Source of the DNA: an uncultured Gammaproteobacteria bacterium
GTDB taxonomy: Bacteria; Patescibacteriota; Microgenomatia; UBA8517
Length of the DNA stretch: 64,000 nucleotides
Reading direction: 5' to 3'
NCBI GenBank assembly: GCA_964494885.1
Contig: CAZBTH010000002.1
Span: forward strand, 29,271-93,270
Shown: piece by piece, positions 1 through 64,000 of the stretch
How the letters are laid out: every line of letters begins with the position of its first letter
Position numbering within the stretch: position 1 is the stretch's first letter
Made by a program: the position numbers and the translations under genes
Notes under the pieces: generated by a model
The model's input: the letters and a program-made list of their open reading frames with translations, nothing else
Database searches by the model: none
What the model was told of the DNA's origin: nothing

Positions 1-26
1 TGGCCCCCGCTGTTTCATTTATAGCA

Positions 27-1283
27 ATGCCAGGTTACATGATCGGCAAAAGTTTAGGGGCATCACAAGTGGGAGCCTTTGCCACATCTTCTTTTTTTGG
101 TGCTGTAAATTTACTTTTGATTTATTTGATTGTCACAAAATTGACAAGTAAGAAACTCGCGGGACTTATTGCAGGATTTGGGTTTTTATTTGCAACACCC
201 GCGTTTGTTTACGCCGTAAGTTTATACCAGCATCACATATCAACATTCTTAATTTTGATGGCGTTTTATGCCCTAATTTCGTGGAATAATTTTTGGTCTT
301 ATGGATTAATTTTCTTTCTCTGCGCAATGTCGATCCCAGTTGACTACCCCAATTTAATTTTAATGTTCCCAATAGGTTTGGCAGCATTTCTTAAACTTTT
401 CCACTTATCCAGTATTAAAAATAAAATTAGCGTAAGAATTAACTACATTCGAATACTTAGCGTATTTTTTGTAATAATTCCACTTCTCTTCTTTATGTGG
501 TTCAACAAAAATTCCTACGGGAACCCACTTCAGTTTTCAGGAACAGTTGGTGGTGTACATGAAATCGATGCGAACGGGAATCCGACCTCTCCAAAGAAAA
601 CTCAGTTTGAAGACGTTACGGCGTTTGTGAACCCGGAAGCTCAGAAAAAAACAGCTACAGGATTCTTTAAATCTAGAAACATGCTAAATGGATTTTATAT
701 CCACTTGATAAGCCCAGACAGAGGTATCGTTTATTTTGCACCCATCATCCTTTTCGGACTTTACGGGCTGTATTTAATGCACAAGAAAGATGAAAAATAT
801 CTTGGTGTTTTGGTAGGCGTAGTTGCAGCTAATATAACCCTTTATTCATTGTGGGGTGATCCGTGGGGTGGTTGGGCATTTGGTTCGAGATACCTTATAC
901 CTAGCTATTCGATAATGAGTATTTTTATCGGCTATGCGCTAACTAATGTAAAAAGAGTATGGATATTTGCAATATTAATGCTTCCGATCATGGTTTTCTC
1001 TACTTCAGTAAACACTCTGGGGGCAATTACATCCAACGCCAATCCACCACAAGTTGAAGCTGATGCATTATCAAAACTTTCCGGTAAAAATGAAAGATAT
1101 TCATTTGACCGAAACTGGGAATATTTGAACAATATCGGATCGAAGTCTTTTGTTTATCAAACATGGCTGAGTAATAAAATTCCAGCGGTTAACTACTACT
1201 ATGTGATAGCGGGCAGTTTGATCACCGTACAAATTTTTATGAATTTACTTCTTATTATTCAATCTCGAAATAAAAAGCAATGA
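27..1283 (+). CDS. Polytopic membrane protein, possible GT-C fold glycosyltransferase (PMT/ArnT-like); the reading frame is open back to window position 3, so the N-terminus may lie outside the window
   Basis: About 10 predicted TM helices; no in-frame stop upstream of the ATG at 27; 4-bp ATGA overlap with the downstream GT2 gene. Confidence 0.35.
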   Translation: MPGYMIGKSLGASQVGAFATSSFFGAVNLLLIYLIVTKLTSKKLAGLIAGFGFLFATPAFVYAVSLYQHHISTFLILMAFYALISWNNFWSYGLIFFLCAMSIPVDYPNLILMFPIGLAAFLKLFHLSSIKNKISVRINYIRILSVFFVIIPLLFFMWFNKNSYGNPLQFSGTVGGVHEIDANGNPTSPKKTQFEDVTAFVNPEAQKKTATGFFKSRNMLNGFYIHLISPDRGIVYFAPIILFGLYGLYLMHKKDEKYLGVLVGVVAANITLYSLWGDPWGGWAFGSRYLIPSYSIMSIFIGYALTNVKRVWIFAILMLPIMVFSTSVNTLGAITSNANPPQVEADALSKLSGKNERYSFDRNWEYLNNIGSKSFVYQTWLSNKIPAVNYYYVIAGSLITVQIFMNLLLIIQSRNKKQ

Positions 1284-2179
1284 CAAAAAAGAAAATAACA
1301 ATCGGAATACCAGCTTATAACGAAGAGGCAAATATCGGTCATCTTTTGCACGCACTGATCGTGCAAAAAAGCAAGAACGCGAATATCTCAAAAATAATAG
1401 TTGTTTCGGATTGCAGTTCTGACAAAACGAACAAAATTGTACGAGATCTTAAAGATAGAAGAATAAAACTCATATCAAACAAGAAACGGCTCGGACAGGC
1501 AGAATGCCAAAATATAATTATTAAAAAAGCAAACACCGACATTCTTCTGTTACTCAATGCTGACGTGTTACCCAAATCACATAATTTCATCGAAAATATC
1601 ACCATGCCGATTATTAAAGATGGTGCTGATTTAGCGGCAGCAAGAGTAAAGCCGATACTCCCGTCAACAGTTATGGAGAACATACTATATACGAGTTACG
1701 AATTCAAAAATAATATTTTTGAAGAATTTAAAAATGGAAACAACTTATATACTTGCAACGGGAAGGCAAGAGCTTTTTCAAAAAGGTTTTACAAAAAACT
1801 TAAATTTAAACATAGCCCGCAGGAAGATGCATACTCGTACCTATTCTGTGTAAAAAACGGCTATAACTATATATATGTTAATAATGCAATAGTGTTTTAC
1901 GCCCTACCCAAAAATTGGAATGACCACGCTGGCCAAAGCCTTAGATTTCTTAAAAATAAAAGTTATCTAAATAGCCTTTTTGGAGAGGTATTTGTTGCGG
2001 CCAACTATAAACTTCCGACATTGTTATTTGTCAAAAGCATTAAAAACAGATTTATAAAAAATCCATTGATGTCGATTCTGTATGTATTTGTGTTTTCAAT
2101 AATGAAAATACTTACTTTCTTTGTACCCGAGGATGGGAATATCTGGCATACATCCAAGTCAACTAAATCAATTGTATGA
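1280..2179 (+). CDS. Family 2 glycosyltransferase, polyprenyl-phosphate sugar synthase type (DPM1/GtrB/ArnC-like)
   Basis: N-terminal IGIPAYNEEANI motif typical of GT2 and a DxD-like region; C-terminal hydrophobic helix; translationally coupled to its neighbours. Confidence 0.7.
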   Translation: MTKKKITIGIPAYNEEANIGHLLHALIVQKSKNANISKIIVVSDCSSDKTNKIVRDLKDRRIKLISNKKRLGQAECQNIIIKKANTDILLLLNADVLPKSHNFIENITMPIIKDGADLAAARVKPILPSTVMENILYTSYEFKNNIFEEFKNGNNLYTCNGKARAFSKRFYKKLKFKHSPQEDAYSYLFCVKNGYNYIYVNNAIVFYALPKNWNDHAGQSLRFLKNKSYLNSLFGEVFVAANYKLPTLLFVKSIKNRFIKNPLMSILYVFVFSIMKILTFFVPEDGNIWHTSKSTKSIV

Positions 2180-3087
2180 ACAAAAAATTAACAGTAACCG
2201 TGGCAATCAGCGCATTTAACGAAGAGAATAATATTATTCCTTTTATAGAATCTGCACAAGTGCAAAAGGGCGATAATTTTATAATTGAAAAAATACTTGT
2301 AATTAATGACGGATCCACGGATCACACAATAAAAAAACTCAAAAAAATTAAGTCCCATAAAGTGAGAATCATCAATCACGCAGAAAGGGTGGGCAAATCG
2401 ACAAGATTAAACGAAATATACAGAGAACTGAAATCTGAAATTTTAGTACAGAGTGATGCCGATGTTGTTTTTTCCCATAAGTACATCATTCGAGATTTAG
2501 TGGAACATTTTATTGACGACAATACCGTCGGTATGTGTGGGGGTCGACCTACTCCGAAAAAAAGTATTACTTTTACTGAAAAGGCGATCAACTCAACATT
2601 TAATATCTATGACAGACTAAGGCCAATAATAAATGGTGGACATAACATGCTTTCCGCAGATGGAAGACTGCTAGCATATAGAAAGGGACTAATCAAAAAG
2701 ATCAGGATACCTGGAGACATGATTGCAAACGATCTTTATACATATTTCTGTTGCATCTCCGAAGGCTATAAATATGATTTTGTTAAAACTGGCGTTGTAT
2801 GGTTTCGATCGCCACAAAATTTACACGACCACCTTAGACAAAATACCCGATTCATCGCGGCCAGAACTAGAATGTTAAAATATTTTCCTGAAAGTCTTGT
2901 AAAAAAAGAATTGCGAATTCCAAAAGGTGAATTTTTATTAAGCAGTATCCAAGAAGTCCTGAGACACCCCGTCCTATGTCTTTATATTAAGGCAATAAAT
3001 TTATACATAAGTGCCGAGTCGACAAAGGTAGAAAAAGAGCTAAATTCTGCCTGGCCAATGGCAATATCAACCAAAAATCTTTATTAA
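2176..3087 (+). CDS. Family 2 glycosyltransferase
   Basis: VAISAFNEENNI N-terminal GT2 motif; SDADV DxD-like motif; 4-bp overlap with the upstream gene. Confidence 0.65.
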   Translation: MNKKLTVTVAISAFNEENNIIPFIESAQVQKGDNFIIEKILVINDGSTDHTIKKLKKIKSHKVRIINHAERVGKSTRLNEIYRELKSEILVQSDADVVFSHKYIIRDLVEHFIDDNTVGMCGGRPTPKKSITFTEKAINSTFNIYDRLRPIINGGHNMLSADGRLLAYRKGLIKKIRIPGDMIANDLYTYFCCISEGYKYDFVKTGVVWFRSPQNLHDHLRQNTRFIAARTRMLKYFPESLVKKELRIPKGEFLLSSIQEVLRHPVLCLYIKAINLYISAESTKVEKELNSAWPMAISTKNLY

Positions 3088-3090
3088 ACT

Positions 3091-4746
3091 ATGAAAAAAA
3101 ATACTAAAAACAAAAAATCAAAAATAGTAATAAACCCCGAAATTACCCTTTCTGTCAATAAAAATTTACTATTATGGACTCTTGGTTTTTTTGAGAAAAA
3201 GCTATTTTTTATTGTTTCCTTAATTTTGACTTCAGTTTCTGTTTATTTCTTTGTTTATTACTTAAACAACAAACTTGGACTTAGCTATAACGATGCCAGA
3301 AGTCATTTGGACATTGGCCGGCGCGTTGTAGAGGGACTAAAACCGGGACTTGCCCAGTTGGGAAGTGTTTGGCTGCCGTTAAACCACATATTAATGATCC
3401 CATTAGTTTGGAGTGACTGGGCTTGGCATTCTGGTTTTGCCGGAGCATTTTGGAACATGATCAGTTTTGTAGGCACGGGTCTTGTTATTTACAAAATTCT
3501 GGAAAAACTTAGAGTTGGTTACTTAGGCCGAATAATGGGCGTAATCGTCTTTGCGGCAAACTTAAATATTCTATATTTGCAGTCCACCGCCATGACCGAA
3601 CCAATTCTTTTGGCAACAATGACCGCGGGTTGTTATTACCTTATTCTTTGGGCGGAGAACGACAACATTCTGAATCTTATTAAGGCCTCTTTTTGGGTTA
3701 TGCTTTCGACATTGGTTCGATACGACGGCTGGTTTTTGCTTTTGTTCGCCGCGGCAATTGTGGGAATTACTACTTGGGTCAAAAGGGGATACCGCGTAGC
3801 GGAAGGCCTTTCTGTTTTATTCCTGACAATGGGCGCTTTGGGAATAGTTCTTTGGTTTGGATGGAACGCCGCTATTTTTAAAGATCCTTTATATTTCGCT
3901 CTTGGTCCATTTTCCGCCCATGCCCAACAGCAACAAATGCTTGAGGCAGGAAGCTTACCCACAAAATGGAACATGCTTCTTTCGACTCAACTTTATTTCT
4001 ATTCAATCCTTTATAACTGCATCGCCTTTGTCGCTATTTTAGGATTTTTGGGAGGGATATTTCTTTGGCTGGACAAGAAAATCAAAGGAGCCGTTCGGTT
4101 CGCCACGGTCTCACTTATGGCCCCATTGGTATTTAACATTTTGTCCCTGTTTTTGGGCTTTTCCGTGCTGTTCGTTCAGGGAATATCGGGTAACACCTGG
4201 TTTAACATTCGCTACGGAATCATGATGATGCCAGCATTTGCCGTATTTATTGGGTACCTGGTCGGGAAACTTAAAGATTTAAGGTGGGTGATAATCGGAC
4301 TATATATATTTGTTATGTTCTTTGCCTTTGCCAACGGCGATGCGGTTACGATTGATGACGCGAGAGTGGGAAGTTCTCAGAAAAATGTCAGCGAAGTTGC
4401 AGGGTTTCTTTATAAATCGGCAAAGGATCAAAAAGGATACATTCTTATTTCAGCAGCCTCTCACGACGCTATTATATTTTCGTCCAATCTTCCTATGGCT
4501 CGTTTCATTCACGAAGGAACGGGTGGTTATTGGGAATCGGCAACGCTACAACCCGACAGATGGGCCCGCTGGATTGTAATGAGAACATATGACAATAACG
4601 ATTTAACTTATAAATTTGTGAGTAAAACCACGGGGTTTGCAAAATATCATTTGGTGGATTCTTATCCATTTGCCGATGTATACGAAATTGACGCGAAGTA
4701 TCTGGATCAACTCAACTACACTCCAATACTCGGAAAGCAGAAATAA
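3091..4746 (+). CDS. GT-C fold glycosyltransferase (PMT_2/ArnT-like, GT39/GT83 family), polytopic membrane protein
   Basis: More than 10 TM helices; YNDARSHLDIGR first-loop motif resembling the D-E/D acidic loop of PMT/ArnT; sits in the same operon as the GT2 genes. Confidence 0.5.
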   Translation: MKKNTKNKKSKIVINPEITLSVNKNLLLWTLGFFEKKLFFIVSLILTSVSVYFFVYYLNNKLGLSYNDARSHLDIGRRVVEGLKPGLAQLGSVWLPLNHILMIPLVWSDWAWHSGFAGAFWNMISFVGTGLVIYKILEKLRVGYLGRIMGVIVFAANLNILYLQSTAMTEPILLATMTAGCYYLILWAENDNILNLIKASFWVMLSTLVRYDGWFLLLFAAAIVGITTWVKRGYRVAEGLSVLFLTMGALGIVLWFGWNAAIFKDPLYFALGPFSAHAQQQQMLEAGSLPTKWNMLLSTQLYFYSILYNCIAFVAILGFLGGIFLWLDKKIKGAVRFATVSLMAPLVFNILSLFLGFSVLFVQGISGNTWFNIRYGIMMMPAFAVFIGYLVGKLKDLRWVIIGLYIFVMFFAFANGDAVTIDDARVGSSQKNVSEVAGFLYKSAKDQKGYILISAASHDAIIFSSNLPMARFIHEGTGGYWESATLQPDRWARWIVMRTYDNNDLTYKFVSKTTGFAKYHLVDSYPFADVYEIDAKYLDQLNYTPILGKQK

Positions 4747-4764
4747 TTAGGTTAGAATATAAAT

Positions 4765-6018
4765 ATGCCGAAGATTAATATTAAAATATTAGTAATTATA
4801 TTCCTAGTAACCGTAATTGGATTTTTTTCTCTTCAGTGGCGTAAAAATACATTGGACTTGGCCAACAAACAGATTTCTTTTTGGCAAATGCAATCAGTCG
4901 ACACCGTCAAATATAGTAGAGACCTTGCCAGACAGTATGAAAAAGACACAAGTTATGATAAAGAGATAGATCTACAAGTTAAATCAATAGCAAGTAGCGG
5001 TGCCAATTTTGTTGCTATAGGTACCCCGTACGATAAAGAATTTGTTCCTTTCTTAAAAAGATGGGTCGATTCTGCCCGTAAATACGGCCTAAATGTTTGG
5101 TTCAGGGGAAACTTTTCGGGTTGGGAGGAATGGTTTGAATACCCGGCAATTACCAGAGCGGAGCATGAGAAAATGCTTAAACAATTTATTTTGGATAACG
5201 GAAGTTTATTCCAAGACGGCGATGTTTTTACTGCCTGCACCGAATGCGAAAACGGAGGACCCGGGGATCCGCGCCAAACAGGTGACGCCTCGGGACACCG
5301 ACAATTTTTAATTAACGAATACCAAATAGGGAGAAATGCTTTTTCCGAGATCGGCAAAAATGTTGCCACAAATTATTTCCCCATGAATGCCGATGTGGCA
5401 AAATTGATAATGAACCCCGAAACAACCAAGGCTCTAGGTGGAATCGTGGTCATAGATCATTACGTACCAACTCCTCAAGACCTGGACCAAGGTGTAACCG
5501 ACTTGGCAGAATCTTCAGGCGGCAAAGTGGTTTTGGGGGAATTCGGTGCTCCTATTCCGGATCTGCACGGAAAATTAACAGAAGCCCAACAAGCCGACTG
5601 GATAAAATCTGCTTTAACACTACTTGCCGATAATAAAAACTTGATCGGGGTAAATTATTGGACAAGCTTTGGCGGTTCGACAGAACTTTGGGACGGGGAC
5701 GGAAATCCGAGACTTGCTGTTTCTGTAATCAAAAATTATTTTGTTCCGAAAGTTATTAGAGGTATTGTAAGCGACGAAATCGGAAGCCCTATAATGGGGG
5801 TCAAAGTATCCGACGGTCTACGCATGGCAAGTACAAATACATTGGGACAATTCTATTTTCCATACATATCAGACAATATCAGTTTGACTGCGTCCGCCGA
5901 AGGATACACTTCCGTTAAAATGAACAACTTGCCAAAAGATAGCCCAATTACAGTTGTTCTTAAAAAACAAAAGGAAGGTTTCTTCTTTAGATTCAGAAAA
6001 TTGCTCCATTCTCTATAG
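4765..6018 (+). CDS. Membrane-anchored glycoside hydrolase-like protein (GH5-like TIM barrel), possibly with a C-terminal carboxypeptidase-regulatory-like beta domain
   Basis: N-terminal TM helix; VVLGEFGAP motif resembling a GH5 nucleophile region; C-terminal IRGIVSDEIGSPIMGVKVSDG. Confidence 0.3.
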   Translation: MPKINIKILVIIFLVTVIGFFSLQWRKNTLDLANKQISFWQMQSVDTVKYSRDLARQYEKDTSYDKEIDLQVKSIASSGANFVAIGTPYDKEFVPFLKRWVDSARKYGLNVWFRGNFSGWEEWFEYPAITRAEHEKMLKQFILDNGSLFQDGDVFTACTECENGGPGDPRQTGDASGHRQFLINEYQIGRNAFSEIGKNVATNYFPMNADVAKLIMNPETTKALGGIVVIDHYVPTPQDLDQGVTDLAESSGGKVVLGEFGAPIPDLHGKLTEAQQADWIKSALTLLADNKNLIGVNYWTSFGGSTELWDGDGNPRLAVSVIKNYFVPKVIRGIVSDEIGSPIMGVKVSDGLRMASTNTLGQFYFPYISDNISLTASAEGYTSVKMNNLPKDSPITVVLKKQKEGFFFRFRKLLHSL

Positions 6019-6064
6019 TTTGACTTTCGTTTTTTAACGTGGTACAATCCCATAATTATTAGCT

Positions 6065-6640
6065 ATGAAGAAAATATTAACCGTTCTATTGTCAGTTTTT
6101 ACTCTTTTGGCCTTCCAACTTGCCTTAATACCTGGGATAGCTTTTGCCGTTAATGACCCCGTTTTCCCTGCCTGTGCCAACCCCCAAGGAACATTGATCG
6201 CCTCATACGACAACGGCGTCCATGGAATTCCCGGCGACACAGGCACCTACAACGGAAGCGATAAGGTGTATAGCGTAACAGGAGATACCCTGATTCAATG
6301 TTTTTGCGCAGTAAATGGGAACGGGATCCAAACAAACTGGTGGAAAGTATCCTCACTTAGCCAAGATCAAATTGACGTTCTTAAATCTGAGGGGTGGACA
6401 TTTGTTCCCAACGGAATCGCCTGGGGGCTTGAAGACAGCGCCTACATGATTAAAAATGCAGGATATTCATGTGGAGGGACGGGTAACGGCGGATCAAACT
6501 CAAACTCCTCATCTGATTCCAATTCTTCAACTGGACAGGTTTTAGGTTTGGCATTCACGGGAAATATTATTTTTGTCTTTGCCTTTTTGGGGTTTGGGAT
6601 CTCTTCTCTTCTTCTCGGTCTTTATCTAAGTAGAAAATGA
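6065..6640 (+). CDS. Secreted surface protein with a C-terminal sortase-type sorting signal (LAFTG, TM segment, SRK tail)
   Basis: Signal peptide; Ser/Asn-rich linker; LAFTG motif followed by a hydrophobic segment and basic tail; immediately upstream of a sortase gene. Confidence 0.5.
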   Translation: MKKILTVLLSVFTLLAFQLALIPGIAFAVNDPVFPACANPQGTLIASYDNGVHGIPGDTGTYNGSDKVYSVTGDTLIQCFCAVNGNGIQTNWWKVSSLSQDQIDVLKSEGWTFVPNGIAWGLEDSAYMIKNAGYSCGGTGNGGSNSNSSSDSNSSTGQVLGLAFTGNIIFVFAFLGFGISSLLLGLYLSRK

Positions 6641-6795
6641 AGCTCCCCAACACACACAACAGAGTATCTTCTCCCAAACTTCATCGGGAGCGAAATCCCT
6701 CGCGCCGCCGGCAAAGCCTTTGGCGACGCACGGCCGAAGCGAAAAAAATTCGCTTACCCACAAAGACTTTAAGCCCGAGGTATTCGCGAAGGGGG

Positions 6796-7332
6796 ATGAA
6801 AACTACCGGAAAGGTCTTAGTTTTTCTTGGTCTTATATCAACTATTTTCGGATTATATCTGGCTTGGCAGAGAATCAATCCCGAAAGAATCTCCTTTAAT
6901 ACCCCTAAGTTTGACTCGCCCAATTTACAAAAGAAAACTAACTTAACGCCTATCGAAATTAAGATGGGGGAGCAGAGTATTGATTTGCCGATTTACCCTG
7001 CATCTATAAACGGTACGTCCTGGGAAACAACAACTAAAGGCGTCTCCTATTTAAAAAACACGCCGACTCCGGGAGAAATCGGAAATAGTGTCATGTATGG
7101 TCACAACTGGACCAATCTTCTCGGCCCGTTGGTCCGGGCAAAACCCGGGCAAAAAATAGAGATTACATATAGTGATGGAAGTAGAAAAAATTTTGAGATT
7201 ACTTTTACGCAAACCGTCTCCCCCGATCAAACATTTATTCTAAATAACACCAACGACAGAAGAATTACTATTTATACATGCACAGGATTTCTTGATAGTA
7301 AAAGATTTGTGGTCGTAGCAACCCTGATATAA
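6796..7332 (+). CDS. Sortase family transpeptidase
   Basis: GHNW (His), ITIYTCTG (TLxTC-like Cys) and a following Arg; N-terminal TM helix. The track ORF starts at 6637, but the ATG at 6796 is preceded by GGGGG and removes an implausible basic N-terminal extension. Confidence 0.7.
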   Translation: MKTTGKVLVFLGLISTIFGLYLAWQRINPERISFNTPKFDSPNLQKKTNLTPIEIKMGEQSIDLPIYPASINGTSWETTTKGVSYLKNTPTPGEIGNSVMYGHNWTNLLGPLVRAKPGQKIEITYSDGSRKNFEITFTQTVSPDQTFILNNTNDRRITIYTCTGFLDSKRFVVVATLI

Positions 7333-7371
7333 CCCTTGTTCGGATGTTCCTTGTAAGTTAAAATGACACCC

Positions 7372-7386
7372 GAGAAGCTGGCTAGC
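7372..7386. repeat. Left arm of a 15-bp inverted repeat (GAGAAGCTGGCTAGC) flanking a GC-rich gene
   Basis: Reverse complement of 7953-7967 with one mismatch. Confidence 0.6.
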
Positions 7387-7411
7387 TCATTTAACACAAG
7401 GAGAACACCGA

Positions 7412-7909
7412 ATGAAAAAGATCGTTTTTGTCGTGCTTACCGTGTTGGCCCTGGTCTTAATGCCAACCACCCCCGCTTTCGCAAGCGGCGGATTCAATGA
7501 ATTCGGCTACAACTACAACGCCCACATCTTCGTTGGCTCGGCTGACGGTGTTGACCGCGCGTTGGACGGTGCAGTTTGGGGCGACCCGACTTATGCCAAC
7601 GACCGTCTGGTCATGAAGTGGAACGCGGCCTGGGACGCATGCAACGATAACGGATACGACAATCCGGCTTTCTGCGCGGGCGCATGGACCACCAACCAGT
7701 GGAACGGCATGAATCCTGATGGGAGCCAAAGCAATTGGCATTACAAGATCATCTGGGTCGGCTCATTGGGATCCGCAAGCCCCTATTGGCGCGATGGCGG
7801 TTATTCTGTTTGGGGAAACTACGAAGTCATTCAAGACTTCGGCTTTGACCCCACCGGCCACTATCGCTATGCTCAAGCCCGCCCTGCAGGCCTCGGAAAC
7901 AACCAATAA
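7412..7909 (+). CDS. Secreted hypothetical protein; GC-rich, possibly horizontally acquired
   Basis: Signal peptide ending AFA-SGG; GC content is well above the surrounding DNA, roughly 55% against roughly 38% by eye; strong AAGGAG SD. Confidence 0.6.
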   Translation: MKKIVFVVLTVLALVLMPTTPAFASGGFNEFGYNYNAHIFVGSADGVDRALDGAVWGDPTYANDRLVMKWNAAWDACNDNGYDNPAFCAGAWTTNQWNGMNPDGSQSNWHYKIIWVGSLGSASPYWRDGGYSVWGNYEVIQDFGFDPTGHYRYAQARPAGLGNNQ

Positions 7910-7952
7910 CACCAAAAACAGAGATTTGACGGCCTAAAAACCATCAAATAAT

Positions 7953-7967
7953 GCTAGCCAGCTCCTC
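7953..7967. repeat. Right arm of the 15-bp inverted repeat (GCTAGCCAGCTCCTC)
   Basis: Reverse complement of 7372-7386; followed by a T8 run. Confidence 0.6.
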
Positions 7968-8096
7968 TGTTTTTTTTGTTTTAGTATCTCCCCATTGCTT
8001 CATAAATATTGTTGAGGTAGAATCATTTAAGGCTAATTGAGCCTGTTTTTTATGTTCTTAATTATTAACTCTTAGTTATTAATTCTTAATTAACTT

Positions 8097-10724
8097 ATGG
8101 ATATCGGTAAAATTCAACAAACAGAGATAACCACAGAGCTTTCTAAATCATATTTGGATTACGCAATGAGCGTTATCGTTGCCCGAGCCTTGCCGGATGT
8201 ACGGGACGGACTTAAGCCGGTTCACAGGAGAATTTTATATGCAATGCATTTGATGGGACTTCATTTTGTAGGTTCTTCCACAACAAAATCTGCTAAGGTC
8301 GTTGGAGAAGTTTTGGGTAAATATCATCCACACGGAGACATGGCAGTCTACGACGCGATGGTTCGGCTTGCCCAAACCTTTTCGATGCGCTACCCCTTGG
8401 TCCATGGACAAGGAAACTTTGGGTCTGTTGATGGCGACCCGCCAGCAGCCATGCGTTACACCGAGGTTAAACTTGCCAAAATCGCGGACATGATGCTTGC
8501 GGATATGGAGAAAGAAACCGTAGACTTTACGGACAACTTCGACGCAACACTTAAAGAACCGGTTTTTCTTCCCGCAGTTTTACCCAATTTACTCCTTATG
8601 GGAAGCGAGGGAATCGCGGTCGGAATGGCAACAAAAATCCCTCCACATAATTTAACTGAACTTGTTGACGGAATATGCGCCATGATCAAAAAGGGTAAAG
8701 TTATTACCGAGCAAAAGGCACAGGAAGAACAAACAGATTTCGTTATCAAAAAGATCAATCTGGTAGCTTCAGGCGGGTCCAAAGCGTTAACTGAGGCGGA
8801 GGTTAATCCGACAGCAGTTTCTTTTGAAAGCGAAATTGATATTGACGAGCTCACCAATATTATTCCGGGCCCGGACTTTCCTACTGGGGGAGCAATTTAT
8901 GATGCCAACGGACTTAAAGAACTTTATGCAACAGGTCGCGGCAAAATAGTTGTCAGAGGAATTGCAGAAATTGTAGAGGGTGTTAAAGGTAAACAGCAAA
9001 TAATAATTAGTGAACTTCCGTATCAGGTCAATAAAAGTGAACTTGTAGCCAAAATTGCCGAACTTGTAAAAGATAAAAAGGTTGTAGGAATTGCAGATCT
9101 TAGAGATGAAAGCGATAAAGACGGTATGAGGGTGGCGATAGATCTCAAACGCGACGCAAAACCAAAATCTGTTTTGAATAATATTTTCAAACACACCAGA
9201 CTTCAAAGTAGCTTCCCTGCGAATTTTGTGGCACTTGTTGACGGCACCCCCCACACATTAAATCTCAAAACAATTCTGGTTGAATACGTTAAACATAGAC
9301 AAAGAGTGGTCATAAGACGTACCATCTTTGAGTTAACGGAGGCCAAAAAGCGAGCTCATATTTTGGAAGGGCTTAAAATCGCATTAGACAATTTAGATGC
9401 AGTAATCAAAACCATTAGAGAAAGTAAAACTCAGGAGGATGCAAAGAAAAACTTAATTGAAAGATTTAAATTGTCCGAAATCCAAGCAACCGCCATTTTA
9501 GATATGCAACTCAGACGCCTTGCGGCACTTGAGAGGGAAAAAATTGAGAAAGAATATGCAGAAATTAAGAAACTGATAGACCAACTTGTTGCGATCTTAA
9601 AAGACCCTAAGCAGGTTTTAAATATTATTGTTAAAGAACTTGGGGAGTTAAAAGAAAAATATGGTGATGCAAGACGAACAAAAATCTACAAAAACCCGCT
9701 CGGGGAAATCAGCGAAGAAGATTTGGTTGCCAAGGAAGAAACATTGATTACAGTCACAAAAACGGGTTATGTTAAACGTCTTTCTGCCACAAGTTACCGC
9801 GCACAGCGTCGGGGAGGGAAGGGTGTAATCGGAATGGCAACAAAGGAGGAGGATGAAATAGAACACATTCTATCGGCAACCACCCACGATACGATATTAT
9901 TCTTTACCAATAAAGGCCGTGTTTTCGGGCTAAAAGCATGGGAAATTCCTGAAAGCAGTAGACTGGCAAAGGGACAGGCCCTTGTTAACTTATTGAATCT
10001 TGAACAGGGTGAAGAAATAAAATCTATTTTACCGCTTTCAAAAGAAATGGGGATTAAAAATTTGGTAATGGCTACCAAAAACGGACTCATTAAAAAAACA
10101 AGTATCGATCAATTCGAAAATTTGAGGGCATCCGGGCTAATAGCAATCAAGCTTAGGGATAATGACATGCTCATTTCTGTTCACCCGACTACTGGCGACG
10201 ACCATATTATTCTTCTTACTCGGAACGCCAAGTCAATAAGATTTCCAGAGACAAATGCCAGGCCCATGGGTCGTGCCACAACCGGAGTCACGGGAATAAA
10301 GATGGACGCTGGGGATGAGCTGATTGGAATGGAAGTCTTCCCAGCAAAAGAAAATATCCCAGCTGACAAAAGGAAAAAGTTCTACCGCGATATTTTGACA
10401 ATTGCCGAGCACGGACTCGGGAAACGTACCCCAATTCATCTTTTCCCTATACAAAAAAGGTCTGGCAAAGGTGTTAAAGCGGCAGTGGTTTCAGCAAAAA
10501 CCGGGGATTTAAAAACAGCCGCAATGGTCACTGAAAAATTTGATCAGGTGATAATTACTTCAAAAATTGGGCAGGTGATTAAACTACCATTGAAAAATAT
10601 TCCCCAACTTGGAAGAGCTACGCAAGGAGTAATACTTATGCGCTTTGCGGATAAAGCAGATTCTGTTGCCGCAGCAGCTGTTTTGGAAAAAGGAGTAGAC
10701 GAAGAAGAAGAGGAAGAGGATTAA
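8097..10724 (+). CDS. gyrA: DNA gyrase subunit A
   Basis: [15 protein letters not shown] and YHPHGD motifs, AAMRYTE active-site Tyr, repeated C-terminal blades, acidic tail DEEEEEED. Confidence 0.95.
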
Positions 10725-10729
10725 CAAAT

Positions 10730-11388
10730 ATGGCTGATCGTGCAGACATAGACAAAAACATACTTCAAAATAAACCAAAACAAGAAGAAATCCCTTATAA
10801 ATTTCACGGCAACTACACAAAGGAGGAGCTTGGTGTTTTAGCTGATTTTATGCATGCCGAGTTCCCACATATTACATATGGGGGGGGAGAGATAGAAAAA
10901 TCATTATTGAAGTTCCACCGAAAGATATCTGCTCTTTTGATGAATGGAAACAAATTTTAGACACAGTTCTTGCTCCAGAAATAAAAACATTTCACCCAAC
11001 TATTAGAAGAAATCAGGAAATCATTGTTCGTTTTGTGAATAAACTCTGGGACAGAAACAATGCTCTAGAATCAGGTGGAACCGGCATGGGTCACAATGAT
11101 GAGCATTGGTTTCGACTATCAATAAATGGCAAAAGTAAAGAAGATTTAACTTTTTGTTTGATGCACGAACTTGTTGAATATGATTTTTGGGAAAAAACGA
11201 AACCTGGCGACACTGAAGCCGAAGTCAAATCTACAGACGAAATTAATGCTTTCAAAGCAGATGATCTAACTTACCAGAACTTACTTGACGAGAAAATTGC
11301 TAACCGAAGAGCTTTAAAAGCGGTTAGAAGAATGTGGCCTTTTGCTCATTTTGATAATCCGGACATGATCTATGGCGAAGACAAATGA
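10730..11388 (+). pseudogene. Hypothetical protein gene interrupted by a frameshift at a G8 homopolymer (10880-10887). The ORFs at 10730-10960 and 11035-11388 are one gene if a G is added
   Basis: Frame 1 is open with no start codon from 10801 to 11034 and overlaps the frame-2 ORF across the G8 tract; with G9 there is a continuous 219-codon ORF. Confidence 0.5.
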
Positions 11389-11390
11389 AT

Positions 11391-11420
11391 AACCACCAGC
11401 TTACGCAGGTGGTTTCTTCT
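11391..11420 (+). terminator. Hairpin AACCACC-N10-GGTGGTT after the 11035-11388 ORF
   Basis: 7-bp stem followed by a TCTTCT run; weak T-tract. Confidence 0.3.
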
Positions 11421-11599
11421 AACCCGATTAACTAAAGTTAATCGTCCTCGCATAGAATGCTCGGAAAATCTTCATCGCACTTGCTTACGCAAGTGGTTTA
11501 ACCGATTTGTAGTTATAAAAAGATCGCATAATTCCCCCTCTGAGTTCAGCTTCATTTATTTTTTCAAAGCTTAACTTTTTCCTACCTCCATCCTCAAAT

Positions 11600-11625
11600 A
11601 CTATAATAATATATATTATTATAGT
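11600..11625. repeat. Perfect 26-bp A/T-only palindrome ACTATAATAATATATATTATTATAGT, 7 bp downstream of the yerC-like stop
   Basis: The reverse complement is identical; a second copy (24 of 26 identical) lies at 12085-12110. Confidence 0.8.
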
Positions 11626-11631
11626 TAGAGG

Positions 11632-12078
11632 TTAAATTTTTTTAATAAATCTTTTAATTTTTCTATCCCTTTCCAAAATTGGCTTTCGATATACTTCACC
11701 AGTTAGGGTCCTCTTTTTCTGTGAGAATATTCCCAATATTTCTTCAATTAAAGCCATACCCAAATCTGAATTAGCTATATTTTCCGCTACTTTTTTTACA
11801 GCCCCATTACCGTATTTTATCTTCAAGCTCATTTTGTTGATAGTATTGGGGGTTACCCGTAAAATATTTGATATATTTTCGTAAATATTTCCTTTTTCTA
11901 AAAGTACGGCAATTGCCAACCTTTTAGCAAGTATTGTTTTTTCGATAGGGGATAAGAAATCATTCAAAAAGTTAATTATTTCTTTTTTATTTCTAAATTT
12001 AATTAGTGTATTTTCCAGAAGATCATAAATTCTTTGATCTACTTCTGGTCTCAATCTTATTTTCGAAACCTGTGTCAT
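11632..12078 (-). CDS. TrpR-like DNA-binding protein, YerC/YecD family
   Basis: LSPIEKTILAKRLAIAVLL...NISNILRVTPNTINKMS matches the TrpR/YerC helix-turn-helix core; a paralog lies at 20398-20844. Confidence 0.65.
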   Translation of the reverse strand: MTQVSKIRLRPEVDQRIYDLLENTLIKFRNKKEIINFLNDFLSPIEKTILAKRLAIAVLLEKGNIYENISNILRVTPNTINKMSLKIKYGNGAVKKVAENIANSDLGMALIEEILGIFSQKKRTLTGEVYRKPILERDRKIKRFIKKI

Positions 12079-12084
12079 ATGTTT

Positions 12085-12110
12085 ACTATCTTAATATATA
12101 TTATTATAGT
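12085..12110. repeat. Second copy of the 26-bp palindrome (ACTATCTTAATATATATTATTATAGT), 6 bp upstream of the yerC-like start; contains a TATAAT
   Basis: 24 of 26 identical to 11600-11625. Confidence 0.75.
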
Positions 12111-12194
12111 AAAACACAGAAAGTCAAACAACAACTAAACTAGCAATCAACTAATTGCAAACAATATAAATTTGATTTAATATAGTATTAACTT

Positions 12195-12959
12195 ATGGAA
12201 GAAAAGAAAACTATTCCGCCACAAGCAAACTCCGCAGGGGCAGTAATAATATTTTTTATTCTTCTTTTTGTTTTCGCCAAGTGGGGACCGGCAATTAATT
12301 TTTCGACAACGTCGCAATCAAAAGGTGAGCCGTTTGTTGTAAGCGGGGAGGGAAAGGTCTCGGTAACACCAGATGTCGCGAAAATCACCTTTGGTATTCA
12401 GGAGAACGGACAATCCCTGAAACAAGTTCAGGGTGAAGTAAACACTAAATCTAAAACCTTGACCGCCGCAGTTAAAAAGCTGGGCATTGCCGACAGCGAT
12501 ATTAAAACTACCTCATACAATGTCTACCCTCAATATGATTACACAAATTCAAACCAAAAAATAACCGGATACCAAGTTTCCACTGATTACCAGATCACCG
12601 TCAAAGACTTCGACAAAGTAAATGAGGCTATTGTCGTGGCCACATCGGCAGGGGCAAATATTATTGGAGGGGTTAGTTTTGAACTAGACGACTCCACAAA
12701 ATTAGAAAAAATGAACGAAGCCCGCACTAAAGCTGTTGCAGACGCCAAAACTAAAGCAGAGGGGTTGGCCAGTGCCGCAGGAATTTCTTTGGTAAAAATT
12801 ATAAATATTTCTGAAAATCAAAACCAGAATATCAGGCCTTTTGCATTTGCCGAAAAAGCAGTGAGCTTGGACACGGGAACACCTGCCGCCAAACCTGATA
12901 TCCAACCCGGCGAAACCGAAATCCAGTTAACTGTTTCCCTGTCTTACGAAATTAGATAA
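12195..12959 (+). CDS. SIMPL/DUF541 (YggE-like) periplasmic protein
   Basis: N-terminal TM helix; GEGKVSVTPD...ITGYQVS...VSFELDD pattern characteristic of the SIMPL family. Confidence 0.65.
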   Translation: MEEKKTIPPQANSAGAVIIFFILLFVFAKWGPAINFSTTSQSKGEPFVVSGEGKVSVTPDVAKITFGIQENGQSLKQVQGEVNTKSKTLTAAVKKLGIADSDIKTTSYNVYPQYDYTNSNQKITGYQVSTDYQITVKDFDKVNEAIVVATSAGANIIGGVSFELDDSTKLEKMNEARTKAVADAKTKAEGLASAAGISLVKIINISENQNQNIRPFAFAEKAVSLDTGTPAAKPDIQPGETEIQLTVSLSYEIR

Positions 12960-13000
12960 ACCTACCCCATAAACGCTCTTTAACTTGAAAGGAGAGCAAA

Positions 13001-13807
13001 GTGAAAAAACTTGTTCTTGCCCTTGTTCTGTTATTGATCACGTGCTTGCCAAGTAATACAGAAGTTGCCCCAACGACATTACCAACTAATACAGCACAGC
13101 CGATCTTAACATCAAGACCCAAGACGCAGACGCCAATCCCGAAACCAACTACAACTTCAACACCGTCACCTACACCACCACCTTCGCCAACACCAACCAT
13201 CAACACATACGTGGTTCAGCCGGGTGACACTCTGTGGGAAATCGCAAACCGTTTTGGAATAACCGTCGAATCACTTGCGCTAATAAATGACATTACCGAC
13301 CCAAGTTTGATATACCCGGGTCAGGTTTTGATCATAAGAGGCGACAAAGCCGGTGTAGAGCCGATTGCCCCCATACCCAACATGCTAAAAGGTAAAGAAA
13401 TTGTTGTTATGATACACACTCAACGAACTTACGCCTTTGAAGACGGATCCTTACTTAGAACATTCGTCGTTTCAACCGGAGTAGCCGCACATCCAACAAA
13501 AATCGGCAAGTTCAGAATCATGGTAAAACTTGATTTTGACGACATGACTGATAATCTAACCTATTATCTCCCAAAGGTCCCGTGGGTAATGTACTTCGGT
13601 AATGACGACGTTTCCTGGCAAGAAGGATACTCACTTCATGGAACTTACTGGCATCACAATTTTGGTGTACCAATGAGTCACGGATGTGTTAACTTAAGTA
13701 TCCCCAATGCGGAATGGCTATATAACTGGTCGGACCCATTGCCAACTGGAGGCGAAACCGACGCAACAGAAGCTAACCCGGGAACTATCGTATGGATAAT
13801 TCCGTGA
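13001..13807 (+). CDS. Lipoprotein with LysM and L,D-transpeptidase (YkuD) domains
   Basis: LLITC lipobox; Pro/Thr-rich linker; LysM ([17 protein letters not shown]); L,D-transpeptidase catalytic HG...SHGC motif. Confidence 0.8.
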
Positions 13808-13815
13808 GGAAGTGA

Positions 13816-13868
13816 AAAGGGAATCTTAATGATTTAAAAAGAATCAAAAGGTTCCCTTATTTTTTTAG
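13816..13868 (+). terminator. Rho-independent terminator candidate after the L,D-transpeptidase gene
   Basis: 11-bp stem AAGGGAATCTT / AAGGTTCCCTT with one G-U pair and a large loop, followed by TTATTTTTTT. Confidence 0.45.
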
Positions 13869-13911
13869 ATGGAAATAGTACTTGATTTTTATATTCCACT
13901 AAGTAAAATGG

Positions 13912-14010
13912 TCTTTATATCAAGAGGCGGCCAGGGACTAGCCCGATGACCCGCCAACAACCTCCTGAATTTAGTTCGGGAAAGGTGCTAAAACTAGAAC
14001 GATATGAAAA
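13912..14010 (+). promoter_or_regulatory. SAM-I (S-box) riboswitch in the metK leader
   Basis: TATCAAGAG-GCGGCCAGGGACTAGCCCGATGACCCGCCAACAACC matches the S-box core (UAUCAAGAG, AGGGACUGGCCCGAUGA, GCAACC) and GGTGCTAAAAC follows; the P1 3' strand GATATGAA includes the metK start codon. Confidence 0.8.
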
Positions 14011-15062
14011 ATATATTTTTAGATACTTTCAAAAATTACACTGTTGAATCCGTAACAAGCGGGCACCCCGATAAAATCTGCGACCAAGTTTCCGATGCTA
14101 TTCTGGATGAGTGTCTCCGTCAAGATCCCAAAAGTAGAGTTGCCATAGAAAGTTTTGGCGCGCACGGACTTTTTGTGATTGGCGGAGAAGTCACGACCAA
14201 TGCTAAGTTTGACGCAAAAAAAATTGCAGCCAGAGTTTACAAAGAAATAGGCCACCTTGATAAACTTAAATTTGTAACAAACATAATTAAACAATCCCCG
14301 GACATTGCCATGGGGGTAGATACAGGCGGGGCAGGGGACCAGGGCATTATGTACGGATTTGCGACTGACGAGACCCCCGAATATTTACCCAAAGCCGTTG
14401 CACTTGTTCACAAACTTACAAAAGGACTGGAAGACCTGAGAAGATCAAAAAAAATTAAATGGCTCCTCCCCGATGGCAAAGCCCAGGTCACAATAGAAAA
14501 TGGAAAAATCAAAACAGTTTTAGTTTCGGCACAACACAAGAAAGGTGTAAAGCTTGAACAAGTCCGCAAAGAAATTTCCGAAAAATTAATTAAAAAGCTT
14601 GTTCCTGGTATTAAAGACAAAAACATTTTGGTTAACCCTACAGGTAAATTTGAAGTCGGAGGGTTTATTGCCGATACGGGCTTAACCGGTAGAAAAATCA
14701 TGGTTGACTCTTACGGCGGTCTTATTCCACACGGCGGTGGAGCGTTTTCCGGAAAAGATCCTACAAAAGTGGACAGGAGTGGCGCCTACATGTGCCGATT
14801 TGTTGCTAAAAATCTGGTTGCAAAAGGCAAAGGCAAAAGTGTTCTGGTATCAGTTGCCTATGCTATCGGTAAAGCCGAACCTTTAATGGTCGATGCCAAA
14901 AACGAAAAGGGTAAAGATCTTTCAGACTACGTTAAAAAACATTTCGACTTTAAGCCCCTGGCAATTATCGAAAAACTAAAACTTAGAAGCCCCATTTATT
15001 CCCAAACCGCCGCCTATGGCCACTTCGGCAAAAAAGGCCTCCCTTGGGAAGAAATTGAATAA
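14004..15062 (+). CDS. metK: S-adenosylmethionine synthetase
   Basis: ESVTSGHPDKICDQVSDAILD N-terminus aligns to MetK; GGGAFSGKDPTKVDRSGAYMCR near the C-terminus. Confidence 0.9.
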   Translation: MKNIFLDTFKNYTVESVTSGHPDKICDQVSDAILDECLRQDPKSRVAIESFGAHGLFVIGGEVTTNAKFDAKKIAARVYKEIGHLDKLKFVTNIIKQSPDIAMGVDTGGAGDQGIMYGFATDETPEYLPKAVALVHKLTKGLEDLRRSKKIKWLLPDGKAQVTIENGKIKTVLVSAQHKKGVKLEQVRKEISEKLIKKLVPGIKDKNILVNPTGKFEVGGFIADTGLTGRKIMVDSYGGLIPHGGGAFSGKDPTKVDRSGAYMCRFVAKNLVAKGKGKSVLVSVAYAIGKAEPLMVDAKNEKGKDLSDYVKKHFDFKPLAIIEKLKLRSPIYSQTAAYGHFGKKGLPWEEIE

Positions 15063-15112
15063 ACTGTCTCACCCTCAAACTTTTAAAGCGATATAATTAA
15101 TATATAACTCCC

Positions 15113-16108
15113 ATGTCAGATTTTGATAAAAATGAGGGATTTTTACAACCAGCCGAACAGTACAAACCGTCTGTCAAATTTATCCAAATAAGACATTCCG
15201 ACAATGATGCGCCAAATGTCTGGTTAGAAGCAAAAAAAAACGATGTTATTTTACTTGAAGTTGGGGATCTAACAATACATGAACGAGAGGCTCGCGAAAC
15301 AGGTGCCAATAGTGTAGCTTCTTTAGAAGATCCTACAGAAAGAAAAAGAAAACTCGGTAATGCCTATTCAGATGGATCTTTCTTATCGCAAATCATGAAG
15401 GGTGCAATACTCGAAGGGAAAGAAATTCACTTTGTCGACATTCCAGAAAACCACGATACTAATAAAACTCAAAATGAGGAATTGAGTTACTTACAAAAAA
15501 GTTATGACTGCTTTTTTGAAGCCGATTTCAAAGGTTCATTATTACATCTCCGCAATTACATACTTGCCGATGGTGAGTCTGGTCAACTTCGAGAAAAAAT
15601 CGTAGTTTCTCAAATTGAAAATTTATTACAAAAAAATCAAACAAAATGGAAGAATAAATCTGTCTGTGTTATCCAGGGTATGAACCATGTTAAAAGTTAT
15701 CATATTTTCAAAAATAGAAACCCAGGGGTATCATCCTCACGTACTTTTTTGAATGGAAAGCGATTCTCTTTCTTACTTGAACACGAGGCACGACAAAGAT
15801 TAAATGCGGGTTCCAAAGAAGATCAAAAGTTATCTATTGAGCGCTTATTCATTTCTCGCCTAATTTTGCCGGCACTTATAACAGATGAAAATATCAATGA
15901 AAAAAATAAAAAAACGGATGAATTGGCCAGGATGATTGGTAGAGATGAAATCAACACTATTTTTAAAAAACTTACCGAAATACGAAGAGATGTGAAATCG
16001 GAACTCCACATGAATAACCCAGAATATATTAAAGCATACATTAATAAACGAGTTGAGCTTCTCGCACAACAAATATTAGAACAGCATCCTCTTTCGCAAA
16101 AAATTTGA
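15113..16108 (+). CDS. Hypothetical protein, paralog A of a tandem pair; possibly distant TraB/GumN/TIKI-like
   Basis: Clear paralogy to 16279-17322 (FIQIRHSD..DVILLEV and KWKNKSVCVIQGMNHVKSYHIF against FVQIEHAPEN..DVVLLEC and KWKNKTICVIQGQNHSRTYHIF); the GxxH motif and N-terminal pattern resemble TraB/TIKI, at low confidence. Confidence 0.5.
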   Translation: MSDFDKNEGFLQPAEQYKPSVKFIQIRHSDNDAPNVWLEAKKNDVILLEVGDLTIHEREARETGANSVASLEDPTERKRKLGNAYSDGSFLSQIMKGAILEGKEIHFVDIPENHDTNKTQNEELSYLQKSYDCFFEADFKGSLLHLRNYILADGESGQLREKIVVSQIENLLQKNQTKWKNKSVCVIQGMNHVKSYHIFKNRNPGVSSSRTFLNGKRFSFLLEHEARQRLNAGSKEDQKLSIERLFISRLILPALITDENINEKNKKTDELARMIGRDEINTIFKKLTEIRRDVKSELHMNNPEYIKAYINKRVELLAQQILEQHPLSQKI

Positions 16109-16185
16109 CCTCTGCTGTGATTGAACGAGCAATGCCGATTGGTAGACGCGTTAATGACCTCAATTAAGTCTAAAAACGTGGTGTC

Positions 16186-16227
16186 CACTTCGGCAAAAAA
16201 GGATTGCCTTGGGAAGAAATTGAGTAA
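16186..16227 (+). pseudogene. Remnant of a metK 3' end (encodes HFGKKGLPWEEIE-stop)
   Basis: 39 coding nt plus stop aligned to 15024-15062 with 4 nt differences, all synonymous; an in-frame TAA lies 4 codons upstream, so it is a fragment only. Confidence 0.6.
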
Positions 16228-16278
16228 CTTTTCCTTCCTCAATGACTATTAAAGAGATACAATAGTTGTGTATATATT

Positions 16279-17322
16279 ATGGAGTTATTTGACAGATTGA
16301 ACATACCATTATTAAAAAGGGCACAGGAATCCAGAGTGAGATTTGTGCAAATTGAACACGCTCCTGAAAACGCAACCAAGATCTGGGAAGAGGCGAGAAA
16401 ATACGACGTTGTTTTACTTGAGTGTACAAACGTTTCGGAAAAACGACGAGTCGATCTTGAAAATACGATAAACAAAGTATCGTCACTAGAAACACGGTCT
16501 CAAAGAGAGAAAGTTCTCGGAACCGTCTTCTCAGGAAAAGAATTTGACAATCAAATAATTAGAAGTTTAATCCTTGAAGGTAAAGAGTTCCATTATATCG
16601 ATGTTTTTGACAATGACGAAGCGAACACACTACGCAGAGAATCAAGGACGCTAAGGAAACTGGAAACTGATTATTTTTGTCAAGGTAAATTTGATCTTTC
16701 GTTTGTCTATTCTAAAAAAGCCACCATCGCTAGAGCCCATAGTGATTTTGCAAGAGAAGAAGTAGTTTCAAAACAAATAGAGGATCTAAGAACCAAATCG
16801 TCGAAAAAATGGAAAAATAAAACTATATGTGTTATACAAGGTCAAAATCACTCTCGAACTTATCATATATTCAAAAGGGATTACCCCTCGGTAGAATCTT
16901 CGAGAACATTTCTTGAAGACGACGTGTTTGTCTTCTCCCTCACAACCGAGGCTAAAAATCGCCTCCTAGCTGGATCACCAGAAAGTCGAGAAATTGCTTT
17001 CAAAAGGTCATTTATTGCACAAAATGTTTTGTTTCCACGGTCGGACAGCGACCAAGATATCGGAGAAAGAATAGAAATATCTGACAAAATTGCCAGAAAT
17101 CTATCTACAACCGAAATTGACGAGATATTTACTAGTCTAACAATGATCCAACAATTTATTCGGGAAAATTTTAGCAATATGCCAGACTTGGCCACATTTT
17201 ATGCTTTAAAACATGCTGAAATTTTAGGTCGACAGATAATCGAAAAACACCCACTTTTTCCCGAAAATTCGACACAAGTAGTATGTCATCCTCCCCGCCA
17301 TTCTGGCTGGGTAGCCGTCTAA
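16279..17322 (+). CDS. Hypothetical protein, paralog B of the tandem pair
   Basis: Collinear similarity to 15113-16108 along most of its length. Confidence 0.5.
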   Translation: MELFDRLNIPLLKRAQESRVRFVQIEHAPENATKIWEEARKYDVVLLECTNVSEKRRVDLENTINKVSSLETRSQREKVLGTVFSGKEFDNQIIRSLILEGKEFHYIDVFDNDEANTLRRESRTLRKLETDYFCQGKFDLSFVYSKKATIARAHSDFAREEVVSKQIEDLRTKSSKKWKNKTICVIQGQNHSRTYHIFKRDYPSVESSRTFLEDDVFVFSLTTEAKNRLLAGSPESREIAFKRSFIAQNVLFPRSDSDQDIGERIEISDKIARNLSTTEIDEIFTSLTMIQQFIRENFSNMPDLATFYALKHAEILGRQIIEKHPLFPENSTQVVCHPPRHSGWVAV

Positions 17323-17401
17323 ACGAGGATGACATATCAGCGTTCAATTCATCCGCGGGCTCATCGCCCTTGGTTTTCTTGAATGCTGTTATAATATATC
17401 C

Positions 17402-19120
17402 ATGCCTGAACAAACCGAAGTACTCGATGCTTACGAAGAAAAGTGGGGTGAATATAGTGAACCTGCCGAGCGCGGCGGGGGAAGAGGCAAACGCCCCAAA
17501 AACGGCCCCACCAAAAGCCAGGAGGCTTCATCTGCGGAAGAGAACGCAAGGCTTGCGCGTGAGCGCCAGGAGTTCGCTGAAAACCAGATCTTGGAATACG
17601 TTGATACCACCTGGAAAAGCTTCAAAGAGGAAGATCGGCCTAAAAAAATCGCTGAATACGCAAGATGGATGGAAAAGGCCGCCAAACAAAGAGAGTTTAA
17701 AATTGACACAAATGAAGTAAGGTTTAAATCTAAATTATCAAGCGGCAACGGTGGTCAAAATGTTCAAAAAAATGAAACCGCCATAGATGCTAAACATATT
17801 CCAACTGGACTTAGATCCGGCTCTCAGGACGAAACTAGCCAGCTACACAACAAACAAGTCGCACTTCAAATATTAACATTGAATATTAAATCTCAACTTA
17901 AACTCTGGAAAGAAACATCAAAAGAATTCAGGAAAAAATTAATGCACCCCGAAGAGTCCGAAAAATTCGAAACCGGTTTTGTGCCACTTCCCGAAGGAGT
18001 AACAATCGACAGCCTCAGGGCGCAAGTGCCGCCATCAGAAGAACTAACCGTTATGTTTGGTTGGGAAGGTGATATCGATGGTAAGCCCAAAAGCGCCACA
18101 GTCGCCGGTGAAAATTTTTATTTATATCCCGCAATAGAATACCGGGTAAATTATAATTCATCCCAAAATGGCGATGTCTACATGAACCCAGTTGACCTAA
18201 AAAGTGGCGCACCGGAAGTTTCCGATATCCCGGCCGCTCTTGATATACATTTGGCATCAGGAAAGGGTAGGCAGACATCATGCATTAATATTTCTGCTAA
18301 AAGTTCGGATGGGAAAATATCAAAAGCTATCGGTAAAATTCAAATGGGAATTGAAAGGTTGCAGGATATTGACAGACTCAAGACTTTTGCCCAAGAATAT
18401 TACCAATCGAATCTTGCGACCGATCTGAAAACAATAAAAGAAGCATTAGACATTACCACTTTTCAAGAAGGGTCCCGTGCAGACCAAATAATATACCGCC
18501 AAGCCTGGCTAATATTCGAAAGTGAGTTTTACATAAGATTAGATGAAAACAGGAATACAGACAATCTAAAGGAACTAATGCAAGACTCCCTGATTCAATA
18601 TATGGAGCAAATTAAAGATATTTTAGAAAACAGACCGACAGAATTAATTAATATAACCGACGACCCAAATAGCATAGTTATACATTTTGACACTATCCCA
18701 ACCGACTTAAGCGACCCGGATCATGGTCTTATTGTACTGACAACTTATATTCCGAACCGCGGTTGGACCGTAATGGCCCCAATTGGTGATTGCCCAAATT
18801 TTGCAGCCTACATGCTCAAGGATTTTGCCACCGGCCCGAACAAAGAAAACCAAGCATCAATATTTGCGTATTCATTTCAAACTGCGAAAGAGAGCGGAGA
18901 ATTGGACATTTTAAACGGCGGTAAAACATTATTGTTTAAAAACTTATCGGACCTTAATCCCTACATGGCCGTTTTTCATAGCGACGACCACACCCTCAAA
19001 ATGGCTTTAGAAACTCTCAGGGTTGCAGGGGATCCGGTTCTCGGAGAGGATACCTTTAATTTTATTATCTATAAAAAGAGCGAGGTTGTTCCTGAAATTT
19101 TATCCTTAGATTTGACATAA
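17402..19120 (+). CDS. Large hypothetical cytoplasmic protein (572 aa) with a charged, low-complexity N-terminus
   Basis: Long uninterrupted ORF with no recognisable motifs; follows the paralog pair. Confidence 0.5.
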   Translation: MPEQTEVLDAYEEKWGEYSEPAERGGGRGKRPKNGPTKSQEASSAEENARLARERQEFAENQILEYVDTTWKSFKEEDRPKKIAEYARWMEKAAKQREFKIDTNEVRFKSKLSSGNGGQNVQKNETAIDAKHIPTGLRSGSQDETSQLHNKQVALQILTLNIKSQLKLWKETSKEFRKKLMHPEESEKFETGFVPLPEGVTIDSLRAQVPPSEELTVMFGWEGDIDGKPKSATVAGENFYLYPAIEYRVNYNSSQNGDVYMNPVDLKSGAPEVSDIPAALDIHLASGKGRQTSCINISAKSSDGKISKAIGKIQMGIERLQDIDRLKTFAQEYYQSNLATDLKTIKEALDITTFQEGSRADQIIYRQAWLIFESEFYIRLDENRNTDNLKELMQDSLIQYMEQIKDILENRPTELINITDDPNSIVIHFDTIPTDLSDPDHGLIVLTTYIPNRGWTVMAPIGDCPNFAAYMLKDFATGPNKENQASIFAYSFQTAKESGELDILNGGKTLLFKNLSDLNPYMAVFHSDDHTLKMALETLRVAGDPVLGEDTFNFIIYKKSEVVPEILSLDLT

Positions 19121-19147
19121 CCCCATATCTAAAGTTATATTTACTAT

Positions 19148-19549
19148 ATGGCCAAAGGGTTTGTCCAAAATTTAGAAGAATTAACAGCGCAAAATTCCAA
19201 CTTCAGAAAAGTAATATATACCGCAAAACATTCCCAATTGGTTTTGATGTGCCTTAAACCGAACGAGGAAATTGGGATGGAAAACCACCTGGATAATGAC
19301 CAATTTTTAAGAATCGAGAGCGGGGAAGGGAAAGCCATAATTGACGGAAACGAACAGACTTTTAGCACCGGATGGTGTGTGGTGGTTCCTGCAGGTTCCC
19401 AACACAACATAATTAATACTTCGGCCACCAGTGAACTCAAACTCTACACAGTCTATTCTCCCGCCCATCACAAAGACGGAACAGTCCACGAAACAAAGGA
19501 AATAGCCATGTCTTCAGAGGAGGACTTTGACGGAGTTACTTCAGAATAA
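19148..19549 (+). CDS. Cupin-domain protein
   Basis: Cupin_2-like beta-barrel pattern (EIGMENH...LRIESGEG...VVVPAGSQHNIINTS). Confidence 0.6.
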   Translation: MAKGFVQNLEELTAQNSNFRKVIYTAKHSQLVLMCLKPNEEIGMENHLDNDQFLRIESGEGKAIIDGNEQTFSTGWCVVVPAGSQHNIINTSATSELKLYTVYSPAHHKDGTVHETKEIAMSSEEDFDGVTSE

Positions 19550-19559
19550 GAACTAAAAA

Positions 19560-19826
19560 TTAATTCCCAAACTCTCTACTTACCGGCAAGACACTTTGTT
19601 CTTGCTTTGTTTTTATCTTGATTAATAAAGCCTCAAGGGCTTCACCTGTAAGTGCTTGCCCCTCAACAGATTCACCACATTTTGGACACACAATCGAATC
19701 GTCAACCACCTTACCCTGGTAGCCACAACTAAAGCACTCAATGTCATGTGTAGCCCTACTCATGTCGTTATTGTACTCTAGGTTGTCAAATTTTGAAACT
19801 ACTGGTATTTTCAATTTATGACACAC
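19560..19826 (-). CDS. Small zinc-ribbon protein
   Basis: CFSCG...CPKCG double CxxC. Confidence 0.4.
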   Translation of the reverse strand: MCHKLKIPVVSKFDNLEYNNDMSRATHDIECFSCGYQGKVVDDSIVCPKCGESVEGQALTGEALEALLIKIKTKQEQSVLPVSREFGN

Positions 19827-19845
19827 TGAGTTAAAATACCTTATT

Positions 19846-20316
19846 ATGGTAATGGACCCCGAAGCAATTCAAGAAAACTTTGAATCTGACATGTACCAAA
19901 CGAAACGCCCTTCACTACCAGTTAGGGGCAAGGGGGCCGAAAGGCTAAGGATATACGAGACCGAAAAAGCCGAACAAGCAATTCAAAAACATGTACACTT
20001 TTTGGAATCGGATCAAAACCCAAAAACACGACAGGAAAAACTAGGCAAGTATTGGGGATGGGTCAATGAATGTATGAGAATGCGATACCTCCCCCAAACA
20101 GAAATTGAAGATTTTGAGATTTCTCAGACAGAAAACACAGTTACGGTACTTCACAAACCGTCACAATTGTCATCAACGTTTTCCGGAGCCAAAGACCAGC
20201 ACGAGAATGAGAAGGGTGCATACGAACGAATTTGGGGAATTCTCGAAGATCACAGAGATGCATGGAAACACAGGGTTTCCAAAAAATTCAAGGCAAGACA
20301 CAAAGTTATAAGTTAA
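19846..20316 (+). CDS. Hypothetical protein
   Basis: ORF only; start uncertain because only 19 bp separate it from the divergent upstream gene. Confidence 0.35.
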   Translation: MVMDPEAIQENFESDMYQTKRPSLPVRGKGAERLRIYETEKAEQAIQKHVHFLESDQNPKTRQEKLGKYWGWVNECMRMRYLPQTEIEDFEISQTENTVTVLHKPSQLSSTFSGAKDQHENEKGAYERIWGILEDHRDAWKHRVSKKFKARHKVIS

Positions 20317-20351
20317 TTAAATATTTTAGTTCTCTTACCAACTGTCTACAA

Positions 20352-20379
20352 TACTTTAATGATCTAGATCGTTAAAGTA
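20352..20379. repeat. 28-bp near-palindrome TACTTTAATGATCTAGATCGTTAAAGTA, 18 bp downstream of the second yerC-like gene
   Basis: Palindromic apart from one T/G position; the GATCTAGATC core is repeated in inverted form at 20853-20876. Confidence 0.7.
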
Positions 20380-20397
20380 TTTGCAGCAAAACTAGCC

Positions 20398-20844
20398 CTA
20401 GATTCCCTTCTTAAAACGGCTGATGTTTTTATTTCTTTGAAACACTTTTTTGTGATATTCACTTAAGGGTAAACCTTTTATTGGAATATTGAACATGCTT
20501 TGGATTTCCTCCCAAATTATTCTGGCCGAATCCCGCTTTAAAACATTCCCAACCACTTCATTCGTTCCCTTTTCTCCATACTTTATATGCAAATTCATTT
20601 TGGCAATCGTCGCCGTGGTAACATGCAAGATCCTTTTGATTTCCTCGTAACTGTTTCCTTTTGCCAAAAGTACTGCCAAAGCAAATCGTTTTGCCAACAT
20701 TATTTTTTCGGTAGGGGATAAGAAGTCATTTAGAAATATATCAAATTTCTCTTTGTTTTTGATTGAAAGAAGCGATTCACTAAAGAGGTTGAATATCCTA
20801 TCCCAAACTTCCGGTCTTAATTTAAACCTCGAAACCATTGTCAT
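20398..20844 (-). CDS. TrpR-like DNA-binding protein, YerC/YecD family (paralog 2)
   Basis: LSPTEKIMLAKRFALAVLLAKGNSYEEIKRILHVTTATIAKMN; same length and collinear with 11632-12078. Confidence 0.65.
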   Translation of the reverse strand: MTMVSRFKLRPEVWDRIFNLFSESLLSIKNKEKFDIFLNDFLSPTEKIMLAKRFALAVLLAKGNSYEEIKRILHVTTATIAKMNLHIKYGEKGTNEVVGNVLKRDSARIIWEEIQSMFNIPIKGLPLSEYHKKVFQRNKNISRFKKGI

Positions 20845-20852
20845 ATTAATAG

Positions 20853-20876
20853 TATATTGATCTAGATCATTAAACT
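20853..20876. repeat. Palindromic site TATATTGATCTAGATCATTAAAC, about 8 bp upstream of the second yerC-like start; includes a TATACT -10-like hexamer on the minus strand
   Basis: Shares TTTAATGATCTAGATC, in inverted orientation, with 20352-20379. Confidence 0.65.
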
Positions 20877-21004
20877 AAATGGGCTTAAAAAATCGTGATT
20901 ATTTATTAGGACATCAGCAGATGGTATCCGACAAAAATTCTAAAAAAGAATTTTCAGGTTAAGGTATTCTAGAAATTAAAGATTCTAATACCATCAAGTA
21001 AATA

Positions 21005-21649
21005 TCAAATATCAACCAATGGTTCCTTACTGTCTTTTACAAAGGCTTCATCGATTCTTTGCATTCCAATAAGATCCGGTTTAACCCTGATTAAATCTCC
21101 TCGTATAATACGATCTAAATATTTTTCTTTCAATGTTTCACTAAAAAGTTCAAATTCGCTATGGGGATCTGGATCACTCGGCTTAGGTTTAACAAAATGT
21201 CCAAATACATGCTCCCCATCTATTGTTGCATGAATGATGGGGTGTGCTGTGTTTGTTAGTTTATAAACAATCTCGACATCAGTAAACAACTCTGCACACG
21301 CAACGGCAAATAAAAAGGATGGTAACTTACAATCACGCCGCTCGGAATTATCAAGCTCCCGTACCTGCCCTCCTATTGTATTACATCCAGAGCGACGATC
21401 TTTAAACTGATAGTCAATTCCAACTTCTCGTCCTAGGTTCTCAAAAGTTTGTTTTTTGTAGTCTTCTGCAATATAACTTTTCGCATAAGCATGGGCGATG
21501 CCTTGCGCCTTAGAAAAATCTTCCACGGTACTTATTGGTAGCTCTCGAGGAATCCCAACCTTGTCTCTAGAATGTAGTCTGCGCACTCTTGTATATCCTC
21601 CATATTCCGTTCCCTCTTCAGCCCCCATGTTACTTTTCTCCTCTCCCAT
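21005..21649 (-). CDS. Hypothetical protein overlapping the recombinase gene by 20 bp and probably co-transcribed with it
   Basis: 214-aa ORF with no recognisable motifs. Confidence 0.45.
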   Translation of the reverse strand: MGEEKSNMGAEEGTEYGGYTRVRRLHSRDKVGIPRELPISTVEDFSKAQGIAHAYAKSYIAEDYKKQTFENLGREVGIDYQFKDRRSGCNTIGGQVRELDNSERRDCKLPSFLFAVACAELFTDVEIVYKLTNTAHPIIHATIDGEHVFGHFVKPKPSDPDPHSEFELFSETLKEKYLDRIIRGDLIRVKPDLIGMQRIDEAFVKDSKEPLVDI

Positions 21650-22661
21650 GGAATTGTTCGTGAATATCTCTTAATTGTTTATTGGTCACATGTGTATAAA
21701 TCTGAGTTGTAGAAATATTTTTGTGTCCCAACATCTCTTGTACCGAACGAATATCCGCCCCGGCGTTTAATAAATCAGTTGCGAAACTGTGTCTCATGAC
21801 ATGAGGCGTGACTTCCATCGGCATTTTCATTTTATGAGAATACTTTTTTATCATTCTCTGGACCGAGCGGGGAGTGAGTCTCATTTTTTCATCCGGCGTG
21901 GCCGGATCAGACTTCCCTTTGTGATGAATGAAAAGGGGTTTGTAGTGATCGCGCCTTTCATTTAAATATTTAATTAACCAATCAGTTGCACGGCTGGAAA
22001 GAAACACTACCCGAGCCTTTCCACCTTTTCCCACAATCCCGAATTCTTTTGTATCAAGGTTTACTTTGTCACGGTCAAGTTTGGTAAGTTCCGAAACACG
22101 AAGGCCTGTAGAAAATAAAACTTCCAAAATCGCTTTGTCCCGCTTACCCTGAATAGAATCTTGTGAGGGAGCATTCAGCATTCTGTCGACTTGCTCACCA
22201 CTTAAAAATTTTACCTGCCGTTCTTCCACCTTAGGCAAATCAATTTTATCCGGAGCCATAGCCTGAAAATCATTCCTAATAAGCCATTTAAGAAAACTTC
22301 TAAGAGCAATAACATGATAACTCTGAGTGCGGCGTCCCATTAGGTGACCATTTTCCCCAGGCAGGGTTGTTAAAAAAACTCTAAAACTCCTTACAATGTC
22401 CTGATTGATATCAATTATGTTTTCCCGGATTCCCTGAGATTCCATCCATAAAATAAGTCTGGATAAATAATGTCTGTAATTCCGAAGGGTTAGGGGAGAG
22501 GCGCCACGTTCTACCTGGAGATATTCCAAAAAGTCTTCAACCTTCTGAGCAATCTCTGAATTGTTAATTTGAGCAGACTGACTGTTTGCGAAACCCCTAC
22601 GAAGCCTTGGCGTAGTAGGGTTTGCAATTTCGCTTTGATTGATCGGTGCATTATCAACCAT
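21630..22661 (-). CDS. Tyrosine site-specific recombinase (XerC/XerD-like / phage integrase family) with a roughly 40-aa N-terminal extension
   Basis: EDFLEYLQVERGASPLTLRNYRHYL N-terminal SAM-like domain; catalytic R...HVMRHSFAT...LGHKNISTTQIYTHV (R-H-R-Y). Confidence 0.85.
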   Translation of the reverse strand: MVDNAPINQSEIANPTTPRLRRGFANSQSAQINNSEIAQKVEDFLEYLQVERGASPLTLRNYRHYLSRLILWMESQGIRENIIDINQDIVRSFRVFLTTLPGENGHLMGRRTQSYHVIALRSFLKWLIRNDFQAMAPDKIDLPKVEERQVKFLSGEQVDRMLNAPSQDSIQGKRDKAILEVLFSTGLRVSELTKLDRDKVNLDTKEFGIVGKGGKARVVFLSSRATDWLIKYLNERRDHYKPLFIHHKGKSDPATPDEKMRLTPRSVQRMIKKYSHKMKMPMEVTPHVMRHSFATDLLNAGADIRSVQEMLGHKNISTTQIYTHVTNKQLRDIHEQFHGRGEK

Positions 22662-22734
22662 AAAAAAGATACTTAATACTAAGATATTAAGATACTAAGG
22701 GCGGAGTGTCAATAACATTGTGCGACATTAACTA

Positions 22735-23454
22735 TTAAGATTGATAATAAAGTAAATCTTCAAATATGGAGATATTTGGAAAAAGGATGCGTCTTTCTCC
22801 GGCTAATCCCGCCAAATCTTCGTTCATGTTCGGAAATCCCAAAAAACCAATATCCGGAACTTTTTGAAGAAGAGTACGTGCGAGCTTCATTGAGTCATCC
22901 AAGTGAACCAGGCCCGGGTTTCTTTTATAAAGTTCTGCAACCCGCCGGGCTTTGAATTCATTTCCATCCAAAATAGAATTGGAATTAATACCGATATGGT
23001 CATTTGGAATCCAGGCAAAATTGCGGTTTAACCACATAAAAGTTGATTCAGCCAAAGTCGAAACTCTTGAAGTCGTAACAAATTGTTCTATGCCTCGCAG
23101 GTTAGCCACACGAGACAGACCTCTCAATTTTTGATTTGCCTCTCCCGCCAATAGAATCTTCGGATCTGTCCATACATGCCGTTCATATTCGAAGGCGTCA
23201 TTTTTGTTCATTAATCCATCTTCAACAAGCCAGTTGGCAACACTATTCCAACCGATTATCTTCCGGCCCGAAAAATTTGTTCCAAGGTCTTTATCAACAT
23301 AACCCAAAACCGGAATTTCTGTTTGTGCTAAAACCTGATCGATGTCCCAACTTATTACCAATTTTTTTTGATTTAAATTTACAATTCCGAATAAATATAT
23401 CCGCTGTGAGTAACTTAACGTGTCGAGATAATATTGGACAATTTCTTTTGGCAT
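22735..23454 (-). CDS. Hypothetical protein, possibly HAD-like
   Basis: ISWDIDQV resembles HAD motif I (DxDxV); weak. Confidence 0.3.
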   Translation of the reverse strand: MPKEIVQYYLDTLSYSQRIYLFGIVNLNQKKLVISWDIDQVLAQTEIPVLGYVDKDLGTNFSGRKIIGWNSVANWLVEDGLMNKNDAFEYERHVWTDPKILLAGEANQKLRGLSRVANLRGIEQFVTTSRVSTLAESTFMWLNRNFAWIPNDHIGINSNSILDGNEFKARRVAELYKRNPGLVHLDDSMKLARTLLQKVPDIGFLGFPNMNEDLAGLAGERRILFPNISIFEDLLYYQS

Positions 23455-23982
23455 TTCGGTAAATATACAGCTTATGATTAGTTATATCAAATTGAGGCTA
23501 AATGCGACCTCACCAAATCGATTTTAAAGCCCCTCTAAACCAAAAGACGACTAGATAGTCATCCAATTAAGGTCGTATTTACGGTATAAATGTGTAATTA
23601 GCCTATTTTAAAATACTTTTGTATGAAAGGTGGGGGAGAGCAATGGTGAGCGAAGTCAAACCCTTCGGTCTTTATTCGGAAGAAGTATTTTATGGAAAAA
23701 ACTAAAAATAGAGTATTTATACAATCTCAAAACATAAAAGATGAAAATTAAAAGCTAAAAGTTTTTTTATAATAACATAAGAAGTACTACACTACATCAC
23801 CAAAATTATTCTGCGTCGCAAAAGTATTATTGTGCGACATTCTATAATTAGCCTTCTCCATGAACGATCACTATATACACATATGGCATTGCGTAATAGG
23901 GTTAAACAAGCCCAAATACTAAACGTATAAAGGATACCTATTCCCTCATGAAGAAGTATCAATTTATCGCTCAACTACTTAG

Positions 23983-23991
23983 TTATCCACA
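23983..23991 (+). promoter_or_regulatory. Perfect consensus DnaA box TTATCCACA in an 800-bp AT-rich intergenic region
   Basis: Exact 9-mer; I found no clustered boxes, so origin function is not supported. Confidence 0.25.
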
Positions 23992-24161
23992 CTACAAGAG
24001 AAGAACATCGGGCCGGTATAATCTTGAGCTTGTTTAATATATCAATCTATATCACCTTCTCGCTGAGGAGCTGTTGTGTTTTCTTCGGGTTGACAAATAC
24101 GTCGCATTTCGTGAAAACAACCTGTAATTTTCGTGAAAAACTCATTGATTGAAGTAGTTAT

Positions 24162-24179
24162 ACCCTATAATTATAGGGT
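24162..24179. repeat. Perfect 18-bp palindrome ACCCTATAATTATAGGGT
   Basis: The reverse complement is identical; lies next to a 40-nt polypyrimidine tract (24181-24221). Confidence 0.7.
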
Positions 24180-24257
24180 GTTCCCTTCACCTCCTCCCCT
24201 CTCTTCTTCACTTTCCTGTCCAAAATTTTTAATTCTTAATTCTTAATTATTATTTTT

Positions 24258-25028
24258 TTAGCCTCCCCAATGAGTGGCAATAAACATTGCTATTAAAACT
24301 AAAGTACCCACCACGAGGTGCTCTCTAACGATTGTCGGAAAAAGACGGGCCTCAAGTTTGGCCTGACCAAGTCCTAATAGCATGTAGAAACTTACGGTCA
24401 AAAAAAGCGATCCCACCATTACGGTTACCGGCCAAAAATATAAAGCACCACCAATTTCGGCGGTTACAAGCGAGCAAATTAATGAAAGGGTTAGCATGTC
24501 TTTCGAGAATTCTTTCTCCAAAACTACCGACCAAAAACCCTGAAAGAAAAGTGGCAGAGAAATAATAAATATGAGAGGAATCAAATAATATATTTCCACC
24601 TTAAGGGAAAGTACTGCATCAAAAACAAAAAAGGAAGTAACTAGGGTGAGAACAAAACCCACTCCCCTCGCCGCTCGCAAAAGAGCAATTGTACGGATTG
24701 CTGCCACAGAATAAATATTCATTGTGAGGCTCAACACATACATCCCGACTGCATAAAATATCACAATCGGTATTCGTGTAAAAACGCTTGCGGGAAGAAG
24801 AAACCAGAAAATCCCAACACCCAACGTAAAGGCTGTAGGAAGAACAAGCGTCAGAAGGGTCATATCTCGCCCCAAGCTCCCCCACAACGACCAACCAAAA
24901 AGAACGGTAGTAAGAAGTCCTAAAGCACCTATTGCCCAAAGTCTGTTTACATCGGTTAAAAACTGAATACCGACAAAGCCAAAAGAAAGTAAAAGTGAGG
25001 CGATAACAAAACGACGGCGTTTAGACAT
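24258..25028 (-). CDS. Polytopic membrane protein (about 8 TM helices)
   Basis: Hydrophobicity pattern only. Confidence 0.45.
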   Translation of the reverse strand: MSKRRRFVIASLLLSFGFVGIQFLTDVNRLWAIGALGLLTTVLFGWSLWGSLGRDMTLLTLVLPTAFTLGVGIFWFLLPASVFTRIPIVIFYAVGMYVLSLTMNIYSVAAIRTIALLRAARGVGFVLTLVTSFFVFDAVLSLKVEIYYLIPLIFIISLPLFFQGFWSVVLEKEFSKDMLTLSLICSLVTAEIGGALYFWPVTVMVGSLFLTVSFYMLLGLGQAKLEARLFPTIVREHLVVGTLVLIAMFIATHWGG

Positions 25029-25031
25029 ATT

Positions 25032-25778
25032 CTAGATACTAGTAGCTAGTTTATTCATGACTTCATCCGGAATTTCGACATTGGAAAAAACTTTTTGTAC
25101 ATCTTCAAGCTCGTCTAGTGCATCCAAAAATTTAACGACTTTAGACGCTTGGGTTGGGTCTGAGATTACCTGTAAATTCTTGGGCTTCATCTGAAGTTCG
25201 ACTTGAATTATTTCAAAACCTTTAGCTAGTAGATCTTTGTGTACGTCTCCAAGTTTTTCAGAAGCAGTATAAATCTCAATACCATCATCGGTCTCATTCA
25301 CATCTTCTACTCCTGATTCGATTAGGGAAAGCATTTCACCCTCAGGATCATCGGTTTTTTTTACGAGAATAAAACCTTTGCTTTCAAAATTGAATGAAAC
25401 TGCTCCCGGCCCAGCCAAATTTCCTCCATTTTTATCGAAAACATTTTTCATCTCTTGGGCCGTTCTGTTTTTATTATCACTTGCAACATTGACCATTACA
25501 GAAATCCCAGCAGGCCCAAAACCTTCGTAAATGATTTCCTCCAGGCTGGCAGCGTCTGTGGAAGCCTTTGCAATCGCACGATCAATATTTTCTCTTGGCA
25601 TACTTACACTCCTAGCCTTGTCGATTTCAAATCTCAACTTGAAGTTCATGTCAGGGTCTGCTCCGCTTTTTGCAGCTATCATAATTGCACGAACAATTTT
25701 GCTAAAAACATTCCCCTTGGCCGCATCGTTTATAGCCTTCTGTCTTTTAATGGTTGCGAAATGACTATGACCACTCAT
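25032..25778 (-). CDS. yebC: YebC/PmpR family transcriptional regulator. I moved the start to the internal Met (MSGHSHF)
   Basis: MSGHSHFATIKRQKAINDAAKGNVFSKIVRAIMIAAKSG matches the YebC/TACO1 N-terminus. Confidence 0.85.
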   Translation of the reverse strand: MSGHSHFATIKRQKAINDAAKGNVFSKIVRAIMIAAKSGADPDMNFKLRFEIDKARSVSMPRENIDRAIAKASTDAASLEEIIYEGFGPAGISVMVNVASDNKNRTAQEMKNVFDKNGGNLAGPGAVSFNFESKGFILVKKTDDPEGEMLSLIESGVEDVNETDDGIEIYTASEKLGDVHKDLLAKGFEIIQVELQMKPKNLQVISDPTQASKVVKFLDALDELEDVQKVFSNVEIPDEVMNKLATSI

Positions 25779-25909
25779 ACCAATCGTTATTATACCCAAG
25801 AAACTCGAGTTTGCATAGCAAACGAGAACTTTCGGGTATATAATTTCTTGCGAAAAGTCGCAAACTCAAGCAAGAGGAGTATATATCAGAATTTCACATC
25901 GCAAAGTAC

Positions 25910-26656
25910 TTGACAGAAACTTCTCTCTCTTTATACTCAATTACAATAGTGGAAAACACTCTTGCCCAAAAAGCTATAGATTTCGCCCTAAGCGGACAGT
26001 GGAGCGCGGCAATTAAAATTAACCTCCAAATAATTGAAGATAATCCCCAAGATGTAGACGCTCTAAATAGGTTAGCTAGGGCCCACTCAGAGCTTGGCAA
26101 ACTTCAAGAGGCGAGAAGTGCTGCATTGAAAGTTATTACGATCGATCCCCTAAATCCAATTGCCCTTAAATGTTTGGAGAAATGGAAAGATTTAAAAAGC
26201 TTGGGGAAAAATCACTCCCAAGTCGTAAGCGTCGATTCTTTCCTGGAAGAACCTGGCAAAACAAAGCTCGTCTCTTTGCTTAATACCGGGGACGAAAGGA
26301 CTTTTGCAACCACCGATCCAGGGGAAGAGGTAAAGCTTTCTACCAATGGCCACAGGGTTACAATCTTGACCCAAGAAAACAGATACCTTGGACGTCTTCC
26401 CGATGATATTTCGGCCCGGATTAAGAATTTAATTAAAGACGGGTATAAATACCAGGTACTTATAAAGTCAATAGACCCCAAAGATGTAACCGTCTTTATG
26501 AGAGAAGTGGAAAAAGGAAAAGGAGATAATAAAATGGTTTCATTCCCTACCGAGAAAATTGAATATGTGAGCTTTACACCACCAGAATTGGTCCACAAAG
26601 ACGAACCATTCGAAAGTGGTGAAGATTTAGAAGAGGTGGAGGGGTTTAATACCTAA
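25910..26656 (+). CDS. TPR-repeat protein
   Basis: Repeated 34-residue TPR-like helices in the N-terminal half. Confidence 0.5.
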   Translation: MTETSLSLYSITIVENTLAQKAIDFALSGQWSAAIKINLQIIEDNPQDVDALNRLARAHSELGKLQEARSAALKVITIDPLNPIALKCLEKWKDLKSLGKNHSQVVSVDSFLEEPGKTKLVSLLNTGDERTFATTDPGEEVKLSTNGHRVTILTQENRYLGRLPDDISARIKNLIKDGYKYQVLIKSIDPKDVTVFMREVEKGKGDNKMVSFPTEKIEYVSFTPPELVHKDEPFESGEDLEEVEGFNT

Positions 26657-27622
26657 TTAAAAAGTTTTAGAAAACTCCGAACCCAATCTAACCTCTAAAT
26701 CAAAGTCTGTATTTTCGGGCACACCCTTACATCCGAATAAGTTCACCACTTTCTTAACTAATTCTTTATCTCTACCAGATATCTCGCAAACAAAGCCGCG
26801 CACCCCCTGACTTTTATCAATCGATACAACTTTGCCACCCATTACTTCAAATATCCTCCCCACTTCTTGTGAAATATCAGACCGTCCCGTTGAGTCAACG
26901 ATATAAATTTTAATATTTTTCCCGGTAAGAGCAGGCTTAATAAAATCATTATCGGTAAAATAAACAGTCAGACGACCAGAGGTCTCACCCGGAATTATAA
27001 AGCCAGATTCTCCGTCGGTCAGGGTCTGTTTGACAACAAATTGGCTCTTTGCCAAATCGATTTCTGTTTTATTCAGATTTTTAACTTTTAACGAAAAAAG
27101 GGCGACAGAAATTCTGTCTCCAAACGCGATATTCGTCATTTTCGGAAAGAAAACAAATTTAAAAAGATTGGGTAAATTATTTTTCCCAACACTTCGTCCT
27201 AATTCGTCTGACCATAGAAAAACGGGGAAAGAAAAATTTTTGGCTATAGTTTTAACTAAAATTTGCCCGCCAAACTTTTCATTTATGCCAAGCTGCCATA
27301 CATTTTTAATTCTCATCATTCCGTAATTCATAGCAAGCAGAACTTCAGTGTCTCCCGGAATCACCATCGTGGCCATCTCATTTACCGCAGGCTCCAACAC
27401 TGTAACACCTACATTGCCGTTATCGTCGGGAAACACAAAGGCAAACTTATTACGCCCATCCCAAAAATGTTTATTCAAAACAACCACCAAAAACGCGATC
27501 AAGATTAAAAACAATCCGAGGATGGGAAGAATAAACCTCTTACGCCACAACGAAGGTAGTGATTTTCTCTCCTTTCTCTTTAAATAGGCGCTCCTCCGGG
27601 CAGATTTCATAATTTTAGGCAC
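26657..27622 (-). CDS. Membrane-anchored protein with a LytR_C-like C-terminal domain (possibly LCP family)
   Basis: N-terminal TM helix; C-terminal IKIYIVDSTGRSDISQEVGRIFEVMGGKVVSI resembles the LytR_C fold. Confidence 0.4.
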   Translation of the reverse strand: MPKIMKSARRSAYLKRKERKSLPSLWRKRFILPILGLFLILIAFLVVVLNKHFWDGRNKFAFVFPDDNGNVGVTVLEPAVNEMATMVIPGDTEVLLAMNYGMMRIKNVWQLGINEKFGGQILVKTIAKNFSFPVFLWSDELGRSVGKNNLPNLFKFVFFPKMTNIAFGDRISVALFSLKVKNLNKTEIDLAKSQFVVKQTLTDGESGFIIPGETSGRLTVYFTDNDFIKPALTGKNIKIYIVDSTGRSDISQEVGRIFEVMGGKVVSIDKSQGVRGFVCEISGRDKELVKKVVNLFGCKGVPENTDFDLEVRLGSEFSKTF

Positions 27623-27642
27623 TAGGTACTAGTAACTAGATA

Positions 27643-29340
27643 CTAGTTTCTGTTCTGTGAATGGGAAACTCTTAAACTTTTTACCGCTTCGGAAATTTCG
27701 TCTCTGTTTTTACCCTTACTTATAAGAACGCTTCTAACAATTTCAATTGCGGCCTCAAACTCCGGTTGAACTATTTTGTCAACCCTGAGAGTTTTAAGTT
27801 TCTCCCAATCTTTATCTTCGTGGGCCCTAGAAATAATCTTTACATTCGGAGCAACGGTCTGCACATAGGTAATTAATGTTTCTTGGGCGACTCTATCGGG
27901 AATTGCCAATATGACCGCCTTAGCCTGTCTGATCCCAACCGCCTCCAAAACTTCGGGTTCGGTTGGGTCCCCATATAAAACGGATATCCCTCCTTCTGTT
28001 AATTCATTTACAACATTCTGGTTATATTCAACTACCACGAAAGGTATGTCAAAAGTCGAAAGGGCGCGTCCTACCCACTTCCCTACCCGCCCATAACCAC
28101 AAATTATTATATGATCCGAAAATCCGGTATCTGAGCTATCTCCACGCTTCTCACCCGAAGAAAAAAATTTTCCTAAGGCCGGCCATTTGCTGGTAATATC
28201 TCTCGTCTTTCTCCAGAAAGGTACTACTTTATCGAAAAGAAGTGGTGCAATTATAAGTGTAAGCAAGGTCACTGAGATTCCCAAAGAAGTATCACTTGCG
28301 CTTATCAATTTAAGTCCCAAGGCAGTCGAAAAAATTACAAAAGCAAATTCTCCAACTTGGGCTAGTCCAAAACTATTGGCAATTCCCGTCCTACCTTTAT
28401 ATCCAAATAAAACGCTTATCAAAAAAACTACCACCACCTTAACAACAACAACCATCAACGCCACTGCAATTATCAGTGGGAATTTTACGATTACCACTGA
28501 AGGTGTTACCAAAAATCCCATCGTAACAAAAAACAATGCAACAAATAGATCTCTTAAGGGTCGCGTTTCTGCAAAAATGGCATGATGTTCCTGAGATTCA
28601 GATATAACAATTCCCGCGAGGAAAGCCCCAAGAGCGGGAGAAATTCCAAAAAAAGATGTACCGGCAGCTGTTCCGAAAGCAATTCCAACCGATGTCAAAA
28701 GTAGCAATTCTCTAGAATTGGCCTCAGCTACAAAATGTATTATGTATGGCACAACAAGTTTTCCTAAAATAACCGCGGCAGATATTACAAGAGTTGCCTT
28801 TACCAAAGATAAAATAATTAAACCTGCTACCCCGTCCCCGGCATGACCTAAAATCGGCAAAATTACCATAATAGGAATTACAGCCAAATCTTGAACCAGA
28901 AGCCAAGCAACCGTGACTCCACCGTGGATAGTTCCAGTCTCCCCGCGGTCACTTAGTATCTTGACGCAAACCGCAGTTGAAGAAAGCGAAAAACCGACAG
29001 ACAAAATTAATGACGTCGTAGGATTCATACCAAAACCGACAAGAAGTAAATAACTAATAGCCGTTACTAAAACAATTTGAATTAACGCCCCAAATACCGC
29101 AACCTTAAAGAACTTTGACAATCTATCAAAGGAAAGCTCAACACCTATTGAAAACAAAAGAAGAATAATTCCAATTTCTGCCAAAGATGATGCTGATTTT
29201 AGGTTTTCGGGTAAAACAGACCCAACCATGATCCCCATAACAATGTATCCAACAAGAGGTGGAAGTTTTAAAAATTTTGCTAAGACACCTCCGGCAACGG
29301 CAGCGACAACTATCAAAAAGAGTCCAAGAACTATTTCCAT
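27643..29340 (-). CDS. Monovalent cation:proton antiporter (CPA2, Kef-type) with a C-terminal RCK/TrkA-N domain
   Basis: 12-13 TM helices; Rossmann GYGRVGKWVGRAL motif in the C-terminal domain. Confidence 0.8.
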   Translation of the reverse strand: MEIVLGLFLIVVAAVAGGVLAKFLKLPPLVGYIVMGIMVGSVLPENLKSASSLAEIGIILLLFSIGVELSFDRLSKFFKVAVFGALIQIVLVTAISYLLLVGFGMNPTTSLILSVGFSLSSTAVCVKILSDRGETGTIHGGVTVAWLLVQDLAVIPIMVILPILGHAGDGVAGLIILSLVKATLVISAAVILGKLVVPYIIHFVAEANSRELLLLTSVGIAFGTAAGTSFFGISPALGAFLAGIVISESQEHHAIFAETRPLRDLFVALFFVTMGFLVTPSVVIVKFPLIIAVALMVVVVKVVVVFLISVLFGYKGRTGIANSFGLAQVGEFAFVIFSTALGLKLISASDTSLGISVTLLTLIIAPLLFDKVVPFWRKTRDITSKWPALGKFFSSGEKRGDSSDTGFSDHIIICGYGRVGKWVGRALSTFDIPFVVVEYNQNVVNELTEGGISVLYGDPTEPEVLEAVGIRQAKAVILAIPDRVAQETLITYVQTVAPNVKIISRAHEDKDWEKLKTLRVDKIVQPEFEAAIEIVRSVLISKGKNRDEISEAVKSLRVSHSQNRN

Positions 29341-29467
29341 ATATATTCAGTCTAAAGAAGGATCTTCTTTGTGTAAAGGGGTTGTGAAATACAGAACAAA
29401 CAAATAAGCAAATTATAAATCTACTAATAAATATCCGAATGGCTGAATCAGTAAATAATTTGAATAT

Positions 29468-30199
29468 TTATTTGTAGATTTGCAGATTTGTAGATTTGTC
29501 TATTTTGTCCAAAGCGTTTTGGAGATCTTGAGGAAATTCTGATTTGTATTCTACCTCTTTCCCTGTCTTTGGATGAATAAATTTAATTCCGGACGCATGT
29601 AAAAACAATCTCGGACACCATTTGCGGTCGTTCCTCGCGGTCTTCCTGCCGGCGTAAAATTCGTCGGCGACTATTGCGTGGCCAATATGTTTTGAGTGAA
29701 TACGTATTTGATGAGTTCTCCCTGTCTTTGGATAAAATTCTACTAATGAATGACCTGCATTGTTTCCCGGGTAAAACTTTAACACTTTATATAAACTTAG
29801 AGATTCCCGACCTCCCGGGACAACCCCAAACCGGTCACGTCTCCAAGGCAACCTCCCCACTTCAGCTTTTATTTCGCCTTTTGCCGGCTCGACCTTGCCA
29901 TGAAGCAAGGCGGTATATGTTTTTTGTACCTCTCTATTCTTAAATTCAGACTGAAGTTTTTCAAATGCTTCTTTAGTCTTTGCAACAAGAAGAATTCCGC
30001 TGGTTTCTTTATCCAGCCTATGAACAATTCCGTCCCTTAACTCAGCATTTCCTTTTAACCGATAGTCAAAATTCTCCCGAACCCAAGTTTGGATAACAGG
30101 CTGAGTAGTTGTGGTATCTGCATCATTGGTAATCCAACCGGAAGGTTTTTCCACAACAAACAATGAATCATCTTGAAAAATTATTTTTGGTTCCTCCAT
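29468..30199 (-). CDS. RluA-family pseudouridine synthase
   Basis: HRLDKETSGILLVAKT catalytic-Asp motif; no S4 domain. Confidence 0.8.
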   Translation of the reverse strand: MEEPKIIFQDDSLFVVEKPSGWITNDADTTTTQPVIQTWVRENFDYRLKGNAELRDGIVHRLDKETSGILLVAKTKEAFEKLQSEFKNREVQKTYTALLHGKVEPAKGEIKAEVGRLPWRRDRFGVVPGGRESLSLYKVLKFYPGNNAGHSLVEFYPKTGRTHQIRIHSKHIGHAIVADEFYAGRKTARNDRKWCPRLFLHASGIKFIHPKTGKEVEYKSEFPQDLQNALDKIDKSTNLQIYK

Positions 30200-30269
30200 A
30201 TGTATATTTTAACACTAAAAAACCGCCCCTTGGCGGCTTCCCGATATACTATATACAATATACTAAATA

Positions 30270-30662
30270 CTACTTCTCCCTTTTCCTTGCGTCCTTTGTA
30301 CAAAGTGTAGCTTCGGGGAAAGCTATAAGGCGGTCAGTGTCTATTATTTGTCCACACTCTTCACAAATTCCATATTTCCCTATTCTAACCCTGGTAAGGG
30401 CCTTCCTTATTTGCACCATTCCGCGGTTTAACTCGGTTTTAATTGCGCTTGTTCTGGCATGACCGAATTGTTCGTCTGCTTCAATATCGGGGGCTGCGTT
30501 ATCGTTAACCCTTGATAAATCTTTAAACGGATCTTCCTTTGTTATTTGTTTTTTTCTCTTTTCCATAACATGGAGCCTGGCACTCAAAAAATCAGCAACG
30601 GGTTTCAAAACATTCGCCGGAAAACTCGGTGTGATGTCTTTAATTTTTGATTTCTTGATCAT
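30270..30662 (-). CDS. DksA/TraR-family C4-type zinc-finger protein
   Basis: CEECGQIID...LCTKDA four-Cys finger at the C-terminus. Confidence 0.55.
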   Translation of the reverse strand: MIKKSKIKDITPSFPANVLKPVADFLSARLHVMEKRKKQITKEDPFKDLSRVNDNAAPDIEADEQFGHARTSAIKTELNRGMVQIRKALTRVRIGKYGICEECGQIIDTDRLIAFPEATLCTKDARKREK

Positions 30663-31339
30663 ATTTTTTGTCTTCCCAAATTGTATAGTCCCAATAAACA
30701 GACGAGAGTGATACTACCTGAAATTGCAGCTTCGCTGCGCTGGTTCACAAAGGATAGCATAGTGATTCCCATTATAGCAACAAGGGATCTTGCCAAAAAA
30801 ATTAGGACCAAAATCGTCAATCCGGAAAACCCAATCTTACCGGATTTATACCAGCTAAAATTTTTGTAATGGACGTCCAAGTAATAAAAAACGAACATCA
30901 GAATCAGTATTGCCAAAAATCCCAGGAAAGAGCTTAAAGATGCGCTGGCCACCGAATCGGCCAGAAAGAACAATGAAAGCCAAGGCATGAATCCGATGGT
31001 GGCAGCTTCCAAAGTTTCAAAAAACCTGACTCGTAATCTTGAAGCAGCAATCAAAACACCTATGGGTATACCGGCTGCTTCAATAAAAAATAACCACCCG
31101 CTCAAAAATTGACTACCCGACACAAAAAAAACGGCGAGAACAACAAGAAGTAAAAAGGCTGTTTTAAAAATTATTTCACTTGAATAGTCCTCCTTGAGTC
31201 TTTTCCAAAAAATGAATAGGAAAATCAAAACTCCGATCGACCCAACAATAAAGTTGACTAGCATGAGCTTATTATATAACATTGTTTTCACAATGCTAGA
31301 AACCCCGCACGTGGCTGTAGGAATTGCAATTGCCACCAA
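30659..31339 (-). CDS. Polytopic membrane protein. The start is probably at an internal Met, because the N-terminus overlaps 31194-31754
   Basis: Hydrophobic helices; overlapping divergent ORF. Confidence 0.4.
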   Translation of the reverse strand: MVAIAIPTATCGVSSIVKTMLYNKLMLVNFIVGSIGVLIFLFIFWKRLKEDYSSEIIFKTAFLLLVVLAVFFVSGSQFLSGWLFFIEAAGIPIGVLIAASRLRVRFFETLEAATIGFMPWLSLFFLADSVASASLSSFLGFLAILILMFVFYYLDVHYKNFSWYKSGKIGFSGLTILVLIFLARSLVAIMGITMLSFVNQRSEAAISGSITLVCLLGLYNLGRQKI

Positions 31340-31754
31340 ATTTCCAAACCCTTGGATTTCTATTCCCCTTGCCTTCGCAAGTCATTTTATTTTAGACAAA
31401 GTCCCTCATTGGAACCCGCATCTTTATACCGAAACCCAAAAAACCGGCCATCCCTCAAAAAACAGCACCGTTATGGCAATCGTCGATATCGCTACCGCAC
31501 TACTTCTTGGTTCTACATTCGCCTTCAAAGCCTTGCCAAATATCCAAATGGCTGTTTTGATACTGGCATGCTCACTTGCTTCAGTTGCCTCGGACGTTAT
31601 TAAATATCCATATTATTATTTTCATTTAAGGCAGGAGTGGCTGGTAAAATGGGTAAATTTTGAAAGATCAATTCAAGTGGATACAAAAAGTATATTTTGG
31701 GGACTTGTAACCCAAGGGTTAGTTATTGCAGCTTCAATTTGGTGGATACTCTAA
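31194..31754 (+). CDS. Membrane protein, possibly YdjM/DUF457-like metal-dependent hydrolase. The start is probably a later Met, around 31263 or 31293
   Basis: SHFILD motif (HxxxD) and TM helices; weak. Confidence 0.3.
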   Translation: MSLFQKMNRKIKTPIDPTIKLTSMSLLYNIVFTMLETPHVAVGIAIATKFPNPWISIPLAFASHFILDKVPHWNPHLYTETQKTGHPSKNSTVMAIVDIATALLLGSTFAFKALPNIQMAVLILACSLASVASDVIKYPYYYFHLRQEWLVKWVNFERSIQVDTKSIFWGLVTQGLVIAASIWWIL

Positions 31755-31756
31755 AT

Positions 31757-32326
31757 CTAGATAATATATTTCCTTATTTCTCCTGGTTCCAAGCGCGAAG
31801 GTGAGTCTGAATAGAAATTTTCATCGTCTATTTCTTTTTCAAGCAGAGCCAGTTCAAGACATCTGAGAAAATTTTGATGACCACAAATAAGTATGTTTTT
31901 CTCAGACAAACTCTTGATTTTTTCTAAAACCAATTGAGCCCGTTTAAAGACATCGACAGTTGATTCTCCACCAGGCGGAACCCATTCGGTTTTTGTTTTA
32001 CCGCTCGCAGCCATAGACTCGGGAATTTTTCCATCACCTTGAATAGTATTAGTTAAATCGCCCAGTGAACGTTCAATTGATAATGGTTCTATTATGATAC
32101 TTGGCTGGATTTTGAGCGTATCCAAGTAAGGCTGAATCGATTGTCGAGTCCTTTTAAGAGGGCTTACAATAATCAAATCGTAATTATATTTAGAAAGTGT
32201 CGAAATTAACGACTTCGCATCACGAGCACCTTTTTCCGAAAGAGGTGTATCGGTTTGGGAACCATTTATACCAAGTTCGCTGTCTCTGGTTGAACAATGC
32301 CTTAGTAAAAACAGTGTTTTATTCAT
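31757..32326 (-). CDS. Histidine phosphatase superfamily protein (phosphoglycerate mutase-like)
   Basis: LLRHCST...DTPLSEKG...SPLKRTRQS and a late GH motif. Confidence 0.6.
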   Translation of the reverse strand: MNKTLFLLRHCSTRDSELGINGSQTDTPLSEKGARDAKSLISTLSKYNYDLIIVSPLKRTRQSIQPYLDTLKIQPSIIIEPLSIERSLGDLTNTIQGDGKIPESMAASGKTKTEWVPPGGESTVDVFKRAQLVLEKIKSLSEKNILICGHQNFLRCLELALLEKEIDDENFYSDSPSRLEPGEIRKYII

Positions 32327-32925
32327 TTTTTGGTCATTTCTTTTTGAAAATATTTTATTCGTTTTTTGTACAATCTTTCATATTCCGCCTTACCGTAATC
32401 AGAAATAGATTTTGAAAAGCGCAAAGTTTTACTTTTTTTCATAAATCTTTCTTCAGATTCTTTGTATTGAAATACGCCCATGACATCGATGTCCATTCCT
32501 CCTAAACTATCAGCTTCCATAAGTACTAATTCGTCAATCTCTTTTAAATTTTCCAACTTATCATGAACTGAGACTAAATGAGCTGCCCGTTCTTTCCGCG
32601 CCTCAGTCAAAAAATTAAAAAAATCATCTTTTAGGAGTTTTTGCAACTTTTGTAAACCAGCTAACATATGAGAATCCTTTTGAGCGCCTATGGTTGCCAA
32701 TCTAAGTGACTCCCCTCCTTTAAACATGTCTGTATATCCCCAATCGTGGGCATAACCGGCAATTAAAAGAACATCGAGATCCAGCTTCTCATTTGCCAAA
32801 CTTTTAACAATCTCCTTTAGATATTTAGCCACTAAAAGCGTATGTGGCTTATCGCCCAGCCGTCCCCTTTCAACGTCTGGAAAGATTTTTTCTTGCAGAA
32901 AGTCCTCAAGTTTTTTTGTATCCAT
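32323..32925 (-). CDS. HD-domain phosphohydrolase-like protein
   Basis: H...AGYAHDWGY HD motif. Confidence 0.4.
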   Translation of the reverse strand: MDTKKLEDFLQEKIFPDVERGRLGDKPHTLLVAKYLKEIVKSLANEKLDLDVLLIAGYAHDWGYTDMFKGGESLRLATIGAQKDSHMLAGLQKLQKLLKDDFFNFLTEARKERAAHLVSVHDKLENLKEIDELVLMEADSLGGMDIDVMGVFQYKESEERFMKKSKTLRFSKSISDYGKAEYERLYKKRIKYFQKEMTKK

Positions 32926-32951
32926 AAAAATGTGGCCGAGGAGGGGACATA

Positions 32952-33257
32952 TTAAATTTGCACTGCTTTGAAAACTTTTTCTTCCAATTTTTCGATCCTA
33001 TCCGTGTGATTCTTTGAATGAGCGGAAAGAAGGGTTTGTTCCTCATCAAATTTTTTAAATCCTTTTGCTAGACCATCGATGTGATTCATGACTTTGTTAT
33101 ATCTTTTTTCATTTCTTTTGTCGATTTCCTCAGCTTGTTTTTCTATTCGCTTGACATCCATTTTCACAAAGTCTAAGGAAACCTCCATCTTGTCAAACCT
33201 GGAATCAAATTTTTTAGATAGATCTTTAATCAATTTGATTGTCATATCGTCCGCCAT
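32952..33257 (-). CDS. Small coiled-coil protein
   Basis: Heptad-rich charged sequence. Confidence 0.35.
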   Translation of the reverse strand: MADDMTIKLIKDLSKKFDSRFDKMEVSLDFVKMDVKRIEKQAEEIDKRNEKRYNKVMNHIDGLAKGFKKFDEEQTLLSAHSKNHTDRIEKLEEKVFKAVQI

Positions 33258-33310
33258 AGTTCAATTTAGTCCGTGATAAATGACCTGTCAAATGGTAAAA
33301 TAACGCTTAA

Positions 33311-33396
33311 GCCGAGGTGGCGGAATGGCAGACGCGCAGGTCTCAAAAACCTGTAGAGCCTTAAACTCTGTGAGGGTCCGACTCCCTCCCTCGGCA
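33311..33396 (+). tRNA. tRNA-Leu, anticodon CAA
   Basis: 7-bp acceptor stem GCCGAGG / CCTCGGC, D-arm with GG, anticodon stem CAGGT/ACCTG with loop CTCAAAA, long variable arm (class II), T-arm GAGGG-TCCGACT-CCCTC, discriminator A; CCA is not encoded. Confidence 0.85.
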
Positions 33397-33565
33397 CAAG
33401 TTGACACAATTTCATTTGGTATAACCAGCAATTTGCTTATTTAGACTTCGACCCATAGAATACTGGGCGCTCGTTTAAAAGTAGTATTTGTTCTATCCTC
33501 ATCTACGGATTTGGAATAATTAGTACGCGCTTTTCATCAACCAAAATCAAAAAGGAGAGATCGAA

Positions 33566-33772
33566 ATGAAACGAAAGACTATTCGTAATTTGGTTATCGT
33601 ATTGCTCATAAGCATATTGGTATCAAATATCATCCTAGGTATCGCAGCATTTGAACTTGGGATAACATTTCCAACTGGACCGGCAATTGGGGTTTATAAC
33701 ACCCTCGTCAGCCTAATGGACTTTGTAACGGTGATCCTGGCAATTTGGGTTTTTGTTAAAAGTGAGAGATGA
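33566..33772 (+). CDS. Small two-TM membrane protein
   Basis: ORF with a TTGACA-N17-TATAAC promoter at 33402-33430. Confidence 0.4.
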   Translation: MKRKTIRNLVIVLLISILVSNIILGIAAFELGITFPTGPAIGVYNTLVSLMDFVTVILAIWVFVKSER

Positions 33773-33825
33773 ATTCGCATGGGCGTGGCTATTTAGACAA
33801 TTTTTAAAAGCCACGCCCAGAACTT

Positions 33826-35154
33826 TTATTGCTTGTGTTTTGCGTCTCTCCCGAAGAACTTGATCCTGTCTCCCCTGAAGTGAAGCGGAATGTTTTTTAA
33901 AGGTCCATTTCTGTGTTTGGCAATATCCAGCATCATGTTTTCCTGATTTTCATCATCTTCACGCCAAAGAAACATCACAACATCCGCATCCTGCTCTATA
34001 CTCCCCGACTCCCTAAGATCCGAAAGTTGGGGCTTCTTACCACCTCTGGTTTCGACGGCGCGGGAAAGCTGAGACAGTACCAAAACCGGAATTTTGAGTT
34101 CTCTAGCCAAGTTCTTCATTCCCTGGGAAATTTCCGAAACCTCCTGAACCCTGTTTTCCAAGTTGCGGGAACGGGCTAGCTGTAAGTAATCTACAACCAA
34201 AAAATCGAGGCCGTTTTCAACCTGAAGCCTACGGGCTTTTGTTCTCATCTCGAGCACCGAAAGCGCCGGAGTATCGTCAATAAATAGCGGGGCCTCTGCA
34301 AGCTCTCCCATGGCGTTACTTAGTTTCGTAAAATCATCTTCGGATAATTTTCCGGTTTTGAGCTTCCAAGCATCAATATCAGCCTGTGCTACTAGTAAAC
34401 GGTCAACAAGTTCCTCCTTGCTCATTTCAAGTGAGAAAAATCCCACCGGCCGTTTTAGATTAACGGCAATATGTTGGGCAATGTTCATCGCCAGCGATGT
34501 TTTTCCAACTCCGGGACGTGCAGCTAAAATCAGGAGGTTGCTTCTTTGCATTCCGGCTAAAGCATCGTCCAGATCTTTAAATCCTGTAGGAGTTCCCCTC
34601 ATCCCCTCTCCCTGTTTATGAAGTTCGTCGAGTCTGTCGAAACTTTCTGCCAATGTTTCCCGAACAGATGTAAACGCTTTGCTTAATGATTTTTGACTTA
34701 AAGAAAAAATTTCACTTTCAGCAGCGTCAAGCACTTCGCTGGCTCCTCGACTTTCATCCATCGAAATATCGACCAAACGACTTGCTGCCGCCATTAAAGC
34801 TCTTTTGGTAGCCGTATCCCTAACTATTCTGCCATAATGTTCAACATGCGCGGCCGTCGGAACTTTATTCGCAAGGTCAGCTAAAAAAGACGAACTCTCG
34901 CTGATTTTAAAGGTTTTTCTTTTTTTAAGTTTTTCCGTCACCGTCAAGACATCTATAGGCGTCCGTTCCTCATAAAGATCCAGACAAGCCTTATAAACTT
35001 CTTGTAAGCGTTCATCATAAAAATCTTCGGGATGTAGGAATTCGGCTACAGCAATAACTGCGTCTTTGTCTAAAAGCATTGCCCCCAAAACACTTTCTTC
35101 TGCTTCTTGTGAGTGTGGAGGAACACGAAGTGATTGTTTTTGTAAGTCTGCCAT
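33826..35154 (-). CDS. dnaB: Replicative DNA helicase. I moved the start to MADLQKQSL
   Basis: PPHSQEAEESVLGAMLLD N-terminus, Walker A GVGKTSLAMN, LLVVDYLQL, Arg finger region. Confidence 0.9.
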   Translation of the reverse strand: MADLQKQSLRVPPHSQEAEESVLGAMLLDKDAVIAVAEFLHPEDFYDERLQEVYKACLDLYEERTPIDVLTVTEKLKKRKTFKISESSSFLADLANKVPTAAHVEHYGRIVRDTATKRALMAAASRLVDISMDESRGASEVLDAAESEIFSLSQKSLSKAFTSVRETLAESFDRLDELHKQGEGMRGTPTGFKDLDDALAGMQRSNLLILAARPGVGKTSLAMNIAQHIAVNLKRPVGFFSLEMSKEELVDRLLVAQADIDAWKLKTGKLSEDDFTKLSNAMGELAEAPLFIDDTPALSVLEMRTKARRLQVENGLDFLVVDYLQLARSRNLENRVQEVSEISQGMKNLARELKIPVLVLSQLSRAVETRGGKKPQLSDLRESGSIEQDADVVMFLWREDDENQENMMLDIAKHRNGPLKNIPLHFRGDRIKFFGRDAKHKQ

Positions 35155-35231
35155 AATAACCAGCTTGTACTGATGATAATGGCAGGAGTAAACGATCAAG
35201 AAATTAGACACTAGAAACCAGCTACTAGTTA

Positions 35232-35915
35232 CTAATGCCTAGTATCTAGTACTATTATTTTAGTATTCTGATCTTCCAAAATATCTTCCTTTTTAATTGA
35301 AAACTTTTGCGAATTCTCAGTGGGAAGACCGGACTCCTTCAAAAAATCCTCGACAGGTAAAAGTTTAGAAAAAGAAGCCGAGTTCAAACCGCTTGCCTGA
35401 TAATGCATTGGTATTACAAAAAAAGGTTCGATTTTATTAACAGTTTCACTCGCCTCTTTTGGCCCAATCGTAAATTCACCGCCAACAGGAACCATAAGAA
35501 CATCAACGTCCCCCATCTCATTGATCAGGTCTTCACTAAGAGTGTGTCCCAAATCTCCCAAATGAACCAAACGAAGCCCCTCCGCCTCATAGACATAAAT
35601 TGTATTCTTGCCTCTTTCGTCGCCTGTCTTTGAGTCGTGGAAACTTGGATAGCCAACGATTGAAACACCTTGTATTTCATACTCCCCTGGTCCGGTAACA
35701 ACCTTCTTCGCCCCGGAAACTAAATTTGCCGCATTGTGATCGTTGTGATCGTGTGAAACAGTAACAATATCACCATCTATTCCGGAATATTTAAGCCCGA
35801 CCATTTTGGGATCAAACGGATCGGTGATCACGGTAGTTTTTGTTTTTATGCCAGCAGGCGAGGAACCGAAGGTGACTATTCTAAAGGATGAATGTCCTAA
35901 ATAAGTAATGTCCAT
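35232..35915 (-). CDS. MBL-fold metallo-hydrolase
   Basis: VSHDHNDHN (HxHxDH) motif. Confidence 0.75.
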   Translation of the reverse strand: MDITYLGHSSFRIVTFGSSPAGIKTKTTVITDPFDPKMVGLKYSGIDGDIVTVSHDHNDHNAANLVSGAKKVVTGPGEYEIQGVSIVGYPSFHDSKTGDERGKNTIYVYEAEGLRLVHLGDLGHTLSEDLINEMGDVDVLMVPVGGEFTIGPKEASETVNKIEPFFVIPMHYQASGLNSASFSKLLPVEDFLKESGLPTENSQKFSIKKEDILEDQNTKIIVLDTRH

Positions 35916-35969
35916 ATACGCACTCTAACAAATTGACAAAATTTTGGCAATACCGTATATTGACGGCTG

Positions 35970-36980
35970 ATGCGAAAAGAGTTAATTTGGGCGGCAGGAA
36001 TAGGAATTACATTCGGGCTAATCATAGCCTTCGGTGTTTGGCGCATAAATTCATCAATAAAACCAAAAGAGATAAGTGTCACGCAAACTCCAAGACCCCA
36101 AGTTAATACCGAATTTAAAATAACCCTCGATAAACCCGAACAAAATGATGTTGTCACACAAGATTCCGTTACCGTCTCGGGAATTACCAAACCTCTTACA
36201 TGGGTTACATTTTCAGGCGAAAATAGTGACTATATAATTGAATCCGGCACAGACGGGGTTTTTGTCCAAGACGTCAGACTAATTCCCGGGGTCAATCAAA
36301 TAAAAATAACAGCGTTCGACACTGAAGGAAATAGAAGCATTGAAAAAGTAGTTGTTGTCTATTCATCATCTTTCCAGGTTAACTCATCTTCACCAACCAC
36401 GACAGAAGATTCTTCAGAATCATCTGATGTTAGAACCAGAGTACAAGAAAAGGTACGCGAGGCCTTAAATAAACCAAAAGCTTATCTGGGAACGGTAACA
36501 GACATCGCCGATTCAACCATTCAGATAAAGACTTCGGAAAGTCAGATAAAGCAAATCTCAACAGACATCATCGCTACAACAGTCGTTAAAACCGGAACCG
36601 TCAATAAAACCGTAAAACTGGCAGACATTGCAATTGGTGATTTCATAGTAGCCATGGGCTATGTAAACAGCAGCTCGGTTCTTTCTGCGCAGAGAATTCT
36701 TATCTCCTCCCCCGTCACCGAACCTAAAGTTGAGGCCGTACTGGCCAAAGTCACTACCGTGTCCAAAAAAGTAATAATGGCAGAAGACCCTAAAGATGGC
36801 CAAAGTACAACTATCACCCCAAGCACAAAAACAAATATTGAAACGTACGATAAAGGTAAGCTGACAAGCATAAAAATCGCAGGCATCGCTCAGGGTGATT
36901 TGATAATTTACATAACCGATTCAAGCACGGAAACGCCTACCATCCGCTCCATATTTGTGATTCAACAGCCTCAAAGCTAG
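35970..36980 (+). CDS. Membrane-anchored extracellular protein with beta-rich, Ig-like repeats
   Basis: N-terminal TM helix; Thr/Val-rich repeats. Confidence 0.45.
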   Translation: MRKELIWAAGIGITFGLIIAFGVWRINSSIKPKEISVTQTPRPQVNTEFKITLDKPEQNDVVTQDSVTVSGITKPLTWVTFSGENSDYIIESGTDGVFVQDVRLIPGVNQIKITAFDTEGNRSIEKVVVVYSSSFQVNSSSPTTTEDSSESSDVRTRVQEKVREALNKPKAYLGTVTDIADSTIQIKTSESQIKQISTDIIATTVVKTGTVNKTVKLADIAIGDFIVAMGYVNSSSVLSAQRILISSPVTEPKVEAVLAKVTTVSKKVIMAEDPKDGQSTTITPSTKTNIETYDKGKLTSIKIAGIAQGDLIIYITDSSTETPTIRSIFVIQQPQS

Positions 36981-36982
36981 TT

Positions 36983-37013
36983 GACAGGGTGCGACCCTGT
37001 CTGTCTTATCTTA
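36983..37013 (+). terminator. Rho-independent terminator (GACAGGGT-GCG-ACCCTGTC followed by a T-rich run)
   Basis: Perfect 8-bp stem, 3-nt loop, then TGTCTTATCTT. Confidence 0.55.
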
Positions 37014-37019
37014 TAATAC

Positions 37020-37048
37020 TTGACAAGCGCTAAAAGGTGTGATATCAT
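37020..37048 (+). promoter_or_regulatory. Sigma-70-type promoter TTGACA-N17-(TGa)TATCAT reading into the ORF-free region
   Basis: Consensus -35, 17-bp spacer, extended -10. Confidence 0.45.
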
Positions 37049-37532
37049 TCCCAAGTTGGATTTAATCCAGCACTCGCACATTTAATATCAGTTCGCAAGG
37101 CGCTTACGGGCCGCAACTTGCCAACCATTTATTGGTTGGCAGCTTTCGGTTCGCAAGTGTCATGCGGGAACTCGGTTGAAAAACCCTGTTCAACGTGGGC
37201 GGTGCCTACGTTTCAAAACCGGCAATGCGCGTTGCCTCCTTGACAGATGTATCGCCCAGCGATCATCTTAAAGCAGCCTCAACATGAGGTTTGGCAATAG
37301 CTAGTCCGTGATGCAGATCATTGACCTTGAGTAGGCCACCTGTTGTCTATCCATTATTTTTTGGAGAAACAGACTCCGGCTTACTGGCTTTGATTTTGCA
37401 TTTTGACGCTTGCGAACCGTTTTTTTAATAATTTCTAGGGGAAAGGACTGGATTCCTCTCTCAGATGTGTTTTGACCAATTTGCGGTCATTGCTTTCTGA
37501 GCTCAAAGAATCCTATTTATCCCCCTTTTATC

Positions 37533-37600
37533 CGAGCCCAGTTTTGGACTGAAACAACAAACATTTTTTTATATTGTTGTTTCTTTTCAGACTGGGCTCG
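37533..37600 (+). repeat. About 68-nt long imperfect hairpin / inverted repeat (CGAGCCCAGT ... ACTGGGCTCG with paired inner arms)
   Basis: 10-bp outer stem plus CTGAAA/TTTCAG and CAACAA/TTGTTG inner pairings around an A/T loop. Confidence 0.6.
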
Positions 37601-37640
37601 CTTACTTTTAGAGCCTAAATTTATCAAATAAATCCTTATT

Positions 37641-37668
37641 TGTTCTACTGTTCTAGAACAATAGAACA
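37641..37668. promoter_or_regulatory. 28-bp near-palindrome TGTTCTACTGTTCTAGAACAATAGAACA (four AGAAC/GTTCT half-sites), directly upstream of a promoter
   Basis: Perfect 12-bp core TGTTCTAGAACA; outer half-sites at 8-bp spacing; -35 TTGACA at 37677-37682 and -10 TATATA at 37699-37704. Confidence 0.5.
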
Positions 37669-37950
37669 CTTCAAATTTGACATAAAGATCAATGTTGTTA
37701 TATACTTCCCACAGTTAAATAAATCCGTTTGCATTGGAGTCACGATCCAAAATCCTCCTTCGCTAAAGCTACGGAAGGAGAACGGAGCCTCACAAAATTG
37801 AGGACGCAGGTCGAAGCGTAAGCAAAGCTTGGCGAATCCAAGCCCCGCTAAAAAAGAAGACAACCATTGTCATCCTGAGCAAATCGAATGGATAGAGATG
37901 GACCAAGAGATCAGTTCGCGCAAGCGGATTGGTAACAAAGAATGGGACCG

Positions 37951-38046
37951 CGGAGGTCGGAAGACCCTCGTTTCTTAAGCGAAGTTTAATGCTGAATTTA
38001 TTTCAGCATCTAAGGTACTTGGCTTGATGAACGAGGGTTTTTTGGT
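37951..38046 (+). terminator. Terminator (CCCTCGTT ... AACGAGGG plus T6) ending 9 nt before the 38055 start codon, with an overlapping alternative GNRA-capped hairpin (CGGAGGTC-GGAA-GACCCTCG): candidate attenuator or riboswitch expression platform
   Basis: 8-bp stem enclosing the sub-hairpin ATGCTGAA/TTCAGCAT, then TTTTTT; the upstream hairpin shares the CCCTCG strand, so the two structures are mutually exclusive. Confidence 0.45.
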
Positions 38047-38054
38047 GAAAAAAT

Positions 38055-39329
38055 ATGGAAAGCATCAATAGACAAAATGATTGGAAAAATGCAACCCCTT
38101 ACGGACGCGAAACCATCCAGGGGAGGTCGGAACGTGCATTGACACTTCCCCGCGAAGTTCTAGATCAATACAAAGAAACTGCCTCAGCCTTTGGTGCCTT
38201 TACCCAAACAGTTTTAGGAAACTGGGATTACATTTTAAAAGAAAGCCGTCTGGCTCAAATAATTTGGAGCAAATTTGGACCAGTTCAAAAAGCTTTATTC
38301 CGAAAGTCCTCAGAACAAATACTGGGCGGCATTCCGTATACGATCCGTTTTGACAGCACCCTAGGAGAAGACGGAAATGTAGCTATATTTGAACCTGAGA
38401 TTCAAAATTGCGGTGACGGTCCCTTGTTTCAAAAAATAAACGAATATGGCAGAGATTCAACCATTGGTAACACTGATTTGCTTCAGAAAATACAGGAGTA
38501 CCTTAAAGAAAAAGGTCCAATAGCTGTATCTAGATCCAGAGACAACATGACTTTCTATTGGCCTACAATTAAAACTTTGTCGCAAGCGATTAGAACATCC
38601 GGAATCGAAACAATTCCAGTGACGCTTGACGATCTGGAAATCTCTGAGAACGGAATTTTTTGGATCCCTGACGAAACATCTGAAAGTAAAGGTGAACTAT
38701 TAACCTCACCTACCTGGTACAAGATTAAAAGCGACCGTCTTAAAATACAGACCTTATATAACCAACTAGGCACAAAAGCAATATTTTTTCCCAACGACCA
38801 GGAGGTAGCTCTTTTTCAAACCTATCGCTTAAATAAAGTTGATATCTTTCCAACTCCAAATCCTCTAATCGCATCCAAAGCTATATTGGCTCTCATGTGG
38901 GATGAGCAAATCAGAGAAACTTTATTAAATATTGATACCAAATTAAATAAAGAAATACAGGCTTTAAGAACTTACGTTCCACCTTCGTTCATAGGAAAAT
39001 TGAATTGTCCCCCACCCAATCAAATCCTACCAGCCGTAATTAAACCGATTTTCGGCGCCAAGCAACAAGGAATCGAAATAATTGGTTTACCCAGACAACT
39101 TGAAAAAGTCAAACAAGATACAAACATGATTATCCAAAGGTGGGTCCAGCCTTATATTTGGAGATTCAAGATTGACGGAGAAGAGAAAAGATTCAAAACC
39201 AGACTCGAATCATTTTGCTGGATAGAAAACGGCCAAGGAATACCTGTAGATTTTCTCGCAACCGGATCAACTAGCGACATTGTTGGCGGTAACCGATATG
39301 GACCGATGACAACAGTATATTTTAAATAA
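38055..39329 (+). CDS. Glutathionylspermidine synthase-family (GspS/YgiC/YjfC-like) ATP-grasp ligase
   Basis: AVIKPIFGAKQQGIEII matches the YgiC VVKPIFSREGANVSII ATP-grasp strand; LIASKAILALMWDE matches the SNKALLPLLWE region. Confidence 0.55.
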   Translation: MESINRQNDWKNATPYGRETIQGRSERALTLPREVLDQYKETASAFGAFTQTVLGNWDYILKESRLAQIIWSKFGPVQKALFRKSSEQILGGIPYTIRFDSTLGEDGNVAIFEPEIQNCGDGPLFQKINEYGRDSTIGNTDLLQKIQEYLKEKGPIAVSRSRDNMTFYWPTIKTLSQAIRTSGIETIPVTLDDLEISENGIFWIPDETSESKGELLTSPTWYKIKSDRLKIQTLYNQLGTKAIFFPNDQEVALFQTYRLNKVDIFPTPNPLIASKAILALMWDEQIRETLLNIDTKLNKEIQALRTYVPPSFIGKLNCPPPNQILPAVIKPIFGAKQQGIEIIGLPRQLEKVKQDTNMIIQRWVQPYIWRFKIDGEEKRFKTRLESFCWIENGQGIPVDFLATGSTSDIVGGNRYGPMTTVYFK

Positions 39330-39334
39330 TAAAA

Positions 39335-39622
39335 ATGGGAGAAAGAAAAAGCTGGTCAACTGAAAACTATTCGGAAATACTGCCATATCTGAATGGTCCA
39401 AAAAAAACGATAGCAACTGTAGAATTAACCAGATCCCACACAACCATCGTTTACTGGATTCCACCTGACGGTAGGAATGAAGTAAGAGAATGCGATGATT
39501 GCAAAGAACAAGCTGAGTATTTATATTTTGATCAGGATCACACAATGCGATATTATCTAAGACTTTTTTGCAAAGATCATGCGTCCTACCCACTCTCGAG
39601 ATGGTTAAATGAAGAAAGATAA
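39335..39622 (+). CDS. Small Cys-containing hypothetical protein, overlapping the next gene by 14 bp
   Basis: CDDCK...FCKDH; ORF only. Confidence 0.3.
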   Translation: MGERKSWSTENYSEILPYLNGPKKTIATVELTRSHTTIVYWIPPDGRNEVRECDDCKEQAEYLYFDQDHTMRYYLRLFCKDHASYPLSRWLNEER

Positions 39623-40733
39623 AATGAATACTATCGAAATTTTACAAAAACTAATATCTATCCCCTCTTGGGTTGACAACAAAACTAACGAACGGGAAAT
39701 TGGAGAGTGGATTTATAAGTTCCTGAAAACAAATTCAAATCTTGAAGTTTCCAAACAACCCGTCGGTCAGGGAAGATTCAATATAATAGCCCAAAAGGGC
39801 CGAGGGATCGATGTTTTAGTTACCGGACACATTGATACTGTTCAACCAAATTCTAACTGGACTGATAGTCCAACATCGGGAAAGATGATTAATGGCCAAA
39901 TCTTTGGGCGAGGCGCAAGTGATATGAAATGCGGAGTGGCTATTATGCTTTATCTTGCTACACTGCCCAAGTTGAAAGACCGTATTTCTTTTCTGTTTTA
40001 CTGTGATGAGGAATATGACTTTTTGGGAATGAAAGAGTTTGTGAAACTATACACACCTTCCAAGGTCGGACCTTTAAAGGTGAAGCCGAAACTAATTATT
40101 TCACTTGACGGAGAAGGTTTACAGATTGGCAATTCCTGTCGGGGACTAATTGAAATGAAAGTCGAAATCGAGGGCCAAGCTGGACACTCTGCTAATCCAA
40201 AATCTGGAATCAATGCTATCACCGAATCATTTAAGGTAATTGAGAGGTTGAAAAGATGGGTACTAAATTTTAAGAGTGAAGAGCTGGACACTTCAACCCT
40301 AAATATCGCCTATATAAATGGTGGTGGAGGTGAAGGAAACATCATTGCAGAAAAATGTGAGTATATCGTCGAAATTCGTGTAGCCAATGAAAAACTTAAC
40401 GCGAACCTAGCAAAGAAATTTATTACTGAAAATTCTAAAAAATTAGGATTGGAAATCAAGGATATAAAAATTAGACATGATTTGGGAAGTTGGATAACAC
40501 CAAAGAAAGAGTTAAAAAATATTATTTCACTTGCACCAAAGAAAAAACTTAGAAGTGCGAAGAAAAGTGGATATATTGATATTCAAATGCTTTGGAAAGC
40601 TTTTGACAAAGTTCCGACTTTTAGTCTTGGTGCCGGTGAACCCGGGCAATCGCACAAAGCAAATGAGTACGTAAAAATTTCAAAGGTGATGAAAGTTCAA
40701 AAATTTTTCGAAGCTATTCTGGCAAATAAATAA
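39609..40733 (+). CDS. M20-family metallopeptidase/deacylase (ArgE/DapE/CPG2-like)
   Basis: VLVTGHIDTVQPN, GRGASDMKCGVA and EEYD metal-binding motifs. Confidence 0.8.
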   Translation: MKKDKMNTIEILQKLISIPSWVDNKTNEREIGEWIYKFLKTNSNLEVSKQPVGQGRFNIIAQKGRGIDVLVTGHIDTVQPNSNWTDSPTSGKMINGQIFGRGASDMKCGVAIMLYLATLPKLKDRISFLFYCDEEYDFLGMKEFVKLYTPSKVGPLKVKPKLIISLDGEGLQIGNSCRGLIEMKVEIEGQAGHSANPKSGINAITESFKVIERLKRWVLNFKSEELDTSTLNIAYINGGGGEGNIIAEKCEYIVEIRVANEKLNANLAKKFITENSKKLGLEIKDIKIRHDLGSWITPKKELKNIISLAPKKKLRSAKKSGYIDIQMLWKAFDKVPTFSLGAGEPGQSHKANEYVKISKVMKVQKFFEAILANK

Positions 40734-41957
40734 ATGTTAAACTTTAAAGAGATGAATAAATTACAAACATTAAAAGGTTTTAGGGACTTTCTACCGAAAG
40801 ATGCCCTAAAACGAACGTGGGTTAGAAACAAGATGATTTCCGTTGCCGAAAGGTGGGGTTATGAACCGATCGAAACGCCCACACTTGAACCCTATTCCCT
40901 ATTCAAAGGAGAAATCGGGGAAGATGAAAAATTATTTTACAAATTTACCGATAATGGAGATCGTGAAGTTATGCTTAGGTACGACCAAACAGTCCCAACT
41001 TGCAGGTATGTTGCAGCTAACCAAAATTCGCTGACATTCCCTTTCAAGAGATATCAATGTCAATCGGTCTTTAGGGCAGAAAATACACAACGAGGACGAT
41101 ACCGCGAATTTACACAATTTGATTTGGACATTTTCGGAGTTGCCTCGGCGTCGGCTGATGCCGAGGTTATAGCTGAAAATTTGGATACATATTTAAACAT
41201 AGGATTTAAAAAACCCATTGTCGTCTTCAACAACAGGGATCTAATGAAAGATATTCCCTATGAAGCGATAGTGGCCATCGATAAACTTAAAAAAATTGGT
41301 GAACAAGGAGTAATTGAAGATATGATTAAGAAGAGAATATCAGAAAATCTGGCCAAGGAGTATTTCAAAAAAGTTCTAGAAATAAAACCCGACGAAACGG
41401 TCAAAACTATAATTTCCTATCTTGAAAAATCCGGATTCGGAAGTGAATATTATCGCTTTGAGCCCACACTCGCCAGATCCTTCTCCTACTCTCAGGGACC
41501 CATTTGGGAAATTGTTATTGAAGATTACGGCGCCGGTTCGGTTGGCGGCGGAGAACGTTATGATGGAATGATGAAACGCCTGACCGGCCTGGACATTCCG
41601 GCAACTGGGATTGCTTTTGGTTTTGACAGAACGGTGGAAGCAGCAGATCAATTAAATCTTATTCCTGTTGAACTTACTAAAACCAAAGCACTTGTTACAA
41701 TTTTTGCCCCGGACTTACTCGAAAACTCAATAAAAGTTGCCCGCGATTTAAGGGAAAACAAAATTAATACAGAACTTTATCCAAATGAAAATGCAAAACT
41801 TGATAAACAACTCAAATATGCCGACAAAAAAGGAATTCCCTATGTAGTGATAATCGGACCGGAGGAAGTTAAAGAAAATAAAGTAGTTCTTAAGAATCTC
41901 AAAACCAAAGAGCAAACAAAAACAACAACAGAGAATCTGATTTCATTGATTAAATAA
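40734..41957 (+). CDS. hisS: Histidyl-tRNA synthetase
   Basis: LKGFRDFLP N-terminus, class II motif 2 FRAENTQRGRYREFTQFDLDIFG, motif 3 GGERYDGM, C-terminal anticodon-binding domain. Confidence 0.9.
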   Translation: MLNFKEMNKLQTLKGFRDFLPKDALKRTWVRNKMISVAERWGYEPIETPTLEPYSLFKGEIGEDEKLFYKFTDNGDREVMLRYDQTVPTCRYVAANQNSLTFPFKRYQCQSVFRAENTQRGRYREFTQFDLDIFGVASASADAEVIAENLDTYLNIGFKKPIVVFNNRDLMKDIPYEAIVAIDKLKKIGEQGVIEDMIKKRISENLAKEYFKKVLEIKPDETVKTIISYLEKSGFGSEYYRFEPTLARSFSYSQGPIWEIVIEDYGAGSVGGGERYDGMMKRLTGLDIPATGIAFGFDRTVEAADQLNLIPVELTKTKALVTIFAPDLLENSIKVARDLRENKINTELYPNENAKLDKQLKYADKKGIPYVVIIGPEEVKENKVVLKNLKTKEQTKTTTENLISLIK

Positions 41958-41981
41958 CAGTCTTCGTCCATAACATTACCC

Positions 41982-42013
41982 AATTGTAAATTGTAAATTG
42001 ATAATTGATAATT
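41982..42013. repeat. Tandem 7-mer repeat (AATTGTA twice, then AATTGAT twice) upstream of the EamA gene
   Basis: Four and a half tandem units. Confidence 0.5.
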
Positions 42014-42018
42014 AGTTT

Positions 42019-42927
42019 ATGAACTCTGCCCGAAAACGCGCTTATATTGAGCTCCTAATTGTGACCATTATCTGGGGTGCGGCAACCCCGATCATTAAAT
42101 ATACGCTGGAGGGTTTTAATACTCTTACATTTCTTACATACCGCTTCGGACTCTCTACAATCCTTGCCGTCCTAGCATTTATAATCTTAAAACAGCACCT
42201 ACCCAAAGATAAATCTACGTTAGTTAAACTGTTGAAATTCGGCTTTTTGACATCAACAGTGTCTTTGGGCTTTTTGTTTTTTGGTTTGGAGAACACAACC
42301 GTGCTGGACGCAAGTCTAATTACCCTCGCAAACCCAATCTTAATAACTGTTGCCGGTGTTATGTTCCTTAGAGAGCGCGTGACCAAACGGGAAAAGATCG
42401 GCATGGCAATTGCCCTTGCCGGAACACTCCTGACTGTTATTGAGCCGATTTTACAAAATCACGGCGGACAAATTAGGCTTTCAGGAAACGTATTAATAGT
42501 AGGCTATTTAGTTGCCACAGCTTGGGGAGCGGTTCTGGCTAAGGAGCTTCTAAGAACAGGGGTATCTCCATTGATTATGACAAATGCATCATTCGTAATT
42601 GGCTTTATTTCACTTTTACCGCCATTTCTAATTACAAACATCCAGCCATTGACCGCCATTGTTTCTGCTCCGATATTTTATCACCTTGGAGTTTTCTTCA
42701 TGGCGTTTTTATCCGGAAATTTGGCCTACTATCTGTCGAACAAAGCCCAGAAAACTATCGAGATCGGAGAGGCATCCCTATTCTCATACCTCTACCCCGT
42801 CTTCTCTACCCCGCTTGCTATTCTCTGGCTTGGAGAATCAATTACCCCTGTTTTTATTGCCGGTGCAGTTATAATCACGCTCGGAGTCATTCTTGCCGAA
42901 ACAAAGAAGGCGAAAAAAACTGGTTAA
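42019..42927 (+). CDS. EamA/DMT-family transporter
   Basis: 10 TM helices in two EamA-like halves. Confidence 0.7.
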   Translation: MNSARKRAYIELLIVTIIWGAATPIIKYTLEGFNTLTFLTYRFGLSTILAVLAFIILKQHLPKDKSTLVKLLKFGFLTSTVSLGFLFFGLENTTVLDASLITLANPILITVAGVMFLRERVTKREKIGMAIALAGTLLTVIEPILQNHGGQIRLSGNVLIVGYLVATAWGAVLAKELLRTGVSPLIMTNASFVIGFISLLPPFLITNIQPLTAIVSAPIFYHLGVFFMAFLSGNLAYYLSNKAQKTIEIGEASLFSYLYPVFSTPLAILWLGESITPVFIAGAVIITLGVILAETKKAKKTG

Positions 42928-42959
42928 CTGTTTACTGCTGAACTGATTACTGGTATAAT
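42926..42959 (+). promoter_or_regulatory. 34-bp promoter element AACTGTTTACTGCTGAACTGATTACTGGTATAAT (extended -10) upstream of rpmE
   Basis: 32 of 34 identical to the element upstream of rpsF on the minus strand (47161-47200). Confidence 0.5.
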
Positions 42960-43012
42960 ACAAGCTCAGACGATCTCTAAGTACTCTGTACTTTGAACTC
43001 TGCACTATTTTA

Positions 43013-43324
43013 ATGAAAGTAAAAATTCACCCAACTTGGTTTAATGACGCAAAGGTAACCTGCGCTTGTGGAAACGTGTTCACAACGGGGGCAACTTTTC
43101 CCGAGCTTCGTGTCGACGTTTGCTACAATTGTCACCCCTTCTACACAGGCACAATGAAGCTTCTTGATACAGCCGGTCGGGTTGACGCTTTTAAAGCTAA
43201 AATGGCAGGTGCAGGCAAGAAAGTTATGAGCAAAACCGAGAAAAGAAGACTCAAACAAGAAAAGAGGCTCCTTGAAGAAAGTGCAAGACCAACTACTCTT
43301 AGTGAGCTTCGCTCCGAAGAGTAA
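43013..43324 (+). CDS. rpmE: Ribosomal protein L31 with a C-terminal extension
   Basis: MKVKIHP...CACGN...VCYNCHPFYTG zinc-ribbon L31 signature. Confidence 0.85.
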   Translation: MKVKIHPTWFNDAKVTCACGNVFTTGATFPELRVDVCYNCHPFYTGTMKLLDTAGRVDAFKAKMAGAGKKVMSKTEKRRLKQEKRLLEESARPTTLSELRSEE

Positions 43325-43339
43325 CTTTCGAATTGCCAA

Positions 43340-44035
43340 ATGGATAATCAAAATGCATATTTAGAAATTCGTGGTGCCACAGGCGGAGATGAAGCTAAAC
43401 TTTGGGGAGCCGACCTTCTTCGTATGTATATGCGTTTTGCCCAAAAAAAAGCTTGGAAAGTGCTTCAGATTTCAGACGCGACCATAAAAATAACAGGCCA
43501 AGGCGCGTTTAACGCGCTCAAAAATGAGTCCGGTGTTCATAGAGTTCAGCGTGTTCCTGTTACCGAAAAAAGGGGCAGAATTCATACTTCCACAGCCACA
43601 GTCGTGGTACTCCCTGAAATTAAGGAAAACGACGTTCAAATTAACCCCATTGACCTTGAATGGTCTTTTACAACCGGAGGCGGGCACGGCGGCCAGAACG
43701 TAAATAAGGTTGCTACAGCTGTACGACTTGTCCATAAACCAACCGGTACCGTCGTAGAAGCCCGGGAGGAGAGGTTTCAGGAACAAAACCGCCAAATTGC
43801 ACTGTCACTCCTAAGATCCCGCCTATGGGAAAGGCAAGAAGCAGAAAAGATACGCACGGTTGCAGGCTACCGGAGCGCTATAGGTCGGGGCATGAGGAGC
43901 GAAAAGATCCGCACTTACAACTTCCCCCAGGACCGTGTTACGGATCATAGAATCGGCAAAAACTGGGGAAAACTTGACGCAATCATAGACGGCGATTTAG
44001 ACAAGATAATTGAACTGACAAAAGATGTCCAGTAA
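43340..44035 (+). CDS. prfA: Class I peptide chain release factor, RF1-type (PVT motif), lacking N-terminal domain 1
   Basis: Aligns to RF1 from about residue 110 onward: LEIRGATGGDEAKLW, VQRVPVTEKRGRIHTS, GGQ motif GGGHGGQNVNK, RTYNFPQDRVTDHR; only 15 bp separate it from rpmE, leaving no room for domain 1. Confidence 0.7.
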   Translation: MDNQNAYLEIRGATGGDEAKLWGADLLRMYMRFAQKKAWKVLQISDATIKITGQGAFNALKNESGVHRVQRVPVTEKRGRIHTSTATVVVLPEIKENDVQINPIDLEWSFTTGGGHGGQNVNKVATAVRLVHKPTGTVVEAREERFQEQNRQIALSLLRSRLWERQEAEKIRTVAGYRSAIGRGMRSEKIRTYNFPQDRVTDHRIGKNWGKLDAIIDGDLDKIIELTKDVQ

Positions 44036-44108
44036 GGACGCCAACTTGACACCACACGTCGCAAGCGTTTTTTTGACAAAATGATGTATGTAATGATATA
44101 ACCCATTT

Positions 44109-44795
44109 ATGGCCGAAAGAATTAGCGGAAACCCCAGAGAACTAAAGTTTGGCGGTGAAGGAAAAGCGGAAAGCATAAACCGCGGTTTTGCAATCGCGAC
44201 ACTCAGAAACCCAAGAGCTGAATACAACTTCTCAAGAGGTGAAAGAATACTTACCAACTGTTTTGACGACAACAAAAAAGTCTCTGTAGTTGTGGTAGCA
44301 AATGAAATAAAACAGCTCAATGATTTTTCCGTCCCACAACTTGCTTTAGACGGATTTTTCTCCGCACCTCACGTTGTAAACGGAATGAAAACATATCCAG
44401 GTTATGAAAAATTAAACAAAAAATCGATTGTTCAAGCCGTCACCTTTGTTAAAGAGGGCGCCTTTAACAAATTGTCCAAAGATCTACAAAAAGATATTTT
44501 AGCGCACTACGATATATTTGACGGATTAGTAAAAATGCCTGAACTTAGGCATCTATTCTTTCCCACCATGTGTTTTTGGCTTACAGAAAATGGCGGAGAT
44601 ATCAAAGACTGGGTAGATTTTCTAAAAGTAAATCACCTGATTTTAGATAAGGAAAAAAAGAATATGGAAAGTTATACCAATATGGGAAGCAATATGTTCA
44701 GGCTTTTAACAGGTCGGTCTGGAATGCTTCAAGAGATTTCACAAGACTCCAAAGATGGATTATTTAAACCATTGGTCTTAGGGATTTTTGATTAG
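44109..44795 (+). CDS. Hypothetical protein
   Basis: ORF; TTGACA promoter-like sequences upstream. Confidence 0.4.
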   Translation: MAERISGNPRELKFGGEGKAESINRGFAIATLRNPRAEYNFSRGERILTNCFDDNKKVSVVVVANEIKQLNDFSVPQLALDGFFSAPHVVNGMKTYPGYEKLNKKSIVQAVTFVKEGAFNKLSKDLQKDILAHYDIFDGLVKMPELRHLFFPTMCFWLTENGGDIKDWVDFLKVNHLILDKEKKNMESYTNMGSNMFRLLTGRSGMLQEISQDSKDGLFKPLVLGIFD

Positions 44796-46031
44796 TTAAT
44801 TAAAAAGTTTGATCGCTCCCTGGAGTATCACATCTTCCTTATCAGTATCTTTTGGAGTAATTACTACGTCTGGTGCTAAACCAACTTCATGGACCCAGGT
44901 TCCGTTTGGAGTTAACCACTTAGCCGTAGTCACATGCAAACCGCTTCCGTTTGTTGTATCAATTGGTTCCTGAACGGTACCTTTTCCAAAACTTTTCTCC
45001 CCCACCAGTTTAAAATAGCGGACGTCACGGAGCGCGCCGGAAAAAATTTCACTGGCAGAAGCACTCCCACCGTTAATTAAAATCACCACTTCATAATTTT
45101 GGAGTCTTCCCAACTTTTCTGATTTATATTCGATTTTTGTTCCGTCTCCCCTTTCTTCCATAACAATCGTTGTATCGGTAGGAACAAAATCACCGGCCAC
45201 TTCCACCGCAGATTGCAAATAACCACCAGGGTTGTTTCTAAGATCGACAATTATTCCCTTAACTTTACTGTTTTGTAAAATCTGGCCTGCAGCTTTGTCC
45301 CATTCAGAAGTTGTCTCCGAGTCAAACTTGCTGAGTTTAATATTCGCAATGTTTTGATCCTTACCCACAAAACTGAGGGTAACTGACGGCACATCAAGTT
45401 TTGCACGAGTTATTTCGACTACAATAGGAGTTTGATTCCCGTCACGAACCAGGGTTAAACTAACCTTTGTACCTGCCGGACCCCTTATACTCTGGACCGC
45501 CTCAGGGAGAGTAATCGAATTTGTTGCAACATCTATTTTTTTAGCCGTATCTGTGATTCGTACTATAAAATCACCAGCCTTAACTCCAGCGCGCTCAGCA
45601 GGAGAATTGGGTAGTGGACTTACCACCGCTAACTTATTTTCTTTATAACCAATTTCAATTCCAACGCCTTCAAAAGAACCGCTTAAGTCTTCGTTTACAA
45701 CCTTGTTTTCCTTTGGAGGCAAAAACATTGTATAAGGGTCCCCCACCGCCGCAACCATTCCGGCAATTGCGCCATTGACCATTTCCGAAGGAACAAGTTT
45801 GCTTTTATCATAATATTTTGCGCTTAACGTATCCCAGACTTGCCAAAAAAGAGAAAAGTCAACATTTTTATCCGGTGGAATTTGCCTGTCTATTTTTACC
45901 TGAAAGGATTTTGTTACTTCGGCGCGAAAACCCTGTACGCCTAGCTGATATCCTCCGACAAAGACAAATATCAAAAGGAGAATTCCAAGAATTGATTTTC
46001 TAACCTTTGAAAAACTAAGTTTAAAAGCCAT
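44796..46031 (-). CDS. S41-family C-terminal processing peptidase (CtpA/Prc-like) with a PDZ domain
   Basis: N-terminal TM helix; PDZ; GGSASASEIFSGAL catalytic-Ser motif. Confidence 0.85.
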   Translation of the reverse strand: MAFKLSFSKVRKSILGILLLIFVFVGGYQLGVQGFRAEVTKSFQVKIDRQIPPDKNVDFSLFWQVWDTLSAKYYDKSKLVPSEMVNGAIAGMVAAVGDPYTMFLPPKENKVVNEDLSGSFEGVGIEIGYKENKLAVVSPLPNSPAERAGVKAGDFIVRITDTAKKIDVATNSITLPEAVQSIRGPAGTKVSLTLVRDGNQTPIVVEITRAKLDVPSVTLSFVGKDQNIANIKLSKFDSETTSEWDKAAGQILQNSKVKGIIVDLRNNPGGYLQSAVEVAGDFVPTDTTIVMEERGDGTKIEYKSEKLGRLQNYEVVILINGGSASASEIFSGALRDVRYFKLVGEKSFGKGTVQEPIDTTNGSGLHVTTAKWLTPNGTWVHEVGLAPDVVITPKDTDKEDVILQGAIKLFN

Positions 46032-46043
46032 ATGAAGATGATA

Positions 46044-46298
46044 TCAGATTCTGGGAGTGAACGGAAGCAACGCCAGATGTCTGGCGCGTTTAATTGCAAG
46101 GGCCACACGCCTTTGATGTTTTGCACAAAGGCCTGTTCTGTCTTTGCCTAGTACTTTAGCCCTGTCGCTAACGTACTTGTTTAGCGAGGCGACATCTTTA
46201 TAATCCGGCTCTGTACCGTTTTTGTCAAAAGGACAATTGCGTGCAACAGGCGCTTCTTTTAATATTCTTCTTTTTTTGTTGTCTTTTTTCTTACTCAT
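46044..46298 (-). CDS. rpsR: Ribosomal protein S18
   Basis: [13 protein letters not shown]...[21 protein letters not shown]. Confidence 0.85.
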
Positions 46299-46333
46299 GT
46301 TTTAGTCATCCTGAATTCATTTCAGGATCCTCG

Positions 46334-46834
46334 TTAAAACGGTATATCCTCCTCACCAACCTCATCCTTATTTTCCTCAACTTTCACTTCTTCGGTTTTT
46401 TTGTCTTTTTTAGCAGGCTTTTCTGCTGCCTCGACAGGCACTTCTTGTGATTCAATCTTTTGCTCAGGAACTTCAATTTCGCCGCCACCTACTTCGTCAG
46501 ATTTCTTATCCAAAATTAGCATGTCGTTTATTACAACTTCGGTCCTCTGTTTTTGAGTCCCATCGGTCCCTTGCCAAGATCTGGTTGTGAGTCTACCCTC
46601 CACGAAAACTTTTCTTCCTTTTTTGAGAAGTTGCGCGCAAATCTCAGCTAATTTATTCCAAGCAACTATATTATGAAATTCAACGTTTTCCTTTTTCTCT
46701 CCAGCGTCATTCGTCCAACTGCTGTTTGTGGCAATTCCAAAAGTACAAACCGCTGTTCCTTGCGGAGTATAACGCATTTCGGGATCTCTGGTCATATTCC
46801 CGATCAACATTACTCTATTTAATGATTTTGCCAC
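46334..46834 (-). CDS. ssb: Single-stranded DNA-binding protein
   Basis: OB-fold N-terminus (NRVMLIGNMTRDPEMRYTPQG) and acidic C-terminal tail ending DIPF. Confidence 0.85.
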   Translation of the reverse strand: MAKSLNRVMLIGNMTRDPEMRYTPQGTAVCTFGIATNSSWTNDAGEKKENVEFHNIVAWNKLAEICAQLLKKGRKVFVEGRLTTRSWQGTDGTQKQRTEVVINDMLILDKKSDEVGGGEIEVPEQKIESQEVPVEAAEKPAKKDKKTEEVKVEENKDEVGEEDIPF

Positions 46835-46853
46835 TTCGTCTCGCCGTAGCTCC

Positions 46854-47153
46854 TTAAGCGGAGGCGGATCCTTCCTTTCTAATTAAAAGATATCTAATAA
46901 CGTCAACGTCAGTTCTAAGTTTATCATCAAGCGCCTTGGCACCGGCGGGATCGAGTTCTATTTCAAAAAAGAGATATAAACCGGATTCGCTTTTGCCGAT
47001 CTTGTAGGCAAGCTCTTTGACTCCCCACTCTTTAGATTCTTTGATAGCTCCTTTGAAAATCTGGAGGGTTTTTTCAAAAGCCTCTACAACCTTCTTTTTC
47101 TTGGCCGCTCCGGCCTTGCCGTCCAAAACTACCGTAAGTTCGTATTTGTTCAT
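46854..47153 (-). CDS. rpsF: Ribosomal protein S6
   Basis: MNKYELTVVL...WGVKELAY; conserved rpsF-ssb-rpsR order. Confidence 0.8.
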   Translation of the reverse strand: MNKYELTVVLDGKAGAAKKKKVVEAFEKTLQIFKGAIKESKEWGVKELAYKIGKSESGLYLFFEIELDPAGAKALDDKLRTDVDVIRYLLIRKEGSASA

Positions 47154-47160
47154 GCCTGAA

Positions 47161-47200
47161 TTATAACAGTAAACAGTTCAGCAGTAAACAGTTAAACTGC
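47161..47200 (-). promoter_or_regulatory. Twin of the 34-bp promoter element (minus strand: AACTGTTTACTGCTGAACTGTTTACTGTTATAAT), with the -10 only 7 nt from the rpsF ATG
   Basis: Direct repeat CAGTAAACAGTT x2 on the plus strand; 32 of 34 identical to the rpmE element. Confidence 0.5.
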
Positions 47201-48319
47201 TTAGGATCCGATTTTGAATTCCACAACATCACCGTCATGTATTACGTAGTCGCGGCCCTCGCTCGTCACCTTTCCGGCCTCGCGGGCGGCTTTCCAGCCG
47301 CCAGCTTTAACGAACTCGTCAAATCTGATTACATCTGATTTGACAAATTTTTTAATAAAATCCGTATGAATTACACCGGCGGCTTCCTGCGCACTGATAC
47401 CTACCGGTATCGTCCACGCCCTCACTTCCTTCTCCCCCGCTGTTAGAAAGGTAATAAGACCTAACGTTTTAAATGCTTTCTGAATTAAACGCTCAAGTCC
47501 CGATTTTTTAATTCCAAGATCCTCCATGTATATTTTTTGGTCTTCGTTAGAAAGTTCCGCAAGTTCGCTTTCGGTTTTGGCGCAAATTGCCACAACTTGA
47601 TCGGGGCTTAATTTAAGCTTTTCGGCAAACGAAATTTCCAAATCATGAGCGTTAACCAGATCTTTTTCATCCACATTTAAAACCACCAGTATGGATTTTG
47701 CAGTCAAAAGCCCCAGTTCCTTGGCCATTCTTTGCTCGTCTCCGGTCACTGCTATCATTCGAATGGTAGAAGAGGAATTAAGTGCCTGTTTGAATTTTTG
47801 AATTATCTTCCAACGATCTTTCAACTCCTTATCTGGAGTGTTTCCCGGATCTTTCTGTTTTTCAAGAGTTTGAAGATCTGCAAGGGCAAGTTCTGTTTCG
47901 ACAACTTCTAAATCAGTTTTAGGATCTGAAACGCCTCGTTTGACAATATCAGGGTCGCTAAACGCGCGAAGAACAAAACAAATTGCGTTGGTTTCCCTAA
48001 TGTGACTTAAAAATTTATTCCCCAACCCCTCCCCTTTTGAAGCGCCGGCAATAAGCCCTGCAATATCGACAAATTGAACGACCGCCGGAACTTCCGGCGG
48101 GAGCGAAACCCTGAGCGAAGTCGAAGGGTTCAACTCTTTTGCCACTACTTCCGCTAATTGAGGTAAACGTTCATCCGGCACAGGTACAATCCCTATATTT
48201 GGTTCAATAGTGGCAAAAGGAAAATTGGCAACATACGCTTGTTGCTTTTTAAGCAGAGCGTTAAAAAGTGTACTTTTGCCTACATTTGGAAGACCCACTA
48301 TTCCGACGCTCAATCCCAT
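47201..48319 (-). CDS. ychF: Ribosome-binding ATPase YchF (Obg-like GTPase family)
   Basis: MGLSVGIVGLPNVGKSTLFNAL G1 motif; C-terminal TGS domain. Confidence 0.9.
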   Translation of the reverse strand: MGLSVGIVGLPNVGKSTLFNALLKKQQAYVANFPFATIEPNIGIVPVPDERLPQLAEVVAKELNPSTSLRVSLPPEVPAVVQFVDIAGLIAGASKGEGLGNKFLSHIRETNAICFVLRAFSDPDIVKRGVSDPKTDLEVVETELALADLQTLEKQKDPGNTPDKELKDRWKIIQKFKQALNSSSTIRMIAVTGDEQRMAKELGLLTAKSILVVLNVDEKDLVNAHDLEISFAEKLKLSPDQVVAICAKTESELAELSNEDQKIYMEDLGIKKSGLERLIQKAFKTLGLITFLTAGEKEVRAWTIPVGISAQEAAGVIHTDFIKKFVKSDVIRFDEFVKAGGWKAAREAGKVTSEGRDYVIHDGDVVEFKIGS

Positions 48320-49892
48320 GTTCCAAGTATTGGGTATTTATTGGTATGTTTATCCATGTATTTACCTCTCCTCCTTTCTTAATGACTATTTTACTCACTA
48401 AATCCCTTAATACCAAGTCCTTATTTGAAAAGTCCTGTGATTTTAATACCTCCTTTGCTGCTTCATAAAGTAAAGATTTTTCAGTTTCATTAATGGTAAT
48501 TTTTACGGGTTTAAATTTAAGAAGTTTTTTAAGTTTTATTTCAAAGTTTAATTTCTTTTCCTTTACCTGCTTCATTAACCCCCTAAGTTGATCAATATCT
48601 ATCAAATTTTCTGCATACATTTGGGCAAATTTATTCTCTTGATCAAACAAATTAGATATTTTTGCCTTAGTTGTAAGAATATCTTGCTCTAAAGATAGAT
48701 TGACTTGTGATCTGCTCTCGGCATAATCCGTTATCTTTTGTTTAAGAAAAACATCATCAGATATTATGTTTTTAATGTGATTCCACCAAAGCCCCTCAAT
48801 TACAAAAACATTCACCCCCTCGCAATCACATGTTCTTAATTCATTTCTTCTCACCTTATCGCTACTTCTGTAATATCTTTGCGATCCTTGCTTTCCATCA
48901 CCAACCATAGGGAAACCATGTTCACAAAAGAATTTACCTGTGAGCAAATAGTTATATTTCTTGTTCTTGTGAGCAAATTTTTTGTTGTAATTTAATAATT
49001 CCAAGGACTTATTAAAAAGGAACTTATCATCAATAAGAACTGGAACATCAAACGGAATCCACTCTTCTTTTGGTCTTACCCTTCTGCTATTTTTCTTTAC
49101 TCTGATATATTTTTCATTTTTAATTCGTTTTTTACTTACAACTGATTCTGATTTATTGTAATAAGCAACGCCAGTAAAATATGTTTCGCAACACAAGATT
49201 CTACCTACTGGTCCTTTTGTCCAATATTTACTTTTACCCTTTTTTGTAGGAATACATTGGTCGGACAATTTTTTTATGATTTCATGAATACTCATCTTTT
49301 CAACAACAAACCAGTGAAAAATATTTTTAACAACATTACTTTCAAATTCATCTATTTCCCAATGTGTTGGAGTAGTTTCCGTTTTTTTAATGTATTTATA
49401 TCCATACAAAGCTGAACCATTGATTACTATTCCATTCTTTGCCTTATATAACTTCCCCCTTCTCATCCTCTCAATAATTTTTACTCTTTCATATTCATGA
49501 AAAACTCCCTGCATTGCTTGTAATACCTTTTCCTCAGGGGTATCAGCCTTGGTATCGTGCAACGATATAAATGAAACGTCATGGTCTTTCAATTCCTCAA
49601 TGATTACTTCCTGATGCGCAAACCTTCGGGACAATCTGCCACGATCATATACATACAAAGAGGTAAATTTCCCAACTACAGCAGCATCCCTCATCCTGTC
49701 TAAATCGGGTCGTGCTATTAGTTCCCCAGTCCAGCCATCATCAATAAATATATTTTCATCAGGAAGAATATTAGCGTCTTGAGCAATTTTTAACTTTAAT
49801 TCATCTATTTGAGATTCAATTGTAGCTTCTTGTTCTTGCCTTCCAGTAGAAACTCTTGCATACAAGGCAACTATCTTTCTGTCATTGTTCAT
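48261..49892 (-). CDS. Large serine recombinase (serine integrase)
   Basis: N-terminal resolvase domain with VALYARVSTGRQ catalytic Ser; recombinase domain; Cys-rich zinc-ribbon region; 543 aa; the C-terminal 59 nt overlap the ychF start. Confidence 0.85.
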   Translation of the reverse strand: MNNDRKIVALYARVSTGRQEQEATIESQIDELKLKIAQDANILPDENIFIDDGWTGELIARPDLDRMRDAAVVGKFTSLYVYDRGRLSRRFAHQEVIIEELKDHDVSFISLHDTKADTPEEKVLQAMQGVFHEYERVKIIERMRRGKLYKAKNGIVINGSALYGYKYIKKTETTPTHWEIDEFESNVVKNIFHWFVVEKMSIHEIIKKLSDQCIPTKKGKSKYWTKGPVGRILCCETYFTGVAYYNKSESVVSKKRIKNEKYIRVKKNSRRVRPKEEWIPFDVPVLIDDKFLFNKSLELLNYNKKFAHKNKKYNYLLTGKFFCEHGFPMVGDGKQGSQRYYRSSDKVRRNELRTCDCEGVNVFVIEGLWWNHIKNIISDDVFLKQKITDYAESRSQVNLSLEQDILTTKAKISNLFDQENKFAQMYAENLIDIDQLRGLMKQVKEKKLNFEIKLKKLLKFKPVKITINETEKSLLYEAAKEVLKSQDFSNKDLVLRDLVSKIVIKKGGEVNTWINIPINTQYLEHGIERRNSGSSKCRQKYTF

Positions 49893-49893
49893 T

Positions 49894-50055
49894 TTATTTT
49901 ATAATTAACATCTTCTTCAGTTCGTTTTCGTTTATCCTCCACATTTTCCCAAATTTTACTGCAGGAATTTGTTTTCTTCTTGCCATACGATACACAGTTT
50001 GTTTATTAACCTTTAGTTTTCGTGCAACCTCATCAAGAGTAAGATATTGATCCAT
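49894..50055 (-). CDS. Excisionase/AlpA-like HTH DNA-binding protein (53 aa). Absent from the ORF track because it is under 60 aa
   Basis: Minus-strand translation MDQYLTLDEVARKLKVNKQTVYRMARRKQIPAVKFGKMWRINENELKKMLIIK; HTH_17/excisionase pattern; its stop is 1 nt from the integrase start. Confidence 0.55.
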   Translation of the reverse strand: MDQYLTLDEVARKLKVNKQTVYRMARRKQIPAVKFGKMWRINENELKKMLIIK

Positions 50056-50234
50056 ATATACTTATTTATACTTTAGTGTATTTTAGCGACATGTTAGAGT
50101 CAATGGTCTTTTCCCTTATTTTTGCCAGCAATTTGTCAAACATATCAAAATAAAATCTGTTAATTATTTGAGCATCCTCTTCATTCCCCTGAGGAAAAAA
50201 ATAAAATTTAAGCTTTCTAACCTTGTTCATATAT

Positions 50235-50630
50235 TTAAAAATCATTAATCACATTTTTAGAGGGACATGAAACTTCATAGCATTTTGATATTTGAGGATC
50301 TGGAAAGTTAGGTTTAGCAATCCAATCTTTTTTGTGCAGAAGATCTTCCTTAGCTTCCAGTGCTAATTCTTTAACTTTATTAAGATTACCCCCTTTTAAT
50401 GCCTCTCTTTGCTCGTAAAATCGCTTACAAGCCCTTGATAAAGAAACCTTATGGCAATAGTCATTCCAAACACTAATTCTTCTTTGATTCTCTATAGAAG
50501 AAATTTGTATTTTGCCACATTCGCACTTCATCTCCGAGTTATCATAAGACATCAACCACTTGTGGTTGTGTTTAGGAATGTTTGGGTGTGTAAATCTAAC
50601 GCTCATGAATATTTGCCTTTCCAATTTCAT
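50235..50630 (-). CDS. Hypothetical protein (element cargo)
   Basis: ORF; Cys pairs. Confidence 0.35.
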   Translation of the reverse strand: MKLERQIFMSVRFTHPNIPKHNHKWLMSYDNSEMKCECGKIQISSIENQRRISVWNDYCHKVSLSRACKRFYEQREALKGGNLNKVKELALEAKEDLLHKKDWIAKPNFPDPQISKCYEVSCPSKNVINDF

Positions 50631-51360
50631 TAGCTACGTTCATCAAATCAAAACCCTTTTCAACCCAAAAACGATCTTTTTCCATCCAATCAATTTGTCT
50701 ATTTACTGCATCAAATAAATATCCAGCAGCTAAGAGTTTATGAAGAGCGTTAATTTGCTTACCAAAATTAGGAAATTTTACCCCCCTACTTTCGGCAAAA
50801 CTATTAACAAATTCTATACACCCACCATGTCCTTCATTTACATTGGGGCACTTGTGTTTCTTATTAGAATTATTTTCTTCACGATCACTTTTAAGTGAAG
50901 AGTGAATCAAACCATTGTTTTCATTATTATATTTATTGTTAGTGGTTGGTGGTTGGTTATCGGTAGGTTGTTTTGGTGGTTTAAGAGTCGGTTCCTCTGT
51001 TGAATAATTATTGAAGAAAATTCCGTCAGCAAGGTATTTTCCGATGGTGTATTGGGTGGTTGATCCAACGGTTGTTATTAAATTAAGACGCTCTAATTTT
51101 TTGTATAAACTTCTATATTCTTGTTCTGATATACCAACTCTTTCTGAGGTATTTTTTCTACCTGTTACGAACTCCCTAACTTTTAGGCTAATCAACTTGC
51201 CGTTATACTCAATATCTGCATCATCTCTTCTTGACCTTTCGGCAAATTCATAAAGCAACCTAAAAGCTTTAGGATTCGTTCTTATCCAATCTGGCATGTT
51301 TTTGGTTCTCGCGCCCTGTATCCAACTGTCGGGTCTGATACCTAATTCTGCTTTTTTCAT
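50596..51360 (-). CDS. Putative replication-initiator-like protein (N-terminal winged-helix-like region, low-complexity middle)
   Basis: N-terminal basic helix region; Asn/Pro/Thr-rich linker; translationally coupled to an upstream small zinc-ribbon ORF. Confidence 0.35.
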   Translation of the reverse strand: MKKAELGIRPDSWIQGARTKNMPDWIRTNPKAFRLLYEFAERSRRDDADIEYNGKLISLKVREFVTGRKNTSERVGISEQEYRSLYKKLERLNLITTVGSTTQYTIGKYLADGIFFNNYSTEEPTLKPPKQPTDNQPPTTNNKYNNENNGLIHSSLKSDREENNSNKKHKCPNVNEGHGGCIEFVNSFAESRGVKFPNFGKQINALHKLLAAGYLFDAVNRQIDWMEKDRFWVEKGFDLMNVANEIGKANIHER

Positions 51361-51530
51361 TCCGCTCCCTCCTCTCTTTTTATGGGAACAAGAATGTAAC
51401 CTTTGCCTTTACACGCATGGCAAATAAGCGTGCCATATTTGAGCGTTCCAAAGCTATTGCAAACTGGACACTTTTGAGCAATGTGCGTAGCTTTAGGGCT
51501 TTCATTAAATGTATTTTGTGTGTTTTGCAT
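51357..51530 (-). CDS. Small zinc-ribbon protein (57 aa), translationally coupled by an ATGA overlap to 50596-51360
   Basis: Minus-strand MQNTQNTFNESPKATHIAQKCPVCNSFGTLKYGTLICHACKGKGYILVPIKREEGAE; GGAGGGAG SD for the downstream gene lies inside its 3' end. Confidence 0.35.
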   Translation of the reverse strand: MQNTQNTFNESPKATHIAQKCPVCNSFGTLKYGTLICHACKGKGYILVPIKREEGAE

Positions 51531-51955
51531 TTAACCATTAAAAAAGACACAGTTAGAAACTTGTTAAATCTCTTGGCTGTGCCTGGTCAAATGCTCAATA
51601 TGGAGCGTGAATCGGGCTAAATGCCTATTTGATTAGTATTAAGAAGAAGAGTCTGGAGCTTAATTATCATTCTTTGCTTCAATCCCTCCCTCTATCCAGC
51701 TAAATTTTTATACCCTTTTAAAGTTGATGTCAACTAGATATTCCAAAACCTCAAGTATGGGGTAGGTATAGTTCAATTATCAAACCTATTGCTTAGCAAT
51801 ATAGTCATTACACTTACACAGAGGGTAGCCTACAATTTGTCAAAGCTATTGTATTGGAGTTGTATTGTTGTTGTAGATGGCAAGATACGAAGCTTTAGCC
51901 TTGAGATGAGAGGGGTCGTTGGCATATTTGGGTGTAGTCCCCATACACAAAAGCC

Positions 51956-52603
51956 CTAGTTACTTTGAGGTCTAACAACACAAGAGGTTTGATACCAAAC
52001 TGGAATAAATTTGCTTTCTTTATAAATATATCTAGTGGTTTTATACTCCCCCGTATTCCAATCTACATTTTCATTTAAGAAAAAACCATTATTATCTCCA
52101 ACTTCTTTGATATAAACATTTGCTCCCTTAGCTTTGAAAACTACATATCCATCTTTAACAATTACAGCTAAATTTGGTGTGTGATTCATAGCAATATCAG
52201 CAGAGAGTATCCTTTCATTCTTTTGATCATTATCTACATCAAATTTTCTTTCTATCCACGCATCATTTGGAAGAACCACATATAATTCTTCACCATATGG
52301 AGATTTTGTAGGATCAAACTTCTCTTTTAATGGAAGAGTTTCTTCACTTGAATTTACTAATTTTGGTGGATACGTAACCATCACTTCATTAAAAATATTT
52401 GAAAAATATTCTTTTGGAAAGTTTTTATCCATGTAATGTGGACAATTAACGCTAACTAATTGAGATTTTTGAATATCATCAAACTGACTTGATTTTATTG
52501 CTCCAGATAATATAAGTGTTCCTATTATTGAAACGGTTGACAACAATATGTAGGATAAGTATTTTCTCACTTGCATTGTGGAAAAACTAAAATTTTTGAG
52601 CAT
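51956..52603 (-). CDS. Secreted/membrane-anchored hypothetical protein
   Basis: N-terminal hydrophobic segment. Confidence 0.4.
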   Translation of the reverse strand: MLKNFSFSTMQVRKYLSYILLSTVSIIGTLILSGAIKSSQFDDIQKSQLVSVNCPHYMDKNFPKEYFSNIFNEVMVTYPPKLVNSSEETLPLKEKFDPTKSPYGEELYVVLPNDAWIERKFDVDNDQKNERILSADIAMNHTPNLAVIVKDGYVVFKAKGANVYIKEVGDNNGFFLNENVDWNTGEYKTTRYIYKESKFIPVWYQTSCVVRPQSN

Positions 52604-52770
52604 CCTTGACCCGTTAAGTTATTTACTTTTGCACCCCAACCGAGTGGACTGTATGAATATCTATTTAACCAGATCAATAAACAAAGAAGCAAAACAATAA
52701 TTATAAGTATAATTTTTGTGAAATATCTTTTATCTAATATTGATTTTGCAATTTTAATCCATTTAAACAT
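52567..52770 (-). CDS. Small membrane protein
   Basis: Single TM helix. Confidence 0.3.
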   Translation of the reverse strand: MFKWIKIAKSILDKRYFTKIILIIIVLLLCLLIWLNRYSYSPLGWGAKVNNLTGQGCSKILVFPQCK

Positions 52771-52811
52771 AGTGCTATTATTTATTAAATAAAATGCTCA
52801 GTTAGTATTAA

Positions 52812-53504
52812 TTATTTCAATTTAAATATGAATTTACCGACAATGTTTTTTCTATCAATTTGATTAACGTCTTTTTCTCTTTTATCAAACATGATTAAAT
52901 ATTTATTTTCTTCCAATTTAATATCAATAATTTTATCGTCCTCCCAGCCTGACCAATCTACATAGGGCTCATTCAACAAATCCCCATTCACAATTACCTC
53001 TCCTTTTTTTAATATTAAATTTTCATTAGGTAAGCCGATAATTCTTCCCATAATTGATCCACCGCTATTTGATCTATACTCAACAACATCACTTCGTTTT
53101 GGATCTATCAATTTGTAAGAAATAACACTCACAAGGTAATACTCATCATTTTTATATGCGGGTTCCATTTTTTGCCCAGTAACTATTGCGTATCTTGCAA
53201 CAAATATGGGGGTTAAAAAGATAATCCCCGTCAATATCAACATTGAAACAAGAATTATTTTTATAATTTTATTTACAGACAAAAATAACCACCATAAAAA
53301 CGACAAACCCCCTATTACCAAAGATAAGAGTATTGTAAGTGTAATTATATTGAGAGTATCTCCACTTTGATTACCAGAAACCTCCATCATTAACCAAACA
53401 ATTGAGAGAATAAATAAAAAAACAGATATCAACCAAACCTTTAGTAAGATTTTCTTTTTGGGGTTCTTTTGTTGTGTAAGAACTTGTTTGTCTTCATTGG
53501 TCAT
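52812..53504 (-). CDS. S26 signal-peptidase-I-like protein with 3 N-terminal TM helices; canonical catalytic Ser/Lys positions appear substituted
   Basis: TGQKMEPAY aligns to box B SGSMxPTL with Ser replaced; GRIIGLPNENLILKKGEVIVNGDLLNEPY matches boxes D/E but lacks the Lys. Confidence 0.5.
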   Translation of the reverse strand: MTNEDKQVLTQQKNPKKKILLKVWLISVFLFILSIVWLMMEVSGNQSGDTLNIITLTILLSLVIGGLSFLWWLFLSVNKIIKIILVSMLILTGIIFLTPIFVARYAIVTGQKMEPAYKNDEYYLVSVISYKLIDPKRSDVVEYRSNSGGSIMGRIIGLPNENLILKKGEVIVNGDLLNEPYVDWSGWEDDKIIDIKLEENKYLIMFDKREKDVNQIDRKNIVGKFIFKLK

Positions 53505-53599
53505 ATATCAACTGTTATTTCCTATTATAAGAGCTATACCTCAATAAATGCAAGATATATCTGGTAAAGATTTATTTTGGAATCTACTACCCTTAGGGT

Positions 53600-53812
53600 A
53601 TGAATTACCAACCGATTTATAGAAAGTTAGGTGAAAGGATTGAGTGGTTTCGTAAGGAAAAGGGGTTAACGCAAGAAGAACTAGCTGAAAAAGCGGGACT
53701 ACATAGGGCTTATTTTTGGGATATTGAAAAAGGAAGAAATATCTCAATAAGAACCGCATATAACCTATCAAAAGCACTTGGAGTATCACTCTCCGAATTA
53801 TTCAATATTTGA
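53600..53812 (+). CDS. XRE-family HTH transcriptional regulator
   Basis: GLTQEELAEKAGLHRAYFWDIEKGRNISIRTAYNLSKALGVSLSELF. Confidence 0.75.
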   Translation: MNYQPIYRKLGERIEWFRKEKGLTQEELAEKAGLHRAYFWDIEKGRNISIRTAYNLSKALGVSLSELFNI

Positions 53813-53818
53813 TAATTC

Positions 53819-54118
53819 TTAAAAAGCATCTTCTGTGCCAATTGGAGGATCAAATACTGGAGCAGGCGTTACTGGTGTCGGAATGTTTGGCATCGTAGGT
53901 TTAGGTCTAGGGCTTCTTGAAACTGGTAATATTTGAAAAGTATTGCGTAATGCATAATAAAATCCGTTCCTCTCAAAAAGTTGTCCCAAAAAACTCCCAG
54001 TTGGACTCCAGATATAATTTTGATTGTCTAACCAACCTAAATACTCGCCATCCCATCTAAAAATATTATTCTGATCCGTAAACGCTAAATATTTTCCACT
54101 CGTTTTATATATATTCAT
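53819..54118 (-). CDS. Hypothetical protein
   Basis: ORF; 4-bp overlap with the protease gene. Confidence 0.35.
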   Translation of the reverse strand: MNIYKTSGKYLAFTDQNNIFRWDGEYLGWLDNQNYIWSPTGSFLGQLFERNGFYYALRNTFQILPVSRSPRPKPTMPNIPTPVTPAPVFDPPIGTEDAF

Positions 54119-54840
54119 GTTTTTTTATTTCTAGATCCTTTGATTTTATTGTTTAAATTTAATGCTTTACTTATTATCTTGTGTTCTGGTATATAACTTG
54201 CGGGTATGGCATACCCAATACCAAGTTGCAAATTACTCATAAGTGCTTTGTAAATATCAACTAAATCTACACTATGTATTGATATAGCACCTGAATACAT
54301 TTTATTGACTTTGTCTAGTATTTCCTTTCCTTCTCTTCTTTGAGCATTAACTACACCAATTACACTACCATCTTCAGCCAATAAAGGACAACCACTATTC
54401 CCTGGGTTGACGGTTCCATCAATCAGATAAGTGGTAACACCAGTAGCGTCTTGTGTTATAGAGGATATGATACCCCGATGAGTAGTCAAATCATCTAAGT
54501 CAAGAGGGTAACCAGAAAACAGAACTTCTATACCAGGCTTTACATCGCCCTCAAATTTTATCAATGGTTTTCGGTCTGAATCTTGAATACCCAGCAAGGC
54601 TAAATCATGCTCTTCGTCTCTTAACAATACTTTGGCTACTCTGAATTCACTATCATCCTGAAACTTAACAAAATTAATATACTCTGAACCTAGAATCACA
54701 TGATTACAGGTAACTATAATTCCCGATTTGAAATAAACAAAGCCTGTGCCAGTCCCTACGGATTTCTTAATGTTGGGGTCAAAAGTTATTATTTTCGCAA
54801 CACTATTTCTAATTTTCAATATAGTGTTTGAGGAATCCAT
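54115..54840 (-). CDS. Trypsin-like (S1/chymotrypsin-fold) serine protease
   Basis: Catalytic triad context TCNHV (His), DLALL (Asp), GNSGCPL (Ser). Confidence 0.7.
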   Translation of the reverse strand: MDSSNTILKIRNSVAKIITFDPNIKKSVGTGTGFVYFKSGIIVTCNHVILGSEYINFVKFQDDSEFRVAKVLLRDEEHDLALLGIQDSDRKPLIKFEGDVKPGIEVLFSGYPLDLDDLTTHRGIISSITQDATGVTTYLIDGTVNPGNSGCPLLAEDGSVIGVVNAQRREGKEILDKVNKMYSGAISIHSVDLVDIYKALMSNLQLGIGYAIPASYIPEHKIISKALNLNNKIKGSRNKKT

Positions 54841-55087
54841 TAATTCAGATTATACAGATAAAATATGGTTATTAAAAGATCAATAAAAGAAACTTTTATA
54901 TTAAGAATTACTTTTTGTCTAGTTTTAATATAAAAAGGGTTGTATTTTTGATTGTTTAATCCTTCCAAAGTTATCTCTTGATAAAATTAATCTAGCTTTA
55001 CAAGGTTCTGGCAATATAAATGAAGAAACCAATTCTATTTTTGGAATAGTGAACTGTATGTTCCCACAGATAAACTCATATGAAGTA

Positions 55088-55366
55088 TTATACCGCAATT
55101 GCCTTTTGTTCCAATTTGGAGACTCTTTTTTCCAATTTATTAAATTCTTCGACAGTCGGGGCATCATCCTCCAAATTTGCCACCTGCAAACCAATCTTGT
55201 CAATTCTCTGTGTAAGGTTCTTATTAACTTTGTCGATCTTATCATTAACACCCTCAAAGCCTTTTTGTGTTTCTTTTCGAAGCTTACCGATTTCACCAAG
55301 CAGTTCAGACTTCATGGCGCTTTGGCCGTTAATTAGCACTCGCAACATTTTCTTTGTGTCGTCCAT
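55088..55366 (-). CDS. Small coiled-coil protein
   Basis: Heptad repeats; I prefer it to the overlapping 54925-55299 ORF. Confidence 0.35.
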   Translation of the reverse strand: MDDTKKMLRVLINGQSAMKSELLGEIGKLRKETQKGFEGVNDKIDKVNKNLTQRIDKIGLQVANLEDDAPTVEEFNKLEKRVSKLEQKAIAV

Positions 55367-55595
55367 GCATTCAATATATCACTTAGTAGTCACCAATTTC
55401 AACGCTATTCAATCCATAAAGAATATCATCAATCTGTCATTCAACTGGTTCGACTTCGATCGCATGGGTCTGTTCAGAAGGGTAAATTTGGAACAGTGAA
55501 AAGACTATCCCGAAAGAAAGCTGTGGCGTGGCTAGATTTTAGCATACTCTCTCCCCTATTTTTACTCCTCAGAAGATTAGTGTATAATTCCCGCC

Positions 55596-56777
55596 ATGAA
55601 ACAGGAAATACTATTTGCCGAAGCTAAAAACCTTAAGGCTGAATTCACCTTTTCAAAACTGGACGCAGAGGAAAAAGAAATAGTTGACTCACTTGTTACA
55701 TGGTCAAACCCGGAAAGGTTTGCCGACCGAATCGAACAACTTCATGGCAGAAGTGTGGTTATTAAAAGCCCGACAAGACATGTTTCGGATCCTACAGACT
55801 TTTTCATGGAAAAATATGACGGAATTCAACTTTTTGGATTCGGAGGCGCAAGGGCAATGATACGTGAAGGTGTCGCTGAGGTACCAAAAAAAATTGAAAT
55901 CACACAACTTAACGAGGCCGACCATTCAAACGAGCTTGCACAAATTATCGAGCTAAGGGACTTTGATGACAACGGCAGATTAAAAACATGGAATAGGACT
56001 TACGCCCCATTGCACGGAATGGACAAGGGCGAAGCAAAGGCCAGAAAGGCAATAACAGTAAAAATTGCCGAATATCACAGCAAAGTATTAAAAGAACAGG
56101 GAGTTCCTTTTTTCTGTGTCCCCGAATTTGTTGCAGAAGGTTTTTTTCCTGACAAAAGAGACCTTTCGGGTAATCCCCTGGTTTTCCAAGCATACAGAGT
56201 TCCTGTGATTGATCGATTTCCTTCTCAGTTGGTTCGAACCGCCGGTACGGAAGGCATGGAAGCCATGTTTAAACGTTTGCAAACATTTTCTTTCTTGGCA
56301 GGCAGATTTTTAAGAACCCTCCACAAAACATTCGAACTGGCCTACATGGACGGACATATGGGAAATATGAGTTTACTAAGAACCGGAAAAATGGCCGGAA
56401 TTTATGCAACCGATTTGGGAAGCGCCAAAGATATAAAAAGCCACCCGTTTGCAGAAAAATTCAGAGGAATTGATATATACACTTATATAGCAACATCACG
56501 TCGGCTTATAGTAAGCTTTATTAATTATTTGAAAGAAAGACATGTCAGTGACAAAACCTTAAAAGATATTCAGAATTCACTTACATCTATCGGTGTTGAC
56601 GGCTTTGCCTCGGGATATTTTGAAAGTGAAATATCGGGAGGTGAAACCATGGCCCCAAGAGAAATTATTGAGAAAGGGAAAAAATTTGGAAACGACCTTA
56701 TGAAGATATTCTCCCCAAATAGCAGTCCTCAAGTCTCACTGGATATGTTTGAGATATACCTTAAAGAAATGGTTTAG
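55596..56777 (+). CDS. Hypothetical protein, possibly protein-kinase-like / phosphotransferase fold
   Basis: DGHMGNM (HxxN-like catalytic loop) and ATDLGS (DFG-like) motifs; weak. Confidence 0.4.
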   Translation: MKQEILFAEAKNLKAEFTFSKLDAEEKEIVDSLVTWSNPERFADRIEQLHGRSVVIKSPTRHVSDPTDFFMEKYDGIQLFGFGGARAMIREGVAEVPKKIEITQLNEADHSNELAQIIELRDFDDNGRLKTWNRTYAPLHGMDKGEAKARKAITVKIAEYHSKVLKEQGVPFFCVPEFVAEGFFPDKRDLSGNPLVFQAYRVPVIDRFPSQLVRTAGTEGMEAMFKRLQTFSFLAGRFLRTLHKTFELAYMDGHMGNMSLLRTGKMAGIYATDLGSAKDIKSHPFAEKFRGIDIYTYIATSRRLIVSFINYLKERHVSDKTLKDIQNSLTSIGVDGFASGYFESEISGGETMAPREIIEKGKKFGNDLMKIFSPNSSPQVSLDMFEIYLKEMV

Positions 56778-57077
56778 TGATTTAAAGCGTTAAAAACGTG
56801 TGGTTTTCCCAACCTTGCTAACGTAACAATTCCCAAAGAAAGTGACATTAAATATTTTTACACTTTTCTGGAAACACTCGGGTCTATCTTTGGGCGTCGT
56901 ATTGAATTTTTGCAACTTCTGCTTCTGCTGCCTGTCTGATTTTCTTGCTCGCTTCGTCAGCGGCTGTTTGCCTTTGTTCAATAGCCAAACGATCAGCCTC
57001 ATCTTTAGTTTTTTGAGCCTCTCGGTCTATAGCCATCTTTTGTTGTCGTAGGTCTGTCATATGTTTCTGACTACGCA

Positions 57078-57329
57078 TTATAGCAGCCTGCTAATGACAA
57101 GGACTAAAAGTGAACCCGCAACTGCAACAAAGAAAGATGTTAAGTTAAAGCCGGTGACCCCGACTCCAAAAAATCTTTGTCCCAGATAACCACCCACAAC
57201 TGCTCCGATAATTCCCAAAATGATTGATCCAACAATTCCCCCCATTGAACTGGGAGAAATAAAATTGGCAATCGCCCCTGCGATAAGTCCAAAAATAACC
57301 CAATAAATAATTTCAGTCATATTTATCAC
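57078..57329 (-). CDS. GlsB/YeaQ/YmgE-family transglycosylase-associated membrane protein
   Basis: Gly-rich TM pattern GAIANFI...GGIVGSIILGIIGAVVGGYLG. Confidence 0.6.
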   Translation of the reverse strand: MINMTEIIYWVIFGLIAGAIANFISPSSMGGIVGSIILGIIGAVVGGYLGQRFFGVGVTGFNLTSFFVAVAGSLLVLVISRLL

Positions 57330-57333
57330 CCCC

Positions 57334-57528
57334 TTATTTTGTCTGATTAACGTTTACATCAATCTCACTGGGTATATTTACCTGCGGGGTTCCCATTTGT
57401 CTAAGCGCGGGAAGCCCATACACAAATCCCAGATAACCCAAAATAACCAAAACTACAATTACGACGATCATTCCCATGGGTCCACCTGAATTGTCGGAAG
57501 ACGGCGGATTATTTACAATAGTTGTCAT
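57334..57528 (-). CDS. Small membrane protein
   Basis: Single TM helix. Confidence 0.3.
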   Translation of the reverse strand: MTTIVNNPPSSDNSGGPMGMIVVIVVLVILGYLGFVYGLPALRQMGTPQVNIPSEIDVNVNQTK

Positions 57529-57608
57529 ATAATATTCACCTCTTTTCCAAAAAGGCTGGCATTTAAACCTTTAATTTTGATTCAAATGCCAAGTCCTTAC
57601 CCTAGAAC

Positions 57609-57872
57609 CTAAAGCTTGCTCTTAACAGCTTTCTTTGCCTCTTCAACCTTCTTCTCCCCTTGATTAACCACGTCCTTGGCCTGATCGGCAACACCCGATG
57701 CAACCTCTTCTACTTTATCCTTAACTTCACTAAACTTTTTACCAATTGCTTTCCGATTTCTCTCCTCGGAAAGAACAACTGCTGTTGCCCCTACTGCTGC
57801 TCCTACTACGGCTCCTACCACCCCAGCGGCAATAGGACTCATCCCTTTGTCATTATTTGCCATCTTTAACAC
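57609..57872 (-). CDS. Small stress-protein-like membrane protein (YtxH-like)
   Basis: Gly/Ala-rich TM helix plus a charged coiled tail. Confidence 0.35.
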   Translation of the reverse strand: MLKMANNDKGMSPIAAGVVGAVVGAAVGATAVVLSEERNRKAIGKKFSEVKDKVEEVASGVADQAKDVVNQGEKKVEEAKKAVKSKL

Positions 57873-58089
57873 CCCCCTTCTTTACGAACATGTCCTTCAA
57901 ATAAATAATTCCTTTTTTAATAAAATCCTTAAGTTCTTCTGCATCTTTTGCAATAGCGTCTACTTTTTCTAAAATTGAAGTTAGTTCTTTAAGAGTGTTG
58001 GAAAGGTTAAATGCCGAGTACGACACAAACCCTACCAGTACTAAAAATCCGATTGCCAAAGAGTAATTTAGAAGATCGTAAGAATTCAT
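57853..58089 (-). CDS. Small membrane protein (DUF948-like)
   Basis: N-terminal TM helix plus a charged helix. Confidence 0.3.
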   Translation of the reverse strand: MNSYDLLNYSLAIGFLVLVGFVSYSAFNLSNTLKELTSILEKVDAIAKDAEELKDFIKKGIIYLKDMFVKKGGVKDGK

Positions 58090-58097
58090 ACTCTTAG

Positions 58098-58394
58098 TTA
58101 TGTTGATTTTCCGGTAACTTCAAAAATACTTTTAATCTGGGGGTTTGTGACCTTGTAGAATATATTTTTACCTTGACGCCTAGACTTAACCAGCCCTGTA
58201 AGCCTTAATATTTTTAAATGTTGGGAGGTGTTAGATTTTCTGACCTTTAGAACTTTTGATAGTTCATTGACCGTAACTTCGAAATTCATAGTCATACTTA
58301 GAATTTCAAGTCTTTTGGAGTTGGCAATAGCTTTGAACAGTTCGGCCATTTGTTCATAAACTTTTGGTGTGTATGAAAGTTTATTTGTTACCAT
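58098..58394 (-). CDS. ArsR/SmtB-family HTH transcriptional regulator
   Basis: LFKAIANSKRLEILSMT...VNELSKVLKVRKSNTSQHLKILRLTGLV. Confidence 0.75.
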   Translation of the reverse strand: MVTNKLSYTPKVYEQMAELFKAIANSKRLEILSMTMNFEVTVNELSKVLKVRKSNTSQHLKILRLTGLVKSRRQGKNIFYKVTNPQIKSIFEVTGKST

Positions 58395-58444
58395 ATCTAA
58401 TATGCTAATATGTTACATATTTGTAACATATACTAACACCTGTG

Positions 58445-59074
58445 TCAAGTCCCTAAATCGGTAAACACCACAAGACGTTTACTGTAACTCTTATTTGCTT
58501 TGTCCCACGAGCCATAACAAGTAATAAGATTAAGATGAGCAGCATCGTCTAGCGTGAATATCTCTTCTGCATAACCCGGACTATAAATACGGTTTTCCCG
58601 TACAACAAAAGTGATCAGTTCTCCCTTATTATCCTCTATGAACAATCTGTCTCCTACTTTTAATTTATCTAAATCAAAAAACACACCGGGCTCACCACTC
58701 TTTCCGTCTATATGTCCGTCAATTACAGCGCTTCCTACTGCCCCCGGCACTGTCCCGGAACTAAACCAACCAACGTTGGTAACACTGCTTGGCACGTCCA
58801 TTTCACCATTAGATTTGATTCCCACATATTCAACGTATGTATCAACATTTATAGTTGGAATTATCAAACGTACAGGCAATTTTTCTTCTCTGTTTTGAGA
58901 TTCGTTTGCTAAAACACTGCTGCCAAATTGGGAATACCAAATATTGTTCCATATTTGACCCATAGCAAAAAATAGAATTAGTATAGAAGAAAACAACACA
59001 AAAATTATTTTTATCAAAGATTGTCTTAAGGTTGTTATCTTTATATATTTACGCGATTGAATATCCTTGTACAT
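58445..59074 (-). CDS. Sortase family transpeptidase
   Basis: N-terminal TM helix; VIDGH (His); LNLITCYG (TLxTC); RLVVF (Arg). Confidence 0.7.
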   Translation of the reverse strand: MYKDIQSRKYIKITTLRQSLIKIIFVLFSSILILFFAMGQIWNNIWYSQFGSSVLANESQNREEKLPVRLIIPTINVDTYVEYVGIKSNGEMDVPSSVTNVGWFSSGTVPGAVGSAVIDGHIDGKSGEPGVFFDLDKLKVGDRLFIEDNKGELITFVVRENRIYSPGYAEEIFTLDDAAHLNLITCYGSWDKANKSYSKRLVVFTDLGT

Positions 59075-59087
59075 AGAAGTTGAAAAA

Positions 59088-60056
59088 TTACCGTCTTCTA
59101 ATTTTTACAATTAAAAAGACTATCGACAGTATGAGGAAAGTCGTAATTGACGCATCAAATGGAGTTTCATATAAACTTTTTATGGGGCTAAAAAGATTTT
59201 GGGATGCCGAGGATGCTATTTTCTCAACCAACATCGGTGTTGGAACAGCTGACGGGGTAGCAATTATGGCAGTTGATGGAAGTTTTGCTTTAACCGCCAC
59301 TATCGGCTTTGGTTTAACCATGACTGCCCCCTCTCCCGGAATCGCGTCGGTAAACACTACCAGGCGCTGGGGATAGGTGCCGTTTACCTGATTCCAAATT
59401 CCTTCACACGTTATCAAATTAAGATGGGCAAGCCCGTCACCGGATGTGAAAACAGTTGTGGGATCGGCGTTTCGGTCAAAAGATTGCACCGCTCTTACCA
59501 TAAACGCAAGAGTTTCGCCTTTGTCATTTAATACATATACCTTATCGCCAATTTTAAGTTTATCTAAGTTATAAAAAACAAATGGTACCCCATTACTTAT
59601 ACCGAAGTGTCCCCCGATAACCGAACTCCCCACCTGACCCGGATGAGGACCAAGAGAAAACCAGGCGACGTTTACCGAACCTATGGGAACATCCATTCTT
59701 CCATCATTTGTAATAAGTGCATCCTCAACTACCGAATCTACACCTATAGTCGGGATTTGAAGACGTACCGGAAGCCCCCGGGGAATCCCACCTGGGTCCC
59801 TAATGCTGGAATATGCAAGCTGGGAGCCGGGACTAATTGATACATCAAAAAGCGGAGGGGAACCGACATTTGCAATATTGCCCGTTGTTGGAGCAAATTT
59901 TGTTTTTGGAAATCTCCATCCAAAAGATTTGTCAGTGAATACATTTACAGAGCTATTTTGATTAATAACATTTGGCAACCAAAAAAAACCTGCGCCAAAG
60001 ACTCCAATCAATGCTGATGTAAATACGATAAATTTGGTTAAATTTGATATCTTCAT
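59088..60056 (-). CDS. Sortase family transpeptidase (paralog) with an extended N-terminal region
   Basis: VIGGH, LNLITCEG, RLVVF; the N-terminal region contains SPPLFDVSISP, shared with the upstream substrate-like gene. Confidence 0.7.
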   Translation of the reverse strand: MKISNLTKFIVFTSALIGVFGAGFFWLPNVINQNSSVNVFTDKSFGWRFPKTKFAPTTGNIANVGSPPLFDVSISPGSQLAYSSIRDPGGIPRGLPVRLQIPTIGVDSVVEDALITNDGRMDVPIGSVNVAWFSLGPHPGQVGSSVIGGHFGISNGVPFVFYNLDKLKIGDKVYVLNDKGETLAFMVRAVQSFDRNADPTTVFTSGDGLAHLNLITCEGIWNQVNGTYPQRLVVFTDAIPGEGAVMVKPKPIVAVKAKLPSTAIIATPSAVPTPMLVEKIASSASQNLFSPIKSLYETPFDASITTFLILSIVFLIVKIRRR

Positions 60057-60964
60057 CGCTTTCTACGGGTTAAAAAGTAAACTATGACTAACACCGCCAA
60101 AATGCCGGACAGAATGGCCCACACTACAATTTTGGGATTATTAGTTACCAGCATAAGAGGACTGATAGATACATCAAAAAGTGGAGGGGATTTTGCATTT
60201 GGATTGTCGACTTTAACGGATAAAGTGGCCATGCCCTCCGCTTTTAATCCATTGGCATAAGCTGTAACAGTAACAGTGTCTGTGGTCGTTTGCCTTATTG
60301 GCATTGTACATGAATAAATCCAGACTTCATTTATATCTAAAAGTTGGTTGCCATTAGTGTCCCCCAATTTTCCTGACATTGCGCTACATTTATCATCAGT
60401 GACTGCTACATCATTTAAAGACACCAAGCCGGGATTATTTACTTTATACGTATATGTTATATCGCTCCCGCCTTCCGGCAAGACCAACGGGTACTCAACT
60501 TTTGTGGTGTTAATTATACTCACAAGAGGTGGCAGATTTTTAGAACCGACCACAACTGTTGAGTAAGCTTTGTGTGTTGCAGTTGTGTTGTTAGCAATAC
60601 CTGTGGCAGTTGCAGTATTTTTAGTTGTACTGGAGATCGTGGTGGTACAGTTAAATCTCCATGTTTCACTATAGTCGAGTTTGGAATTATTGTTATCGTC
60701 CCCTGTTACAAATTTAACAGACCCGCATTTGTCATCGACAACATTTACGTTGCTCAATGGTACCTCCGGGAGAAAATTTTTAACCGCGTAGTTGTAAATT
60801 ACATTACCTCCGCCACTGGGAAGATTTAAAGGTGTCGGCACTGAGGTAATGCCTATCAAGGGAACATACAGCACGCTTTCACTTTCCTGCGCTGAAACAT
60901 CTCTCACTAAAAAAGCAAACTGCGTTAAAAAAGTTAGCAGTACCGCCACAAACTTTATTTTCAT
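60053..60964 (-). CDS. Secreted surface protein with a C-terminal TM anchor and basic tail (RRKR); candidate sortase substrate without a canonical LPXTG
   Basis: Signal peptide; Thr-rich repeats; C-terminal hydrophobic segment plus RRKR. Confidence 0.5.
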   Translation of the reverse strand: MKIKFVAVLLTFLTQFAFLVRDVSAQESESVLYVPLIGITSVPTPLNLPSGGGNVIYNYAVKNFLPEVPLSNVNVVDDKCGSVKFVTGDDNNNSKLDYSETWRFNCTTTISSTTKNTATATGIANNTTATHKAYSTVVVGSKNLPPLVSIINTTKVEYPLVLPEGGSDITYTYKVNNPGLVSLNDVAVTDDKCSAMSGKLGDTNGNQLLDINEVWIYSCTMPIRQTTTDTVTVTAYANGLKAEGMATLSVKVDNPNAKSPPLFDVSISPLMLVTNNPKIVVWAILSGILAVLVIVYFLTRRKR

Positions 60965-60968
60965 TGCA

Positions 60969-62270
60969 TCAAGTGCGTTTTAGCTTGAGTAAGAAGAATG
61001 AAAACAGGAAGACTCCTCCTACAAGCGTGTACCACGGAATATTGTTTCTCTGAGAACTAAAACCTGTATTTGGAAGACAAGGGACCAAAGGATTGCCCGT
61101 AGTCGGACATGGCGCACTTGCAGTACCCCCAACAAGTTTAGCCGGCCCATAGCTACCTATCGCGCAATCATTTCTACCGGCAATTTGGAACCACATAGGC
61201 TGGTTTGCAGGTAAATTATTTATTGTAGTCGAAAATCCTGTGACGTTGGTATTGTATAACCAATTCGCGTTTGAAGGACCGTACTGAATATTAAAACTGT
61301 CTACACCCGAGTTGGGACCCCAGCTTAAAAAGATACTTGTGGAGCTTACCCTTCTCGAATCTATTATACTCAGAGCAACCAGTGTACTTGGAAGCGGAGG
61401 GCAGGATATTTCAGCCGGTCCGGCCGCAGAAGTGGTTGTTGTTGATGTGGTTGTGGCAGTTGTAGTTGCAGCTGCGGCACATGACGGGTTATTAACCGTT
61501 GTATTTCTAAAAGTAATTGCGGCCGTTTGAGCCAAGACTCTTCCATTAACAGTCGCTCCACCCGCGGGGAAGTCGACCGACGCTTGCGCCAAGACAGTCC
61601 CTTCAAATGTGGTGGTTCCGTTAAAAGTCGCAGAAGATCCGACTGTCCAAAATACATTACAAGACTGCACTCCTCCGCTTAGAAGTACTCTACTTCCCGT
61701 ATCGGTAATAAGCGTGGATGCCATACGGAATATAAAAATGGAATCTGCATCACCACTAAGTGTGAGGTCTCCTGTCAAATTAGTAGTGTCAGCCGGTACA
61801 TCATAAACACCTTGCGTTAAGGTTTGACCGCCAAGTTGAGCCAAAAGAGTTGTGTCGGCCGATCTCCCGTTGAGATCGGTAACAACTGCCGTCGCGTCCG
61901 TTTGACCTTGCAGTGCAACTGCATTCTGATACTGAATAGTGCCATTATTTATAGTTCCATTTGTCGTAACCCCAGTACAAGGACTGGGGAAACCTGTACA
62001 CGTAGCAGGGCTATCTAACCCCATATCACCATCGTTAAGTACAGTTCCGGCGACATCATTGGTAATTGTAGATTTTGCCAAAGCGGCAAAGTTATCTACA
62101 GTCAGTAACGAAACCGCTGCCGGATTTGAATATGCTTGAGCCTTAGGTATTGGCACAAAAACAAATTGCACAAAGACCATTAGAACTACTGCCAAAATTT
62201 TCTTTATTATATTTAATGTTTTCATTGTAATCTCCCTGAAACAATCTCGACCAGCTGAACTATCCCCCAT
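60969..62270 (-). CDS. LPXTG-type cell-surface protein (LPNTG, then a hydrophobic segment, then a KLKRT tail)
   Basis: Signal peptide; Thr/Ala/Ser-rich low-complexity regions; classic sorting signal at the C-terminus. Confidence 0.6.
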   Translation of the reverse strand: MGDSSAGRDCFREITMKTLNIIKKILAVVLMVFVQFVFVPIPKAQAYSNPAAVSLLTVDNFAALAKSTITNDVAGTVLNDGDMGLDSPATCTGFPSPCTGVTTNGTINNGTIQYQNAVALQGQTDATAVVTDLNGRSADTTLLAQLGGQTLTQGVYDVPADTTNLTGDLTLSGDADSIFIFRMASTLITDTGSRVLLSGGVQSCNVFWTVGSSATFNGTTTFEGTVLAQASVDFPAGGATVNGRVLAQTAAITFRNTTVNNPSCAAAATTTATTTSTTTTSAAGPAEISCPPLPSTLVALSIIDSRRVSSTSIFLSWGPNSGVDSFNIQYGPSNANWLYNTNVTGFSTTINNLPANQPMWFQIAGRNDCAIGSYGPAKLVGGTASAPCPTTGNPLVPCLPNTGFSSQRNNIPWYTLVGGVFLFSFFLLKLKRT

Positions 62271-62581
62271 GCAAGTACGGCATAAACAACCATGGCAACA
62301 AGTGTGGCCGGCTCAAGAACCGCCGTGACTTCTACCCCCGGAGTGGTTGCCTGACGAAATATTCCGACAAAAGGCATAATAAATATTTGTGTTAATGAGT
62401 TTATAAAACTTACAAAGCCGCTTGCGGGGTTTGCTCCGGTCATCTTGAATACAGTGCGGAATACCAATAACACCTCGATTATTCCAAAAAGGAAATAAAT
62501 CAAATATTGAAGAGTCTGCGAACTATCTGCTTGTTCTTCCCCCGCCGATATTGTTGTTTTTCTTGTTATAGTGTCTATCAT
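62222..62581 (-). CDS. Small membrane protein (possibly YggT-like)
   Basis: Two or three TM helices; weak similarity only. Confidence 0.3.
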   Translation of the reverse strand: MIDTITRKTTISAGEEQADSSQTLQYLIYFLFGIIEVLLVFRTVFKMTGANPASGFVSFINSLTQIFIMPFVGIFRQATTPGVEVTAVLEPATLVAMVVYAVLAWGIVQLVEIVSGRLQ

Positions 62582-62718
62582 TTAGATGTTACTAAACTGT
62601 AACATATTAATGTTAAAATAAATTTTCACGGGTTGTCAATACCCAATTGCTGGCACTTGACAAAGTTTGGTATCTGCGATGTAATGAAACTAAGTTACTA
62701 ATTTGTAACTATATATAA

Positions 62719-63141
62719 ATGAAGAAAATACTTATTGTCGAAGACGAACCATCTTTCCTTAACCTACTCCACAAAGAGTTAACTTCAAAAGGATATACCG
62801 TTGTTGACGCCAAGGATGGAAAAGAAGGTTACGATACCGCAGTTCTTGTTAAACCGGATCTTATTCTTCTGGACATCCTTATGCCAGGAGTTGACGGCCT
62901 CACCATGCTCGAACTTTTGAGAAAAAGCAAGGAGGGAAAGGACATGAAGGTTATTATTCTCACCAATTTGGAGCTGGACAATAACGTAATGAAACGGGCG
63001 CTGGACGCCAAACCTCTTTATTACTTCGTAAAAAGCGATATCGCCCTTTCCGCCTTAATTGAAAAAATAGATGAAGAGCTAATGGAGCAGGAAGTAAAAG
63101 AACTGGTCGAAGAAGACAACGAACATAAAGGAATCATTTGA
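62719..63141 (+). CDS. Stand-alone response-regulator receiver (CheY-like) domain protein
   Basis: KILIVEDEP...DLILLDILMPGVDG...KVIILT receiver signature with the phospho-acceptor Asp. Confidence 0.75.
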   Translation: MKKILIVEDEPSFLNLLHKELTSKGYTVVDAKDGKEGYDTAVLVKPDLILLDILMPGVDGLTMLELLRKSKEGKDMKVIILTNLELDNNVMKRALDAKPLYYFVKSDIALSALIEKIDEELMEQEVKELVEEDNEHKGII

Positions 63142-63392
63142 TACCCGCAATGAATGCTATTATCTGGATCGCAATCGGAATAATCGGAGGTTGGTTAATC
63201 GCAACATTTGTAAAACATTCCACAAGCAATCTTATCGATCTTATTTTTGGCCTTGTTGGCAGTTTAGTCGGCGCCTTTGTTGCCAGCTCACTTATCGGCA
63301 TCCCGTCAACAAGCGTTTTTACTTTTATATCAGCAGCAATTGGGGCCGTAGTTTTTATTTTTCTGGGAAGGCTTCACGGGATTTTTAAGTAG
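63138..63392 (+). CDS. GlsB/YeaQ/YmgE-family transglycosylase-associated membrane protein
   Basis: IGIIGGWLIATFV...GLVGSLVGAFVASSL. Confidence 0.6.
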   Translation: MIPAMNAIIWIAIGIIGGWLIATFVKHSTSNLIDLIFGLVGSLVGAFVASSLIGIPSTSVFTFISAAIGAVVFIFLGRLHGIFK

Positions 63393-63452
63393 AGACGAGA
63401 ATTCTTTTTTCTGGTTTTGCAAATATCTTGTTGCCATGTAATAATTAGTGAC

Positions 63453-64000
63453 ATGAAGTTTGTCTTCGTGTCTGGTGGGGTTGTCTCGGGTTTGGGTAAA
63501 GGCATTACCTGTTCTTCAATCGGCGCCATTTTAGAATCTTTCGGAATCAAAGTCACCGTCGTTAAAATTGATATGTATCTCAATGTTGACGCGGGAACAA
63601 TAAGGCCCCAAGAACACGGAGAAGTTTTTGTAACCGAGGATGGATTAGAAACCGATCAGGATTTGGGTAATTATGAGCGCTTTTTGAATCATTCGCTCCA
63701 CAGGGAAAATTATATGACTGCAGGCCAAGTATATAAATCGGTTATTGACCGCGAACGGGCGTTTGGTTATGAAGGCGAAGACGTGGAAGCGATCCCCCAT
63801 GTAACCGATGAGATAACCAACCGAATAAAGGCCGCAGGAAAAATTAACAAGGCTGATGTAGTAATAATTGAACTTGGGGGAACAGTCGGTGAATATCAAA
63901 ATGCCATCTTTTTTGAAGCAAGCAGAATTTTAAAGCTCAGAAAACCCAAAGACGTTCTCCAAATACATGTCACTTACCTCCCCTTCCTTAAAAATATTGG
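63453..64000 (+). CDS. pyrG: CTP synthase, 5' portion; continues past the window end
   Basis: MKFVFVSGGVVSGLGKGITCSSIGAILE...GEVFVTEDGLETDQDLGNYERF aligns to the PyrG N-terminus. Confidence 0.9.
   Translation, partial: MKFVFVSGGVVSGLGKGITCSSIGAILESFGIKVTVVKIDMYLNVDAGTIRPQEHGEVFVTEDGLETDQDLGNYERFLNHSLHRENYMTAGQVYKSVIDRERAFGYEGEDVEAIPHVTDEITNRIKAAGKINKADVVIIELGGTVGEYQNAIFFEASRILKLRKPKDVLQIHVTYLPFLKNI

Follow-up and report, generated by a model that had tools for sequence, protein, structure and literature searches.

A histidine-specific T-box leader of an apparently undescribed, pared-down kind and a separate structured RNA module in a gene-free kilobase of a Patescibacteria genome

Introduction

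T-boxes are the classic tRNA-sensing riboswitches and are regarded as mainly Gram-positive. A T-box that acts on transcription is held to need a long Stem I, which must grip the tRNA elbow fast enough relative to RNA polymerase. In class I transcriptional T-boxes (RF00230; B. subtilis tyrS, glyQS), Stem I is about 90 nt long and has a K-turn-like base; its codon lies in an internal Specifier Loop that contains an S-turn, and the stem also bears an AG bulge and, in its distal loop, a tRNA-elbow platform. Stem II, a IIA/B pseudoknot with an F-box-like CCGUAA, and Stem III come next, followed by the 7-nt bulge UGGNACC between helices A1 and A2 and a mutually exclusive intrinsic terminator. T-boxes with an ultrashort Stem I are known to be functional in Actinobacteria; the short form goes with translational control, whereas transcriptional T-boxes “generally require” a long Stem I (PMC7583486). 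Such translational T-boxes, whose Stem I is intermediate or ultrashort, are exemplified by Actinobacteria ileS (Sherwood et al. 2015, as reviewed in PMC7583486) and are named “class II” in TBDB.

The leader described here precedes a hisS operon in the window, a 64,000-nt stretch of an uncultured Patescibacteria genome (contig CAZBTH010000002.1; positions count from its first letter). It shares with class I T-boxes the order of elements from the K-turn-like Stem I base to Stem III, the 7-nt bulge between A1 and A2, the mutually exclusive intrinsic terminator, a specifier triplet fitting the amino acid of the regulated genes, and an aminoacyl-tRNA synthetase operon downstream. Unlike them, it has a Stem I of about 17-25 nt that lacks the Specifier internal loop (S-turn), the AG bulge, and the distal tRNA-elbow platform, and its codon lies in an anticodon-loop-like 7-nt terminal loop, G-U-CAC-G-A. 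A 5-bp hairpin capped by a conserved CAAAAU loop serves as Stem II; a further conserved stem, “stem X”, separates IIA/B from Stem III; the T-box reads AGGAUGGGACCGCGG rather than AGGGUGGNACCGCG; and scores against RF00230 are 18.7 bits or less (threshold 93). The Actinobacteria ileS T-boxes likewise have a short Stem I without an elbow platform, retain Stem II and IIA/B, and often carry helix A2 insertions, and their Shine-Dalgarno sequestration recurs in Saccharibacteria members of the present family. However, the present family differs from them in lineage (Patescibacteria), in specificity (His, not Ile), and in stem X, and at least 60 of its short-architecture members, including that of the window, end in a canonical terminator with a U-run rather than in a translational switch. 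The enterobacterial his leader-peptide attenuator resembles it in that tRNA-His charging controls terminator read-through before His genes, but the window leader has no leader ORF and is proposed to read the tRNA directly. In two syntenic relatives (L139, L140; we number related loci with the letter L), the T-box position is instead occupied by a leader ORF of 14 codons that includes His-His and precedes a terminator.

Results

Coding content and layout of the region

The longest ORFs within positions 36981-38054 are 53 aa on the plus strand (TTG start) and 72 aa on the minus strand. Translated similarity to relatives is spread over all six frames and changes frame from one homolog to the next, so the region is judged noncoding, with no credible ORF. 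This agrees with an earlier reading made from the sequence only, which had called the region ORF-free; no frame is kept in relatives. That reading had also considered that homologs might be decayed coding remnants, yet they have no consistent frame and their hairpins covary. Only one larger ORF-poor gap exists in the window, at 56.8-58.4 kb, and small minus-strand genes fill it. GC content is 39.4% in the window and 43.0% in the region, and the rise, previously ascribed to the whole kilobase, is limited to the segment that we call RNA1 (47.8%) and the T-box leader (45.6%); it is not found in the segment D2 with its terminator (38.4%) or in the palindrome/promoter stretch (28%). Compared with shuffles, the fold z scores are –7.9 (plus strand) and –4.7 (minus strand) for 37050-37420, and –6.6 and –4.7, respectively, for 37710-38054. 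Promoter-like sites are not in excess (5 in total versus 3.9 in shuffles).

At gathering score, the only Rfam matches in the whole window are a SAM riboswitch and a tRNA, both outside the region. A search at E ≤ 10 of the region, four relatives, and a compact copy in L142 yielded miRNA-type hairpin noise and a 9-bit RNaseP_nuc match; apart from such hairpin noise the region is empty, and no housekeeping RNA is assigned to it. ARAGORN detects only a tRNA-Leu and no tmRNA.

The gene-free kilobase is a row of independent plus-strand transcription units, not a single element: very probably a T-box leader of the hisS operon (37713-38043) and a separate RNA1 module from 37055 to about 37610. The sequence-only reading had left the choice between one or two ncRNAs and a long cis-regulatory leader; an ncRNA applies to the first ~560 nt and a leader to the last 330 nt. 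The hairpins it listed were all found, including the 68-nt hairpin at 37533-37600, which is kept in 7 genomes.

Anatomy of the T-box leader

Positions 37713-38043 (330 nt) are identified from their sequence as a histidine-specific T-box leader with the following elements.

37677..37706, plus strand: promoter P2, TTGACA-N18-TATACT, 11/12 positions.
37724..37786, plus strand: ultrashort Stem I, basal helix 37724-37729/37781-37786.
37734-37738/37746-37750, plus strand: Stem I specifier hairpin, 7-nt loop GUCACGA (37739-37745), His codon CAC at 37741-37743.
37755-37780, plus strand: lineage-specific insert hairpin of Stem I, containing an SRP-like CGGAAGGA.
37788..37803, plus strand: Stem II hairpin CCUCA-CAAAAU-UGAGG, with the family-conserved CAAAAU loop.
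37804-37819, plus strand: Stem IIA, loop AGGUCGAA, then an F-box-like GCGUAA.
37826-37843, plus strand: insert hairpin of the IIA/B region.
37859-37861 with 37810-37812, plus strand: pseudoknot IIB (GAC with GUC), only 3 bp in the window.
37864..37901, plus strand: stem X, outer helix CCAU/AUGG, inner hairpin 37872-37893.
37868-37871 and 37894-37897, plus strand: conserved internal-loop strands of stem X, UGUC and AGAG.
37910..37933, plus strand: Stem III with GCAA tetraloop, preceded by a conserved AAGAG; –12.9 kcal/mol in the window.
37938..37976, plus strand: antiterminator, AAGAA-UGGGACC-GCGGAGGUC-GGAA-GACCCUCGU-UUCUU.
37938-37942 with 37972-37976, plus strand: antiterminator helix A1, AAGAA with UUCUU.
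37943-37949, plus strand: 7-nt T-box bulge UGGGACC.
37950-37958 with 37963-37971, plus strand: antiterminator helix A2, GGAA loop.
37959..38043, plus strand: terminator, 5′ arm GACCCUCGUUUC, inner hairpin, 3′ arm GAACGAGGG, U6 at 38038-38043.

The specifier loop GUCACG is invariant in all 36 aligned sequences, and its flanking helix has 5/5 pairs changed on both sides. Compensatory changes are also found in all five pairs of Stem II, in the three main pairs of the IIA/B pseudoknot (GUUG/CAAC, GGAA/UUCC, and GAUAAA/UUUAUC within the family), and in 7/9 pairs of stem X, in which the internal-loop U-C and G-A-G are (nearly) invariant. Stem IIA is 98% paired, and Stem III is a 6-10-bp hairpin in 36/36 aligned relatives, formed from unrelated sequences. 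Helix A1 is AAGGA/UCCUU in most relatives and AAGAA/UUCUU in the window, L020, and L141, a compensatory change; A2 covaries as well (GGGAGG/CCUCUC, GGAAGG/CCUUUC). RNAalifold instead paired the bulge GGGA with UCCU, which was set aside because both the double change from AAGGA/UCCUU to AAGAA/UUCUU and the alignment to the Rfam model favor the canonical A1; this bulge pairing is a possible tRNA-free state.

The 5′ arm of the terminator overlaps the 3′ strands of A2 and A1, making terminator and antiterminator mutually exclusive, with predicted fold energies of –43 and –11 kcal/mol, respectively. The terminator/antiterminator switch that the sequence-only reading had proposed is thus upheld, and its GGAA-capped hairpin corresponds to helix A2; the T-box resemblance GGGACCGCGG, which it had considered unconvincing, is the actual T-box bulge. 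Between the T-run (38038-38043) and the operon ATG at 38055 lie 11 nt rather than the 9 nt counted earlier. The weak points of the window copy are a degenerate-looking K-turn at the base of Stem I, the 3-bp pseudoknot, and an A-C mismatch in A2.

Transcription from P2 would start at about 37713; relatives have a consensus promoter at an equal distance from the conserved 5′ end, AAUAAAUCCG. Directly upstream of the –35 box of P2 lies the following element.

37641..37668, no strand assigned: 28-bp palindrome with TGTTCTA half-sites, inverted repeat I8, direct repeat D7.

Both this palindrome, whose 14-nt arms are 93% complementary, and the promoter after it had been recognized before and are real. 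The palindrome lies within about 91 bp flanked by two copies of AAATAAATCC (37626 and 37717), has no second copy within the window, and is missing from relatives L136 and L138, being specific to this genome; it is a possible operator.

A family of histidine T-boxes in Patescibacteria

A core-motif scan retrieved at least 119 loci, of which about 110 are true members, almost all from Patescibacteria (Microgenomates, Parcubacteria, and Saccharibacteria); since the search pattern contained UGGGACC, the invariance of the bulge and A1 is partly by construction. In the 36-sequence seed alignment, 93% of cells are paired (34-46% in slid controls) and 31/46 pairs are changed on both sides; the observed values were reached by 0/500 shuffles. 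A covariance model, R1, built from 36 Patescibacteria relatives with the window left out, gave a single match in the window, at 37717-37976 on the plus strand, over the full model length (60.6 bits, E = 5.3e-17). RF00230 (gathering threshold, 93 bits) has no match in the window even at E ≤ 10, and its gathering score is passed by none of 16 typical relatives. It aligns end to end with the homolog L001 at 18.7 bits, matching the Stem I base, Stem II, IIA, Stem III, and AGGAUGGGACCGC.

Histidine specificity is also apparent downstream. The first gene, in 111 loci, is HisG in 42, an M15 or M20 dipeptidase in 20, and HisS in 6; within 4.5 kb, hisS is found in about 30 loci and an M20 peptidase in about 15. 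In 28/117 loci, a tRNA gene is found 90-330 nt downstream, and it is always tRNA-His(GUG). The tRNA-His of relatives has the discriminator C73, complementary to the G of UGGG; the 64-kb window itself contains no tRNA-His gene, and C73 is known from the relatives. The terminator arrangement of the window recurs in 68/112 family members, whereas Saccharibacteria members have a Shine-Dalgarno sequestrator instead, UCCUU pairing with AAGGAG. A U-rich A2 loop (mini-hairpin plus U-run) is present in 86/99 members and missing from the window copy.

Proposed mechanism

From the observed anatomy, covariation, covariance-model membership, and His-gene association, we infer tRNA-His binding and read-through at the leader. 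The T-box would control, by transcription attenuation, an operon encoding a 424-aa protein, a 95-aa protein, an M20 peptidase, and HisS. The tRNA-His anticodon GUG would pair with CAC in the 7-nt terminal loop of the ultrashort Stem I, and the Stem II hairpin and the IIA/B pseudoknot, and probably stem X too, would brace this codon-anticodon contact. Uncharged tRNA-His would pair through C73-C74-C75-A76 with UGGG of the bulge (37943-37946), stabilizing the weak antiterminator against the terminator, so that polymerase could pass U6 into the operon; charged tRNA-His would form no such pairing, and transcription would stop. According to the TBDB paper, G-1 of tRNA-His pairs with C73 and so would have to compete with the T-box G.

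RNA1, D2, and the long terminator hairpin

The upstream part of the region carries the following elements.

36983..37001, T-rich tail to ~37013, plus strand: intrinsic-terminator-like hairpin of the upstream 336-aa gene, with 5 G-C pairs among its 8.
37020..37048, plus strand: promoter P1 for RNA1, TTGACA-N17-TG-n-TATCAT, 11/12 positions, extended –10.
37055..37426, plus strand: RNA1, a structured sRNA (fold z –7.9, homologs, conserved pairings).
37055-37071, plus strand: RNA1 hairpin H1.
37071-37088, plus strand: conserved single-stranded stretch CACUCGCACAUUUAAUAU.
37090-37098 and 37147-37162, plus strand: direct repeats a and b.
37102-37116 and 37404-37419, plus strand: repeat complements a′ and b′.
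37119-37141, plus strand: RNA1 hairpin H3.
37163-37403, plus strand: variable multi-hairpin core, including a GAAA-capped hairpin at 37166-37192.
37420-37426, plus strand: U7 run.
37403..37432, plus strand: weaker promoter-like site overlapping b′, TTGACG-N18-AATAAT, 10/12 positions.
37434..37530, plus strand: D2, an irregular hairpin of about 100 nt with helices AGGGG/CCCCU, GGAUUC/GAAUCC, and CUCAGA/UCUGAG and apical hairpin UGACC...GGUCA; conserved in L136, L137, L138, and L142.
37533..37610, plus strand: long terminator hairpin (37533-37600) with U-rich tail, conserved in 7 genomes.

The terminator of the upstream gene and the near-consensus promoter P1 were both anticipated by the sequence-only reading. 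The terminator hairpin is maintained in relatives through compensatory changes; in L138 its stem is GACAAGGGGCCCCCUUGUC, with G-C to A-U replacements. The P1 block, TATAATACTTGACA...TGnTATnAT, is kept upstream of every RNA1 homolog. Homologs occur once each in L136, L137, L138, L139, L140, and L142 and twice in L107, where the tandem copies each have a promoter and a terminator (8 copies in 7 genomes). The conserved portion of RNA1 is the ~110-nt 5′ domain; the core is variable, and the closing helix encloses about 95 nt of it in L142 but about 240 nt in the window. Two alternative sets of pairings, a:a′ with b:b′ and a:b′ with a′:b, are both conserved, with 88% and 95% of cells paired versus 22-41% in slid controls, but may merely reflect the repeat. 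Pairing in the module is conserved and compensatory in part, covariation in RNA1 being modest in a sample of 9 copies from about 5 lineages.

The 3′ end of RNA1 is uncertain because L139 and L140 do not keep the U7 run that follows b′. The promoter-like site at 37403-37432, whose sequence is kept in L136 and L138, might start a separate D2 transcript, although this conservation could instead come from membership in the closing helix. The apical hairpin of D2 shows a compensatory change (GUGAUC/GAUCAC versus UGACC/GGUCA), and 9/16 consensus pairs of the long terminator hairpin are changed on both sides; this hairpin is likely the 3′ end of the RNA1/D2 module. A coding test of RNA1/D2 found no consistent frame, the ATG being lost in L137 and followed by a stop after 3 codons in the window. 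RNA1, D2, and the long terminator thus form a separate, strongly promoted structured sRNA module, independent of the T-box, which we take as a candidate trans-acting or scaffold RNA.

The module is distributed in only a small Woesebacteria/Microgenomates clade. A target search of the window with the conserved single-stranded stretch matched only itself, a metagenome scan with GGCAGCTTTNGGTNCGCAAGT gave 8 chance matches in coding DNA and no RNA1 homolog, and blastn of RNA1/D2 against phage genomes returned zero matches. Large or ornate ncRNAs (OLE, ROOL, GOLLD, raiA) resemble RNA1 in being several hundred nucleotides long and multi-branched, with GC above the genome, GNRA loops, and a narrow phylogenetic range. 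However, the module matches no family in Rfam 15, either these in sequence or structure or any other, and RNA1 differs from them in its ~110-nt conserved 5′ domain with repeat-based alternative pairing and its variable core.

Synteny and the downstream operon

Among 12 syntenic loci (the window and 11 relatives), RNA1 and the T-box are both present in 4, RNA1 only in 4 (L137, L139, L140, and L142), the T-box only in 3 (L001, L141, and L143), and neither in 1. RNA1 and the T-box are independent because their presence and absence are uncoupled across these loci, and the single architecture drawn earlier across the region is not sustained. The label “ATP-grasp” previously given to the first operon gene is not supported either (best Pfam E-value, 0.2). 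Pfam and PDB sequence searches with this 424-aa protein yielded nothing significant, its use as a query in genome contigs confirmed no related loci, and its AlphaFold model, based on a 3-sequence alignment, is unusable (mean pLDDT, 41).

Discussion

Alternative explanations

It is unlikely that the whole kilobase is one cis-regulatory leader transcribed from P1, with RNA1 and D2 as tandem extra sensors before the hisS operon. Such a leader would agree with the placement of every element on one strand, always between the 336-aa gene and the hisS leader, and with the attenuator-like four-segment pairing of RNA1 and the U-run after b′; but RNA1 occurs without the T-box in 4 relatives and the T-box without RNA1 in 3, the two are separated by a long terminator hairpin that covaries and by a second near-consensus promoter, L107 carries tandem RNA1 copies that each have their own promoter and terminator, and the variable core is unlike a ligand-binding aptamer. 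There is only a slim chance that RNA1 is a strongly diverged housekeeping RNA missed by the models, for which its strong consensus promoter, length of 370-560 nt, conserved syntenic position, and long-range closing helix could speak. Bacterial RNase P RNA, an essential single copy, has a P4 pseudoknot formed by CR-I GGAAAGUCCGG and CR-V ACAGAAnnCGGCUUA, which flank the specificity domain; tmRNA is defined by its tRNA-like domain and tag ORF, SRP RNA by the domain IV GGAA loop with a symmetric loop, and 6S RNA is a rod with a central bubble. In RNA1, ACAGACUCCGGCUUAC (37371-37386) resembles CR-V, AGUCCG (37303-37308) has the potential for a P4-like helix with a bulged U, and L142 offers GGGUAAAGUCCGGG besides the 9-bit RNaseP_nuc match. 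However, only about 65 nt separate these look-alike strings in the window, and L136, L138, and L142 neither keep them nor have the P4 partner. Bacterial RNase P, 6S, SRP, and tmRNA models have no match at E ≤ 10 in the window and five relatives, ARAGORN finds no tmRNA, and the predicted folds of RNA1 and D2 are multi-branched. SRP and 6S look-alike motifs are not conserved, and the SRP resemblance that the earlier reading had mentioned together with RNase P falls in the Stem I insert of the T-box leader. Conservation lies in the 5′ domain, not in the core, and RNA1 is duplicated in L107 and absent from the close relatives L141, L143, and L144.

For the 3′ element, a T-box-derived but tRNA-unresponsive leader, or a protein or small-molecule attenuator in which the CAC loop and UGGG bulge are relics, is very improbable. 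The Rfam T-box score is below threshold, the elbow-binding platform is missing, and the copy in the window carries additional inserts, forms a pseudoknot of just 3 bp, and lacks the U-rich A2 loop, all of which could fit a relic. Yet across more than 100 genomes there is clear purifying and compensatory selection on GUCACG, the bulge, the pseudoknot, stem X, and Stem III, the element is strictly linked to His genes and tRNA-His genes, and ultrashort Stem I T-boxes do function in Actinobacteria (PMC7583486). The idea that the region is a pseudogene, or a random AT-poor spacer that only seems hairpin-rich, is scarcely credible given the fold z scores (–6.6 to –7.9) and the covariation; the D2 region does contain frames of 50-56 aa from stop to stop in L136, L137, and L138, but homolog similarity switches among six frames and the sole ATG-initiated frame is the one cut to 3 codons here and lost in L137.

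Implications

The leader is apparently a pared-down, undescribed kind of T-box. We consider it a tentative proposal, somewhat short of an even chance, that the Patescibacteria His leaders form a third T-box architectural class, that RNA1/D2 is a new structured-RNA class, or both. A third class would capture tRNA co-transcriptionally without an elbow platform, by means of the anticodon-loop-like specifier hairpin and stem X. The nested mini-hairpin and U-run of the 86/99 members would sequester the UGGGACC bulge itself and would give the switch an earlier decision point, which known T-boxes lack. At 28 loci, such a switch would control the gene of its own ligand, tRNA-His. RNA1/D2, as a new class, would combine a repeat-encoded bistable 5′ domain with an expandable core.

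This Patescibacteria family breaks the long-Stem-I rule, keeping the sensing core while placing an ultrashort Stem I before ordinary terminators, which raises the question of what substitutes for the elbow contact; stem X and the conserved Stem II loop are candidates. RNA1/D2 adds a conserved, unclassified, strongly expressed-looking RNA to a lineage in which, to our knowledge, almost no ncRNAs are known. Since the standard model does not detect the T-box family, these reduced genomes at present have no annotation for His regulation. The family defines a His regulon that comprises the hisG operon, hisS, M15/M20 dipeptidases, tRNA-His, and orphans such as the 424-aa protein, and membership in it provides functional leads for uncharacterized proteins.

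Coding content, composition and folding of the region

The region at 36981-38054 is flanked upstream by a 336-aa gene (weak Glucodextran_B match) and downstream by an operon encoding, in order, a 424-aa orphan protein, a 95-aa protein, an M20 peptidase, and HisS. The sequence-only reading had described an ORF-free, GC-elevated, hairpin-rich kilobase, and that observation is real. The longest internal ORFs, of 53 aa (+) and 72 aa (-), both start with TTG, and similarity to relatives extends over all six frames with frame switching between homologs; the region is therefore non-coding. The elevated GC content holds for the structured small RNA (sRNA) RNA1 at 37055-37426 (+) (47.8%) and the T-box leader at 37713-38043 (+) (45.6%), compared with 39.4% for the window, but not for the stretch between them (28-38%). 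On the plus strand, the two GC-rich halves fold with z values of -7.9 and -6.6 against shuffles, and folding is weaker on the minus strand (z = -4.7 for each). Both proposed promoters, 37020-37048 (extended -10) and 37677-37706, match 11/12 positions; the terminator of the upstream gene was detected, and the palindrome at 37641-37668 and every hairpin previously listed are present. Two details required correction: the T-run, said to end 9 nt before the ATG, ends 11 nt before it, and the “ATP-grasp” label for the first gene of the operon is unsupported (Pfam E-value 0.2).

At the Rfam gathering score, the whole window yields only a SAM riboswitch (RF00162, 13914-14008, 57.5 bits, upstream of an ORF at 14004-15062) and a tRNA-Leu, both outside the region. 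The Rfam search proposed by the sequence-only reading, run on the region at E <= 10, returned only miRNA-like hairpin noise, and ARAGORN found no tmRNA. The only other long stretch of the window without ORFs of at least 100 aa, 56790-58394 on the minus strand, is taken up by small genes of 64-98 aa, including membrane-protein-like ORFs and an ArsR-like 98-aa ORF; it is not an RNA region.

Identification and anatomy of the probable T-box leader

The RNA class, previously left open, resolves into a T-box leader and a separate sRNA module, and the 3' third of the region is very probably a His T-box leader that represents a new variant. The 424-aa protein has just two relatives among 5.8 billion proteins searched, one of which sits in the syntenic locus L001 (dnaB, lactamase_B, 339-aa gene ... 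423-aa gene, M20, hisS). Of the window region, only the second half has a homolog between the L001 genes; the first half is absent there, and a small ORF and then a tRNA-His(GUG) gene come after the homolog. The window, L001, and a further locus, L008, have in common the 5' end AAUAAAUCCGU, a hairpin of 5 bp with a GUCACGA loop and a covarying stem, the string AUGGGACCGCGG(G)AGGUC, and a terminator that shares sequence with the helix before it through its 5' arm. The Rfam T-box model aligns over its whole length to L001 5383-5584, with only 18.7 bits (threshold 93); the alignment covers the Stem I base, Stem II, IIA, and Stem III, and maps AGGAUGGGACCGC onto AGGGUGGUACCGC.

Anatomy of the T-box leader in the window (plus strand)
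37677-37706, promoter
37724-29 / 37781-86, Stem I base
37734-50, specifier hairpin (loop 37739-45, CAC 37741-43)
37755-80, first insert hairpin
37788-803, Stem II (CAAAAU loop 37793-98)
37804-19, IIA
37826-43, second insert hairpin
37859-61, IIB
37864-901, stem X (extra, non-canonical)
37910-33, Stem III
37938-42 / 37972-76, antiterminator helix A1
37943-49, bulge (UGGGACC)
37950-58 / 37963-71, antiterminator helix A2, GGAA loop
37959-38043, terminator
38038-43, U6

The predicted folding energies in the window are -11 kcal/mol for the antiterminator and -43 kcal/mol for the terminator; an antiterminator weaker than the terminator is typical of T-boxes, and tRNA stacking has to make up the difference.

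Family, consensus, and covariation

A scan for AAGRATGGGACCGCGGRRG over one genome from each GTDB species gave at least 119 loci, and about 110 of the matches listed also have the matching 3' strand CGUUCCUU. Almost all members listed are Patescibacteria, and the lineages include Gottesman-, Davies-, Woese-, Levy-, and Blackburnbacteria, WWE3, Parcubacteria, and many Saccharibacteria. The consensus opens with AUAAAGCG-UUU-GA-[5 bp]-GUCACGA-[5 bp]-GA-GCU, in which the base resembles a K-turn and a terminal loop of 7 nt holds the codon. It continues with a 5-bp hairpin (loop CAAAAU) and with ACGG-AAGUUGAA-CCGUAAAA, the loop of which makes the IIA/B pseudoknot by pairing with sequence further downstream. 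Next come stem X, in which the UGUC/GGAG strands of the internal loop are conserved, and AAGAG followed by Stem III; the 3' part reads AAGGA-UGGGACC-GCGGGAGG-loop-CCUCUCGU-UCCUU. A1 is AAGAA/UUCUU in the window and in members L020 and L141 and AAGGA/UCCUU elsewhere, a compensatory pair change.

Covariation was assessed on 36 non-redundant compact members with a hand-drawn structure. In this alignment, 93% of cells were paired versus 34-46% with slid partners, 31/46 pairs showed changes on both sides, the main pseudoknot pairs were compensatory in 3/3 cases, and none of 500 shuffles reached the observed values; Stem III is formed in 36/36 from unrelated sequences. The covariance model R1, built from the 36 sequences with the window excluded, found a single match in the 64-kb window, 37717-37976 (+), over the full model (60.6 bits, E 5.3e-17).

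In 86 of 99 distinct members (L009-L127, e.g., L080 5648-5836, minus), the A2 apical loop contains GGUC(C/U) followed by U5-8. This motif can pair with GGGACC of the bulge in a 4- to 7-bp hairpin (median -8.1 kcal/mol). Lying within the antiterminator, this hairpin and its U-run might act as a mini-terminator or sequester the bulge. In one variant, GACCGC/GCGGUC, the hairpin is preserved in a shifted register; the window T-box has a GGAA tetraloop instead of the nested hairpin.

Comparison with known T-boxes and attenuators

None of 16 typical family loci passed the Rfam gathering score, and, in contrast to RF00230, the family has an ultrashort Stem I without the Specifier internal loop or the distal platform. 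According to a review (PMC7583486), transcriptional T-boxes generally need the long Stem I and ultrashort Stem I's are a feature of translational T-boxes, whereas 60 compact members of the present family end in a canonical terminator instead. Among the matches listed, a canonical terminator occurs in 68/112 members overall and in 60/84 with the compact architecture, window included. In Saccharibacteria members, UCCUU pairs with the Shine-Dalgarno sequence AAGGAG instead of forming a terminator. The Saccharibacteria locus L027 carries two near-identical, divergent His T-boxes, 2609-2627(+) and 6111-6129(-), about 3.5 kb apart, and such pairs also occur in L034 and L104; one T-box precedes hisG and the other another gene, with Shine-Dalgarno sequestration (UCCUU/AAGGAG) and no terminator.

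TBDB draws on the Rfam model and an Actinobacteria-only class II model, and full-text searches gave no paper naming T-box together with any of CPR, Patescibacteria, Saccharibacteria, Microgenomates, Parcubacteria, and Woesebacteria. Because the core is kept while the fit to the Rfam model, Stem I, and terminator features differ, we file the family as T-box by predicted mechanism and core anatomy and as a new architectural variant within the class; it is outside RF00230 as currently defined.

Three members from binchicken MAGs labeled “uncultured Gammaproteobacteria” (L010, L022, and L094) share the T-box core AAGGAUGGGACCGCGGGAG, but their Stem I is long and presents CAC within an internal loop (GAACACA). 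These members too failed the Rfam gathering score and may link the canonical and ultrashort forms; their taxonomic labels look doubtful. At L139 4451-4495 and the equivalent position of L140, both relatives of the window locus, hisS has no T-box in front of it; a promoter, a leader ORF of 14 codons (MTMNKTAVHHLKLT*) in which two His codons are adjacent, and a terminator hairpin lie there. At this locus, a ribosome-mediated His attenuator seems to have taken the place of the T-box.

A likely independent sRNA module in the 5' two-thirds

The 5' two-thirds of the region likely constitute an independent, unclassified structured sRNA module and a genuine RNA gene.

Elements of the module
37055-37426 (+), RNA1
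37434-37530, D2, irregular hairpin element 3' of RNA1
37533-37600, long terminator hairpin, kept in seven genomes, 9/16 pairs compensatory

Homologs of RNA1, located via the neighboring 336-aa protein, are present in L136 (complete genome CP066686.1, Candidatus Woesebacteria), L137, L138, L139, L140, and L142, and as two tandem copies in L107. All copies have the promoter block TATAATACTTGACA-N17-TGnTATnAT in common. They also share a 5' domain of ~110 nt made up of H1, a conserved single-stranded stretch, and four segments: a and b, which repeat GUUCGCAAG in direct orientation, and their complements a' and b'. Two pairings are conserved: a:a' with H3 and b:b' (88% of cells paired), and a:b' enclosing the 25-bp hairpin a':b (95%), versus 22-41% in slid controls for both. 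The core inside the closing helix ranges from about 95 nt (L142) to about 240 nt (window), and its first hairpins covary among close relatives. Both L107 paralogs (5825-5490 and 5235-4640, minus) come with a consensus promoter and a terminator hairpin of their own, and the core of the second is much longer; thus, RNA1 duplicates and expands like a gene family.

RNA1 matched no Rfam family in any genome examined and no phage, a metagenome pattern scan gave chance matches only, and the conserved single-stranded stretch had no target in the window. An RNase P reading was rejected, the RNase P-like strings being unconserved. We regard RNA1 as a trans-acting or scaffold sRNA.

The RNA1 module and the T-box leader are separate, independent units, as seen from their distribution over 12 syntenic loci (window and 11 relatives).

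Distribution of the two units
RNA1 and T-box together: window, L136, L138, L107
RNA1 only: L137, L139, L140, L142
T-box only: L001, L141, L143
Neither: L144

The palindrome between the units is specific to this genome, adjoins the -35 box of the T-box promoter, and may be an operator. It lies inside a ~91-bp stretch bounded by duplicated AAATAAATCC (37626 and 37717), which also brackets the current T-box promoter (37626-37726). L136 and L138 have an ordinary promoter at its place, this ancestral promoter sitting where the window has TTATCA; its position and the duplication suggest that an insertion replaced the T-box promoter in the window. L001 and L142, with 54% and 60% identity, respectively, to the proteins of the window, are two versions of one syntenic block within GCA_040960375.1, and this MAG therefore probably mixes two related organisms.

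Predicted histidine specificity and regulated genes

GUCACG is invariant in the 36-sequence alignment, and the tRNA-His of relatives has C73, so UGGG can pair with C73-C74-C75-A76. The first downstream gene, in 111 cases among the matches listed, encodes HisG (42), M15/M20 dipeptidase (20), or HisS (6); within 4.5 kb downstream, again among the matches listed, hisS occurs at about 30 loci and M20 peptidase at about 15.

The first two genes of the window operon, encoding the 424-aa (38055-39329) and 95-aa (39335-39622) proteins, are orphans. For the 424-aa protein, neither Pfam nor PDB gave a significant match and the AlphaFold model had pLDDT 41; its two relatives always adjoin an M20 peptidase. 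Their place in a His regulon suggests that these orphans contribute to histidine supply.

All tRNA genes listed within 900 nt downstream of family members (28/28) are tRNA-His(GUG), located 90-330 nt 3' of the T-box (e.g., L021 370-441, L121 407-477, and L136 6923-6994), with no other tRNA species in that position among the loci listed. At these 28 loci, the predicted His T-box therefore appears to control transcription of the gene for its own ligand.

Follow-up and report, generated by a model that had tools for sequence, protein, structure and literature searches.

A ligase–hydrolase module ahead of hisS under a histidine-type T-box leader in Candidatus Woesebacteria

Among the questions raised by the genomes of Candidatus Woesebacteria (CPR/Patescibacteria), one concerns a tiny bacterium from groundwater in which a GspS-like ligase, a small cysteine-containing protein and an M20 amidohydrolase are encoded directly ahead of hisS, the gene for histidyl-tRNA synthetase (HisRS): what would such a set of genes do there? 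We analysed the locus within a stretch of 64,000 nucleotides (hereafter, the window), in which all the features described below lie on the + strand. The key functional clue is the leader upstream, which the initial annotation had recorded as structured and had not recognised as a histidine T-box, and which places a ligase and a hydrolase in the regulon of uncharged tRNA-His. The operon thus points to an undescribed histidine-related pathway.

A probable transcription unit behind a T-box leader

The four open reading frames are real and tightly packed: the ligase (424 aa, 38055-39329), the small protein (95 aa, 39335-39622), the M20 hydrolase (374 aa, 39609-40733, or 369 aa from an alternative start at 39624, which is probably the one used) and hisS (407 aa, 40734-41957). 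The small frame had been described as overlapping the ligase; instead, a spacer of 5 nt separates the ligase stop (39327-39329) from the small-frame ATG at 39335, and the only overlap is one of 14 nt with the longest M20 frame; if M20 starts at 39624, the small frame ends just 1 nt short of it. The absence of any gap between the M20 stop (40731-40733) and the ATG of hisS at 40734 was read correctly, as was the position of all four genes behind a single structured leader, itself preceded by a strong sigma-70-type promoter (TTGACA-18-TATACT, 37677-37706) that matches the consensus at 11 of 12 positions. TTGACA promoters of the same kind are found upstream of the homologous leaders in L001, L013 and many metagenome loci. 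Since the spacing of the genes is so tight (5 nt, -14 or +1 nt, and 0 nt), and neither a strong + strand promoter nor a terminator was found within the operon, the ligase, the small protein and the M20 hydrolase are probably co-transcribed with hisS from this promoter. An EamA/DMT-family transporter (42019-42927; Pfam EamA, 1e-40), which follows hisS after only 61 nt with no terminator predicted in between, is probably co-transcribed as well and may be the last gene of the unit; the order hisS-EamA-L31 is kept across nearly all related loci.

The leader itself (from 37713 or 37717 to 38046), as read directly from the sequence, is composed of five parts. A short stem I hairpin (37734-37750) exposes the 7-nt loop GUCACGA (37739-37745) with the specifier CAC (37741-37743), and is followed by stem II with a IIA/B pseudoknot region, and then by stem III. 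The antiterminator is built from helix A1 (37938-37942/37972-37976), the 7-nt bulge UGGGACC directly 3' of it (37943-37949) and helix A2 (37950-37958/37963-37971), and competes with a terminator hairpin (about 37961-38037) that ends in a U-tract (38038-38043). The minimum free energy fold includes this terminator (z = -6.6 against shuffles). In a set of 43 non-redundant homologous leaders, pairing over 30 pairs amounts to 89%, and covariation reaches 0.68, compared with 0.22 for shuffles (0/500) and no more than 0.22 for slid controls; the pairs of the pseudoknot covary, and the GUCACG loop is invariant. Helix A1 shows a compensatory change, from AAGAA/UUCUU in the window to AAGGA/UCCUU in L001, L002 and L013. 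According to published rules, a 7-nt bulge carries UGGN at its 5' edge, the F-box lies inside the IIA/B pseudoknot, and types with a short stem I exist (PMC7583486). Measured against these rules, the bulge UGGGACC 3' of A1, the competing terminator, the compensatory change and the covariation identify the leader as a T-box, although the Rfam T-box model RF00230 gives no match to it; in the literature searched we found no report of T-boxes from CPR.

The amino acid concerned is indicated by the genes found behind leaders of this class: at least 31 loci have hisS there and 29 have HisG-like genes (with HisD assigned from size only), and a tRNA-His(GUG) gene comes directly after the leader in 15 of the 20 loci checked, in a sample whose metagenome loci were retrieved by an exact 17-18-nt motif and are biased towards this class. 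Moreover, the tRNA-His of L001 encodes G-1 and C73, which fits UGGG. From this company we read the leader as a histidine-specific T-box, whose design, as far as sequence tells, matches that of switches sensing uncharged tRNA-His. Other genes of the same regulon encode an M15 dipeptidase and DapF-like, racemase-type proteins.

The encoded proteins

The ligase does carry both of the motifs first quoted for it, VIKPIFGAKQQGIEII at residues 328-343 and SKAILALMWDE at residues 274-284. Their interpretation as sequence signatures of the GSP_synth family did not hold, however: no Pfam model, GSP_synth included, matches the protein even at E<=10, nor does any NCBIfam model or PDB sequence, and its likeness to GspS/YgiC is visible at the level of the fold only. 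The protein is a divergent, circularly permuted ATP-grasp amide ligase with the fold of GspS, YgiC, eukaryotic glutathione synthetase and Cp1B, and its family is very rare and unannotated. Circularly permuted ATP-grasp ligases phosphorylate a carboxylate and then couple an amine to it. Of the enzymes with this fold, YgiC and YjfC act as peptide-spermidine ligases, and Cp1B links an L-amino acid with a diacid (PMC12568646).

In the profile searches that left the ligase and the small protein unmatched, the M20 hydrolase passes the Pfam cut-offs with both Peptidase_M20 (69.2 bits, cut-off 24.6) and M20_dimer (57.5 bits, cut-off 21). Its top PDB sequence matches are ArgE (7rsf, 1e-19) and DapE (about 1e-13), which bears out its description as ArgE/DapE-like, and the full set of metal-binding and catalytic motifs is seen (GHIDTV, SDMK, CDEE, GHSANP and SHKANEY). 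Its scores nevertheless fall under the NCBIfam cut-offs, both for the DapE-ArgE subfamily (145 bits, cut-off 217.6) and for the equivalogs ArgE (141 against 297.7) and DapE (105-130 against 284-362), so that we consider it an intact ArgE/DapE-type metallo-amidohydrolase with a dimerisation domain, equivalent to neither ArgE nor DapE. The product of hisS is a full-length HisRS with its anticodon-binding domain (TIGR00442, 339 bits, cut-off 286.75; Pfam tRNA-synt_His and HGTP_anticodon), 89% identical to the HisRS of Candidatus Woesebacteria GW2011_GWB1_39_10.

The small protein gives no Pfam, PDB or PADLOC match, and a search of 5.8 billion proteins returned its own cluster only. Its single homolog, 54% identical end to end, is encoded at L064, where a His T-box is followed by the small gene, a GNAT-like gene and an M20 gene. 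Kept in this homolog are C53, C56, C79, H82, H35, H69 and the EER terminus, as part of a conserved C-terminal WLxEER. Contrary to the initial annotation, the protein shows a layout like that of a zinc knuckle, C53-x2-C56...C79-x2-H82, whereas the lack of a LysW-type C-terminal Glu is correct, the terminal residue being Arg. Conservation of this frame extends to L064 and not to L001 and L002, the two other loci with ligase and M20, where the gene is missing. The small protein would thus be an optional accessory, limited to a few lineages, rather than a constant partner of the ligase.

A variable slot and a possible histidine cycle

What lies between the His T-box and hisS varies from locus to locus. 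In related CPR genomes, this slot is occupied time and again by an amide-forming enzyme and a hydrolase, the latter usually of the N-deacylase type (M20, AstE/AspA), or a HAD protein. The three genes of the window, first presented as a trio, are not conserved as a set, but pairs recur. Ligase and M20 are adjacent in three lineages (the window, L001 and L002), with ligases 52-54% identical to that of the window in the other two. A second ligase clade (P0004), 24% identical and related to the window family with an hhalign probability of 99.7%, also sits next to hisS, in the company of a HAD hydrolase: L086 shows the order His T-box, HAD, ligase, hisS, and L011 the order HAD, ligase, hisS. At L071, an AstE/AspA deacylase and a probable ATP-grasp enzyme follow the T-box and tRNA-His, whereas in six loci (L021, L034, L064, L112, L116 and L121) a GNAT-like protein takes the place of the ligase beside M20, and L013 has T-box, GNAT-like gene and hisS; the assignment of these proteins to GNAT is weak, with Pfam E of 0.001-0.01 and a PDB profile E of at least 0.06. 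The closest relatives of the window M20 are precisely M20s with GNAT-like partners (74% identity to L112, 67% to L064), which argues, on sequence grounds, for a swap of the amide-forming partner by non-orthologous displacement.

One reading of such a slot, that it is recombination-prone and gathers unrelated genes that are merely co-transcribed, the M20 perhaps being a plain housekeeping enzyme of the ArgE/DapE kind or a dipeptidase of general use, seems to us unlikely. It is favoured by unrelated cargo (a Phd/YefM toxin-antitoxin at L001, an NYN nuclease at L036 and L116, a nitroreductase at L029), by the nearest relative according to HisRS (L012, 89%), which lacks ligase, M20 and T-box ahead of hisS and so shows the module to be dispensable, and by a neighbourhood common to related genomes, so that adjacency is partly inherited synteny. 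However, the ligase-M20 adjacency in two other lineages and the recurrence beside hisS of a ligase clade only 24% identical make the ligase-M20-hisS association more than chance. M20 orthologs adjoin hisS or follow a His T-box in about 14 lineages, with identities down to 33%; pairs of amide-forming enzyme and hydrolase recur with non-homologous parts, and the M20 scores under both equivalog cut-offs also speak against this reading.

We tentatively favour, with a little under half of our belief, a cycle in which an N-alpha-acyl or peptidyl histidine is made and broken down again, and which would serve histidine supply from a single His T-box unit. As uncharged tRNA-His builds up, its GUG anticodon would pair with the CAC specifier of the stem I loop, and its free 3' end (discriminator plus CCA, with C73 as read from the tRNA-His genes of relatives) with the UGGG of the bulge. 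The antiterminator would then be favoured over the terminator and transcription would enter the genes, a step suggested by the anatomy and covariation of the leader. Ligase and M20 would act as accessory genes of the histidine-starvation regulon, forming and hydrolysing a conjugate of the type X-CO-His: the M20, as an N-acyl-amino-acid or dipeptide amidohydrolase, may free L-histidine for HisRS, while the ligase may make or re-make the conjugate from the free acid and ATP, as the GNAT-like enzyme presumably does from an acyl-CoA. The small protein would be an optional, lineage-restricted addition. Against this cycle, inducing a histidine-consuming ligase jointly with a histidine-releasing hydrolase while histidine is limiting looks futile, unless some other step or a separate compartment comes into play. 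The partner of the P0004 ligase is a HAD hydrolase, not an amidase, and the genes of the most remote ligase clade (P0006-P0011) have unrelated neighbours, namely TsaD-like/YrdC, radical SAM and glycosyltransferase genes. The dispensability of the module, the weak GNAT assignment, the failure of the Rfam model, the partly inherited synteny and the motif-biased sampling of loci count against it too.

T-boxes answer any drop in tRNA charging, enzyme inhibition included (PMC7583486), and the operon could instead protect against an inhibitor of HisRS or an analogue of histidine. The T-box would sense the failure of charging and co-induce additional HisRS with inactivating enzymes; the ligase or the GNAT-like protein would N-acylate or conjugate the compound (e.g., a histidyl-adenylate mimic), and M20 would cleave an amide. 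Even close relatives differ greatly in the content of the slot, a pattern typical for accessory or resistance genes, and an amide-forming enzyme can stand alone with hisS (L013). In the same direction, pairs of a GNAT (MccE/RimL) and a peptidase (MccF) detoxify aminoacyl-adenylate mimics. We nonetheless regard detoxification as improbable: no similarity to MccE, MccF or a known resistance family was found, PADLOC, with a library of phage defence only, gives no match, we know of no producer or toxin, and the HisG-like, M15 dipeptidase and DapF-like members of the regulon suggest histidine supply.

We think it very improbable that the amide-forming enzymes transfer histidine to an acceptor amine (for instance, a precursor of the cell envelope), the GNAT-like protein with His-tRNA-His as the donor and the ATP-grasp enzyme with free histidine and ATP. 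Such a transfer would explain the clustering of hisS and tRNA-His genes, the latter inside operons in those same 15 of 20 loci, and the equivalent positions of both enzymes, and peptidoglycan side chains are indeed added either by Fem-type ligases (GNAT-fold, tRNA-dependent) or by ATP-grasp ligases; however, similarity to the Fem, L/F-transferase or MprF families is absent, induction at low charging would deplete scarce His-tRNA, no acceptor was identified and the role of M20 is left unexplained. Least probable of all is that the small zinc-type protein acts as carrier or substrate, with an amino acid or amine added to its acidic EER terminus by the ligase and removed by M20 in the role of a carboxypeptidase or deacylase, as in the LysW/LysX/LysK system or the tubulin tyrosination cycle: its gene does sit between ligase and M20, its WLxEER and CxxC...CxxH are kept in a homolog again beside M20 under a His T-box, and the ligase-family profile weakly matches tubulin-tyrosine ligase, but the gene is missing at the L001 and L002 ligase-M20 loci, is partnered at L064 by a GNAT-like protein, is known from two sequences only, and its product ends in Arg, and LysZ/Y/J-like genes are absent.

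Comparison with known systems

Among T-boxes, the leader most resembles the short-stem-I ("ultrashort") ileS type of Actinobacteria. Shared features are UGGN by helix A1 in a 7-nt bulge, a specifier codon in a short stem I, a stem III, and a IIA/B pseudoknot whose F-box-like element reads CCGU(A/U)A. Stem I is typically short in translational T-boxes (PMC7583486); here, a short stem I without the elbow-binding distal motif is combined with a transcription terminator. Also unlike known T-boxes are an extra conserved helix between the pseudoknot and stem III, and the tRNA-His gene often embedded directly past the terminator.

The ligase is only 11-15% identical to E. coli YgiC/YjfC, GspS and TryS, lacks an amidase (CHAP) domain, and belongs to a His T-box/hisS operon rather than to polyamine or glutathione metabolism. 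With eukaryotic-type glutathione synthetase and fungal Cp1B, the ATP-grasp enzyme of the E-64 pathway (PMC12568646), no sequence similarity is detectable; their organisms and pathways differ, and the acid and amine partners of the ligase are ones that we infer. The M20 shares the catalytic and dimerisation domains and motifs of ArgE and DapE, but occurs in many CPR lineages beside hisS under a His T-box, whereas ArgE and DapE work in the arginine and lysine pathways. The LysW/LysX/LysK system, like this operon, combines an ATP-grasp ligase, a small zinc-binding protein and an M20 hydrolase.

For the proposed histidine cycle, the parallels lie with the histidine-conjugate cycles of animals, as an analogy of logic that claims no homology, carnosine synthase being absent among the structural matches of the ligase. 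Animals pair a histidine N-acetyltransferase with an M20 N-acetylhistidine deacetylase, the same pairing as in the GNAT-like and M20 loci. Carnosine synthase (ATPGD1) is an ATP-grasp enzyme, and carnosinases are M20 Xaa-His dipeptidases (PMC6271292, PMC3407494), so that the pairing of the window, ATP-grasp with M20, is found there acting on the alpha-amine of histidine.

A four-gene cluster and its predicted ligase

A compact cluster of four genes sits behind a T-box of the histidine type whose structure is supported by covariation. All were called as ORFs on the + strand: the ligase (38055-39329, 424 aa), a small ORF (39335-39622, 95 aa, stop at 39620-39622), an M20 deacylase (39609-40733, 374 aa, shortened to 369 aa if the alternative ATG at 39624 is used) and hisS (40734-41957, 407 aa). 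Junctions were read directly. The initial annotation made the small ORF overlap the ligase gene, which is wrong, since the TAA stop of the ligase and the ATG of the small ORF are separated by 5 nt; the small ORF overlaps only the longest M20 frame. The gap of 0 bp between M20 and hisS is real, the M20 stop abutting the hisS ATG at 40734. The host is a member of Candidatus Woesebacteria (Microgenomates, CPR), its HisRS being 89% identical to that of GW2011_GWB1_39_10, and groundwater metagenomes contain contigs identical to the one carrying the window.

The HisRS passes TIGR00442 (339.1 bits against a cut-off of 286.75) and carries an anticodon-binding domain (HGTP_anticodon, 1.8e-18). Among the three proteins encoded upstream of it, Pfam confirms the M20 and finds nothing for the small ORF or for the ligase, GSP_synth included. 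The M20 exceeds the gathering scores of Peptidase_M20 (69.2 bits vs 24.6) and M20_dimer (57.5 vs 21) and falls below the NCBIfam cut-offs of TIGR01910, the DapE-ArgE subfamily (145.2 vs 217.6), of TIGR01892 for ArgE (141.3 vs 297.7) and of the DapE models (105-130 vs 284-362). It is an intact enzyme of the ArgE/DapE type, as in the initial annotation, yet no equivalog of either.

The family of the ligase is almost unsampled. The protein has no match in Pfam at E<=0.1, in NCBIfam, among PDB sequences (phmmer) or in PADLOC, and none of five family members scanned matches GSP_synth (PF03738) even at E<=10; the same scan gave weak Pfam matches to ATP-grasp_4, TTL, CP_ATPgrasp_2 and YheCD, and nothing else. 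A word-indexed search of 5.8 billion proteins returned the ligase itself and two relatives (52-54% identity), while a profile run exhaustively against 1.84 billion representatives returned its own cluster and three matches near E = 1e-3, one a true ATP-grasp (ATP-grasp_3/ATPgrasp_Ter) and two full-length unannotated relatives of about 410-420 aa. Widening the alignment and renewing the search added six more, bringing a family that has no Pfam model to about a dozen sequences out of billions of proteins; a metagenome scan with the ligase alignment gave no confirmed relatives. Unknown proteins of 406-436 aa upstream of hisS in three compared loci (L025, L036, L037) were considered as relatives and rejected at hhalign probabilities below 1%.

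AlphaFold (AF2) gave an unusable model from a three-sequence alignment (pLDDT 41), ten sequences being required to reach a pLDDT of 76.9 and a pTM of 0.83. In this second model the ATP-grasp fold is circularly permuted and superposes on GspS/YgiC; Foldseek concurs, and the ligase profile and tubulin-tyrosine ligase align with their segments in permuted order, a signature of circular permutation. As candidates for the Mg/ATP-binding residues of ATP-grasp enzymes, D100, E113, K275, R305, K330, G339, Q361 and R383 are invariant in the ten sequences and N118 is kept in at least nine; D100/E113/N118 and K330 align with TTL motifs in a weak TTL profile alignment. The model, Foldseek and the permuted alignment make the label “GspS-like” of the initial annotation right for the fold and the probable chemistry, and wrong as to membership of Pfam GSP_synth. 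The protein is, on its modelled GspS/YgiC fold, a predicted amide ligase; in the characterised enzymes that share this fold, the carboxylate of a peptide or diacid is coupled to an amine or to the amine of an amino acid (PMC12568646). Two other roles were dropped: a Thg1-like addition of G-1, because the tRNA-His genes read in two related loci (L001, L065) already encode it, and a glutathione synthetase with a Cys-Gly dipeptidase, which is unrelated to the His T-box context and gave zero sequence matches.

The histidine T-box leader

The initial annotation had placed a structured leader ahead of all four genes, and its anatomy, covariation and CAC specifier now identify it as a histidine T-box. 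A strong promoter read from the sequence (TTGACA-18-TATACT, 37677-37706) precedes it, and a long terminator with a U-tract closes it shortly 5′ of the ligase ATG. The antiterminator, AAGAA-UGGGACC-GCGGAGGUC-GGAA-GACCCUCGU-UUCUU, consists of helix A1, a 7-nt bulge that starts with UGGG (UGGGACC, 37943-37949) and helix A2, and has its 3′ strand in common with the terminator, so that the two compete. Helix A1 is AAGAA/UUCUU in the window and AAGGA/UCCUU in the related loci L001, L002 and L013, a compensatory change. We read the leader as a T-box because this arrangement is the defining discriminator layout, with a 7-nt bulge beginning UGGN directly 3′ of helix A1 and a competing terminator (PMC7583486).

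An exact-pattern metagenome scan for the bulge region gave at least 120 loci, with GUCACG lying 125-131 nt upstream in most of the matches listed. The structure was tested as 30 pairs on 43 non-redundant leaders (leader alignment A6, L044-L163; window 37717-37960). In it, a stem I of 4-5 bp carries the 7-nt loop GUCACGA; the other elements are a second hairpin, a pseudoknot of the IIA/B type with CCGU(A/U)AAA after it, one more helix, and stem III. Pairing holds in 89% of cells, and the covariation of 0.68 compares with 0.22 in shuffles (0 of 500 reach 0.68) and at most 0.22 in slid controls. The F-box/pseudoknot is recognisable as a hairpin ACGN...NCGU followed by AAAA, the hairpin loop pairing with downstream bases, and its pairs 102-152 and 103-151 show changes on both sides, the former in 18 and the latter in 12 of the 43 leaders. 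The triplet CAC, a histidine codon, lies in a GUCACG loop that is invariant in all 43, and the genes downstream agree with it as specifier, being hisS (at least 31 loci), HisG-like genes (at least 29) and tRNA-His(GUG).

Rfam RF00230 has no match in the window (2 kb at E<=1, 421 nt at E<=10), nor do the 16 loci tested that have homologous leaders reach its gathering score. A long stem I with an elbow-binding distal motif is typical of transcriptional T-boxes; here it is absent, stem I being a hairpin of 4-5 bp with the specifier in its terminal loop, and the pseudoknot and stem III are separated by an extra conserved helix. By the account of a review (PMC7583486), it is unusual for a minimal stem I to occur together with a transcription terminator, and the literature searched contained no report connecting T-boxes with CPR.

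In 15 of 20 loci checked (L014, L050, L058, L065, L071, L079, L082, L095, L103, L116 at 407-480, L119, L122, L131, L160 and L001), a tRNA-His(GUG) gene lies between the T-box terminator, which it directly follows, and the first protein gene, so that the sensed tRNA is apparently transcribed under the control of its own switch; this gene is missing behind the leader of the window. The tRNA-His gene of L001 has an encoded G-1 and a C73 discriminator that fits UGGG. As read from these sequences, the leader class missed by Rfam apparently consists of transcriptional T-boxes that combine a minimal stem I with an embedded tRNA gene, and it bears on the view that an elbow-binding stem I is essential in transcriptional T-boxes. 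Its alignment can be converted into a covariance model for annotating such switches across CPR genomes.

Two further arrangements were observed. Five loci (L057, L063, L066, L067, L125) have two His T-box leaders facing each other about 3.5 kb apart, one driving a HisG-like gene, a 96-aa ORF and a DapF-like gene, and the other an M15 dipeptidase operon. The window also has a non-coding stretch of about 600 nt (region 37020-37660) that is driven by another strong promoter (TTGACA-17-TATCAT, extended -10, 37020-37048). It contains GC-rich helices and several UUCG/GCAA-type loops, and a hairpin that is long and perfect (37533-37600) closes it. This element, without a match among Rfam families, recurs directly upstream of hisS in L012 (two blocks, 82% and 72% identity) and partially in L013, and is probably an unknown structured RNA distinct from the T-box.

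A variable slot beside hisS

Thirty-two hisS loci of related genomes have a conserved backbone of DnaB, a metallo-beta-lactamase-fold protein, an Ig-like protein, a variable slot, hisS, EamA and L31. Among the loci compared, the exact trio of ligase, small ORF and M20 occurs in this species only, and what recurs is the pair: in L001 (GCA_040960375.1) and L002 the ligase adjoins the M20, 3-4 nt apart, without the small ORF. The order in L001 is leader, tRNA-His, ligase, M20, a Phd/YefM toxin-antitoxin pair and hisS. The insertion between M20 and hisS (10438-10988), a Phd/YefM antitoxin gene with an 87-aa partner, indicates that the operon tolerates selfish cargo.

The content of the slot changes among close relatives: L012 (HisRS 89%) is without ligase, M20 and T-box, L122 (HisRS 88%) has the leader, tRNA-His and an unknown 288-aa protein, L013 (HisRS about 80%) the leader and a GNAT-like protein, and L014 a leader remnant, tRNA-His and M20. 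Orthologs of the M20 (33-74% identity) adjoin hisS or follow a His T-box in about 14 lineages among the loci listed. In six loci (L021, L034, L064, L112, L116, L121), the place of the ligase beside M20 is filled by a GNAT-like family with a Zn-knuckle, whose Pfam GNAT matches are weak and whose PDB profile matches are all GNATs (E 0.06-0.7); the M20 proteins nearest to that of the window, again among the loci listed, are those of L112 (74%) and L064 (67%), both with a GNAT-like partner. In these two loci the HisRS-like gene in the hisS position, with EamA and L31 next (L064, 2167-3039; L112, 2065-2943, counted downstream from the leader motif), encodes only about 290 aa, which align to residues 12-302 of the window HisRS without the anticodon-binding domain.

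A second clade of ligases, at 24% identity to that of the window and an hhalign probability of 99.7%, is found in L086 in the order leader, HAD hydrolase, ligase, hisS, EamA, L31, and in L011 as HAD, ligase, hisS. In L071 the leader and tRNA-His are followed by an AstE/AspA-type deacylase, a probable ATP-grasp (probability 62%) and, further on, hisS; the most distant ligase clade lies in unrelated gene clusters. Association with the His T-box and hisS is repeated, and partly independent, for the ligase family, the M20 and the GNAT-like family. That these genes do no more than hitchhike in a variable slot is an unlikely alternative.

Further occupants include peptidases of the M15 (dipeptidase) and M24 families, DapF-like proteins, a HutH-like lyase and a PLP decarboxylase. 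Unannotated families of 280-430 aa with a YA(A/K)(E/Q)G motif and no Pfam match lie between tRNA-His and hisS in L122, which is among the closest relatives found by HisRS identity (88%), and in L103, L149, L136, L082, L095 and L119. A fusion of 451-459 aa, with a clear GNAT domain and a DapF-like (racemase-type) region, precedes an M15 VanX-like dipeptidase and hisS in L016 (2453-3808) and L023 (3927-5306). In other loci, too, genes for M15 dipeptidases and DapF-like proteins often follow the His T-box, and their recurrence hints that histidine is handled in D-amino-acid or dipeptide form.

A possible histidine amide cycle

The histidine T-box gives the enzymes a physiological frame, in which the ligase and the M20 may act on one shared histidine-containing amide. 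We propose this because T-box regulons classically carry supply genes of the cognate amino acid, because most of the hydrolase partners, those of the ArgE/DapE (M20) and AstE/AspA types, are N-deacylases (the HAD partner is not), and because ATP-grasp and GNAT-like proteins are alternative means of acylating an amine, which the ligase would do from a free acid and ATP and the GNAT-like protein from acyl-CoA. The weak point is that synthesis and hydrolysis would be induced simultaneously, which looks futile. A protect-transform-deprotect scheme, such as the D-to-L conversion by a GNAT, a racemase and an M20 in Geobacillus, would remove the futility and would require a gene absent from this locus.

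CPR bacteria largely lack amino-acid biosynthesis. A possible, still tentative, reading is that they have an undescribed salvage or buffering of histidine via N-alpha-acyl or peptidyl histidine, made by new GspS-fold ATP-grasp ligases or Zn-knuckle GNAT-like proteins, split by M20/AstE-type deacylases and induced by an unrecognised transcriptional T-box with a minimal stem I, often with tRNA-His. Detoxification of HisRS inhibitors, as another role for enzymes encoded beside hisS, is quite improbable, and a tRNA-dependent transfer of histidyl groups is very improbable.

A chemistry centred on the small protein is the least probable. The small ORF gave nothing in Pfam, NCBIfam, PADLOC or a PDB search with a two-sequence profile, and the single homolog found among the loci listed (L064, in the order leader, small ORF, GNAT-like, M20, hisS-like) is 54% identical end to end. 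Both proteins have CxxC...CxxH and a C-terminal EER, so that the absence of a zinc-finger layout had been wrongly claimed. The LysW analogy had rightly been set aside: the set formed by a carrier ending in Glu, a ligase of the RimK/LysX type and LysZ/Y/J genes is not found here. Small ORFs upstream of M20 in L017, L019, L021 and L034 were also compared as candidate homologs, with negative results.

Apart from the overlap and zinc-finger errors, the observation in the initial annotation was largely correct and its interpretation is partly supported; the identity of the leader as a histidine T-box and the scarcity of the ligase family make the finding more interesting. With the shared histidine amide, an unannotated ligase family gains a concrete proposal, that of an amide ligase in histidine metabolism regulated by the charging of tRNA-His. 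T-box regulons have so far been reliable pointers to amino-acid supply genes, and this one brings to light pairings among ligases, acyltransferases and deacylases in CPR bacteria.

The components are of known kinds throughout (ATP-grasp ligase, M20 deacylase, T-box), and the system is not categorically new. Animals pair a histidine N-acetyltransferase with an M20 deacetylase. They also pair carnosine synthase with carnosinase (PMC6271292, PMC3407494). The use of equal enzyme-class pairings on histidine in animals is a further reason for proposing the shared amide, since these cycles are like the window and the GNAT-like loci in combining an ATP-grasp enzyme or an acetyltransferase with an M20.

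Follow-up and report, generated by a model that had tools for sequence, protein, structure and literature searches.

A release factor RF1 naturally lacking its N-terminal domain in a Woesebacteria-type Patescibacteria genome

A prfA gene was identified in a 64-kb stretch of DNA (64,000 nucleotides, referred to below as the window) from a groundwater genome of Woesebacteria type (Patescibacteria), and its product of 231 aa is a release factor RF1 which naturally lacks the entire N-terminal domain (domain 1). The protein is very probably the ortholog of the housekeeping RF1 of this Patescibacterium, reduced to domains 2, 3 and 4. Going beyond the original prediction for this DNA, the loss of domain 1 is graded and recurrent in the ultra-small Patescibacteria, and it is accompanied by a more basic core of the protein. 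To our knowledge, the other described bacteria have domain 1 in both RF1 and RF2. Its role in contacting the L11 stalk and in coupling to RF3 has been probed mainly by laboratory deletions.

Architecture and family assignment of the 231-aa RF1

The prfA gene starts with ATG and ends with TAA. In its product Pfam recognized the RF-1 domain (positions 2-116 of 116) but only the C-terminal half of the PCRF domain (98-194 of 194 profile positions), and the two NCBIfam prfA models, of 347 and 361 positions, were matched only from positions 102 and 110 onward, respectively, up to their ends. The N-terminal helical domain 1, a membership feature of the family covering model positions 1 to about 105, was absent. 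Alignment to solved RF1 structures placed the beginning of the protein at the first strand of domain 2, with its residue 2 corresponding to residue 107 of E. coli RF1, its residue 1 to residue 102 of T. thermophilus RF1, and its residue 5 to residue 87 of T. maritima RF1.

The TAA of the upstream gene rpmE (43322-43324) lies in the prfA frame, 15 nt before the prfA ATG, so the ORF could not be extended upstream and there was no room for domain 1. No domain-1-like ORF was present in the 64-kb window, either by tblastn or by six-frame hmmsearch (best E 0.8; the profile combined 40 domain-1 sequences, some full and some partial). No clear Shine-Dalgarno sequence preceded the prfA ATG. The original prediction had described a match to RF1 from the start of domain 2 through PVT and GGQ to the C-terminus, with no coding space upstream as rpmE ends at 43324; the first point was borne out by Pfam, NCBIfam and the structure alignment, and the second by the in-frame TAA. 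The features of the gene are as follows.

43340..44035, + strand: prfA without domain 1, encoding RF1 domains 2, 3 and 4 only (Pfam, NCBIfam, structure alignment)
43382..43396, + strand: GGDEA, residues 15-19, at the start of the first helix (G15, G16 and E18 invariant in 48 RF1 sequences)
43477..43478, + strand: junction of the domain-2 hairpin deletion, D46/A47 (alignment to T. maritima RF1, 1RQ0/2FVO)
43556..43564, + strand: PVT, residues 73-75, encoded by cct gtt acc, the tripeptide 'anticodon' of RF1 type (P73 and T75 invariant)
43688..43696, + strand: GGQ, residues 117-119, the catalytic motif of peptidyl-tRNA hydrolysis, ggc ggc cag (columns invariant)

Column conservation was judged from an alignment of 48 RF1 sequences, 11 of which were close relatives and the remainder 45-63% identical. 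All 27 invariant RF1 columns were present in the 231-aa protein (including G15, G16, E18, Q70, P73, T75, T83 and G117-G118-Q119), and the expected residue was also found in all of the 30 nearly invariant columns, among them H82; Q70, H82 and T83 near PVT are conserved as well. The GGDEA segment is taken here, from RF1-ribosome structures, as the element of RF1 which reads the first base of the stop codon. An AlphaFold2 model of the protein had a mean pLDDT of 85.3 and a pTM of 0.71, and its best Foldseek matches were ribosome-bound RF1 chains (query TM-score 0.85-0.89, rmsd 2.4-3.1 Å).

Domains 2, 3 and 4 of the canonical RF1 of E. coli, T. thermophilus and T. maritima (1RQ0) were 45-48% identical to the 231-aa protein, which shares with them PxT, GGQ, the GGDEA segment, all invariant columns and the fold, and shares the rpmE-prfA neighbourhood with other Patescibacteria. 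It differs from canonical RF1 in lacking the helical domain 1 of about 105 aa and a domain-2 hairpin of about 8-10 aa, and in having a far more basic core. The lost hairpin, '..tdlGGireVV..' in T. maritima RF1, comprised about 8 aa lying between D46 and A47 as well as 2 aa following K40 (43460..43480 of the window). The deletion was common to Woese-, Ames- and Levybacteria-type RF1, while the hairpin was kept in the independently truncated RF1 of Parcubacteria.

For family assignment, the two RF1 models gave 308.2 and 298.8 bits, the RF2 model 199.3, the PrfH model 58.5 and the ArfB model 42.5. In a PDB search, RF1 chains were matched at E values of 1e-59 to 1e-70 and RF2 chains at about 1e-37. 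The PCRF and RF-1 domains, the PxT tripeptide and GGQ, by which RF1 is recognized (TIGR00019 / NF001859), were all present. RF2 (prfB; TIGR00020) was rejected, with the motif being PVT and not SPF and the score reaching 199 bits against a cut-off of 370, below that of RF1. PrfH (TIGR03072) was rejected because its score, 58.5 bits, fell short of the cut-off of 166.65, the match covered the GGQ domain only and the upstream gene was rpmE, not an rtcB-like gene. ArfB (NF006718) was rejected too, at 42.5 bits against 100 and over residues 97-132 only, with domains 2 and 4 present in the protein. The absence of domain 1 was the only defining feature of PrfH also found in the 231-aa RF1.

PrfH (RF-H) is likewise a natural class-I release-factor relative without domain 1 in which GGQ is kept, but its decoding region carries residues of its own and an rtcB-like gene always precedes it, whereas the 231-aa RF1 has PVT and lies downstream of rpmE. 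ArfB (YaeJ) and mitochondrial ICT1 are homologous in the GGQ domain (36 residues matched by the ArfB model), but ArfB is a codon-independent protein of about 140 aa consisting of the GGQ domain and a basic tail, while the full codon-reading domain 2/4 is kept in the 231-aa RF1. An RF-H-like identity, which had been raised as an alternative when the gene was first described, therefore falls away on the PrfH score, the RF1 scores of 299-308 bits, the rpmE neighbour and the PVT motif. The comparison of RF1, RF2 and PrfH models proposed at that time placed RF1 clearly ahead of RF2 and by a wide margin ahead of PrfH, and the view that the rpmE-prfA context favours a true RF1 agrees with the position of full-length RF1 in Patescibacteria.

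Both RF1 scores were below the curated prfA cut-offs (308.2 against 400 and 298.8 against 423.25 bits), purely because about 105 model positions, a third of the model, are absent. With such a score, annotation pipelines give the name 'PCRF domain-containing' or 'hypothetical', and prfA may be counted as missing. TIGR00019 is presumably one of the GTDB bac120 markers.

Stop codon usage was counted in 57 long non-overlapping ORFs of the window, in which TAA ended 31, TGA 14 and TAG 12. The standard code thus applies, in line with the original prediction that TGA is used as a stop, and an RF1 activity is needed for the ORFs ending in TAG. It is reasonable to place an RF2 elsewhere in the genome, given the TGA stops. 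No second codon-reading release factor was found in the 64-kb window, and RF2, RF3 and L11 were not found in the window or in the 10 kb of upstream flank. A scan for the NPPY motif of prmC gave a single candidate, in a Paceibacter locus, and none in the window or among the Woesebacteria loci.

The rpmE-prfA unit and conservation among relatives

The region upstream of prfA contains the following features.

42931..42959, + strand: promoter-like site, TTTACT, 17 nt, TG-TATAAT, a consensus match only (10 of 12 positions, extended -10 TG)
43013..43324, + strand: rpmE, bL31 of 103 aa with CxC...CxxC cysteines (Pfam Ribosomal_L31 over residues 1-63; NF000612, 89.4 bits)
43205..43321, + strand: C-terminal tail of bL31, about 35 aa, residues 65-103, ending RP-x-[TS]-L-x-E-[LM]
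43325..43339, + strand: rpmE-prfA spacer of 15 nt, both genes in one frame

No terminator-like site turned up in the interval from 42700 to 44400. The promoter-like site upstream, the lack of a terminator-like site in that interval and the tight spacing in relatives suggest a bicistronic rpmE-prfA unit, in which prfA would probably be co-transcribed with rpmE and perhaps translationally coupled to it. In the four other Patescibacteria loci with full-length RF1, rpmE was directly upstream in three and 438 nt away in the fourth, which supports the orthology of the 231-aa RF1.

The shared frame, seen here and in the closest relatives, would allow a bL31-RF1 fusion to be made by read-through of the single in-frame TAA, with the stop and 5 codons lying between the two genes. 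This is extremely unlikely, for the frame was shared in only about 22 of the 48 related loci, and the spacing ranged from a 41 nt overlap to a 100 nt gap (-41 to +100 nt) with several overlaps out of frame. In addition, all orthologs had a conserved ATG of their own 4-10 codons before YLEIRG, ahead of the conserved YLEIRGATGGDEAK.

The C-terminal tail of bL31 and its motif were conserved in the Microgenomates-type loci (L002-L053, L061 and L062), and were missing beside full-length RF1 and in the truncated Parcubacteria loci, where bL31 had 69-88 aa. It was considered whether a separate polypeptide from a split gene could provide domain 1 in trans, or whether the lineage-specific tail (RP-x-T-L-x-E-L) does so functionally; two weak tblastn matches of domain-1 queries were obtained on the tail (E 0.18 and 0.32). 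Such a supply seems very unlikely. Profile-profile comparison of the tail with domain 1 by hhalign gave a probability of 0.9%, the tail was found also in lineages keeping 60-67 aa of domain 1 and was absent from the truncated Parcubacteria loci, and the 64 kb held no domain-1-like ORF. Moreover, bL31 is located at the central protuberance and the 30S head, far from the L11 stalk. The tail was accordingly rejected as a captured remnant of domain 1. A study of CPR ribosome features noted an enlarged bL31 and made no mention of RF1, prfA or termination.

The short prfA, as a gene of its own, was widespread in related genomes. Its best 120 relatives among 5.8 billion proteins were all 228-239 aa long and at least 81% identical; the named ones belonged to Woesebacteria or Microgenomates, several of them on contigs of 0.75-1.08 Mb, and in the sources they were labelled 'PCRF domain-containing protein' or 'release factor-like protein'. 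The closed 1.08-Mb Woesebacteria genome CP066686.1 carried the same arrangement of a 103-aa rpmE, a 15-nt gap and a 231-aa prfA. A scan of one genome per species with lineage-specific RF1 peptides, which a divergent paralog would escape, returned 61 loci. In the 48 loci of Woesebacteria/Shapirobacteria type, 0-23 residues stood before domain 2 and the in-frame room was at most 42 codons.

For prfA and its nearest relative dN/dS was 0.065 (dN 0.044, dS 0.68), and the median over 9 unsaturated prfA pairs was 0.05. The gene without domain 1 is under strong purifying selection.

Many proteins of other phyla that look like N-terminally truncated RF1 are in fact fragments at contig edges or products of frameshifted calls, and the truncated RF1 outside Patescibacteria in a library clustered at 50% identity were rejected on this ground, having junk C-termini. 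The same could be asked of the present gene, but misassembly, a frameshift or decay to a pseudogene is a negligible possibility: the identical 231-aa protein occurred on 6 contigs, more than 100 clusters and also closed genomes showed the same architecture, dN/dS was about 0.05, and the ORF was intact with its own start. The comparison with orthologs which the original prediction called for has thus been made, and the orthologs are not full-length; dozens of related genomes carry an equally truncated gene, which supports its preferred reading of a natural, lineage-specific minimal RF1 without domain 1.

Stepwise loss of domain 1 and charge of the core

Three states of domain 1 were found across Patescibacteria, namely full (about 100 aa), partial (45-75 aa) and none. 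The Woesebacteria-type RF1 without domain 1 formed a single clade in a neighbour-joining tree of domains 2-4, drawn without support values. In the sister Amesbacteria and Levybacteria and in locus L062, 60-67 residues of domain 1 were kept and Pfam PCRF was matched from position 42-48. More distant Patescibacteria (Moranbacteria, Parcubacteria and others) had a full domain 1 of 101-105 residues.

When a 254-aa RF1 of Parcubacteria type was used to seed a further search, the matches, 59-91% identical to it, were a mixture of proteins with a full, a partial and no domain 1. In the few of these partial forms that were read, the N-terminal helices were retained and the C-terminal ones were not. 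In two more Parcubacteria loci, rpmE overlapped a prfA of 242 or 244 aa by 8 and 4 nt. Domain 1 has thus been eroded in different ways, and its complete loss took place in at least two, probably three, Patescibacteria lineages, always at the rpmE-prfA position.

These intermediate forms also bear on whether the 231-aa protein is a specialised paralog derived from RF1, serving in rescue or quality control by a PrfH-like logic, with a canonical full-length prfA elsewhere in the genome. The natural release-factor relatives without domain 1, PrfH and ArfB, are accessory factors (PMC1586002), and a second GGQ protein was present in the window, so the lineage has other release-factor-derived proteins. 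A paralog was nevertheless judged improbable. The PrfH and ArfB models gave 58 and 42 bits against about 300 for RF1, and PVT and all decoding residues were kept. The gene occupied the same rpmE-prfA position as full-length and partial RF1 of Patescibacteria and was nested among them in the tree. There was no rtcB partner, and no RF1 paralog was found in the flanks of the scanned loci or of the CP066686.1 locus, each locus giving one RF1-like match. The partial domain 1 of the sister lineages favours the erosion of a single housekeeping gene, and together with synteny and the gene tree it makes a canonical prfA elsewhere unlikely.

The loss of domain 1 was accompanied by a shift of charge in the rest of RF1. 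The proteins without domain 1 had a core of net charge +7 (range +5 to +11). For full-length RF1 the core value was +1 in a set of 29 and -3 in the 4 from Patescibacteria; domain 1 itself carries -9 to -11. In an independent set from Parcubacteria the medians were +9 (n=15) and +4 (n=44), respectively (Mann-Whitney p about 1e-6); both comparisons are uncorrected for phylogeny. Basic residues were gained at K77 and R78, adjoining the PVT loop, and at R183 in the presumed switch-loop region, where the usual Asp was gone at M185. The extra positive charge of the core would plausibly replace the binding energy lost with the acidic domain 1.

Predicted termination cycle and other genes of the window

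Judging from its conserved residues and fold, the 231-aa RF1 is most likely a working UAA/UAG release factor which makes no contact with the L11 stalk or RF3. The domain 2/4 unit would read UAA and UAG in the 30S decoding centre by means of PVT, GGDEA, Q70, H82 and T83, and domain 3 would put GGQ in the peptidyl-transferase centre, releasing the peptide. Without domain 1 the factor would neither touch the L11 stalk nor be recycled by RF3, so it would have to bind and leave the ribosome unaided.

An RF1 of E. coli engineered to lack domain 1 has the same layout of domains 2-4 as the 231-aa RF1. PMC1586002, citing Mora et al. 2003, gives domain 1 as dispensable for codon-specific peptide release in vitro and as required for interaction with RF3, and the truncated E. 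coli RF1 as functional in vivo. The engineered protein is a laboratory construct in a cell containing RF3, whereas the 231-aa RF1 is natural, lineage-wide and has accompanying substitutions. In a literature search no paper was found on RF1 without domain 1 in Patescibacteria.

Bacillus and Mycoplasma keep domain 1 of RF1 although they have no RF3, so the loss of RF3 alone does not explain the loss of domain 1. According to PMC1780047, 72 of 191 bacterial genomes lack RF3, those of Bacillus and Mycoplasma among them, and how termination works without RF3 is called unclear there. A large natural clade and independent lineages living on an RF1 without domain 1 provide a natural experiment on the purpose of this domain, which bears on RF3-free termination and on how the loss is compensated, with the basic substitutions near the PVT loop and the presumed switch loop as candidates. 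At 231 aa, the protein may represent a minimal codon-specific release factor, and could serve in reconstituted or engineered translation systems.

A wider proposal, which we regard as possible but doubtful, is that Woesebacteria-type and some other Patescibacteria use a simplified termination cycle. In such a cycle RF1 and RF2 would both lack domain 1, RF3 would be absent, and the factors would bind through a basic core without contacting the L11 stalk, a minimal mechanism that would have arisen repeatedly and co-evolved with the reduced ribosome and possibly with the bL31 tail. If true, it would be a distinct minimal mechanism of bacterial termination.

Several other genes of the window were recorded. 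The second GGQ protein (17402..19120, + strand) had 572 aa, of which residues 97-177 made up its only RF-1/GGQ domain ('SSGNGGQNVQK', Pfam 58.8 bits); it was without a codon-reading domain, and its other residues, about 395, had no Pfam match. Only 4 relatives were found among 5.8 billion proteins, one of them in CP066686.1 under the name 'release factor-like protein'. The 572-aa protein may act in rescue or quality control, as a factor particular to this lineage. A 156-aa ORF 0.7 kb downstream of it (19846..20316, + strand) gave a weak, sub-threshold RF-1 match (E 5.5e-4) and had no GGQ. The region of 11.6-22.7 kb is possibly a variable island, in view of what flanks it: two Trp-repressor-like genes, at 11632..12078 and at 20398..20844, and a tyrosine integrase gene at 21630..22661.

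At the hisS position, the window encoded a HisRS of 407 aa with an anticodon-binding domain (40734..41957). The corresponding position of CP066686.1 (locus L001, 7742..8650) encoded a HisRS-like protein of 302 aa, which was only distantly similar and had no Pfam match to the anticodon-binding domain on record. The difference could be a gene replacement or another domain loss.

A large serine recombinase of 543 aa (Resolvase, Recombinase and zinc ribbon; 48261..49892, - strand) adjoined ychF, and the presence of an AbiEii gene at its position in a related genome suggests an integration hotspot. Two sortases, a DUF7507 protein and an ice-binding-like protein of 433 aa were encoded in 58445..62270 (- strand), and a third sortase lay upstream of this cluster (6637..7332, + strand). 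The proteins of the cluster are probably sortase-anchored surface proteins.
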